A stretch of 64,000 bases of DNA from the human T2T-CHM13v2.0 reference genome, Homo sapiens. The position numbers and the translations under genes are program-made. Below, in pieces: positions 1-64,000 of the stretch (position 1 is the stretch's first letter; each line of letters opens with the position of its first letter). Below the pieces are notes generated by a model that was given only the letters and a program-made list of their open reading frames with translations, had not been told where the DNA came from and did no database searches. Location of the stretch: assembly GCF_009914755.1 (NCBI RefSeq), contig NC_060941.1. The stretch is one strand, 5' to 3'.

Positions 1-450
1 ATAGTGGAAACAACTCAAGTGTCAATCAACAGATGAATAAACAAAATGTATGACCTACGTGCAATGGAAAATTATTCAACTATAAAGGAATGAAATTCTG
101 ACAAATGCTTGAATATGGATAAACCCATAGTAAGTGAAAAAAGCCACTGTATTTTTGTACACAAAGTACAAATATTATATGATTTCACTTATATGAGGTA
201 CCTAGAATAGACAAATTCTTAGAGATGGGAAGTAGAACAGAGGTTACCAGGGCCTGAGGGAAGGGGCTAAACAGGAGTCATTGTTCCATCAGTACAGTTT
301 CTGACTGGGATGATTGAAAAGTTTTGGAAAGGGATACTGGTGATGGTTGTACAACATCATGAATGTACTCGATGGCACTAAATTGTACACTTAAAAATGC
401 TTAAAAGGTAAATTTTATGTCATGTGTATTTTACCACAATTTTAAAAATT
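1..450 (+). mobile_element. Old L1M (L1MB-like) 3' UTR
   Basis: Typical L1M 3' motifs: caactcaagtgtcaatcaacagatgaat; aaattgtacacttaaaaatg...attttaccacaat. Confidence 0.8.
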
Positions 451-643
451 GAAAAGAACACACAAATGAATACTATTTAGTAACATAAATAAATGAACTA
501 GTTTCTCACATATTAACCAGGATGAATCATAAACTTCTAGATGTTGAGTAAAAAATGCAAATACAGATAGATAACAAATATGATTTCATTTATATAAAGT
601 TCAAAAACAATATGTTCTTTGAGAAAAATATATATAACTTTAA

Positions 644-998
<355 letters not shown>

Positions 999-1852
999 AG
1001 ATGGAAGCTTCTAATGTAGAAATAATGTTCTATTTCTTAAGCTGGGTGATGGATACTCAGATCTCCATTTTATTATTATTTAAAATGTACATATTAGTTT
1101 TGTAGACTTATATACACACATATTTCACAAATATAAAATATAAAAATTAAACAACATTAGTCTGATTATTAATATGATGAGTTAGAGGAGGGGTTATAAC
1201 AGGTACATTTAGGCTACTAATATAGTAATCCAGAGATGGTGGTAGCTTGAATTAGAAAGAGTTAAGAAAAAAAATGCAAACCTTGAGAATAAGATAAAAA
1301 AGAAACAGTACAAACTTTCCATTTCAAATGGAGGCAAAGGCCCACTAGAAGATTATCTAGGGAAATACACTTTGTTGAACTCACTGTTCACTATTAATTA
1401 AGGTTCCAGACTTAGCAAAATTATATTTCAACTTAGATATTTTTGTCTAATACAAATACAAATCATTTCTGTTCAGGAGAAAAGATAACCCTAAAAGTTA
1501 CTATTTATTGCCCTGTAGTACATCAACCAGTTTTCTTATAGTCTATTCCTTTATTAAATTGCCTACAAGTACGTGAATCCTTAAATGCTCTCTGAATAGG
1601 CCAATCATCATACTTTTTCTTCATTAATCAGTGAGTTTAATAAAATCTGTGATAGGTGTTAACTTTATATGTGAGCTATGACTTTATCTTTTTGAAAATT
1701 AACTGTAGAGAAAGAAAAGTGAACAGATTATAAAAATACTTAAAATTAAAATGAGTAAGATATGGTGTTGGATGGGACATGACAGGGAAGGGAGAAAAAG
1801 GTTCACAGGTGCTCTGTAGGTATATGATTAGCCCAAATATGATTACAGTACC

Positions 1853-2262
1853 TGCTATGTTTTGAACATTTGTCCTCTCCAAAATGTTGAAATTTAATCT
1901 CTAATGTGGCAGCATTGAGAGGTGGGGGATTTTAAGAGGTGACAGGGTAACAAGAGTGCTGCCCTCATGAATGGATTTGTCCAGTCATGTATTAATGGCT
2001 TATCATGGGAGTGGGACTAGTGGCTTTATACAAAAAGGAATAGAGACTCGAGCTTGTATACTCAGCCTCCTTGCCCTGTGATACTCTGAGCCACCCTGGG
2101 ACTCAGCAGAGAGTTCCCACCAGCAAGAAGGCCCGCACCAGATGCAGCCTCTCAGTCTTGAACTTCTCAGCCTCTGTAACTGCAAGAAATAAATTCCTTT
2201 TAAAAAATAAATCACCCAGTTTCAGGTAGTCTGTTACAAGCAACAGAAAATGAACTAAGACA
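1853..2262 (+). mobile_element. MST (MaLR) solo LTR
   Basis: Begins TGCTATG, ends CTAAGACA, 5-bp TSD GTACC on both sides. Confidence 0.9.
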
Positions 2263-2536
2263 GTACCATTCATTCATACAGGCAACACTGGCAAAGGACC
2301 AAGACTGGAAGGAAAGATTAAAAGTTTGTTGCCTTTAAGATATCCAAATGGAAATGTTGATATGGCAGTTGGGTATATGGGCATAGTACTTAAGGAAGAA
2401 GTCAGAATTTAATTATATATTAGGAAAGCATGACAAAAGATAAAACTAAAAAAGAATGTATAGAGATGAGATTGCCTAGTGGGAGAGTACAGATTTAAAA
2501 GGGGGGACCAGCAAGAAAATCTTATTTCCTCTCCAT

Positions 2537-4577
<2,041 letters not shown>

Positions 4578-6650
4578 CTAAAAGACATGAGCAAACAGAC
4601 TAGCTAGACTAGACTAGTTTTCTCTTGGTGAGACTTTGTTCATTCATTCCTTCCTCCCTTCCTTTCTTCTCCCCTCCCTTCCGGAAGAAAACAGACAGGT
4701 AAAGATTTAGAAAGAACAATGGAGAGTAAATAGGATACTAAGTCTGAGATACTGCAAGTTACGAGAGGAAAGGATGGTCACAATTTGGAAGGTCTGACGA
4801 AGTGGTATGTCCTCTGGGTCTATCCGGATTTTAGTTCGGGCAAAGAGCTATGAGGAACACTTCATAAAAGGGAGAATTTGGTGACTATGACACATTTCCA
4901 CAGAACACAATGTGTTTTATTTTAATTTCTTCAGTGGAGATTTTTTTTAAAGTACCTTAAAACCTTTTGTTAAGGATTACACAGGGGCTACATGCAAATT
5001 TGGAGTACAATTCTATAGCAAAAACATACTGGTTATTTTAGTGAAAATGGCCTACAGCAAATTTTCAGTTTCAGATAACAAAATATTTAGGTCTACAGCT
5101 TTTATATTCTCATTGCAGGTGACACTTGAATTACACATTTAGACAGCTTAACTATTTCTGTCTTGCCAGAGAAATCACATAAATAAACACAAAAATAACT
5201 CAATTGTTAAATTCTCTTAGGTATCCTAACTAGGCACCTAAAAACTAACTTAAAGGAAAGTACGATGACACAGAGCTGTCTCTCAGGTCTTATGGCTTAC
5301 ATATATGAAAAATGTGAGGTATCTTTGTTGAAAATATCCTACTTAATAGCTCATAAAGGGTAAATACTATTCATATAGGGAGACCAGCCAACATATAGTG
5401 ATAGAGATGATTTAATTTACTAATTGGTGTTCACATCACTTCAATTTGTTAACCTCAGAGGCAATTTTTTTAAAAGTCAGATCTCACAAACTAAAAGACA
5501 CTTTAGAATGCCCATGTCTTATCTGGATATTGTCATTTTACTTTGTCAAACTTCTTTAAAACTAGTATTTCGCTAGGGAGGGAATAAGTTAGAATGCAAC
5601 CTAGTGGGGAAATCCTGCATTTGCTCAATGTCCATAGCTTTTACACAGTTCCAGATGTTCAGTACATTAATAATACACTAACTCAAAGCCTCTTTTTGAA
5701 ACTTTAGAAAGTGCAAATTGCATTAAGACCTCTTTGCCCTCATTAGTGGTATTGTTACAATCCCAGTCCTCTGGAAAATGTTTTTTGGCATGTGTTTAAC
5801 TTTATAATATTGCCATTTACTCACTTTAATAGCCAGTACTCAAGTCTTAATGCTTTTAATAGGCCTGCCTAAACAGACTACCATCTTTTGTAATCTTACT
5901 CACATAATTTATTTCATAAGTAGAACCTGGTATATTTTTCCATCTAAAGATGATTCTTCATTATTCATTTCATGAGGTACTCATATGTTTTAAATGTTTA
6001 CTTTCTTTTATTCAGTTGATATGTACCCATATGTGGCATATGTTAGAAATAAAAAAGAGTTCCTTTTAAATACTAATAAAAATGAAAAAGTAGTAGTGTT
6101 TTTTAAATAACTTTTTTAGTTACAGTAAAAATGAATGTCCTTAATTTTTGCTAAATACAAACTGAAAATATAAGAAAACCAAGAATATGAATTTCTATTG
6201 AAACAGCTTCCTGTTTGGTGATATTTGACTCAGCACTTTCACCTCAAGAGGCTGGGTTATATTTCAGAATCAAACTTTCAATGAACACAGGTGCAGTTGG
6301 AGGTGCACTTGGAGGAATAATATAGACAAATACTGCCCTAAAGTGAAAGTAAGACCTCTGTTGGCAATCTAACTGGAAATGAAGATCCTACAGCCCTCTC
6401 TGAAAAGGAACACTCTCTCTCATAAATTAGTTAAAATACTGAGGACTCTGAAAATGTCAGAGCTGCACTACTAGTGCAGTAATGCACTAGTGACACCTGA
6501 TTTACAGTTACTTCTTGATACATTCTGATAAAAATATACAATGATATTTACAATGCAAAAAACTTCAAAAAATGACATTTGTAAAACAACTAACATATTT
6601 ACACATGAAATTCTACTTTCCTGAAATCATGTGAAAAGAAAACAATAAAA

Positions 6651-6958
6651 GCCAGACGCGGTGGCTCACACCTGTAATCCCAGCACTTTGGGAGGCCAAG
6701 GCAGACAGATCTCTTGAGCTCAGGATTTCAAGACCAGCCTGGGCAACATGGCTAAACCCCATCTCTACAAAAAAAATAACTGGGCATGGTGGTATGTTCC
6801 TGTAGTCCCAGTTACCCAGGAGGCTGAAGTGGGAGGATCACCTGAGCCAGGGAGGTAAAGACTACAGTGAGCCAGTGATTGTACCACCACATTCTAGCCT
6901 GGGCAACAGAATGAGACACTGTCTTGAAAAAAAAAAAGAGAAAAAAGAAAAGAAAACA
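6651..6958 (+). mobile_element. AluJ
   Basis: Full dimer with A-rich tail. Confidence 0.93.
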
Positions 6959-7631
6959 ATAAGAACTCAATACTATGTTATGTATGGAACAAATTCTTAA
7001 CTCTTTGAAACATAAATTCTGAATTACTGTTGTTTCATCAACAGTTAATTCATCAATGTCTAAAGTAATCATTTAGTTAAAATGTATATAATCTGACTTG
7101 TTTTGCTTTTTAAAAATGAAGAACTGTTGACTGAGTTAATAATGTTGGCTAAAATCTGAATGTATAAACTTATTCACACAAATTCAACTATATGTTTCAT
7201 TCTTTTCCTGAATAGATTAACTGTAGGCGAAAAAGGCAACTCGTTTTCTATACTTCTGTAAATGGGCTAATAATTAAACTATAATGAGGTCAGTGCTCTT
7301 GCACTATTAGAATTCAGGCTGAGGGAAGCAGATGAATAAGAAGCAACCACTATAATGTTACCTAAAAGTTACTACTTTCAAGTATTGCCATCTGAATCTG
7401 CTGTAAATTTGTTGCTCTAAAACTTGAAAGAAATGTTTTGGAGAAAGCATCGCTTCACAATCTAGTGAATAAGATCCAAAAGAAAAATATTTAAATTACA
7501 GTGCAGTGCATAACAAACATAGAAAGGCCTCAAGGCATACCACTACAGGAAACCATCAAATCACAAAGGAAGACAGCAAGAGAAATAAAGAAACAAAGTA
7601 CCTACACAACAACTAGAAAATAATTCACAAT

Positions 7632-7937
7632 GCTGGGTGGGCGTGGTCACTCATGCCTGTAATTCCAGCACTTTAGGAGGCTGAGGCAGAAGGATTGCTT
7701 GAGGCCAAAGGATTGCTTGAAGCCAGGAGTTTAAGACCAGTGTGGGCAAAACAGCAAGACCCTATCTCTAAAAAAAAAAAGTTTTTAAAAAATGTATCTG
7801 GGTGTGGTGGCACATGCCTGTAGTACCAGCTACTCAGGAGGCTGAGGTTGATCCCTTCAACCCAGGAGTTCAAGGTTATAGTGACCTATGATCACACCCC
7901 TGCACTCTGACCTGGGTGACAGAGCAAGACCCTGTCA

Positions 7938-7976
<39 letters not shown>

Positions 7977-7977
7977 A
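7632..7977 (+). mobile_element. AluJ with (TAAA)~10 tail
   Basis: Alu dimer; short internal tandem duplication of aggattgcttga. Confidence 0.9.
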
Positions 7978-8522
7978 TGGCAGTAATAACTCTTTACCTT
8001 TCAATACCTACCTTGAATGTAAATGAATTACACTCTAGCAAAAAGACATAGAGTCTTAATTCCCAGAGCAATTTAGAAAGAGTAAGAAAAGAAGATCCAA
8101 CTATATGCTGCCTACAAGAGATTTGCTTTTAAGGATGCACAGAGGCTGAAAGTGAGCAGCTGAAAAAAGCTATTCAACAAAATGGAAACCAAAAGAGAGT
8201 GGGGTTATCTATACTTACATAAGACAAAATAGACTAAGTCAAATACTGTAAAAAGAAACAACGAAGAACATTATTTAACAAAAAAAGGTCAATTCATCAA
8301 GAGGATATAACAATTGTAAATACACATGCACCTAACATCAAAGTACCTAAATATATAAAGCAAGTATTAAAGGATCTGAAAAGAGAGATAGATTCTAATA
8401 CAATAATAGTAGGAGACATTGATACCCCACTTTCAACAATGAACAAATCATCCAGACAGAAAATATATTTAAAAACATTGGACTTGAATAAATTTAGACC
8501 AAATGGACCTAACAGGCATTTA

Positions 8523-8891
8523 CAGGCATACCTTGGAGATATTGTAGGTTCAGTTTCAGACCACCACAATAAAGCAAATATCACAATAAAGTGAGTCATA
8601 CATTTTTGTTACCCATCATATATAAACGGTTAATGTTTATACTATACTGCAGTCTATTATGTGTACAAGTGGCATTATGTCTAAAAAAATACATACCTTA
8701 ATTTTAAAATACTTTATTGCTAAAAAAATGCTGACACAGAGACATGAAGTGAGTACATAGTATTGGAAAAATGGTGACAATAGACTTGCTTGACACAGGG
8801 TTGCCACAAACCTTTAATTTATGAAAAAAAAAAAACCCAGAATATTTGCAAAGTGCGATAAAGCAAAGCACAATAAAATAAGGTATTCCTG
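8523..8891 (-). mobile_element. Internally deleted Tigger1-type DNA transposon
   Basis: Inverted termini CAGGCATACCT / AGGTATTCCTG; TA target duplication at 8521-8522 and 8892-8893; L1 ORF2 sequence resumes on both sides. Confidence 0.9.
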
Positions 8892-11800
8892 TACAGAATA
8901 TCCCATTCAAGAGCAACAGAATACACATTCTTCTCAAATACCATAAAATAGTCTCCAGGATAGATTATATATTAGGCCATGAAACAAGTTTTAACAAATT
9001 TAAGTTTGTTATCATATCAAGTATCTTTGCTGGCCACAATGGTATAAAACTAGAAATGAGTAACAGGAAAATTTGGGAAAATTCACAAATATATGGAAAT
9101 TAAACAACATGTTCCTGAACAACCAAACAACCAAGGGGGCAATGAAGAAATTAAAAGGGAAATTTAAAAAAAATATATTGAGACAAACAAAAATGGAAAC
9201 ACAACATACCAAAACTTAAGGGATGCAGCAAACGTAGTCCTAAGAGGAAAGTTTACAATAACAAATGCCTACATCAAAAAAGAAGATCCCAAATAAATAA
9301 CATTACTCCTCAAGGATCTAGAAAAAGAAGAACTAAGCCCAAAATTAACAGAAGGAAAGAAGTAATAAAGATCAGAGAATAAATAAATAAAGTAGAGACT
9401 AGGAAAACAACACAAAGATCAACAAAACTATGAATTGGTTTTTGAAAAGATAAATGAAATCAACAAACCTTTAGCTAGATTAACAAGAAAAAAAGAGAAT
9501 ATTCAAATAAAATGAGAAACAAATGAGGAGATATTATAACTGATACCACAGAAATACAAAGGATCAAAGTGACTATTACAATTATATGCCAACAAAATAA
9601 ACTGGATACCTGGAAGAAATGGATAAATTCCTAGACACATACAACCTACCAAGACTGCATCATAAAGAAATAGAAAATTTAAACAGACCAATAATGAGTT
9701 CTTTCCAATCAAAGAAAAGCCCAAGACCTGTTGGCTCACTGCTGAATTCTACCTAACAGTTAAAGAACTAATACCAATCTTTCTCAAATGCTTTCAAAGA
9801 AGTTGAAAAGGAGGATATACTTCTAAATTCTTTTTACATGACCAGCATTATCACCCTGATACCAAGGCCAGATAAGGACAATACAAGAAAAGAAAACTGT
9901 AGGCCAATATCCTTGATAAATAGAAAAGCAAAAATCCTCAACAAAATACTAGCAAACCAAATTCAACAACACATTAAAAGAACAATTCAACATGATCAAA
10001 TGGGATTTATCACTGGATGGAAAGATAGTTCAACATATGTAAATCAATAAATGTATACAGCACATTAATAGAATGAAGGACAAAAACCATATGATCATCT
10101 CATTAGATGTAGAAAAATCATTTGACAAAATTCAACATCCTTTCCTGAGAAAAACTTTTACTAAATTAGGTATAGAAGAAATGTACTGCATATTTGGCCA
10201 ATAAAGGCCAAATATGATAAGACCACACTTAACATTATATTCAATGGTGAAAAAATTGAAAGCCTTACCTCTAAGATCTGGAACAAGACAAGGATGCCCA
10301 CTTTCACTATGTCCACTTAACACAGTACTGAAGTCCTTGCCAGAAAAATTTAGAAAGAGAAAGAAATAAAAAGCATCCAAATAGAAAAGAAAAAAGTGAA
10401 ACTGCCCCTGTTTGCTGAAGACATAATCTTATATATAGAAACCCCTAAAGACTACAACAAAAAACTGTTAGAACTAATAAATGAATAAATACAGTAAACT
10501 TGCAGGATACAAAATCAACACACAAAAAATCAGTAGCATTTCTATATACTAATAACAGACTATCCAAAAAAGAAATTAAGAGAACTCCTTTTACAATAGC
10601 TACCAAAAAGAGAGAGAAAGAAAGAAAGAAATTTAACCAAGGTGAAGAAAGGCTTGTACGCTGAAATCTATAAAATGTTGATGAGAGAAATTGTAGAAGA
10701 TACAAGTAAATAGCATGATATTCTTTGCTCATAGACTGGAAGAATATTGTTAAAATGTTCATATTACCCAAAGTGACATATTGATTCAATGTAATCTCTA
10801 TCAAAATTCCAATGTCATTTTTCATAGAAATAGAAAAAAGAATCCTAAATTTCATATAGAGCCACAAGAAGCTTTGAATAGCCATGGCAGTCATGAGTAA
10901 AAAGAACAAAAATGGAGGCATCACACGACCTGATTCCAAACCACACTGCAAAGCTATAGTAATTAAAACAGCATGGTATTGGCATAAAAAACAGCCACAG
11001 TGACCAACGAAACAAAGAGCACAGAAAGAAACCCATGTATGTGCTCAACTGATTTTCAACAAAGGTGCCAAGTATACACAATGGGAAAAAAAGACTCTCT
11101 AAAAATGGTGCTAAGAAAATTAGATATCCACATGCAGAAGAATGAAAATGGACCCTTATCTCACAATATTTAAAAAAAAACTCAAAATGAATTAAAGATT
11201 TAAACCCAAGAACTGAAACTGTAAAACTACTAGAAGAAAACAGAGGGGGGAAAACTACATAACATTGGTTTAGGCAATGATTTTTTGGATTTGATCCCAA
11301 AAGCACAGGCAACAAAAGCAAAAATAGGCCAATGCAATTACAACAAAGAGAAAACAATAAACAAAGTGGCAACCTACAGATTGGGAGAAAATATTTACAA
11401 GCTATATATCCAATAAGGAGTTAATGTCCAAAATATATAAGAAACTCAAACAACTCATTAGCAAGAACACAAATAACTCAATTTAAAAATGGGCAAGGGA
11501 TTTGAATAGACATTTCTAAAAGAAGACAACAAATGACCAACAGATACATGAAAAAATGCTCAAAATCACTAATCATTAGGGAAATACAAATTAAAACCAT
11601 GATGAAACATTACCTTATGCCTGTAACAATGGCTACTGTCAAAAAGATGAAAGATAACAAAGTGTTGGTGAGGATGTGGAGAAAAGGGAAGCCTTGGACA
11701 CTGTTGGTAAGAATGTAAATTAGTACAGCCATTATAAAAAACTGAATGGACATTACTCAAAACACTCAAAACAGAATTACCTTATGATCTAGCAATCTCA

Positions 11801-13805
11801 CTTCTGAGTATTTACCCCTAAAATTTGAAGTCAGTTTGCAGAAGAAATATCTACACTCCCTCGTTCACTGTAGCATTGTTCATTTGGCTGGAATTGGAGA
11901 ACATTATGCTAAGTGAAATAAGCCAGGCACAGAAAGATAAATGTCTCATGCCCTTACTTTACGTGGCATCTAAAACAACTGAACTCAAAGAAGTGACAGT
12001 AAAATGGTAGTTACCAGAGTCTGGGGCAACCACCCTTCTACTTTCTATCTCTGAATTTGACTACTCTAAGTACCTCATATAAGTGTAATAGTGTATTTGC
12101 CGTTTTTATGACGAGCTTATTTCACTTAGTCTAATGTCCTCCAGATTCATCCATGTTGTAGCATGAAAAGAAATACCCATTTATTATCTCACAGTCTCTG
12201 TAGGTCAGAAGTCCAGACACAGGGCAGCTGGTATGGGAATGTGGGGAAGGTTGTGCATGTGTCGGGTAAAGGGGTATATGAGAGCTGTCTATACTGTCCA
12301 CTCAATTTTGCTGTGAACCTAAAACTGGTATAAAAAATACCATGTGACCTATGGTATTCTCTACATTGAGCTGCTATCTGTAGAATCTTTTCCTTGATGA
12401 CTTTTTTCCTTTATGATCTCTCATGTTAGCATGACTTCAAGCTAACATTATCTACACTAGGCAAGCAAGGTGAATCTTATTTCTAAAAACTCCTCAGAAA
12501 TAGTACTTTGTACAAAGGCAAACAACCAACGCACTGATATGAGCTCTAACCATTCATTCACCATGTCCTGTAGAGACTGATGTATCTTTTGAAAGACTTT
12601 TCAAAAATGCAATAACCCTTGAGTTAACTAGATATCTTAAAATCGAAGGCTAGAGATTGGGAGAGTTCGCTTCTATAATTTGCATCTGCTGTATATTTGA
12701 GAATATATAAAATACAAGAACCCAAATAGATGGGTGAAACTCTTAAAATGTTAAAATCATAGCTAGAAGTTAGAAACCTGTGTAAGCCATATTAAAGAGA
12801 TAAAGTAAGTACAGCATTTCTCTATGAACATAGATGAAAAAGGATGGAAAGACACTAGATATTCAAGATACACTACATATACATGAGGTATCAAATATCC
12901 AAGATACATTAAATATATCTGAGGCATATAAAATACTACCCAATATCCATAAAATCTTATTCAGCCACCCATTGGTGACACCCATTCTGGCTCCATGTAT
13001 CCTCTGCCCAAGAAAGGCAAATAAAATACATTGTAGCTCAGCAGGCAAACTGATGGACTACAGCTGTGGCCAAGTGCATTTGCGCTGGCCTTACTCTAAT
13101 AAAGTGTGTCAATTGTGCATCTGTTGGGTCCCCTTGCATAAACCTCATTTCTAGTCTCTGTAAGCACACCATCAGCAAAGGAGAGCTGATGTGGAAAAGA
13201 GAAAGACAAGACATAAACATTGCACAGCCCAGGATTTAGGTAGTGTGGTCCTTCCACCCACTTACATTGTATTCACATGTTAACCTACCCTCAACTCTCT
13301 CCCCTTGCCTCCCACTGTGTGTTTTAACTATCTTTACTAAACTATATGATTCAAGCATCCCAATGTGGTGTCACTTTTTTGTCCCATGACCTCTGGGATA
13401 AGTATATTTGGAGACTACCACTGCATCAAGTTAACGTCCCTCCTGACACCACACAAATCATCTAAATTCAAAAGGTGCCAATATGAAACTGTCAGCCAAA
13501 AAGGAAAATCAATTGGTTGCTATTATGAAGATTAACTGGGTAGATATTAAAGATTGTAACCAAGATGAAACAACTAGAACCTCCAAGTTTTTCTAGTCCA
13601 TATCAAGCTCAAAAATTGCTTTAATATGTAAAATGTACAGTAAATTAATCATAAGTTATATTTAACTAATTTGTCTGTCATTTCCCAAAAGTGCTTCCTA
13701 TATTTATCCTTACATCCATGAAAAATAGTTTAGAACTAAGGGGGTGGGGGGAGCACAGGGAGTTAGGATGAATTCAGCTTCTAAATTTGCTACTTGATCC
13801 CTGCC

Positions 13806-14140
13806 TGCTATGGTTTGAATGTCCCCTCCCAAAGTCATGTTAAAATGTAATTGTCATTGTAACAGTATTAACAGGTGCAGCATTTAAGAGACCATTAGGC
13901 CAGAAAGGTTCTGTCCTCATGGATGGGTTTAATGCCTTTAAAAAATAAAGGAGCTTTTTCTTTCTGTGTCACTTGCCCTTTCACCTTTCACCTCGAGATG
14001 ATGGAGCAAGAAGGCCCTTACTAGATGCTGGCAACTTGATACTTGGACTTCTTAGTCTCCAGAATTGTGAGAAATAAATTTATTTTCTTTCTGTCCAGTC
14101 TGTGGTATTCTGTTATAGCATCAAAAAATTGACCAAGACA
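13806..14140 (+). mobile_element. MST (MaLR) solo LTR
   Basis: TGCTATGGTTTGAATGT...CCAAGACA with 5-bp TSD CTGCC. Confidence 0.9.
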
Positions 14141-14239
14141 CTGCCTTCTCAAACTAAGTTACCTGGACATCCTTGACTCTAGTTTAATCTTAACTTCTCT
14201 GCCTTTATTCTCCCTAGATTTTTCACTTAAAAATTATAA

Positions 14240-14689
<450 letters not shown>

Positions 14690-14755
14690 TGAAACCAGAT
14701 GTGATACAAATATATTCATGTTATTTATAGAAAGTACATAAATGACTATATTCAT

Positions 14756-14756
<1 letters not shown>

Positions 14757-14800
<44 letters not shown>
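14757..14800. repeat. (CA)22 microsatellite
   Basis: Direct reading. Confidence 0.97.
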
Positions 14801-14803
<3 letters not shown>

Positions 14804-16221
14804 CAAAAAACAACTTGGTTATTAAATTGTTACTTTCCAACTGCCCTACTATTTTCATTCAATTGTTAAAGCAGCTTTTTAACATCCTCTTTCAGAGTAG
14901 CTCTTATATCTATCTTCCTAACAGTTTAGCTCATAATCAAAAACAAATGTGAAAAGCAAACATAAATATAGGTATACCAATATGTAGGTATTTTTATATA
15001 AGTGCATATTGTTCTAAATAAAAATAATAGGTCAAATTAATATTTATCAGATCAACTATATTTCAAACAGTAGAATACTATTACGAGGATAGCATTGAAC
15101 TAGAAAATCAGGAGTTCTAAGGCAAATGCTTTCACTAATTAAATGTATGACCTTAGCCATATGAATTGTCTACTCAGAATGTAGTATGTGCCCAGTAAAT
15201 GTTTGTCAAATGAATAAACAAAGGAACAAACAAAGGAATACTTTTTGTTTAATAACCAAGAGCAGAAGTTCTCAAGAACTACATCTAACCTGAGAGATAT
15301 ACAACCTCTCTACCACATCCCAAAGCCTCAATGGCATAATGATTCTTTCTATTTAACACTGTAGAAAAAAATATTTCTTCAAAAGGCTCAGTTGATCACT
15401 TAAAGCAAATTTATATCTATAGAAATTTCAGCCTTCTACACGAGGGGAAAAAAAACACTTTTTAATGTAGCAATTTAGTTTCTCCTTTAGGTTAAGTGCG
15501 GTACAGCTTTAAAAATGAGAACCAAAACAAACTAGTAGCACTGCAAATTTCTTAACATACAAATTTAGTGCTGAACAATACTTTAAAAAACTACAGCTAG
15601 AGAGTGATCAGGAATGTTTGCATTTTATTCCTCATCTGACATTCAGTGATGAATGTAAAATATGCCCTCAGGGAAAATGGTTTATACATATTACTCATAA
15701 AGATGTATTTTTTTTTAAGTCGAAGTCTGTATTGTATGAATAAAAAGATCCAACTTGTTACTTTGGCACCAGAGAGTCTCTTTTCAAAATGATTTAATAG
15801 AAAAGTTTCTATTCTCTTTATATGGACAGAAACTTCTCTGTCCATATAAAGAGTTTAGAAACTCTTCTACCCATAAAAATGAATTTCAGAGAGTTCTAAA
15901 GCAATGCTGCTACTACTTAAATAACAACAGAGTCAAAATCAAATTTATCTTAGTGGAAGAATGGCATTCCTCCTAGTTACCATAAACTATTGGTCTGAAA
16001 GAATGTGGGGAAAAAAACTAGATGAACAACGTTCTCACTCTTACCCTTAAACAAATGCTGCAGTTTACATCAAAAGAATATTAGTTTTTACTCAGTGAAA
16101 GAGTAAAGTTTTGAGTAAATCACCCATTCCAATTATCTAGTACAGGAAGAAAACTGGCCATTAAATATAAGGGGGAAGAAATGACCACTAAAATGTATGG
16201 TTTGAAAAACTTTAGACATAT

Positions 16222-16669
<448 letters not shown>

Positions 16670-17596
16670 TTATCCTATGTTTCTTTTATGAAACTCTGCA
16701 ACCAGTCTTTACATTACATTTTCACACATGCCAAGCTAAACTCTGTGATTATGAAAATATTTTCTGTGCCTTTGCTAATACATGTCTCCTTGGTCCAGAA
16801 TATTATATTCCTCACTCCCACATCTACCAGTAGAAATCTATCCACCTTTCTTTAATACCCACTGAAATATCAACCACCTCCTCTAGGAAACTCCTCTGCT
16901 TCATTCAATCACATGTGATCTCTTCCTACTCTTAATTCCATTATCATTCTTCTTAATCTCTCTAATGATTACAAATTTTGTCAAATAATGCAAGGATGTG
17001 TACACTTATTTTATACCACAACCCAAACTGAAATCTTCTTGAAGAGACAGTAACTTGTTTATTTTTGAATCTTTAACAGGACTTAGTGCAGTCCTCCGCA
17101 CAAAGTATGTACTCAATAATGATTTCTTCAATGGATTAAGTAAATAAAAATAAATGTGAAGTAAAGTTATGAGATTTCTCAGGAAGATCTTAAATATAAT
17201 ATAAGCAAGGCTCTCAATATAAATATTTTGGTATTTTAAAGAAATTCAACTAAAGATATTTAAAGTTCTTTCTCAATACAAAATAAGTATTAGTATATGG
17301 AATTAGGCTGTATTGCTCTACGGGAAATCACAGGAATTTTAGTTTGCAGTTCTAAAATACCTCTAACTTCAAAGGCAGTAAGAAAGACTTGGAACAATAA
17401 GAGTTAGTCTCCATCCATTCGTGTGTTTATTCATCAAGCATTTATGGAAAGATTATTATGTGCAGTTGTGATGCCTTTGCTACCTAAATTTCATAAATAT
17501 CATTTCACTTCTATTAATATTTTCATATGCCATAGTCACAAATCTTTATTCTAATGGTTCTTCCTAACCTTTTTCTTACCCTGATAAATTAACCCC

Positions 17597-18271
17597 TGTG
17601 ATAAAAAGTTTATGATAGCCCCTAAGATTCCTACTCCCTATATACAACCTGCATAAACTTCTCCCCGTTGTGAGATAAAAATAAGACTTTACTTCCATGA
17701 TTAGATTATATTATGTAGTAAAGATGAGGGGATTTTATGAACGTAATTAAGGTCTACCTCAATTGATTCTGAGTTAATCAAAAGGGAGATTATCTTGGGT
17801 GGACCTGACTTAATCAGGTAAAAGTCCTTAAAAGATACAATGCACCCCTACAGAAGAGACACCTTTGTTGGCTTTGAAGAAGGAAAAAAAAAAGTAGTAG
17901 TAGTAATAAGCTGCCACGTTGTTGAGAGGGTGATATGACTGGGACCTGAATGCAACCTTTAAGACCTAAGAGTCATCCTTAGCCAACAGCCCGCAAAAGA
18001 CTGGGTATCTCACTCAGTCCTACGACTACAAGGGATAAATTCTGCAAACAAACTGAGGGACCCTGGAAGCTAATCTTTCCCCAGTCAAGCCTTTAGTGAG
18101 ACCACAACCCCAGTTGACTCTGCTGGGAGCCTTGTAATACACTGAGAAGAAAAACCCAGATAAGCCATGCCCAGACTCCTGACCCACAGAAAGAGTAAGA
18201 TGATAAATGTGTACTGTTTTACGGTGCTAATTTTGTGGTAATTTGTTATGCAGCAACATAGAACTAATACA
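17597..18271 (+). mobile_element. MLT1 (D/E-like) solo LTR
   Basis: gggagattatcttgggtggacct; ends atttgttatgcagcaa..aactaataca; imperfect TSD acccc/accca. Confidence 0.8.
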
Positions 18272-20564
18272 ACCCATCTAATTATATTTCAATCCTGGTT
18301 CCTCATGTCCCCCTGAAATGAATTCTAATGTAGGCTTTCTGTCTTCTGCATGGTCAGTATCAAACCCCTCTGAAATGAAAACTAGATGGCATAATATTAA
18401 TACATTTAATAACTGTAGTCACTGTACTATGTGAGAATTGACAACGGTACTGACAAAAGATTATAATAATGTGCTAGTTTGCTCTTATGACTAGATTCTG
18501 AAACTCAGTAGCAAATTTATTTTTGCCAATTTTATTGGACTTCTGATTTCAGCTCCAATATGTAAAGAACTGGAAGTCATCACACCTGTTTTACAACAGA
18601 AAAAAGTTAAACAAACTAAAAATCAATTACTTTTCTGGGATCCATCTGAGAACTGAGGTCACAAGGCAAACTGCCACCCTGAAATCTGGAGAGACAGGTA
18701 AATACAGAGAATCAAGATATGCTTACTGGGACAGCGGCCACTAAAACATAAATTGACAGAAATAGTTAAAAGATAATATTGATGAATTGCTGGAGATAAA
18801 ATGTGAACTAGTTTATAAGTGAGAAACTCCTAGGGGCTGCAGTCTTGCCAGGGGGCCCACAATTTTTAAGACATTACCTCTAAAAATCCCACCAGGTTCC
18901 CACAGTAAAGAGCCAAGAAAAACCCTACTGTTTCGGGCAGGAGGAGGGAAAAAAACAACCATTTTGAAATACGTTCAACGCATTCTCTAAAACAATGGCC
19001 AGTCTGCCAGTAAGGAAGATTTTACCAGATCCTTATCCAACATGAGGGAAGGGATCATTTCCTAAACTGCAGCTCCCTGCCATCTAATCTTATGATATGA
19101 ATGAAGAGCTCAGAAACACTTGTGAAGGTCACAGGCAAGGGACACAGTCATGCTAAAAGACTGAGACATAATCATAGGATTAGAAGATGCTTCCTGTTCC
19201 CCATACCTTACCACCACATCAACAGGGCTCCAGTATAACAGCAGAGGATTACAACAGAGAGAGACAGCTGCAAGGCTCAGATTCTATTTAAGAATAAGTT
19301 TTTAGGGACATTGGAGAGTAACTCAAGTCCACATTAAGAATTAATTAAAGAGCACTGGTCAAGATAACTACAAGGTAGTTATAAAAGACAGTATAAAATG
19401 TGTTTTAACATAGATACAAAAGACAATATAAAATGTATTCTGTTTTTAATTTTTTTTATCTGATTTGAAAGTCAGTTGCAAAAGGTAATAATTGTAAATC
19501 TGTGTTGAGAGACATACAATGTGTAAAGATGTAATTTTTATAATAATGACACAAAGAAGGTAGGATTAAAAAAACAGCTACATAGGATTAAAGCTTCTGC
19601 ATTCTATTGAAAATTAAATTAGTATTAATCCAAACTACATAAGATGTTAAATATAATTCCTAGGACAACCACTAAGAAAATAACTAAAAAATACACAGTA
19701 AAAGAAAAGCCAAGGGAATTAAAGTGACACATTAGAAAAATTTAAATGGCACACTAGAAAATATCTATCTATTAGATTCAAAAGGCAATGATAGAGAAAT
19801 AGAGGGGGAAAAGGCACCAGATATACAGAAAACAAACAGCAAAGTGGCATTTGTAAACACTACCTTAGCACTAATTACATTAAACGTAAATGGAGTAAAC
19901 ACTCAAGTTAAAAGGCAGAGATAAGCAGAATGAATTTTTCAAATGCTCCAACTATATGCTGTCTATAAGAGACACACTTTAAATTTAGACACAAATAGGT
20001 TGAAAGTAAAAGGAATGTTATTCAGCCATAAAAAGGAATAAAGTATTAATTCATCCTATAATGCTGAACATGGAAACATTACACTATGTGAAAAAGCCAG
20101 ACACAAAAAGTCACATATTGTATGATTCAATTTAGATGAAATGTTCAGAAAAGGCAAATCTATAGAAATAGCAGATTAGTGGATACTAGGGAATAGCAGG
20201 TAAGAGTAGGCAGTGACTGTTAATGAGTTAGGAGTTTCTTTTTGGGGTCAGAAAAATATTCTGGAATTAGACAGTGGTGATGATTACACAACTTTGTGAA
20301 TATACTAAAAATGACTCAATGCAAAAATGCGCAAAGAATTTGAATAGGCATTTCTCTAAAGAAGATGTCTGAATTACTAATAAGCACATGAAAATATACT
20401 TAACATCACTAGTCATCAGGGAACTGCAAATCAAAACCACAAGGAGATACTACACTTTATACCCATTTGAAAGGCTATTATCAAAAAAAACATAAAATAA
20501 CAAGTATTGGCAAAAATGTGGAAAAATTGGAATCCTTGTGCACTGCTGATGGGAATCTAAATTA

Positions 20565-20911
<347 letters not shown>

Positions 20912-21094
20912 TTACATTTAGAATTATCACAAGATCCAGAAATTACATTTCTAGGTATATATCCGAATGAATTGAAAGCAAGGTCACAAATAGATATTTG
21001 TACACCAGCGTTCATAGCAGCATTATTCACAACAGGCAAAAGGTAGAAACAATCCAAATACCCATCGACAGATGAATGGATAAGCAAATGTGAG

Positions 21095-21096
<2 letters not shown>

Positions 21097-21138
<42 letters not shown>
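21097..21138. repeat. (TA)21 microsatellite
   Basis: Direct reading. Confidence 0.97.
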
Positions 21139-21143
<5 letters not shown>

Positions 21144-21465
21144 AAATATTATTCTGCCATAAAAAGGATTCCGATGTATGCTACAAGATGGACGAACCCT
21201 GAAAACATTATGGCTAATGAAATAAATCAGAAACAAAGGACAAATACTGTATGATTCCACTTATATGAAGTAGCTACAATAGCCAAATTCACAGAGACAG
21301 AAAGAATACTAGAGGGTAACAGGAAATGGGGAAAAGGAATCTGGGGAGTTATTTTGTGGGAACAGAGTTCTTATTTGGTATGATGAAAGGTTCTGAAAAT
21401 AGATAGTGGTCTTGGTTGTCTAACATTGTGAATGTACTTAATTGTACACACACAAAAAATGCTAA

Positions 21466-21772
<307 letters not shown>

Positions 21773-22174
21773 CCTAAATTTTGTTATGCATGTTTCACCA
21801 CAATTAGAAATGACAATAAATATCAGAAAAATAAATCAAAGACCTGCGAAGCCTCTGGGGATGTGGGACTGGGAAGAAAGGAGGAGTAGTATAGTGAAGG
21901 GAGCTGTTGTTTTTTCATTATAACCATTCTAACATTATTTAATTATGTATAAGAATTATTTTGATAAATTAAGATATTTAAAGCTAAAAAAGAAATTAAA
22001 GAATTTAATGACAAACAACAAGGTTTTAATGATATGTATTATAAAGGATTACTATCCACACTATATATTTAAAAGCCCATACAAATCAATTGAAAAGACA
22101 AATACAACCAAGACAAGCAGACAATAAACAAAAATTTTAAAAGAATTAAACAAAAACCTGCAGAACAACTAATT

Positions 22175-23523
22175 GACAAACCTGACAAAAACAAAACCTG
22201 ACAAAACCTGACAAACTTGATAAAAACAAGCAATGGGGAAAGAATTCCCTATTTAATAAGTGGTGCTGGGAAAACTGGCTAGCCATATGTAGAAAGCTGA
22301 AACTGGATCCCTTCCTTACACCTTATACAAAAATTAATTCAAGATGGATTAAAGACTTAAATCTTAGACCTAAAACCATAAAAACCCTAGAAGAAAACCT
22401 AGGCAATACCATTCAGAACATAGGCATGGGCAAGGACTTCATGACTAAAACGCCAAAATCAATGACAACAAAAGCCAAAATTGAAAAATGGGATCTAATT
22501 AAACTAAAGAGCTTCAGTACAGCAAAAGAAACTACCATCAGAGTGAACAGCCTACAGAACATTCTGTAGGCTCCCATCCCTACAGAATGGGAGAAAATTT
22601 TTGCGATCTACCCATCTGACAAAGGGCTAATATCTAGAATCTACAAAGAACTTAAACAAATTTACAAGAAAAAAACAAACAACCCCATCAAAAAGTGGGC
22701 AAAGGATATGAACAGACACTTCTCAAAAGAAGACATTTATGCAGCCAACAGACACATGAAAAAATGCTCATCATCACTGGTCATCAGAGAAATGCAAATC
22801 AAAACCACAATGAGATACCATCTCACACCAGTTAGAATGGTGATCATTAAACAGTCAGGAAACAACAGAAGCTGGAGAGGATGTAGAGAAACAGGAACGC
22901 TTTTACACTGTTGGTGGGAGTATAAATTAGTTCAACCATTGTGGAAGACAGTGTGGCGATTCCTCAAGGATCTAAAACTAGAAATACCATTTGACCCAGT
23001 CATCACATTACTGGGTATATACCCAAAGGATTATAAATCATGCTACTATAAAGACACATGCATACGTATATTTATTGCAGCCTATTCACAATAGCAAAGA
23101 CTTGGAACCAACCCAAATGTCCATCAATGATAGACTGGATTAAGAAAATGTGGCACATATACACCATAGAATACTATGCAGCCATAAAAAAGGATGAGTT
23201 CATGTCCTTTGCAGGGACATGGATGAAGCTGGAAACCATCATTCTCAGCAAACTATCACAAAGACAGAAAACCAAACACCGCATGTTCTCACTCATAGGT
23301 GGGAATTGAACAATGAGAACATGTGGACGCAGGGTAGGGAACATCACACACTGGGGCCTGTTCTGGGGTGGGGGCCTAGGGGAGGGATAGCATTAGGAGA
23401 AATACCTAATGTAAATGACGAGTTGATGGGTGCAGCAAACCAGCATGGCACATGTATACGTATGTAACAAACCTGCACGTTGTGCACATGTACCCTAGAA
23501 CTTAAAGTATAATAATAAAAAAA
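22175..23523 (+). mobile_element. 5'-truncated L1PA (ORF2 C-terminus and 3' UTR)
   Basis: [24 protein letters not shown]... and KDEFMSFAGTWMKLETIILSKL; ends cttaaagtataataataaaaaaa. Confidence 0.96.
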
Positions 23524-24795
23524 GAAACTATGAGATAATAAATGTTTACTGTTTTAAGCCACAAAAAAATTAAACAAAAACCTGCAGAACAATTAATTTC
23601 ACAATCAAAGAAATAAACTCAATTGGAACAAAGTATATTCGAAGGATTTCCTGTGTCTTTATTTTTAATTGAAAAGCTAGAAGCAGAAAAATAATCTATT
23701 CATTTTGCTAATATATATACAGTCACTAAAAAGTTATTTCAATGTTATAGTCTCTAGTCACCCAATTATAAATGTCTGTAACTAAAATTCATACTGTCTG
23801 CTATATGCATTCCAAGCCTAGCAGAAAAATGTCACCCAGACATCTCCTATCTCCCTTTTTGTGACTATGACTGGAAAATATAAAAAGGTTTTAGCAATGA
23901 AATAAGATTTTGCTTTAATCGCTTACATAACTGTGGAGTGAGTACAGTTTCCATAATCCCATAAATAACTTTTCTTCCAATTTCCCGGAAGATATTTGTC
24001 TCCATATTTAAGAATTAAAAGTCCTAAAAATTTTATTAGGTAAGACCAACTCCCTACAAGTTTTATTGTATGACTTAGTATCAAGCTTAATTACTAGTTT
24101 TCCTAAATATAACTGTTTGGTGTAGATGTTCACACTGGAATAAATCTTGTTTTCCATTAAGAATTTTAAAAAATGTTTATGTCCGTTTTATTTTTAGATA
24201 TTCTTGTAAAAAATTATCTGATTAAATATGTTTTTGAAAACAAATCCTTTAATTTATCTACAAGAGACTAATTGCTTTAGTGTATCCCTAGCTATCAAAG
24301 TACATATATATAAAAAGACAGTAGAAGAGTCAAAAGTATCAATATTGTCATTCAAATATATTACTTCCAAATGCTTCTGTCCTTAGAGGTATAACTTCCT
24401 GTGGAAAAAAGAGAAGGGAACGCCACTTCTCTACATTGGATTTAGGTTAGATTTTGATGCAATGTGATGTTACTTTCAGGAATTATAAGTGGTTTCAATG
24501 CTTTGAATGTTAGGAGGACCAAAATATACTAAATAATTTCAAATTAACTAAAAAAAATTATTAAAAATCAGTGACTCTAAAAACAACAACAAAATTCTTC
24601 TGGCCAGATACATGAAGTAAAATGAGGGCAACGAAGAAAGTTTGGCTTAGATTAACTTTAATGAAACCTTCAGAAATGTAATTTATGAAAATAAAAAAGA
24701 ATGCTCTGTTTCTTTCTACTCTGAAAATATCGACTTGTCCCTAAGAATAAAAATGTACACATAAACACTTCTCCTATATAATTAACATTGCTTGA

Positions 24796-25174
<379 letters not shown>

Positions 25175-25230
25175 TAAGTAAAATAATATGTGATGTTTAG
25201 AAAACTATAGTTATTACCTTGTTGCCTCTA

Positions 25231-25491
<261 letters not shown>

Positions 25492-26186
25492 CTAGAATAT
25501 GAATATGTCATTATTAGAGTTATGCCTGAAAAAGGCATGGAAATTAGTATTTATTTGGAAGTATGTACATAAAAGATCAAGCAACAAGTTTAACAATTTA
25601 TTTTTAAATTGTCAGGGGGTTTTCTATTACCTTCAATTAACTGTATACAGATTTAATTTATAAATGTTTTGCTTTAGGCAGATCACTAAATTCTCTTAGA
25701 GTGAAAATTCTTTGAAAGCAAAACAGGTTGTACCTGTCTCTGTTTACTTAATAGCTTTGCAAAATTTAAGCATGTAACAAATTTTTGTTAGGTGAATAAA
25801 TGAACAAGTGAAATGATGAATATATACCAATAGCAGAATCAGATAATTCCAAAATACTGGGGATGAAGGCCAGTATAATTTGCCATAGGCAAGTCTCAAA
25901 AATGACAGGAACTACTCTTTCAAAAATTCATTGGTGCTCAAAGATCCTTAGTCATAGAAAAAAATCACACCCACCACATCTTACAGTTATTTGCAATTCT
26001 ATCTCCCTTATATGTAGAGAGAGGGAGAGAGACGAAAATTTTGCAAAATGTTAACAAGTGATGAATCTAGGTGAAGGATGTAAAGATATTCACAATATTA
26101 ATATTATCTTTCCAACTTTTCTGAAATTTCTAATTTTTTGAAATACAGTTGAAAGAATCAATGAATGAATGATCAAAATGTAGCAT

Positions 26187-27028
26187 TGAGTAGAAAAAAA
26201 CAAACTTTTTCCTTTGCTCTCACACCACAGCAATCAACACAGAAAACTTCTGTGACCAAATGTGTGGGAGGTTTTTTCCACATACCAAGCAATCAATTCT
26301 GCAACAGACATCAACTGGGTGTCCTCTAATTCAATTCAATTCTGATACTATCTACTGGGAGATGATAACTTCAGATCCCAGAGGTTGAGGGCTCAGTCCC
26401 CAAGACTGCCCCTGATTTCTGTGGCCAGTCACAGTTGTTTTTACTTGTGCTTCTGACTGATCAGCTAGAAATCGGGCATCCCACAACCCTCTGCTTGGGT
26501 TCAATTAATTTGGTAGAGCTGCTCACAGAACCCAGGGACACATTTACCTACACTTACTGATTTATTAGAAAAAATATTACAAAGGATACAGATAAAGAGA
26601 TGTATGTGGGAAGGGGCTCAGAGCTTCAATTCCCAGGCACATCACCCTCCAAGTGTTCAGGAACCTCCAAGTGTTCAGCTATCTGGAAGCTCTCTGAACC
26701 CTGTCCTTCTAGGTTTTTATGGAGGCTTCATTATGTAGGCATGATTGATTAAACCACTGGCCATTAAGATAAACTTAACCTTTAGCATCATCTCCCCCAA
26801 GCCCTCCCCAGAGGTTGAGGAATGGGGGTGAAAATCCCAACTCTCCTACCATGTCTTGGTCTTCCCGGAGGCCAGCCCTGATCCTGATGCTACCTAGGAG
26901 CCCCCTACCATTAGTCATCTCATTAGCATACAAAATGTCACTTTGGAGATTCTAAGGATTTTAGGAGTTGTATGCCAGGAAATGGAGTGGAAGACCAAAT
27001 ATATATATTATAAATCACAGGCATATAC
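26187..27028 (-). mobile_element. MER21-like LTR
   Basis: gggctcagtcccaagactgcccc; ggagattctaaggattttaggagttgtatgccagga. Confidence 0.72.
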
Positions 27029-27034
27029 ACACAA

Positions 27035-27440
27035 GAAACATTATTCACCTTTAAAGAGGAAACTCTGGCACATGCTACAACATAGATGATGAACTTTGAA
27101 GACATTATCTGCAACATGGACAAACCTTGAGGACATTACTAAGTAAAATAAGCCAGTCACAAAAACGACAAATATTTTATGATTCCACTTATATGAAGTA
27201 TTTATAGTAATCAGATTCATAGAAACAGAAAGCAGAATGGTAGTTACCAGGAGCTGGGGAGAGGGGGAGAATAGAGAGCTGTTGTTTAATGGGAACAGAG
27301 TTTCAGTTTTTCAAGAGGAGAAAGTCTTGAGATTGGTTGCACAACAACATATACATACTTAATAAGACTGAGCTGTATACTCAAAAATGGTTAAGATGGT
27401 AAATTTTATATATATTCTACCACAATTAAAAGTTTTTTAA
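27035..27440 (+). mobile_element. L1M 3' end
   Basis: taagtaaaataagccagtcacaaaa...aaaaatggttaagatggtaaatttt. Confidence 0.8.
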
Positions 27441-28225
27441 ATTTTAAGTTGAAGGAAAATATTACAGTGTAACAGAATCCAGCTGCACAACTACATTATT
27501 ATAATTCAGCGACATTATAGGTTAAATGGACTTTTGTGCAGTAGGCTGAGAACATAGAGCCTGTAATAACATTCTTATGAGAAAACGTATGCTGAATTTA
27601 CCAACTTCCCATATTTATCTGTGTCTCTAAAGAAAGCAACTTGAAAACGTGGAACATGTATTCTTCCTTCACTGCTGTTCATAGTCACATTTCTCAACAG
27701 GAACACTCTGGCATTTGGAAAGCACAATTCTTAGTTACATAGGAGTAGCATTCTAGGTTCCCAACTACCAAATGCCGTAGTTGCTCCCAAGTAATTGTGA
27801 GGACCAAAAATGTTCCCACCTATAAACCTGTGTATATAGCTTAATAAAGAGCTAGCATTGTGTTAGGCACACAGGTGATGTTAACTTAACCACTTTAGCA
27901 TTAACCACAGCTTAACATCACCTGTGTGCCTAACCACTTTAAAATATTTCATAAAAAGAAACCAGAAGGCATAATGAAAAATAACAATCTATACATTTCC
28001 ACAAAAATTAAAATAACATTTAGTAGCCATCGTTATAAAACATTAAAATCTTAAATCATAGGACTCATAAGAGTACTTTTAACTCATTTCAGATATTCAA
28101 ACATGCTGAACACTTGCTAAATACCAGCTATTAATCTAGGCACAGAGGAAGAACGTGGATGTAAAAGGAAGAATCAGGATACACTGTAGTCTAATGGAAA
28201 AGAGAAGCATAAGTAATTATACAAG

Positions 28226-28895
28226 CTGGGCATGGTAGTACATGCCTGTAGTCCCAGCTACTCAGGAGGCTGAGGCAGGTGGACTGCCTGAGCCTGGGAG
28301 TTTGAAGCCAGCCTGGGCAACATAGCAAGCGACCTTGTCTCTAAAAAGATAAAGTCTGGCCAAAATGGCAAAACCCCATCTCTACTAAAAATACAAAAAT
28401 GTGCCAGGCGTGGTGGCATACACCCATAATCCCAGCTACTCAGAAGGTTGAGGCAGGAGAACCGCTGGAACCCAGGAGGCGAAGGCTGCAGTGAGCCAAG
28501 ATCGCACCACTGCACTCCAGTCTGGGTGACAGAGCAAAACCTTGTCTCAAAAAATAAAAGTAAAAATAAAAATACAGAGATAAAATAAATAAAATATAAA
28601 TAGGCTGGGCACAGTGGCTCACGCCTGTAATCCCAACACTTTGGGAGGCTGAGGCAAGTGCATCATTTGAGGGCAGGAGTTCAAGACCAGAATGGACAAC
28701 ATGCTGAAACCCCATCTCTACCAAAAAAATAAAAAATTAGCCAGGCGTGCGGCGCACACCTGTAATCTCAGCAACTTGAGAGGCTGAAGCAGGAGAATTG
28801 CTTAAACACGAGTGAGCCAAGATCACACCACTGCACTCCAGCATGGGCAACAGAGCCAGACTCTGTCTCAAAAATCAATCAATCAATAAATAAAA
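28226..28895 (+). mobile_element. Tandem Alu cluster (monomer, 5'-truncated Alu, full Alu)
   Basis: Three consecutive plus-strand Alu segments. Confidence 0.9.
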
Positions 28896-29138
28896 CATAA
28901 TTATACAATGAGAATTAAAGAAATCAAAATTTTGTTTTCATTACAAAACTAAAACTTACTTAGAAGAAGAAGCTGAAATACAGCCTTTTGCATCCCAAGT
29001 GACTGGATTATTTCCTTCTGTTGACACATCATTAAGTAGCTGACAGATTTTCTTTTATTGTAAAACTGGAATGTTGAATTTCCTACCAAGATTTACTTGC
29101 TGGCACTTCAGGTATCTTCTAACTTGTTTACATAGTTA

Positions 29139-29330
<192 letters not shown>

Positions 29331-29349
29331 CTAAAAGAAAACAACATTA

Positions 29350-29972
<623 letters not shown>

Positions 29973-30569
29973 TTAAAACCTATGACCCAGCTACATACAA
30001 TATAAAAACTGATTACATTAAAACTCATTTGAAAGAGCTGGTACCTTCCCATTCAAAAATAACATTCTCCTTACCATTAATTAAATTCAGTAATTCTGAT
30101 ATTAATAAAGCCATTAATCATAGAATCAACTGATTCTCAGAGGGAATATTAGAAATCATCTAACCATCTATCTTTTATCAGCTACTTCCTAACCTCATTT
30201 TCAAACATTACATATGTCATGGCAGAAGCAGAATTAAAATCCAGGCCTCCTAACTCCCAGTCCAGAGCTCTCTGCATGCTCTACTACATGATGAGTTACA
30301 AAATAGAAAACAGTATTATGGTTAAAGAGACTAAAAGGTGGGTTATACTTTTTTATTAAATGAGAAAATAGAAGGATAATTTTTACTGAAAGTTTTTAAA
30401 GTATTAGCAACAAGTTATAAAATTCTTACATTCCTTTGAAACCTGAGTCTCAGCCTTCATCTACTTTTAATGAAGGTGCTGAACCAGATGATATCTGTGA
30501 TCCCATCCAGTGTATAACTGCTTTCAATAAGAATCTAGAAAATGGTTAAGCTTAAAAATAATAAAATGT

Positions 30570-30881
<312 letters not shown>

Positions 30882-31029
30882 CTACCATGTCTTCGCTATA
30901 GTATTTCCTTATTCATTTCACTCCTAGAGAGATTAGATCTCAAAATTAAAGTTGGGAACTTAACAACTGTGGAGAGAATCTTATAAAAATACTGGGAGCC
31001 AAAAACTGTAAAACTCTTAAAACAAAGGG

Positions 31030-32515
<1,486 letters not shown>

Positions 32516-32723
32516 TACCAGAACTAGGTACTACTATAATTTAAGTTACAGGATGAGAGGGATTGGTTGTTTTTCATTTTCCACAGTTCATACAATAAAA
32601 AAGGGACTTTCTGACACTGTAGGAACATAAGAAAACTTTAGCAATAGAAGATAATTTAATATGAATTAATTAAATATATTTATTTAATGATTTCAATATT
32701 CATTAATATAAAAGACTAATTTT

Positions 32724-33015
32724 GGCCAGGCATGGGCTCACACTTACAATCCTAGCACTTTGGGAGGCTGAGGTGGGAGGATCACTTGAGGCCAGGAGTT
32801 CAAGACCATCCTGATCAACATAGTGAGATCTCATCTCTACAAAAAAAATAAAAATTAAAAAATTAGCTGGGTGTGGGTGTTGCACACCTGTAATCCCAGC
32901 TACTCAGGAAACAGGTGGGAGGATTGCTTAAGCCCAGGAGGTCAAAGTTGCAGTGAGCTGTGATCATGCAACTGCACTTCAGCCTGGGTGACAGAGAAGT
33001 CCCTGTCTCAAAAAA
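32724..33015 (+). mobile_element. AluJ
   Basis: Full dimer. Confidence 0.9.
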
Positions 33016-33197
33016 GCATCAGACTAATTTCAATTCCTCTAAGTCTGTGTCAATAAGAGCAAATATATAATAATATCTATAACACTTGTTTTCAATTCTC
33101 CTATTTACTCACCCAAAATAGGTATGTATTAAACACATGCTAGCATCCAAATTAGGCTATTTTTAAAAGGAAAATACATACTAGTTATCTTCACTTA

Positions 33198-33353
<156 letters not shown>

Positions 33354-33470
33354 CTATAAGAAATTACCATATTAAGTATAGAGGGGTTGGGAGGGAATTG
33401 GAAAAAGAAACTTCTCAAAAATACAATGAAACCCAACAAAACATGCATTGAAATTTTAGGTGAACAGAAT

Positions 33471-33886
33471 TGCTATAGTTTGATAGTCTGACTTCTCCAA
33501 ATCTGATATTGAAATTTCATCCCCAGTAATGGAAGTGGGGCATATCAGGAGGTTTGGGACCATGGGGGTAGATACCTCATGAATAGATTAACGCCCTCCC
33601 TAAGTAGAGAGGGGGTGAGTTAGTGCTCTGTTAGTTCCCACGAGAGCTGGTTGTTAGAAAGAGCCTAACACCTCCCTCCCTTCTCTCTCTCGCTTCTTCT
33701 CTTGCCATATGATCTGTACAAACCAGCTCCCCTTCACCTTTTGCCATCAGTGGAAGCAGGCTAAGGTCCTCAAAAGCAGATGCTGGAGCCATGCTTCGTA
33801 CAAGCTGCAGAACTGTGAACCAAATAAACCTCCTTTCTTTGTAAGTTACCCAGCCTCAGGTATTTATAGTGATACAAACAAAGACA
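33471..33886 (+). mobile_element. MST (MaLR) solo LTR
   Basis: TGCTATAGTTTGA...aataaacctcctttctttgtaagttacccagcctcaggtat. Confidence 0.85.
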
Positions 33887-35601
33887 ATTATTAACAGCAC
33901 AATGCTAACAATATATTTTAGATTGCCATATTAGCAAAATTCTCCTCAGAGTCAAAGACTCTTTAATAATAAGTTAGGTATTTAGAAGATTCAATCAGGG
34001 TATTATTTGGTGCCTTTCAGATGTAAGGAATTAAATAAAAATGTAGCAAATGGCTTCTCCAAAAGGCTTTAAAGAGTTGATATGTTGCCTTAAATCCATG
34101 AGTTATTTCCAGAAAGTAATTCTGATGCTGAGAATAATATGACTACATCACAAGCAAAACTAAATGACTTAAGGAAACAATACATGCTAAATAACAAAAT
34201 GTATGTTAACTGGTTCTTTGGTCTTTACATGGCTCATAAGTTTTAATATGGATGAAAGTGTGGACATTAAAACAAAATTATAAGAAAACAGAAGAGTATG
34301 TTCCCCACATTGTAAAAGAGAAAATTCTGAATACTGAAGCAATAAAAGATATTGGTGACAACTCTGATGTCTGACAATAAAATGTGTTCAATGAAAATAA
34401 AATGGGGAAATAGGATAAATAAGAAAGATACATTTTAATATTCAGATATATCATGAAACAATACAAATCTATAAGAGTAAAAATCAGCCTTCACTGAACA
34501 AAACATTACAGAATACAAATAAGTAGAAAGACTTAAAAAACAAACCAACAAAGAACAAACAAGAAAGACAACATGAACTTGGAAAAATATTCAGCCCTGC
34601 AATGAAATACAAATATCAAATTATTCTTTTTGAAAAATGAAGTCCCCTCAGCAACACCTTATATCAAAGCTTAATATCCTTCTCCAACACTGGCAGAACA
34701 CTGGCAATTTACTCTGATAAAATATAGAAAATATAAACTACTAAAGGTGAGGCGCTGTACTAAAAACAGAAGGGCTAAATGAAATCCTACATATTCAATT
34801 ATTAGAGTACTCCGAGCTCAATTCCAGTTAGGTTACCTACACATTGGCAGCTGGGTTGGGGGGGGTAGAAAAATAGAAAACTAAGCAATGGAAAAATAAA
34901 TAAAAAGTTAATTATGGTTCCTTAGGAAACATACATAAAGCTGTATAAAAATATAATCAAGTAAGCTACATGCATTACTATCATGGGCTATAATAATACA
35001 TACACGTGATGATATCCACGCTGAATATCAATATAACTATACTGGCAGAATAGAGAGTGAAGAGAGAGAAGAAAGAAGGGCAGAAAAGCAGGAAGCAAAG
35101 GAAGAAGAGAGAGCGCATGAGTGAGCGTGTGTGTGTGTGTGTGACAGAGAGAGAAGAGTGTGTGTGAGTGTGTGCGTGTCTAAAGGAGCTAAATCATCAT
35201 TATACTTAACAGAAAGTCAACAGACAACATCTAAAATTGAAAACTCCAAAGAAGCAGAACCCACGTTATTTTTTTAAATGTGGTTAAATATCAGAAGAAA
35301 CCACTACAAGAGATAAAAGTGCACTCCAAAGTGAGAATTGGGATTGAGGAGTGGGTCAGAGGAATGCTTTTCTCAACAGAACTGACTCTTTATATTCTAT
35401 AGGTATACTACTTTGGTAAAAATTCCTAAAAATATTGATAATCATAATGATGAATGTCTTAGCCAACTAGAATTAGGGCAAATTTCCTTAATCCAATAAA
35501 AATAACTATAAAATATATAATATAATAAAAATATAATATATATATTATTTAACAGCTCTAATTAATTTTTTAATTTAATTAACTGAATTGAATTGAATTA
35601 A

Positions 35602-36468
35602 AATTAACAGCTTTATTGAGCTATAATTCACATGCTTACAATTTACCTTTTTAAAGTGAGTTCTGTGGGTTATTTCTATATTATATATTTTATATATTAT
35701 ATATTTATATATAATATAGTATATATTATATATTTATATATTTTATATAAATATATTTTATATAATATATTTATATAAAATATATATTCATATATGTATT
35801 AATATATTAATATATAAATATATTTTATATATAATGTAAATATAAAAATATATATTTATATATATTTATATATAATATATTTATATTATATTTATATTTA
35901 TAAATTTATAAATAATTTTATAAAATTATAATTTTATTTATAAATAAATTTATATAAATTTATATAAATTTATAAATATAATTATATATAAATATATTGC
36001 ATGTTTATGTATTAATAAATATATTAATATATAATATATTATATACTATATAAAATATATAAAAATATATTATATACTATATAAAATATATAAAAATATA
36101 TTATATACTATATAAAATATATAAAAATATATTATATACTATATAAAATATATAAAAATATATTATATACTATATAAAATATATAAAAATATATTATATA
36201 CTATATAAAATATATAAAAATATATTATATACTATATAAAATATATAAAAATATATAAAACATTATATATTAATATATTATATATAGTTATATACTATAT
36301 ATAGTATATATTTATATAAAATATATTTATATAAAATATTTATATAAAATATATAATATATATACTATATATTATATATAAATATATAATATAAAAATAA
36401 CCCACAGAACTCACTTTAAAAAGGTAAATTTTAAGCATGTGAATTATAGCTCAATAGAGCTGTTAATT
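35602..36468. repeat. AT-rich quasi-palindrome with 89-bp inverted arms
   Basis: 35602-35690 is the reverse complement of 36380-36468 with 3 mismatches; the spacer is almost all A/T. Confidence 0.95.
36033..36256. repeat. 31-bp AT-rich minisatellite, about 7 perfect copies
   Basis: Unit CTATATAAAATATATAAAAATATATTATATA; C at 36046, 36077, 36108, 36139, 36170, 36201, 36232. Confidence 0.95.
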
Positions 36469-36560
36469 AAAAAAGAATTTTTAATCACAGCAAACATCTC
36501 AATAAAGGGTGCAATACTAGTAATTCCTCCTTTAAGCAACAAAACCAAGATGTCTTTTTC

Positions 36561-36883
<323 letters not shown>

Positions 36884-37600
36884 TCATTGCCTGTGATAAA
36901 CAACGCACTGGAAGTCTGAGACAGCATAGTAAGAAATAAAAACATGAAGAAATAGAAAGAAATGAGAAAGAAAGAAACCGGTCATTATTCAGACAATATG
37001 GTTATCTACATGGAAAATTTAAGATAATCTGTGGGCAAACCTGTAAAATAATTCAACAAGGTGGTTAATAAGACAATTATAAGATAAATATATAAAAATC
37101 AAACACCAGTTTTATATAGCAATAACAATTAAAAATGTAATTTTAAAAATATATCATTTGTAATGGAAACAGAAACTTTAAGCTACCCATGAATAAATCT
37201 AACCAAAGCCATCTAATCTTTTAAAAATAAAATTATAAAATTTTATTGAAAGATAGGAAAAAATAATGAAGAACTATATCTTGTCATGAATGGGAAAACT
37301 TCATAATGTAAATGCATGAATTCTTTCCAAATTAATCTATAAATACAGTGCAATTACAATAAAAATTCTAACAGAACTTTTCCTAGAGATTATAAGCTAA
37401 TTCTAAAATTCAAATGGCAGAGTAAAACAAAGGACAGCTGATACAATTCCAAAGGAAAATAATAAAGTGAGGGATATGCCCTACTATATATAAGCACTTT
37501 TCTTAAATCATTAATTAACAAATGTGACAAATTAGAGAAACAGAATGGTGGAACACAATCAAGTCCAGATATAAATTCACACATATATGAAAATTAGAGG

Positions 37601-38213
37601 GGCTGGGTGTAGTGGTTCACTCTTGTAATCCCAGTGCTTCAGGAGGCCGAGGTGGGAGGATCGCCTGAGGCCAGGAGTTCAAGACCAGCCTAGGCAACAT
37701 AGTGAGACCCTGTCTCTACAAAACATAAAAAAAATTAAGCCAGGCACGGGTGGCTCATGCTTGTAATCCTAGCACTTTGAAAGACCGAGGCGGGTGGATC
37801 ACTTGAGCTCAGGAGCTGGAGACCAGCCTGGGCAACATGACAAAAGCCCGTCTCTACAAAAAAATACAAAAAATGAGCCAGGTGTGGTGGCATGCTTGTG
37901 GTCCCAGGTACTTGGGGGCGCTGAGGCACAAGAATTGCCTGAACCTGGGAGGCGGAGGTTGCAGTGGGCTGAGATCACACCACTGCACTCCAGCCTGGTT
38001 AACAGAGTGAGATTCTGTCTCAAAATAAATAAAAAAATAAGTAATTAGCCAGGTGTGGTAATGCATGCCTGTAGTCCCAGCTACTGAGCAGGCTATGGCA
38101 GGAGGATCCCTTAAGACCAGAAATCCAAGGTTACAGTGAGCTATGAATGCACCATTGCACTTCATTCCGGGCAACACAGCAAGACTCTGTCTCTTAAAAA
38201 CAAAAAAAAAAAG
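37601..38213 (+). mobile_element. Nested Alus: an Alu inserted in the A-rich linker of an AluJ
   Basis: Left arm 37601-37735, full Alu about 37739-38040, host right arm resumes at attagccaggtgtgg (about 38044). Confidence 0.88.
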
Positions 38214-39189
38214 TTAAAAAATATTTTTTTAATTAAAAAAAGAAAAATAGGTAGCAGAGGTAGCATTACAAATTAGAGGGAAATTAATATGCACTATTTA
38301 GGAAACAGTGCTGGGACAATTCTCTATCCATACAGGAAAAAAATTGATTCATAAATTCACAACATAAACAAAATGAATCCAAGGCTTTGTAAAAGTATTT
38401 ATAAATCCCATCCTTTATAAACAATAAATACCTTAAAATTTTTAGGAGAAATATAACATAGGATAAGAAAAGACTGCTTAAAGTAAATTCAAAAACCACA
38501 ATTCATAAGGGATGTTCATATCAGAACTGTTTATTATACTGGGAAACTGGAAATAACCTATATTTCAACTTATCAGATTAATCAATTTAGAATAAGTACA
38601 CTCATAAAAATGCTACACCGCAATTAAAAATTATGTGAAGGAATCTTTACTTAAATAGGAAAGTATACACAATATATTGTTAAATTAAAAGAGGGTAAAA
38701 CAAATGTGTCATATCAGAAATATATTTATAATAAGCAAATATGGGCATAGAAGAAGGCATAAGTAGACATAAATCACAATGTTCACAATGTTCACCTTTG
38801 AGTTTATGAGTCATTTTTCTTTGTGCCATTCTGTATTTTCCAGTTTTTTTCCCTTGACATACATTTTATTTGTACATTTTATAACTGACATGTAACATAT
38901 ACAGTAGAATGAACTAATCTTACATGTACACCTCACTAAATACACACACCTCCCCATGTAACTAACACCTGACCAGGATACAAAACATTCCTAGAATCCC
39001 AGATGTTCCTTTGTGCCCCTTCTCAGCCCAAACTGCTTCAAACCCCCACATAGTTGTAACCAGTACTTCAACTTCTGTCACCATAATTAGGTTTGTCTGT
39101 TCTTCAACTTCATAAAAATAGATTTATACAGTTTATACCCTTTTGAATCTGGTTTCCTTCACCTAACATAATATTTAAGATTCATCTAG

Positions 39190-39852
<663 letters not shown>

Positions 39853-40133
39853 CCATTTTACTGTTATATAAGTAGCTTTCAAAATGCAAACAATTTATGC
39901 AAAAAATATTATGAAAGATGTCACAATATGGAAAAATTCTTACAATAGATACCACGCTGCATTTTATAAATGCAGGGCAAAAATTTAAGTATATCCTGAT
40001 TAAAATATATGTTTTAATAGTCACATGCCCCGAATACTATTGTGATCATGTTGGCAATTATTTTCATCATTTTTTTTGTTCAAAAACCTCTTTGAGAAAT
40101 AACATCAGCAAGATGGAAGAATTTGAGTTTTCT

Positions 40134-40415
40134 AGCCAGGCACGGTGACTCACACCTGTGAGCCCAGCACTTTGGGAGGCCAAGGCAGGTGGATCACTTG
40201 AGGTCAGGAGTTTGACACCAGCCTGGCCAACATGGTGAAACCCTGTCTCTACCAAAAATACAAATATTAGCCGGGCATGGTGGGGCATGCCTGTAGTCCC
40301 AGCAACTCAGGAGGCTTAGACATGAGGATCACTTGAACACGAGAGGCAGAGGTTGCAGTGAGCCGAGATCACGCCACTGCCCTCCAGCCTGGGCAACAGA
40401 GTGAGACTTCATCTC

Positions 40416-40444
<29 letters not shown>
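40134..40444 (+). mobile_element. AluS
   Basis: Long A tail; TSD aagaatttgagttttc. Confidence 0.95.
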
Positions 40445-40446
<2 letters not shown>

Positions 40447-41011
40447 ATTTGAGTTTTCCATTGTCATCTCCCAACAATGAACCAATTCTGACAACCACTC
40501 GCACATGAGAGTACCTTTGTTAAGAGTCTAAGAGTCTAGCAGAGAAGTTCCAGGACCCCATTGGAGCAAAAAATCCAAGAACAGATGCATTGAAGAGGGC
40601 AAAAAGTATAGTTTCATATTACCTACATCACCCCTGCCCCACGGAAGTACAGCTCAGTGCCAAGAGAGCCTCCATTAGCCCACAATTCTTCCCATGGGGA
40701 AAAGTGAGAATATAGTGAGTGATTAATGAAATAAAGAAAATGTGGCACATATATATATAATGAAATATTCAGTCTTAAAAAAGAAGAAAATTTTGCCATT
40801 TGCAACAACATGGATGAAACTGGAAGTATTATGCTATCTGAAATAAGCCTGATAGAAAGACAAATACTGCATGCTATCACTCATATGTGTCATCTAAAAA
40901 AGTTGTACTCGTAGAAGCAGAGTCCTCAGCCCCAAAGTTCACTGGTGAAGATGTACAACAACAGGAACTTCTGTTCATTGCTGGTGGGAATGCAAAATGG
41001 TACAGCCACTT

Positions 41012-41178
41012 TTTGTCAAGAGACAAAGTCTTGCTATGTTGCTCAGGCTGGAGAGCAGTGGCTATTCACAAGCATGCAATCATAGTGCACTACAGCCTCA
41101 AATTCCTGGGTTCAAGCAATCTTCCTGCCTCAGCCTCCCAAGTAGCTGGGACTACAGGCGCATACCACCATACCCGGC
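41012..41178 (-). mobile_element. FAM-like fossil Alu monomer
   Basis: Monomer keeps the 7SL-type segment (plus strand cagtggctattcaca) that dimeric Alu arms lack; TSD tacagccactttt. Confidence 0.75.
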
Positions 41179-42509
41179 AGTTACAGCCACTTTTGAAGAC
41201 TGTTTAGCAGTTTCTTGCAAAGCTAAACACAGTCTTACCATATAATACAACAATTGTGTTCCTAAGTAAATATCCAAATGAGTAGAAAGCTTGTCACTAA
41301 TAGAAATGTTTATAATAGCTTTATTCACAATTGCCAAAAACTGGAAACCATCAATGTTTCTTTCAGTAGGTGAATGGATAAACTGTGGTACATCCAAATA
41401 ATGAAATATCATTCAGCTATAAGAAGAAATGAGCTATCAAGGCAAAAAAATACATGGAGGAATCTTATATGCATATTGCTAAGACAGAAGCCAGTCTGAA
41501 AAGACTACATACTGCACAATTTCAACTATATGGCATTCCAGAAAAGGCAAAACAATGGAGTTAGTAAAAAAAATCTGTGGTTGCCAAGGGTTTGGTGGGT
41601 GTGGGCGTGGTGTGGTGGAGGGATGAATAGGTGTAACACAGAAGATTTTTAGGACAGTGAACACACTCTGTATGATACTGTAGTGGTGGATTCCTAGGCA
41701 AAACCTAATTGAACTCTACAACACAAGGGGTAAACCTTAAGGTAACCTATGGACTTTAATGAACAATAATGTAGCAATAATGGTTCATCAATTATAACAA
41801 ATATACTACACTATTGTAAGAGGTCAATAATGGGGAAACTATGGAGTTGGTGTGTATTGTGTATGTGTATAGGTGTGTAGCTGGGAGTGAGAGTATATGA
41901 GAATTCTGGACCTTCTGCTTAATTTTTCTCTAAACCTAAAACAACCATTCTAAAATACATAATCTATTAATTTAAATAAGTAAATAGCAACAAAAAAAGA
42001 AAATATATTCTTATCGGCAAAAAACATTAGAAAATATAATGAAATTTATGCAGCCTCTATTTAGAAAAATGTACAAAAGGATACGCTCATAAAATTTTGC
42101 ATATAGCTTCATAAGTTTCATAGTCTTCCAAAGCCTACTCATGATCTCTCCATGAATATCAGGTTTATAATTTCTAAATTAAGATGAACGAAATAGGAAT
42201 TTCTCCTCTTTTTATTTTCTAAAATTTTAACTTTTACAATTGACTAAGTAAGTCTACAACCTAAAAATATTGACTCCTTTTAGCTTTAAACAAAGCAATT
42301 AATCCCTTTAAAGACTAATTTCCTTCAAACTAAATAATGCTATATTTTCACCCACAATTTACCCATGCCATCACTTAAAGATTATCAAATTTAGATAATA
42401 AAATTTTTAAAAAATTAAATTGCTATATTTAACAATTCTGGGTTACTCACTAGATTTAATCTGGATTTAGTCACGACTAAATCACTTCTAATTCACTAAA
42501 TACGTTTCA

Positions 42510-42734
<225 letters not shown>

Positions 42735-43279
42735 TCATCATTATTGTCATGCGTTGATCTGTATATCTTGACATTCTTAGGACATGAATGTGGATTAATT
42801 AAGACACCTTTTAAAAAGCATTCATGTCTCATATTGCAAAATAAACTTTATATAACTGAAAAGAAAGCTTTTATTCAGAAGAAACAAACATGCATATGAT
42901 TTCCCACTTGTTTTGTGGATTCACATTGCTTTACTTAGCTAATGTCTCTTCAACTGAGAGCCAGGTCTTAGGTACTTATCCCAAATATATATAAAAGGAA
43001 ATGCAAAACAACCTAATAAAGAAATTAAAGTGTTACATATTAACACAAAAAAGAGAATTACTAGAAAATATATAAATACATTCATTGATATATATACACA
43101 TTCATACATTAAGTGTTTGAATGCCTATTTTATTCCAGACATTGTTCTGGGTAGTGAAAATAACAGCAGTTAAATAAAATAGGCAAGGTCCTTACTCTCA
43201 TGGAAATTACATTCTACTAAAGGGAGACAGGAATAAACATCAAAACAAATACATAAACAAGAAAATGTCAGGTAGTCAT

Positions 43280-43630
43280 GGGATACTATATGGCCATAAA
43301 AAAGAACAAGAACATGTCCTTTACGGGAACATAGATGGAGCTGGAGATCATATCCTTAGCAAACTAATGCAGGAACAGAAAATACTGCATGTTCTCACTT
43401 ATAAGTGAGAGCTAAATGATGAGACCACATGGACAAGAGGGGAACAGCACATACTGGGGCCTATCGGATGGTGTAGCGTTGGAGACGGGAAAAGATCAGG
43501 AAAAATAACTAATGAGTTATAAGGCTTAATACCTGGGTGATGAAATAATATGTACAACAAACCCCCATAACATGTTTACCTGTATAACAAACCTGCACAT
43601 GTACCCCTGAACTTAAAAGTTAAAAAAAAA
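43280..43630 (+). mobile_element. L1PA/PB 3' end
   Basis: gcatgttctcacttataagtg...aacctgcacatgtacccctgaacttaaaa. Confidence 0.88.
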
Positions 43631-44023
43631 AGTTCTAATAAAATGAAAAAAAAATCAGGTAATTATATACAAATAAATTATGAAAATAAATTAGTTTAAT
43701 ATAACCTAGTTGCAACTTTAATTTTAATGTCAAGAATGCTCTCCCTGAGGTGACATTTATTCTAATAACTGAATGCAAAAAGTATCCAGTCATGGGAGAA
43801 TCAGAAGAAATATCCAAGCAGAAGGAACAGCTAGGAGAAAGGTCCTGAGGTGGTTAGCAAATTTTGCTTGTTTGAGGATCTGAAAGAAAGCCAATATGAT
43901 TTGCAGCACAATGGGCAAAAATGAATAATGGTATGAACAATGTCAGAGTGATAAGCAGAAATCAGTCATCTTGAGTCATCATAAGAAATCTGAATTTATT
44001 CAAAGGGCAATGGGAAGGCTTGG

Positions 44024-45577
44024 GTTTTAATTTTTAATTTTCGTGGGTACATAGTAGGTGTATATATTTATGGGGTACATGTTTTGATACAGGCATGCAA
44101 TATGTAATAATCACATCATGGAAGATGGGGTATCCATCCTCTCAAGCATTAATCCTTTGTGTTACAAATAATCCAATTATATTCTTTTAGTTATTTTTAA
44201 ATGTACAGTTAAATCATTATTGACTATAGTCACACTGTTGTGCTATCAAATACTAGGCCTTATTCATTCATTCTATTTTTCTTTTTTTTGTACTCATTAA
44301 CCAACCCCTCCTCCCCTGTGATCCCCATCTACTACCCTTGCCAGCCTCTGGTAAACCATCCTTCTACTCTCTATCTCAATGGATTAAATTGTTTTCATTT
44401 TTAGATCCCACAAATAAGTGAGAATATGTGATATTTGTCTTTTTGTGCCTGGCTTATTTCACTTAACATAGTGACTTCCAATTTTATCCATTTTGTTGCA
44501 AATGACAGGATCTCCTTCTGTGTTATGGCTGAATGGTACTCCATTGTGTATATGTAACCACATTTTCTTTATCCATTCATCTGTTGATGGACATTTAGGC
44601 TGCTTTCAAATCTTGACTATTGTGAATAGTGCTGCAGCAAACATGGGAGTATAGCTATACCTTTGATATACTGATTTCCTTTATTTTGGGTATATATCTA
44701 GCAGTGGGATTGCTGGATCGTTTGGTAGCTCTATTTTAAGTTTTTTGAGGAACTTCCAAATTGTTCTTCATAGTGGTTGTCCTAATTTACATTCCCACCA
44801 ACAGTGTACGAGGGTTGTCTTTTCTCCACATCCTTGCCAGCATTTGTTATTGCCTGTCTTTTGCATAAAAGTCATTTTAACTGGGGTGAGGTGATATCTC
44901 ATTGTAGTTTTGATCAGCAGAGAAATGCTGATCAATGATGTTGAGCACTTTTCATATGTCTGATTGCCATTTGTATGTCTTCTTTAGAGAAATGTCTATT
45001 CAAATCTTTTGTCCATTTTTAATTAGATTATTAGATTTTTTCCTACAGAGTTGTTTGAGCTCCTTATATATTCTGGTTATTAATCCCTTGTCAGATGGGT
45101 AGTTTGCAAATATTTTCTCCCATTCTGTGGGTTGCCTCTTCACTTTGTTGATTGTTTCCTTTGCTGTGCAGCAGCTTTTTAACTTGATGTGAACCCATCT
45201 GTCCATTTTTGCTTTGGTTACCTGTGCTTGTGGGGTATTGCTCAAGAAGTTGTTCCCCAGACCGATGTCCTGGAGAGTTTTTCCAATGTTTTCTGGTAGT
45301 AGTTTCATAGTTTGAGGTTGTAGATTTAAGTCTTTAATCTATTTTGATTTGATTTTTGTTAATGGTGAAAGATAGGGGTCTTGTTTTATTCTCCTGTAGA
45401 TGGATATCCAGTTTTCCCGGCACCATTTATTGAAGAGACTGTCTTTTCCTCAGTGCATGTTCGTGGCACCTGTGTCAAAAATGAGTTCACTGTAGGTGTG
45501 TGGATTTGTTTCTGAGTTCTCTATTCTGTTCCATTGATCTGTGTGTCTGTTTTTATGCCAGTACTGTGCTGTTTTGG
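44024..45577 (-). mobile_element. L1MA-like 3' portion (same sense as BRIP1), inserted within L2 remnants
   Basis: Minus ORF 45000-45308 ([17 protein letters not shown]...[14 protein letters not shown]) is L1 ORF2; flanks share tgggaagg. Confidence 0.92.
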
Positions 45578-48027
45578 TGGGAAGGTTTTAAATACAGAGT
45601 TTTAAATAAAAGACAGACTATCTATTTTACATGTTTAAAAAATGATTCTAGCTACCAAGCTAGAATTGATTACTGGAGAAAGATGAGTGAAAGTAGAGAC
45701 CTGTTAGGAGGTTGTTATAATATCCTTGTTGAGAGAAGACTGTAGGATGATAGATATGAACAATCAATGATATTGAGGAATTGGGGATATACTGTGCAGG
45801 TGGCATCTATAAGACTTACTCATTAATTGGATGAGGTGAGGCAGTAAGGATATTATTAAGGATAGTATTTAACTTTTTTACTTGAGGAACTGGTACATAC
45901 TGTTTGCTTAGATGAGGAAGACTGGGGAGAAAACAGAACACAGGAAGAAAAGCAATTCTGTTTTAGATGTAAAGTTGAAATGTCTATTTTGATATACAAA
46001 AAGAGCTATAAAGTAGATAGTTGGATATAAGAATGGCATTCTAGGGAGAGGCTGAAGCTAGAGACATAGGTTCAGGCCTCACCAGTACTGAAGATTATAT
46101 TCTAAGCTATGATACTACAAACTATTTAGGGAAAATAGAACTACAGAAGAAACTAGGTCCCAGTACCAAGTAAGTCCTGAGGCACCCCAACATTTAGATA
46201 TCAAAAAGAATAAGAATTATCAAAAGAAATGATAAAAAAAAATGGACTGTGAGAAGGAGGAAAATCAGAGATGTCACAGAAGCTAAGACAAAAATGCTTT
46301 TCAAAGAGGTAGTCATCAACTACCCAACACCACTGACTGGCTGAGATAAAAGAAACAATAACCTCTGTATTTGGCAATATAGAGATCACTAGTGATCTTG
46401 ATCAAAACAATTTGCGTAGAATTGTCCAGAGAGCAACACTGCTAAGATCGATGAGGGAAGAATGTCAAGTGAGAAAATAGAATTAGCAACTACAGACAAC
46501 TCTTTCAACAAGTTATGCTGTAAAATAAAAACCACAAAAATCTGCATGGCAAAACACCACCAGAAAAGACACAAATGGCAAAATGGGGTGGAAAGTATTT
46601 ACAACTCTTATTGCAGGCAAAGATTTTAATTCCCTAATATATGAATGGGGTTCTATAAATCATTAAGAAAAAGAACCACAATAAGAACAAAAAAAGGACA
46701 GAGATGTCAACAGGCAGTTGACACAAAAGGAAATATAAATGGCCTTTAAAGATGCTTAATTTCATGCATATTAAGGAAAATGAATATTAAAACTACATTG
46801 GGATACCACTTTTCACCTAGCAGGCTAGAAGAAAACAATTTCCATACTCTTATACATTGCTGGTAGAAGCATACATTAGCCCCCCTGTCATCCACCCATT
46901 GTGTAAATGTTAGCTATATCTATTGAAATTACAAATATGTCTATGCTTTCACCCAACAATTCCACTTCTAAAAAGATTCCTATAGATATATTTGCATACA
47001 AATGAAATTATGTATGTTCAAAGTTATTCATTATAGCAGTTTAAGAGCAAAAAACTAGAAACAACCTCCTCTATTAATCAGAGGCTGGTTAAATAAACTA
47101 TTGCATATCTATCTAATGGAATTCTAGATATCTATTTTTTTTTTAAACTGAGAAAGCTTTCTAGGTCTTAACATGGGAAGGTCTCCAAAATACACTGGGA
47201 ATTGAAAAAAGCAAGTTGCAGAAAAATGTATGTATACTATGCCATCATTTGGAAAATAGTGAGGGACAAGAAAATATATCTAATATTGGTTCATAAATGA
47301 GTAATATGCATTGAATGATAAACTTGTTTAGGAGAACACAGACATTAAACAGATCAGGGATGGAACTGGAAGGAGGTTTTTACTATACAAATTTGTATAC
47401 ATTTTGTCTTCAAACCATGTGACTGTGTAACATTCAAATTTTTTTAAAGTGTAAATGTGAAGGAAACAGAAAAATGCTACAATAAATGAAATAGGATTCA
47501 GAGTTGGGAAGTTTTTTTCTATGGTAACAAGATTCTAGATCAACAACTTAATGTCTAATAAAAGAAAAATTAGTGTAAATTGTCATAAAGCTAGTACTAA
47601 ATATATTATTTTAGAGTACTGAAATCTTGATTAATTAAAACCCATGAAACTAGAATCCTATTTAAATTGGAGAATAAAGCAATAAATTAAAGCCATGATC
47701 CAGAATTTTAAAATATATTAATTAAAAGCACGTTTAGTTTCTGGTTCAATATCCTAGACACATCCTTCGGGGCTATTATGTTATCCTGCCAAATTAGGAA
47801 TAAGATTCACAATTATTCATTTTTAAAAATCACTTATGTTCATTATATTCTTGTGAACAAGACAAAAGGTTGGACTAGCCTTGTTTTTAAAGCTTAACTG
47901 GCAAGGAACAATTCATTTCCCAAGAAGCCTAGTTAACCAAAGTTTACTAACTTTAAATACTCTGGCATAATCAAACATATTTTTCATATAAAGGCAGCAC
48001 AAATACACTAATAGACAAATCTTCTTA

Positions 48028-48228
<201 letters not shown>

Positions 48229-48572
48229 CTATAAGATAAAAGAATTTTCTTGTAAAACATTTGGCAAAATAGATTTAACAACAGCAGGCAAGATATTTCA
48301 TTTTAAAATTCACACTATAGGCCAATATTGCAAATGCAATTACATAAGCAACAGATTCTAGGTCTTAAATAAAACTTCTGAAGCACTATGGCCAACCAAA
48401 TATCAGCTCTACATTATTGTGTTTGCCATTTTTTTACTCTTAAAATACTTTGCAAACCTATCGACAGCAACAAAAATATGTCAGTGAGTCTGGATCAAGG
48501 TACCACAGGCTACACAGAAAGGTATAAAATCCCACTATGAAAGTGTTTCCAACATAATTTTACAAACTAATT

Positions 48573-48696
48573 ATAAGACCTTTAAAAATAAAATAACAAT
48601 ATAAGATTAAAAGCATAAGACCTTTAAAAGTAAAATAACAATACAAGATTAAAAGCATAAAACCTTTAAAAGTAAAATAACAATACAAGATTAAAA
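48573..48696. repeat. 42-bp tandem repeat, about 3 copies
   Basis: Unit TAAGACCTTTAAAAGTAAAATAACAATACAAGATTAAAAGCA. Confidence 0.93.
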
Positions 48697-50132
48697 TGAC
48701 TCTTAAAATACTAACATAATATATATGTTTTGTTTTAATCTGTCCTGCAATCCTTCTCCAACATGGGAGTTGGAGAATTGTTCTTCTCCAACTCCCATGT
48801 GATGCTGGCAGGACTATTAACCTGTGAATCAAAGGACATCACCACTTTCACAATGGGGGTAAGGCCCAGGATTGTCAGTTAAATAGAGTATTCCATCCTT
48901 CTGTGGTCACAGTGACTGGTTCAGGTTCAGGAACAGACATGTGATCCACGGTAGGCCAACCAGAGTAATTTGGAGGGACTAATATGTGGCCATGCTCTTT
49001 TCTCCAGGTGAGCTAGCTGCTTATGGTTATCTTTGTTCCATAAGCAAGAGTGAGAACTTGCCTGAGAATAAAGCCATCACAATAAAGAGAATCAAGTATT
49101 TTTTCTTAAGCATTTTTTAGGGTAGGTTTGTGTCACTTGCAATAGAAAGAGTACTGACTAATACAAGGAACTGTCACAAAGCAATTGTCAATGAGTTATT
49201 TTGAGGAAGTAAGAATACACAGACAGCTGAAAAGTTGAGAAAAAACCATGGAAGAGTAGGAAATATATTGGGGTTTAAAAGATAAGTAGGATTTGGATTT
49301 GGACAGACAAAGAGTGGACAGGGCATTCCAAAGAGGTGTCATCAAAAGCAAAGATAGAGTAAAGAACAAGGTATCCTCAAGGGAGTATGAGGTAATTTTT
49401 GAAGGATTCAAATTGGGCAGATCCAGGTCAGACTATTGAGCATCTTGAGTGTAAGCTTAAGAAATATGAACTTTATCTCATGAGCAAAGGAAGCAATAGA
49501 TTTTTAGGCAGATAAAAGGATGTAATAAAAGCAATATTTGGAAAACTGATCTGGCATTGATATGCACAGTGTCTCAGAAGGAAGAGATCTAGTTAAGAGA
49601 TAACCAAATAAGAGGTAGGATAGAAGGGGTAGTAAACATAATGCCTATTAATTTGGATCTTAAAGAAATAGAAAGCTGAGATGAATTGTGCAGTCAGATC
49701 TGAAGACAGGAATAACAATTGACTATGCCAAATTATTCACTTTTTGTCTTATGCTGTTAACAATTGCATGTCTCTAAAAAGAACCAGGCAAACAAACACA
49801 AATGCCATTATCTGAAGTTCACTTCTCAAAGCTCACAAGGCATAATTTTATTCCCCCACATAAGTTCTTCAAAACATAGTTTTTTCAGAGAAATGTTTCT
49901 AAATAATTCTTTTTGAATATTCATAAATGCAAAGAGAAATCCTGCTGTAATCCCACTTCAGTCACTATGTTCCTTAAAACTGCTTGTTATTTTGGAAATT
50001 AAAATGAGTGGGTTGATTTTAACCCATGTTAGGATATGTTTTCAGTACTCTAATATGTTTACACAAATTTATTTACATAAATTAAAGCAAAAAAAAATTA
50101 AAACATCTAAAAGCTTTTACATTCAACATTTA

Positions 50133-50402
<270 letters not shown>

Positions 50403-51117
50403 CTAGAAACAAATATGCATAACTGAAATGTGAACCAATATTAGCATAGAAGGAATAAAATAAGCTTATCTCAGAATTTGAGGAACATCATTAAAGCCAC
50501 AAGGCTAAGATTTTACTGGCTACGCCACCACACCTGGCTAATTTTTTGTCTTTTTTGAGACAATACCATAGCTACAATCACAACGAAGTCTGGTTGACTC
50601 AGACTTAGATAGAAGTCCAAATCGGAAGAGCTCCAAATACCCTAAATTAACTTGAAAAAAATTTCTTTTAAATATGTTTGTTATGCCTTTTTTTTTCTGA
50701 TTAAACTGATGTTAGGCATGAAATACTTCTGAAAGGATTCACAAAACAATGGTATCACTGGTTGCTTCCAAGGATGAGAATTAAGTGACTGGGCACAGGA
50801 GTGAGAGATTTTTCTCTGTAGACCCTTTTGTACCTTTTCAACTTTGAGCCATGTGATAGTATTTCTTATTCAAATATAAATAAGAAGGAAGGAAGGTAAG
50901 TAGGTAGGTTGGAATGTCCTAAGGGGAAAAAAAGAAAGTAAGAGTATTCACTACAAAATATTCAGGAGTACCAAAAAAAGCCTAAATTATCCATAATTCT
51001 ATTACACAAAGAATGCACTAGAAACATTTTGGTGTATTTCATTTCATATTTCTTCTATACATGTGTATATAAGGATATCTCTACAATGTGACCCAATATT
51101 AAAATAACAAGAACAAG

Positions 51118-51400
51118 CAAGGCACGATGACAGGTGTGAGCACTTTGGGAGGCTTAGGCAAAAGGACTGTTTTAGGTGAGGAGTTTGATACCAGCCTGGG
51201 CAATGTAGCAAAACCCTGTCTCTACAAAAAATAAAAAATTTTCTAGGATTGGTGGCGTACATCAATGGTCCTAGCTACTCAGGAAGCTGAGGCAGGAGGA
51301 TCACTTCAGCCCAGGAGTTCGAGGATGCAGTGAGCCATGATCAAGCCACTGCACTCCGGCCTGGATGACAAAACAAAGCCCTATCTCTAAATAGTAATAA
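51118..51400 (+). mobile_element. AluJ (diverged)
   Basis: Recognisable dimer. Confidence 0.88.
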
Positions 51401-52025
51401 AAACAAGAACAAAGCAAATGTTCCCCAGGCATTGAGGATTATTAACAATTCAGCCACAATAAACAAAAATTTTTATAAAGCATATTCCCTTTGTTTTCTT
51501 CTGTCTAGCGTATTAAAAATCATACAAGGAAAATCTTGACATCACTAAGCATCTTTTCGTTGCTGCTCATATATGTACATTGAATTAATGTGCCATAGCT
51601 GATGAACCAGTTTTCTTATTACTGGGCTTATAGACTGTTACCAATTTCTGCTTTAGACATAAGGCTGCAGTGAGCATTCTTATGCTGGTTTCTAAATATT
51701 TTCTTAGTCTATATTTTTAGAAATGGCATTATGGGATCAGACGCTACAAGGTATTTTTAAGTTTCTTGAAAACATATAGTGAAATTATCCTCCAGAAAGT
51801 ATATATTGCTTTGCATTACCCTTTTCCCACATCCTTATCAACACTGGTGTTATCTTTTGTTATCTCTATCTTAAAAGTAAAAAATAGAATCTTGTTTTGA
51901 TTTGTATTTTTTATAGTTTCTAGCAAAGTTTAACATAGTGTTGTATGAATAGTCTAACAAGGTTCAATAGTAATTTGTGTTTCTTCTTTTATGTTATCTA
52001 CTAATGCCCTTTGCCATTCTATTAC

Positions 52026-52313
52026 CTTTTTTTTTTTTCAGAGATGGGAGTCTCACTCTGTCACCTGGGGTGCAGTGGCACGATCCAATCTTGGTTCACT
52101 GCAACCTCCGCCTCCCAGGTTCAAGCAATTCTTGTGCCTCAGCCACCAGGTAGCTGGAACCACAAGTGCATCACCACATATGGCTCCTTTTTTGTAGAGA
52201 CAGGGTTTTGTCATGTTGCTCAGGCTGGTCTTGAACTCCTGAACTCAAGCGATCCGCCTGCCTCGGCCTCCCAAAGTGCTGGGGATTACAGGCATGAGCC
52301 ACTGCACTCCACC
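52026..52313 (-). mobile_element. Alu with TSD ccattctat(t/c)ac
   Basis: TSD copies at 52014-52025 and 52314-52325. Confidence 0.9.
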
Positions 52314-52349
52314 CCATTCTATCACTGGAAATAAAAAAATTTCATTACA

Positions 52350-52560
52350 GGCTGGGCACAGTGGCTCATGCCTATAATCCCAACATTTTGAGAGGCCAAG
52401 GCCGGAGGACTGCATGAGCCTAGGAGTTCAAGACCAGCTGGGCAGCACAGGGAGACTCAATCTCTACAAAAAAACAAAAAAAATTAAACCGCAGTGAGCA
52501 GTGACCACGCCACTGCACTCCAGCCTGGTCAACAGAGTGAGATCCTGTCTCAAAAAAAAA
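52350..52560 (+). mobile_element. Internally deleted AluJ
   Basis: Left arm joined to the last part of the right arm. Confidence 0.85.
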
Positions 52561-53336
52561 TACTCATTATGTGCATTAATAAAAAAATAAAATGTTTGAT
52601 AAAACCCAGCCCTAACAAGTGTCTCATATACTATTAAAAATGTACAAAATTAGAAAAGTATATATATTTTTAGTAGAAGTATAAAATTCTAGTAGTAGAA
52701 GTACATAGGCAATTTGTCAAAAAACTACCAAAATTTAAAATTTTACCATTAATGTGAATAGATGTACCCTGTACTGTTAAATAGCCAAAAAATTGAAAAT
52801 TAACCAAATGTCTACCCATAAGGGACATGTTAAATAAATTATGGTAAATTAATACAAAAACTTTAGCCCTTAAAAATGATTTAGATTCGTCTATGTGTTG
52901 ATTAGGCTCTCTATGTTAAGTGAGAAAAACATGTTGAATAACGTGTATAGAATGATTAAATTCATGTAAATTGCTTTTTTAAAGAATATATGCACATACA
53001 TTATAGCAAATACATTTTTTAAACATTCTGGTAGAATAGATATATAAAATCTTACAGTAGTTACCTTAAAGGATTAAGGAGATGGAGGATCTAGAAAAAG
53101 CCTCTCTTTTCATTTTCTAACCACATACATGTACTACTTCTCTTTTTCAATTGTCATTGGAACTAAGTGGTAGAATAATGGGCCACTTTTATTTTAATTA
53201 ATTCTACTATTTATTTTAAAACGATTTTGAAATAAAAATATTTATTTTTCCTAGTTTGCTATCCTTAACAAAAAACAACCATACATAAAATATATAAATT
53301 ATATCAGGGATAAAAGACTTTGAGGCAGCTATATAC

Positions 53337-53339
<3 letters not shown>

Positions 53340-53384
<45 letters not shown>

Positions 53385-53386
53385 GT
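53340..53386. repeat. (TG)n microsatellite
   Basis: Direct reading. Confidence 0.95.
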
Positions 53387-53877
53387 ACATACACATACAT
53401 ATATACATATGGGTTCAAGCACTTCTCATGCCTCAGCCTCCCAAGTAGCTGGGATTACAAGCACGCATCACCATGCCCAGCTAATTTTTTGTATTTTTAG
53501 TAGAGACAGGTTTTGCCATGTTGGCCAGGCCAGTCTTGAACTCCTGACCTCAAGTGCCCACCTCAGCCTCCCAGAGTGCTGGCATTACAGGCATGAGCAT
53601 CATGCCCGGCCAATGTATTTTTTACAAATACATAATAATTTCCCCATATATATATATTCAAAATATTTTTGTCTAATAATTATTAAAATTATAAAATATA
53701 AAAATAATTAGTCTAACAAGGTTCAGCAATAATTTGAATTTCTTCTTTTAGGTTATCTACTAATGTCCTTTGCCATTGTATTACTGGAAATAAAAGATTT
53801 CATTACAGGCTGAGCGCACTGGCTCATGCTTATAATCCTAACACTTTGAGAAGCCAAGGCAGGATGAAATGTCTCTC

Positions 53878-53884
<7 letters not shown>

Positions 53885-53928
<44 letters not shown>
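53885..53928. repeat. (TG)~22 microsatellite
   Basis: Direct reading. Confidence 0.95.
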
Positions 53929-53933
<5 letters not shown>

Positions 53934-54429
53934 TAAATTGTATTTGTATACATCTGTATAATAAATTAAATTGTATATATATACACACACATATATATGC
54001 ATATATATAATCTTTACATGTATTTTTATCTATGAATTATCCAAAAGGAGAATCCGTGTTTTCAAAACATACATACATCAATACATACACAAATGTATCT
54101 AGATATTGCTAGAAACAAAGTAAACCATAAGAGATTCATAACCTATAAAAGAATGTCAGCAAATCAAAGGACAAGACATGAATAGCTGAGGACCAGTTCT
54201 CCTAAAGCTTTGTATTCAGCCATGTTAAAGGATGATACCTGTTAGTCCTCCAAAGTATTAAAAATAAAAATTAGGAGGAAAGGACTCATCTAACTATATT
54301 TATTTAGGCCATTTTCTACATTATTTTCACTCACTTTCTCTAACCTCTACTGTTCTTATTCTTCATACTGTGTCAACTTCTCCCTACCTCAATGCCATCT
54401 TTGGATTTTGTTTCTAGTGTAACCAAAAT

Positions 54430-54632
54430 AGCAATGGATGAGGAATCAGAAAATTTGGGTTCTGGTCCCTCCTTGCTAATTACTTGTCTGACTGAGAAAA
54501 CTCCAGGGCCCATTTTTCTCATGTGACTAAGCATCAAAAGAATATTTGAACCAGAAGGCTTGTAAGATTCCTTCTGACTCACTGACTATATCATCTCTAA
54601 AATTCCTTCCAGCTCTAAAATTCTGTGATTCA
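54430..54632 (+). mobile_element. MIR (MIR3-like)
   Basis: gggttctggtccc...ccttccagctctaaaattctgtgattc. Confidence 0.7.
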
Positions 54633-55526
54633 GGTAAAAACGTGTCAATCATCTTTCATACTCTCAGTTTGATACAGACTGAGTTTAATAATAGGATATT
54701 CACCATTTCTTCATTCCAAGCTTCTTCCATACAATTCTGAAAGCTTACCTTTATACAAAATGATCACTAAAGTGCCTTTAGAATCTATGACTATGAGCTA
54801 TTAAGTCTCATTTTAACCAAAAAAAGATATATATCTAAAATAATATTTCAGAATTGTCATTCCTGACTCTAGTTAAAATTATTTTTTCTTAACTGAAACA
54901 AAAATTAACTTTTAACAGATAAGTGCATACTTTTCCAGTATAAGGGCACTTTAGTAAAAGAAACAATGAACAAAAACACATGTGCCTTGGATCAAGCCAA
55001 AAAATCAGAAAGTTTACACTTTAAGGGCAGTTAGAATGACACCCCTCTGCAGGCTGACAGCAAAACCAGAAAAGCTCATCCATTTTAGCAGTGTAACACA
55101 ACCCTGAGGAAGTCTGTCAATTGAAGTGTTATCACACTTTAAACACTTCCATTCAAACTGTCAGTTATCTATTTATCATTTCGCTTTGGTAATTCAGTCA
55201 AAGTAAACACAGACACCTATGGTGACTTTGTAATTGCCCTTCATTACAATACCAAATTACTAACAGGGCTTGAGAACAAGAAAGAGGATGTTCATGTATG
55301 CCCGTGAGGTAAGCATTCTGAGGCAGAATTAGGTCAAGACAAACCACAAGCAGATATCTTCAATTATTCATATTACTAATATTAAAAAATAAAATACCTG
55401 TTCACTTTAAGACAAACTAAAGGCCAATGAAAAATTCGGAACATTGAAGTCTACTGAATTCCTTTTTATTTTTACATGATTCAAACTTATGAGTAAAGAT
55501 CAATAAAAACGTAACCAGCACTGTAG

Positions 55527-55944
<418 letters not shown>

Positions 55945-57376
55945 TAATTAATTTCCCCAATAACAAGTAAAACAAAAAAAGATAAAAATATGGTGACAAT
56001 GCCAGCAAGTCTTCTTGCATAGGCTATATAGCCAAAAAATAAATTTCAAGCATTTGAGGAATTCAGCAGATCACTTAGTCACTATGGAAAGCAGTCTACT
56101 TATGCATGAAATTCATGGAGTTTTACCATAAAGAGCTTTATTTTATTATTTTTGAACACCTGACACTTAATACTTTCATCTCTCCTTGAAGAGAAGTTTT
56201 TTAATATACAGAGTAAAGGAATTTCACAATTCCTCAGTTAGTTAGAAATAACTCTTTGGAAATAAATATGACTGTAGGATTTCAACAATGACTTTGATTC
56301 AGTAATTCTGTATTCTCTCCTGGCTCGGAACAAGTCACTCAAGTTTTGCCATTGGAACACCTTACTACTTATACTTTATAATCTCGTTTGAATATCTGTT
56401 AAAGTATCTTTTGACCATCCCTAAATAAAGTTTAAATAAATTTTCATCTATAAAAGAGAGTATTAAGGAAGAAAAGCATAAAACAAAATAATTCACATTA
56501 TATGGTAGGGGGTGATATATCAATGAAATGAAACTCTGGGGGCTATAGCTCACAGTTTTTTGTGTAGAACCAACTCTAATAAGATACTAGTGAAAAACAA
56601 AACAACTCTAAAAATATATTAAAATATCATTGGTCACTTCATAGTAATCAATTTATGGTTCACTGATTTGGGGGTATAATTTCATACTTGCAACTTCAAT
56701 TTTAGAGTAAACTAATTATCACACCAGAACATAGGCTCCCAAACTAATACTGCCAAAAGAAATTATTTGAAAGTCATATAAGTCTTTAGTAAGAAAGACT
56801 TCTCTATTTCCACCAAGCCCAAATTCATATTATTCTAATTTCCCTGGAAAATTTCAAAACCACCAATGACATCTTTTGAAAGTTAATAATTTAGTATAAC
56901 TTTTAAAAGAGGGGTGTGTATTTATCAGAATTATGAGGTGGGATAATCATTATATTTCTCATTCAATTAAGAAAATTCAAACTTTGCCCAGACAGCCTAA
57001 ATAAACTATCTGCTTTTGAAGTTTTTAAGTATATAAAGTATATTAATTAGATCTAATTAGACTAAACCATTTAAACACTTCTATCTCCTCATATGATATC
57101 ATCCAAGTTTGACTATTTTTGGTAGCAGGATTTAAAAGAAGAAACTAAGATGTCTGACTACAACAGAAATTAATTTCAAGGAATTAAATATCCCAAGCTT
57201 TAAGACCAAATCCCATACTTTAAAACTTGACTAAAGATTTTATTACAGGAAAATTGTTTTTTAAAAGATATCAATACTAGCAGTTAATTTGATTTTCCGA
57301 AGTTGATTATCACTAAAATGTACATATAAAACACATACTGAGTAATTTAAATATTTTCAGCCTTATTTTTTCTCTA

Positions 57377-57760
<384 letters not shown>

Positions 57761-60139
57761 TCAGAACCTGTAAGTAATGAATCACAATGGTCAAATAAAG
57801 AGAAATAACAAGAAATTATAGTATCTAAAACTTGCCATTAAAGAAAAAACTACAATTTAAAATTGGTCCTCATTCTTTCTTTTAAAAGTTATAAATGATA
57901 TTTCCAAATTTGCATTCTTTCCAACATACCACTCTAACTCTCCAATTCCAAATGTTTTGAGTACATTTTAACTCTCCTCTTTCATAAATTATAAAAATGA
58001 TAAAACAAAGTAGGAACAATTTTAATTTTTTCTTAGGCTTCATACGAACTTGTGATATTATAGTTTAGAGTTAATAGTTTTGTTCACAGCATAGTTCATT
58101 CAAATATTCCTTAATACACCAATGCTTTTGAAGCACTTTTAAATATAGTTTACAAAAGAATAGAATTATCAAGTTGAATCTAAAGGATCACTTAACAACT
58201 TCAAAAAGAGAAAATTCTTCTTTAGCAAAGGTACGAAAATAAATGCAAAATATTAATATTTAATAATGAAAGCAGGTTGCTTGTGTGGAACAAGTATATC
58301 TGAAATTCAGTTACCTGTCATGGAGTGTAAACCAATCAGTAAAATTATCATCCAGGGTAGTTTTTCCTGGACAATTTCACTTGTAACTCAGTTTCATAAC
58401 TGAAATAGTTATATAAATGTCTCTTTAAACAAACCATATGGAACATCAGGAATATAGTCTACTTAATTTACCTGATTTTTCTCTTCTGTTTCCAAATTCT
58501 CAAATACTAAAAAAAAAAGTTTAATGCTATATATTAGAACTCACAGGTTCTTAATAACTACCTCCTTCTAAGTCTCAATTATTACACCAAATGACACAGA
58601 ACAAAGTCTCATTTTAGAGAAATAGTGTAAAATGGTTAATTTATAGAAGTGGTCATTGATGGGGAGGGAAAAAAGGTAAATAGCATTGTAACTTAAAAGA
58701 CTGTGTGCTAAAGAGTTTTAATTTAGTAGAACAAACACTCTACTTGACTGTTTTTTTTTATTATTGTAATCAGTAAGATTAGCCTTCATAAACAAATGCT
58801 AAGTCATAGCATGTTACACCACAATACTGGGGATGAAGCTGTCTTTTAGCCTCAACTCAGTGGAAAAGCAAGTTCAAATTACTCCCAGTCTCACTCAACC
58901 TTGTCCGCCATTAAATATTACAATACATGATAGAATGGATGTAAATGTGACCCTTCTGGAGCTGTCACTCACTGGGATAAAAGGTTCACTGATGTGCCAA
59001 ATAAACAGTCAGTCAAAGCAGATAAAGTTACAGCCATGCTGGAATTGTTACATTCTCCTCTCAGGTTGCCAGTAACAGCAGATTTCATTACAGAGTGCTG
59101 CCACATTAAATAGCCAGTTCCAAATATCCTGCCTTCTATATTGAATAATTACTTATTCACTAAAAGGATAAAAAGAAGAGTTATGAATGGGGCTCTTGTC
59201 AACAGTGAGGCAGGAAACAGCTGACATGTGGTTTATGTTACATATGTTGCAATATCCAACAATTTACGGTCACAGAGAAAATGGAATGCAAATTATATCA
59301 TGATATTTCTGACTGAATTCTTTTTGGCTTTTGCAATGATCACATTAATCAATTAACATACAAAAAGAATTAAGGTAACTCAATTAGAATTAATTTACTT
59401 TTTCATACCATCAATTTTTTCCCTCAATTATACTATTTCTCTTCCTTATGATACAGTTAAATTCATGTGAATACTAGAATGCTATGGCCCAATGCACTGT
59501 TATGTACTATATAGATACATTCTATCTAAGCATAAAAGTAATCCAATAAAGTAGCTTTTTCTCAAGGCTGGGAAAACTTACTTTTTGATGTTACACTTTT
59601 CAACATCAATTCCACTTAAAGCTTTACCATCTACTCCCTTTAATTTCACCTTTTCTCTTGGTCAAAAAAATTCAAACAATAATACAGAAATATTTTTTAA
59701 AAATCAACTATCCCATCACGAATAATTTAGTGTATAACTTACTGACCTTCATATATACATATCTTTCATATCTTTTTTTCAAATAGAAAGGGATGCTATT
59801 ATACAGTTTTACAACTAGATACTTTGTTTTCAAAGTTTTTAATTTTTAAAAGGGGTGAATTTGGCACAAATAATTTAATGTTCTACTTATCTTTAAATGT
59901 TACACTAGTAGTGGTACTAACAAAAGCAAAAGATCAAGAACTAGTCTCAGAAAACTTTTCTCACTAGAGTGACTTTAGTTAGGACTTTAAATCTGTTTTT
60001 TCACTCCATAATTCAGAATATTATAAACCACAGCTAACTTTATATTAAATGTTTTTGTTTGTTTTTTTAAGTTGTAAAGTAATATGAACAAATTATAACA
60101 TCTATGAACTTAAGTAGACTCCTCAAGAAGATGGTTTTC

Positions 60140-60453
60140 TTTTTTTGTTTTTCTTTTTGTTTTGCTTTTTTTGAGACAGACTTTCACTCTTTTTGCCCAG
60201 GCTGGAGTGCAATGGCATGATCTCGGCTTACCACAACTCCGTCTCCCAGGTTCCAGCAAGTCTCCTGCCTCAGCCTCCCAAGTAGCTGCGATTACAGGCG
60301 TCCACCACCACGCCTGGCTAATGTTGTGTTTTTATTAGAGATGGGGTTTCTCCATGTTGGTCAAGCTGGTCTCGAACTCCCGAAATCAGGTGATCCGCCT
60401 GCATCGGCCTCCCGAAGTGCTGGGATTACAGGTGTAAGCCACCATGCCCGGCC
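60140..60453 (-). mobile_element. AluS
   Basis: TSD aagaagatggttttc. Confidence 0.94.
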
Positions 60454-60548
60454 AAGAAGATGGTTTTCAATAGGTACTTAGGCAAGTAAGGTATAAGGTG
60501 GAAATTAAAAGTTAATTCTTTTCCCTTTGCATTATTAAACAGGAATTA

Positions 60549-60971
<423 letters not shown>

Positions 60972-63094
60972 TCACTTATAACAAAAGATAATTACCTGTA
61001 CCAAAATCAGCAACTTTCAATGCTCTAAGAAAACTAGAGGAAGGATCCTGATGCCAGCAGTGTCAGGAGGTCAGAATATCCCCCAATCAAATTACCAGGC
61101 TAATACTTTATGGCCTCTCTCTGAAACCCTTTGACCCAGGGGTCTTAAAACAATTAGATGAATAAAATTAAATAATTTTGTATCTCTTATTGAGTATTTT
61201 TCCTGCTAACAAATGATCATGTTTATCTTTCAAAAAGACTTTTTTATTTTCCCTTTGCTGTTTAAATTGACAGAGATTTCCTTGTCTCCAGGAAACTAGA
61301 GAATAAATTTTATAATATTCACTCTCATCCAATAATATATCTGAAAATCAATACATAAGACATGGGGCTTTCCAAAATCTGTAAACTCTAAGACCTGTAA
61401 GTGGCTACACAGTGCCAGAACCAAACTCTTTAAGAAATGGCTTCTTCTCCAAGCTAGAAACTGTTCAGAGTCCTTTTACTTCAAGAAAAGGCAAGAAAAC
61501 CCAACCCAAGTAACTGCAAAAATATACTATCATTAAAAAAAAAAAACAGGAGATACATGTGGATGTGACAGCTATAATATTTCCATGTGCAGTAGCCAAT
61601 TGTTTAAAAATACATTTCAAATCTACAATTATCAAAACTGTTCTTAGAACATCAGCAACCAAGGATTTTCAGAAAATTTTTCTTGTGTTTAATAAATTAT
61701 ATTCCCTCTCTTGTTGTATTATATAGAGACATGTCTACATTCTTTCAAAGATGAAGAGTTCGAAGATTTGATCTTGAAAGAAAGATGAATTGCTGAGTCC
61801 TTGCCACTGTTCCTTTCACAAGCTATAATTATAAGTTCAAACGGTAACATACCACAATGTCAACTTCTAAAGATTTATAACTTTCTCCAAACTTTCCCTA
61901 CCACTCACACAAAAAAATACTATGCCTAAATACCTGAAAAATGAGCATAGCAATTAAATATTTTTAGAAATGGAAAATGATAAAGAAATAGGAACTAATT
62001 TCATTGCCAAAGAAGAAGTTCCTTTGCTAACTGTAAATCAGGAGAGATTCTCAAAGGAGACTACAAATTGAATTTCAAAAGCAGGCAGGAGTACGAAAAC
62101 TAAGTATATAAAGAAGTAGAGAGAAAAAGAGAATGAAGAGAAACCTGTTTGAGTGAAATAAAAGGAAAACTAGGTCAATGAAACAGTAAAAAAAAAAAAT
62201 ACAAAAACTTGTGTTCTTCCATAACTTTCCACATGTGCATGTATTGTCTTTCCAACCACACTGCAAATTCCTTGAAGACAGAAACTATGTCTTACATTTC
62301 TTTATATAGCTCATTCATCGAGAGTGGTGTTTTGCACATAACTGTAACTTAGCTTTTTTTAAACTGATGAATTATGACTAAATGTCCCTGAACCAAATAC
62401 TGTACCCATGCATTACAATTAAATCTGACAGATGCTTAAATGATGTCCTAATTTGAAGTGCTGCACATATCAAAAAGATACTTCAAAATCCAGATTAGCT
62501 TTTAAAGGAAAAAGTACAGGACAATTACTATTTTTCAAGGCCAAAAAGAAAAACCATCTTATGCTAGTATTTTAGTCGTGACAAACATATATCCCAATAT
62601 TTTCATTAGTAATAATACTGCCATTTTTAAGCCTGTCCTTGTGCTAAACATTTTTCATCTAATATCCCATTTCATTCATTCATTGACTCAAGAGACATTG
62701 GAATCCCTATATATCAAGCCACGGAGAAGACAATGACAAGGATCACCTCATCTTACTGACAAAGAGAGCTTCATTCTTAAATTGTTCTACAAAGTGTAGT
62801 TCTTGGAGTTTATCACACCATTTTCACTCATAAACCAAGGAATTGTTTAAAGTTAGTTCTATTATTTTATGAATGCAATTACAAAATATTCCTAAGTATG
62901 ATCTTCATAAAAATTGTTTTAACTTATTAGTTGACATTTAAATCAAATATGTTATAACAAGATCCATATTATGTCCCCCAAGGGAAAAATAAAAAACAAA
63001 AACTTTCAATTAATAGACTCTTTAGAGCAAGAGTCAGCAAAAGAGCCAGACAGTAAACATTTCAAGCTTCAAAGGCTATATGGTCTCTTCTTCC

Positions 63095-64000
63095 ATAGGA
63101 AGATATCTTTTATGATCGAAATGTAGAGAAGGATTTCCTAAAACAATAAACCAAAAACACAAATGAGTGAAAACACAGCTTCATTAACATGTTAAACTTC
63201 TATTTAAAGATACATATTCCTTAAAGAAGGAAAGAAAAATAGGTAAAAAGGGGGCACAGGCTGACAGAAGATACTTGCAGTGCTTACAGTCAAGTGAGGA
63301 TCAGTATCTACAACATATAAAGAATTCCAATAAATCTATTTTTAAAAGACAAACCCTACAGAAAACCAAGAACAGGCAAATCACAGAAGAGAAAAGCTGA
63401 AAGGCTAATAAATATCTGAAAAGATGTGCCATCTAATGTACAGCTTCACTAGTAATTAGGAAAATGCAAATTAAAACCATAATTAGATTCCATTTCCTAT
63501 CCACCAGATTGGGTACTGGAGAGGATATGAAGAAACTCTTATTCACTGCTGATCGAAGTATAAATTGGCACAACTACTTGAGAGCAAATTGGTGATCTAG
63601 TGAAATCAAAGATACATATACCCTTTGACCCAGCATGACACTGTTAGGTATACATGCTAGAAAAACTCTTGCACATTAAGACAGATAAAAGAGGAATATT
63701 AATTGCAGCATTGTTTTAATAGTGAGAAAAACAAGCTACATGTATCAACAGAAGGAATGGATGAGTAAATTGTGGGCTCTTTCCAATCAATGGAATAATA
63801 TTATAATGAAAATATATGAATGACAGTTGTATGCATCGACATCGATAAACATGAACAAGCAGTTGAACAGGCTGAGTATGGCTTAAACAAAATTGTATTT
63901 TCCCCATAAAATTCTAAATAAGTTGATGATAGAAATAAAAATATAAAACTTCAGGTAGAGAGTGAGGAATCAAGACTATGGAAGATAATCTTAAAAGCTA
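63095..64000 (+). mobile_element. Old L1M (L1ME-like) fragment
   Basis: cactagtaattaggaaaatgcaaattaaaacca; cactgctgatcgaagtataaattggcacaac. Confidence 0.7.

What the first reader, a model, noticed from the sequence alone, without database searches (positions are those of the whole stretch)
35540..36485. PATRR-like AT-rich quasi-palindrome in BRIP1 intron 10
Seen: 89-bp arms (35602-35690 and 36380-36468) are reverse complements at 86/89 positions. They enclose about 690 bp of nearly pure A/T containing smaller palindromes, e.g. the perfect 22-mer TATATACTATATATAGTATATA at 36289-36310. The arm resembles the 3' terminus of an old L1M (aattatagctcaata.agctgtt), yet the two copies differ by only about 3%, so the inverted duplication is much younger than the L1. 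A third short copy (taacagctcta, 35550-35560) matches the right-arm allele, consistent with template switching. Established: palindromic AT-rich repeats (11q23, 22q11, NF1 17q11) extrude cruciforms and seed translocations, and FANCJ helps replication through secondary structures. Inference: a candidate fragile, polymorphic cruciform element inside a genome-stability gene. I do not recognise it as a catalogued PATRR.
Basis: partly seen in the sequence, partly recalled or inferred. Interest (0 to 1): 0.8.

Follow-up and report, generated by a model that had tools for sequence, protein, structure and literature searches.

The report
L1-tail inverted repeat around TA array
A BRIP1 intron holds two near-identical, oppositely oriented 89-base copies of the end of an old L1 retroposon around a 689-base almost pure A/T tandem repeat; the structure is real and locally unusual, but it is a widely spaced inverted repeat and not a true translocation-type AT-rich palindrome.

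Summary
Arms 35602-35690 and 36380-36468 are reverse complements at 86 of 89 positions. They enclose 689 nt that are 97.1% A+T.

The arms are the 3' terminus of a dispersed retroposon, with a polyadenylation signal and an A-rich tail. The name L1M is recalled. Twenty-eight genomic relatives match the right arm at no more than 71 of 89 positions. The arms are therefore a local inverted duplication, not two insertions.

The spacer is an ordinary degenerate 31/62-nt AT-rich minisatellite, with 7.2 perfect 31-nt copies at 36033-36256. As it stands it is no more palindromic than direct, reversed or complemented controls. The 22-mer palindrome is at chance level.

The defining PATRR feature, a near-perfect palindrome without spacer (PMC4940405), is not met.

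None of 20 similar TA arrays elsewhere in the genome has such flanking arms, so the architecture is uncommon.

Most likely this is a neutral product of replication template switching or fold-back. It folds strongly when single-stranded, as DNA or as pre-mRNA. Fragility, polymorphism and age could not be tested here.

Interest is low to moderate.

The parts
35549..35560 (-). Third, 12-nt partial copy of the retroposon end (TTAACAGCTCTA on +). It has the same orientation as the left arm and carries the right-arm allele at the poly(A)-signal position.
   Evidence: exact 12-mer found only here and, as reverse complement, at 36455-36466. 3 sites at up to 1 mismatch against 0.56 expected.
35561..35601 (.). 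41-nt A/T-rich filler with (GAATT)x3 between the third copy and the left arm. It has no counterpart beyond the right arm.
   Evidence: outside 35602/36468 the two sides diverge.
35602..35690 (-). Left arm: reverse-complement copy of the last ~85 nt of the retroposon plus the first 4 nt of its tail. It keeps an intact AATAAA signal (TTTATT at 35612-35617 on +).
   Evidence: 86/89 to the right arm; family match; A at the signal position in 21 of 27 relatives.
35691..36379 (.). Spacer: 689 nt, 97.1% A+T. It is a degenerate tandem array of period 31/62 nt. The longest pure (TA)n run is only 9 nt.
35944..35973 (.). Longest perfect palindrome in the spacer (30 nt), within a cluster of 16-22-nt perfect palindromes at 35895-35974.
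   Evidence: This is chance-level for the composition: the longest palindrome averaged 22.8 nt (maximum 50) in 300 resamples.
36033..36256 (+). Young, perfectly periodic 31-nt minisatellite block of 7.2 copies. It lies only in the right half and makes the spacer asymmetric.
   Evidence: 193 consecutive period-31 matches; three 89-93-nt stretches 100% identical.
36289..36310 (.).
   Evidence: own reverse complement; 185 of 300 resamples reach 22 nt or more.
36380..36468 (+). Right arm: sense-strand 3' terminus of the retroposon. Its poly(A) signal is mutated to AATAGA (36453-36458, G at 36457).
36465..36475 (+). A-rich tail remnant (AATTAAAAAAG) after ...GCTGTT. Only its first 4 nt are shared with the left arm.
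   Evidence: relatives carry similar A-rich runs at the same point, followed by unrelated DNA.

Best explanation
This is a locus-specific composite with no demonstrated function.

An old, severely shortened L1-type 3' end lay next to, or was invaded by, an A/T-rich tandem array. That L1 end is the right arm: sense on +, with poly(A) signal and tail.

A replication error at this self-complementary array then copied the last ~89 nt of the L1 end in reverse orientation onto the other side of the array. The error was either fold-back priming of the nascent strand or a short-range inter-strand template switch. The result was the left arm, probably with a stuttered 12-nt re-copy at 35549-35560.

Afterwards the A/T array kept turning over by slippage and unequal exchange. 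The latest step was the expansion of 7.2 perfect 31-nt units in the right half. The arms are now 689 nt apart and the interior is no longer a recognisable palindrome.

Today the element behaves as a widely spaced inverted repeat. In duplex DNA the arms cannot nucleate a cruciform. Only short local TA palindromes could. Whenever the whole ~0.9 kb is single-stranded (long resection tracts, uncoupled forks, or the BRIP1 pre-mRNA), the arms close a very stable hairpin.

Shown: the anatomy, the family origin of the arms, the arm identity, the lack of interior symmetry, and the folding energies.
Inferred: the order of events, the mechanism, and neutrality.
For: - Arms match at 86/89.
- The arm belongs to a dispersed family: 40 scored matches out of 136 and out of 72 candidates.
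- In the 28 aligned relatives the shared sequence stops at ...GCTGTT and is followed by an A-rich run and then unrelated DNA. L029 and L038 are too diverged there to judge. Homology among relatives runs only to the inner side.
- Arm-to-arm 86/89, against a best relative of 71/89, median 64, minimum 47 (n=28).
- No further retroposon body in 33400-38000. Only Alu and arm hits appear.
- The outer flanks are neither complementary nor direct repeats, so there are no target-site duplications.
- The spacer is a period-31/62 array with 7.2 perfect copies on one side only.
- Interior reverse-complement score 159-162, against direct 152-156, reversed 158-159 and complemented 166-169.
- After collapsing the young array the reverse-complement score does exceed the controls: 133 against 106, 116 and 100, with 0 of 300 block shuffles reaching it. 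This is a weak hint of a former palindrome.
- ssDNA fold of 35580-36490: -206.1 kcal/mol, z -21.4, 0 of 20 shuffles as good, arms paired in both MFE and centroid. The spacer alone gives -121.1, so the arms add about -85 kcal/mol.
- Literature, passages read. Short-range template switches in apes create nearby inverted repeats and are enriched at AT-rich sequence (PMC7954356). For Alu inverted repeats in duplex DNA in yeast, raising the spacer from 12 to 100 bp cuts recombination 300-fold, and a 1.5-kb spacer gives 31-fold fewer rearrangements. In long ssDNA, spacers up to 30 kb do not matter (PMC10164571).
Against: - No outgroup or second human assembly could be consulted. Neither the direction (which arm is the copy), nor the date, nor the single-event origin is shown.
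- If the interior had been copied together with the arms it should mirror as well as they do. Even after collapsing the array, only 2 of 12 columns that hold a G/C marker are mirrored. The fold-back version therefore needs very fast turnover of the array. Otherwise the inter-strand version (arm copied alone) is the right one.
- 0 of 20 comparable TA arrays carry such arms. TA arrays clearly do not generate them routinely, and the causal link to the array is an inference.
- High arm identity could be maintained by arm-to-arm gene conversion, which would make the structure older than it looks.
- 'Neutral and mostly inert in duplex DNA' rests on yeast Alu-repeat data, not on this sequence. A 97% A+T spacer melts easily, and C-type extrusion (recalled concept) might tolerate it better.
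Confidence: 0.7

Rival explanations
1. It is an active PATRR-type element. The arms and the A/T interior extrude a cruciform in vivo, making this BRIP1 intron a hotspot for double-strand breaks, deletions or translocations.
For: - The whole element 35602-36468 is 867 bp and 92.7% A+T, within the PATRR size and composition range given in PMC4940405.
- The less A/T-rich ends (75-76% A+T) flank an A/T-rich centre.
- The single-strand fold is very stable.
- A weak residual symmetry appears once the young 31-mer array is collapsed, so alleles lacking that expansion might be more symmetric.
Against: - The defining feature, a nearly perfect palindrome without spacer (PMC4940405), is not met. The 689-nt interior is no more self-complementary than the direct, reversed or complemented controls.
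- Asymmetric PATRR alleles are reported to translocate less than long symmetric ones (PMC4940405 passage).
- Spacers of 100 bp and more strongly suppress inverted-repeat fragility in duplex DNA (PMC10164571).
- The library searches that paired BRIP1 with inverted repeat, AT-rich, palindrome, breakpoint or FRA17B returned no paper describing such an element or breakpoint in a BRIP1 intron.
Confidence: 0.1
2. Two independent insertions of the same L1 subfamily landed head-to-head in an A/T-rich target. They were later homogenised by gene conversion.
For: - The family is abundant.
- Both arms are followed outward by A/T-rich sequence that could each be a decayed tail. Some relatives carry tails of the AATTTTAAAAG type, like the left arm's outer flank.
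Against: - Both copies would have to be cut at the same inner point and share 86/89 positions, when 28 relatives share at most 71/89 with the arm.
- The arms share the first 4 tail bases and at least 2 states that differ from the relatives' majority.
- Conversion tracts would have to cover exactly the whole arms.
Confidence: 0.07
3. The element matters as RNA. In the BRIP1 pre-mRNA (minus strand) the arms form a ~100-bp double-stranded stem. That stem could be an ADAR editing substrate, or affect intron processing or dsRNA sensing.
For: RNA fold of the transcribed strand: -309.3 kcal/mol, z -23.9, 0 of 20 shuffles as good, arms paired in both MFE and centroid. The element lies inside an intron of the annotated transcript (hub table).
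Against: - No match to any Rfam family within the element.
- Both arms sit in the same intron, so no exon is bracketed.
- No editing, expression or conservation data could be consulted.
- Inverted Alu pairs with longer arms lie a few hundred bases away, so such stems are commonplace in introns.
Confidence: 0.08
4. Assembly artefact: the inverted arm was created by mis-assembly or by chimeric reads in a low-complexity region.
For: A/T-rich arrays are error-prone for length calling. No independent assembly could be inspected here.
Against: The arms differ at 3 positions and have different outer flanks, which is not the pattern of a fold-back chimera. The element is under 1 kb, far shorter than the reads used for a telomere-to-telomere assembly (established knowledge, not tested).
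Confidence: 0.02

Closest known systems
Palindromic AT-rich repeats (PATRR11, PATRR22, PATRR17, PATRR8)
   Same: Several hundred bp long, more than 90% A+T overall, less A/T-rich ends around an A/T-rich centre, intronic or intergenic, and strong predicted hairpin.
   Different: PATRRs are nearly perfect palindromes without spacer and break at their centre (PMC4940405). Here only the outer 89 nt on each side are complementary. The 689-nt interior is a tandem array, not a palindrome. No translocation or breakpoint is known.
Widely spaced inverted repeats (the Alu-IR model of Lobachev and colleagues)
   Same: Two diverged copies of a retroposon in inverted orientation separated by hundreds of bp. 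The 96.6% identity is well above the 75% limit reported for instability. Such repeats are expected to interact mainly when the region is single-stranded (PMC10164571).
   Different: The arms are 89 nt rather than ~300 nt. They arose by local duplication rather than by two insertions. The spacer is itself structure-prone A/T repeat.
AT-rich minisatellites of rare fragile sites (FRA16B, FRA10B)
   Same: The spacer contains a tandem array of a ~31-nt, almost pure A/T unit. Its 7.2 perfect copies compare with the 7-12 copies of the 33-bp unit on normal FRA16B chromosomes (PMC2875025).
   Different: No expansion: fragile alleles carry up to 2000 copies. The unit sequence is different. Similar arrays are common: a 93-nt probe gave 166 matches, and I count 38 other places among the rows listed.
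Short-range template-switch mutations (four-point model)
   Same: A reverse-complement copy of nearby sequence in an AT-rich context, creating an inverted repeat. A second short copy suggests serial switching (PMC7954356).
   Different: The copied fragment (89 nt) and its present distance from the template (689 nt) appear to me to be at the upper end of the 'tens to hundreds of nucleotides' described. No ancestral state is available to confirm the event.
Expanded (TA)n repeats that break without WRN in mismatch-repair-deficient cancers
   Same: A/T-only sequence able to form cruciforms (abstracts listed).
   Different: Those sites are described as expanded (TA)n repeats in the abstract starts listed. 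That they are long and uninterrupted is my recollection. Here the longest pure TA run is 9 nt.

Membership tests
PATRR | Several hundred base pairs long | tested here: met
   35602-36468 is 867 bp. Criterion from PMC4940405.
PATRR | More than 90% A+T | tested here: met
   804 of 867 = 92.7% overall. Spacer 97.1%, arms 75-76%.
PATRR | Nearly perfect palindrome without spacer region | tested here: not met
   Only the 89-nt ends are complementary. Interior reverse-complement score 159-162, against direct 152-156, reversed 158-159 and complemented 166-169. After collapsing the 31-mer array there is a weak excess (133 against at most 116), but only 2 of 12 G/C marker columns are mirrored.
PATRR | Found at translocation breakpoints, with breakage at the palindrome centre | not testable with these tools
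   No breakpoint data available. The searches found no report for this intron.
PATRR | Size polymorphism in the population | not testable with these tools
   Only one human assembly is held.
L1 (LINE-1) 3' end, old mammalian subfamily | Dispersed copies ending at a common point with a poly(A) signal and an A-rich tail | tested here: met
   40 scored matches per search. 26 of the 28 aligned relatives (all but L029 and L038) stop at ...AATAAAGCTGTT plus an A-rich run, followed by unrelated DNA.
L1 (LINE-1) 3' end, old mammalian subfamily | Match to a named Dfam/Repbase consensus (L1M...) | not testable with these tools
   No repeat library is available, and the subfamily name is recalled. NCBI's mask covers only 35668-36403, not the arms (hub table).
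DNA transposon / MITE with terminal inverted repeats | Terminal inverted repeats bounded by a target-site duplication | tested here: not met
   The outer flanks (...GAATTGAATTAA on the left, AAAAAAGAATT... on the right) are not direct repeats. The arms are retroposon 3' ends.
FRA16B/FRA10B-type AT-rich minisatellite | Tandem array of a ~30-40-nt A/T-rich unit | tested here: met
   Period 31/62 over 35671-36393. 7.2 perfect 31-nt copies at 36033-36256.
FRA16B/FRA10B-type AT-rich minisatellite | Expansion to hundreds or thousands of copies with cytogenetic fragility | tested here: not met
   Not expanded in this assembly. Fragility itself is not testable here.
Short-range template-switch mutation | Reverse-complement copy of nearby sequence | tested here: met
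   86/89 between the arms, against at most 71/89 to 28 relatives.
Short-range template-switch mutation | Ancestral sequence lacking the copy | not testable with these tools
   No primate genomes are held.
Known RNA families (Rfam 15) | Score at or above the gathering threshold | tested here: not met
   One search gave 4 sub-threshold matches, none of them within the arms or spacer (35602-36468). They lie in the adjacent Alu and flank.

The most novel reading that the evidence does not exclude
The element is a decayed or recurrently re-forming PATRR. It began as a spacer-less AT-rich palindrome made by fold-back replication (the weak mirror signal would be its trace). In the human population, alleles without the one-sided 31-mer expansion or with central deletions would be short and symmetric enough to extrude cruciforms. 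That would make this BRIP1 intron a polymorphic, allele-dependent hotspot for breaks and intragenic rearrangements, most of all when WRN or FANCJ itself is limiting.
Probability: 0.07. Interest if true: 0.6.

Novelty: new member of a known kind. Interest (0 to 1): 0.27.

Why it matters
If the arms pair in vivo, the element could stall forks or seed deletions inside a cancer-predisposition gene. It would also be a natural example of how AT-rich palindromes are born and then disarmed by asymmetric repeat expansion.

On present evidence it is one more structure-prone intronic repeat. It is worth a look in pangenome and break-mapping data, but it is not a catalogued or demonstrable fragile site. 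Its practical value is as a flagged locus for structural-variant callers and for long-read allele surveys in BRIP1.

Tried and rejected
- Interior palindrome. Global alignment of the left half against the reverse complement of the right half beat mononucleotide shuffles (159 against 110.8 +/- 6.3). It did not beat direct, reversed or complemented controls (repeated over all split points). I rejected it as a palindrome. Only after collapsing the young 31-mer array did a modest excess appear, which I rate as inconclusive.
- Dating the L1 against the duplication by majority states. The arms differ from the relatives' majority at only 2 of 68 informative columns. The relatives were chosen for likeness to the arm, so the majority is biased. 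I dropped this as an age measure and used whole-arm identities instead.
- A first attempt at whole-arm identities (part a) used a wrong gap setting and gave meaningless fractions. It was redone.
- MITE/transposon reading: no target-site duplication.
- Rfam: nothing in the element.
- Survey of similar TA arrays. 38 places were picked. 20 were fetched.
- Earlier findings of the scan were not open.
- The NF1 PATRR evolution paper (PMC2818517) is not held.
- Confirming 'intron 10' from papers gave nothing usable.
- FRA17B with BRIP1: none of the 10 listed papers holds both terms, and papers with more terms are listed first.
- No primate, GRCh38 or pangenome sequence, no repeat library, and no break-mapping, structural-variant or RNA-editing data were available.
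Full report
**1. The observation**

Window 35400-36700 was read directly.
- The arms 35602-35690 and 36380-36468 are reverse complements at 86 of 89 positions. The mismatches are at 35613, 35639 and 35676.
- The repeat finder reports the pair as 100 nt at 92% with 689 nt between. Five of its eight mismatches fall in the outermost 11 nt, so the true edge is at 35602/36468.
- The spacer 35691-36379 has A 351, T 318, C 12, G 8.
- The 22-mer at 36289-36310 is a perfect palindrome, and TAACAGCTCTA is at 35550-35560.
- By the genome search the window maps to contig 17 at 62,620,001-62,684,000 of the held assembly.

**2. More than chance?**

The arms: yes.
- In the whole window, 29 inverted pairs of 60 nt or more lie within 3 kb. 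Of the 25 shown, this pair has the highest complementarity: 92%, against 70-85% for the others, which are Alu pairs or internal TA matches.

The small palindromes: no.
- 185 of 300 first-order Markov resamples of the spacer contain a perfect palindrome of 22 nt or more (mean longest 22.8, maximum 50).
- The real spacer even holds a 30-mer at 35944-35973.

The third copy: yes.
- The 12-mer TTAACAGCTCTA occurs at 35549 and, as reverse complement, at 36455. With one mismatch it also occurs at 35604.
- That is 3 sites against 0.56 expected.

**3. What the arms are**

- A search of the window's own genome with the left arm gave 40 scored matches out of 136 candidates. Outside this locus these were 81-93% identical over about 55-70 nt.
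- The right arm gave 40 scored matches out of 72 candidates, at 77-93% identity.
- Six relatives share homology with each other only on the side that corresponds to the inner side of the arm.
- In the alignment of 28 relatives (L011-L038) the common sequence ends at ...AATAAAGCTGTT. It is followed by an A-rich run and then unrelated DNA. L029 and L038 are too diverged at that point to judge.

This is the signature of a retroposon 3' terminus with polyadenylation signal and tail. Three weaker copies of a related 3' region lie elsewhere in the window.

The right arm is therefore the sense copy. Its tail remnant AATTAAAAAAG lies at 36465-36475. The left arm is its reverse complement.
- The left arm keeps AATAAA.
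- The right arm and the 12-nt third copy have AATAGA.
- 21 of 27 relatives have A at that position.

**4. Duplication, not two insertions**

- Over the 89 nt of the right arm, the left arm matches 86 positions.
- The 28 relatives match 71 at best, with median 64 and minimum 47.
- Both arms stop at the same inner point and share the first four tail bases. Beyond that the outer flanks differ, and they are not direct repeats. There is thus no target-site duplication and no transposon-like insertion of the whole unit.
- Upstream parts of the relatives find nothing in 33400-38000 except Alu elements and the arms themselves. Only about 85 nt of the retroposon are present here.

An attempt to compare ages through majority states was abandoned, because the relatives were selected for likeness to the arm.

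Three differences in 89 nt give a point age of 14-34 Myr for rates of 1.2e-9 to 0.5e-9 per site per year. The Poisson limits run from 3 to 99 Myr. Arm-to-arm gene conversion would make the true age older.

**5. The spacer**

- Tandem Repeats Finder describes 35671-36393 as period 31 (23.8 copies, 74% matches) or period 62 (11.2 copies, 75%).
- A block of 7.2 perfectly periodic 31-nt units lies at 36033-36256, entirely in the right half. Three stretches of 89-93 nt within it are 100% identical.
- The longest pure (TA)n run is 9 nt.
- Arrays of this kind are common. The 93-nt probe gave 166 matches, with 40 of 98 candidates scored. I count 38 other places among the rows listed, at 73-90% identity.

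**6. Is the interior a palindrome?**

With the spacer as it stands:
- The left half against the reverse complement of the right half scores 159-162.
- The controls that keep the low-complexity structure score the same: direct 152-156, reversed 158-159, complemented 166-169.
- So the interior as it stands is not a palindrome.

With the young array collapsed to one unit:
- The reverse-complement score is 133, with G/C matches weighted. The controls give 106, 116 and 100. None of 300 block shuffles reaches it (mean 109.4, sd 6.5, maximum 129).
- However, only 2 of the 12 columns that hold a G or C are mirrored.

I read this as a weak, inconclusive trace of former symmetry.

**7. How unusual is the architecture?**

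- From I picked 38 other places holding similar TA arrays and fetched 20.
- The same script finds the arms here with a score of 86. The direct control scores 17 and the shuffle maximum is 12.
- In the 20 other loci the best flanking inverted match scores 9-23. L060 reaches 41, but its direct control is 78.
- So 0 of 20 have comparable non-low-complexity arms.

**8. Structure potential**

| Molecule | Region | Energy (kcal/mol) | Shuffles | z | Arms |
|---|---|---|---|---|---|
| ssDNA | 35580-36490 | -206.1 | -102.5 +/- 4.8, 0 of 20 as good | -21.4 | paired in MFE and centroid |
| ssDNA | spacer alone | -121.1 | - | -8.4 | not applicable |
| RNA, transcribed minus strand | 35580-36490 | -309.3 | - | -23.9 | paired |

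The arms contribute about -85 kcal/mol to the DNA fold. Rfam has no family matching within the arms or spacer.

**9. Comparison with what is known**

PATRRs (passages read in PMC4940405):
- They are several hundred bp, more than 90% AT, nearly perfect palindromes without spacer, and they break at the centre.
- Long symmetric alleles translocate more often than asymmetric ones.
- The element meets the size criterion (867 bp) and the composition criterion (92.7% A+T). It fails the palindrome criterion.

Spaced inverted Alu repeats in yeast (PMC10164571, passages):
- Increasing the spacer from 12 to 100 bp lowers recombination 300-fold.
- A 1.5-kb spacer lowers rearrangements 31-fold in wild type.
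- In long single-stranded DNA, spacers up to 30 kb and identities down to 75% remain potent.

FRA16B (PMC2875025, passages):
- Normal chromosomes carry 7-12 copies of a 33-bp AT-rich unit.
- Fragile ones carry up to 2000.

Short-range template switches in great apes (PMC7954356, passages):
- They create nearby inverted repeats.
- They are enriched in AT-rich and poly(dA:dT) sequence.

Other literature:
- FANCJ is listed as acting on hairpins, triplexes and G4 (PMC12708500, passages). That says nothing about this locus.
- The palindrome catalogue PMC7680136 mentions BRIP1 only for an intronic SNP that creates a palindrome (passages).
- The searches, which paired BRIP1 with these terms, found no description of this element. 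The PATRR searches were scanned by title and abstract start only. Supplements were not opened.

**10. Verdict**

The element is a real, locally rare, retroposon-derived inverted duplication bracketing an ordinary AT-rich minisatellite.
- It most likely arose by a replication template switch or fold-back.
- It has since been made asymmetric by repeat turnover.
- It works like a widely spaced inverted repeat, not like a PATRR.
- Fragility, polymorphism, evolutionary age and any RNA-level effect remain untested.

Noticed in passing
window 36555-36884: An antisense Alu (T-rich tract 36555-36589, then the Alu body) lies about 90 nt right of the element. It forms long inverted pairs with other Alus at 37.6-41.2 kb, for example 36607-36806 with 39256-39455 (200 nt, 82%). 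The same intron therefore holds larger, though more diverged, inverted repeats.
   Followed up: partly
window 35944-35973: A 30-nt perfect palindrome inside a cluster of 16-22-nt perfect palindromes (35895-35974), built from an (AAATTTATAT)-like unit.
   Followed up: yes
window 35048-35182: GA- and GT-rich microsatellite patches (AGAGAGAGA, (GT)8.5, (GT)11 at 80%) about 400 nt left of the element.
   Followed up: no
L047 (G000 contig 15: 77865400-77870900), core 1911-3407: A 1.5-kb, 95% A+T array whose units are 90% identical to the 31-mer block here and are spaced 56 nt apart. It is the closest relative of the spacer found in the genome and has no flanking inverted arms.
   Followed up: partly
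window 330-480, 27330-27480, 32410-32540 (minus strand): Three other old retroposon fragments share a related 3'-region motif with the arms. The best is 403-440 (81.6% over 38 nt, E 1.9e-4). They belong to a more distant branch than the 28 genomic relatives.
   Followed up: partly
window 36610-36669: A sub-threshold Rfam match to mir-3135 (31.4 bits against a gathering score of 80, E 0.0017) lies inside the neighbouring Alu. It is probably just Alu sequence.
   Followed up: no
L012 (G000 contig 12: 19636217-19639280): This relative carries a second, weaker copy of the same retroposon end about 370 nt from the first. Its relative orientation was not worked out.
   Followed up: no
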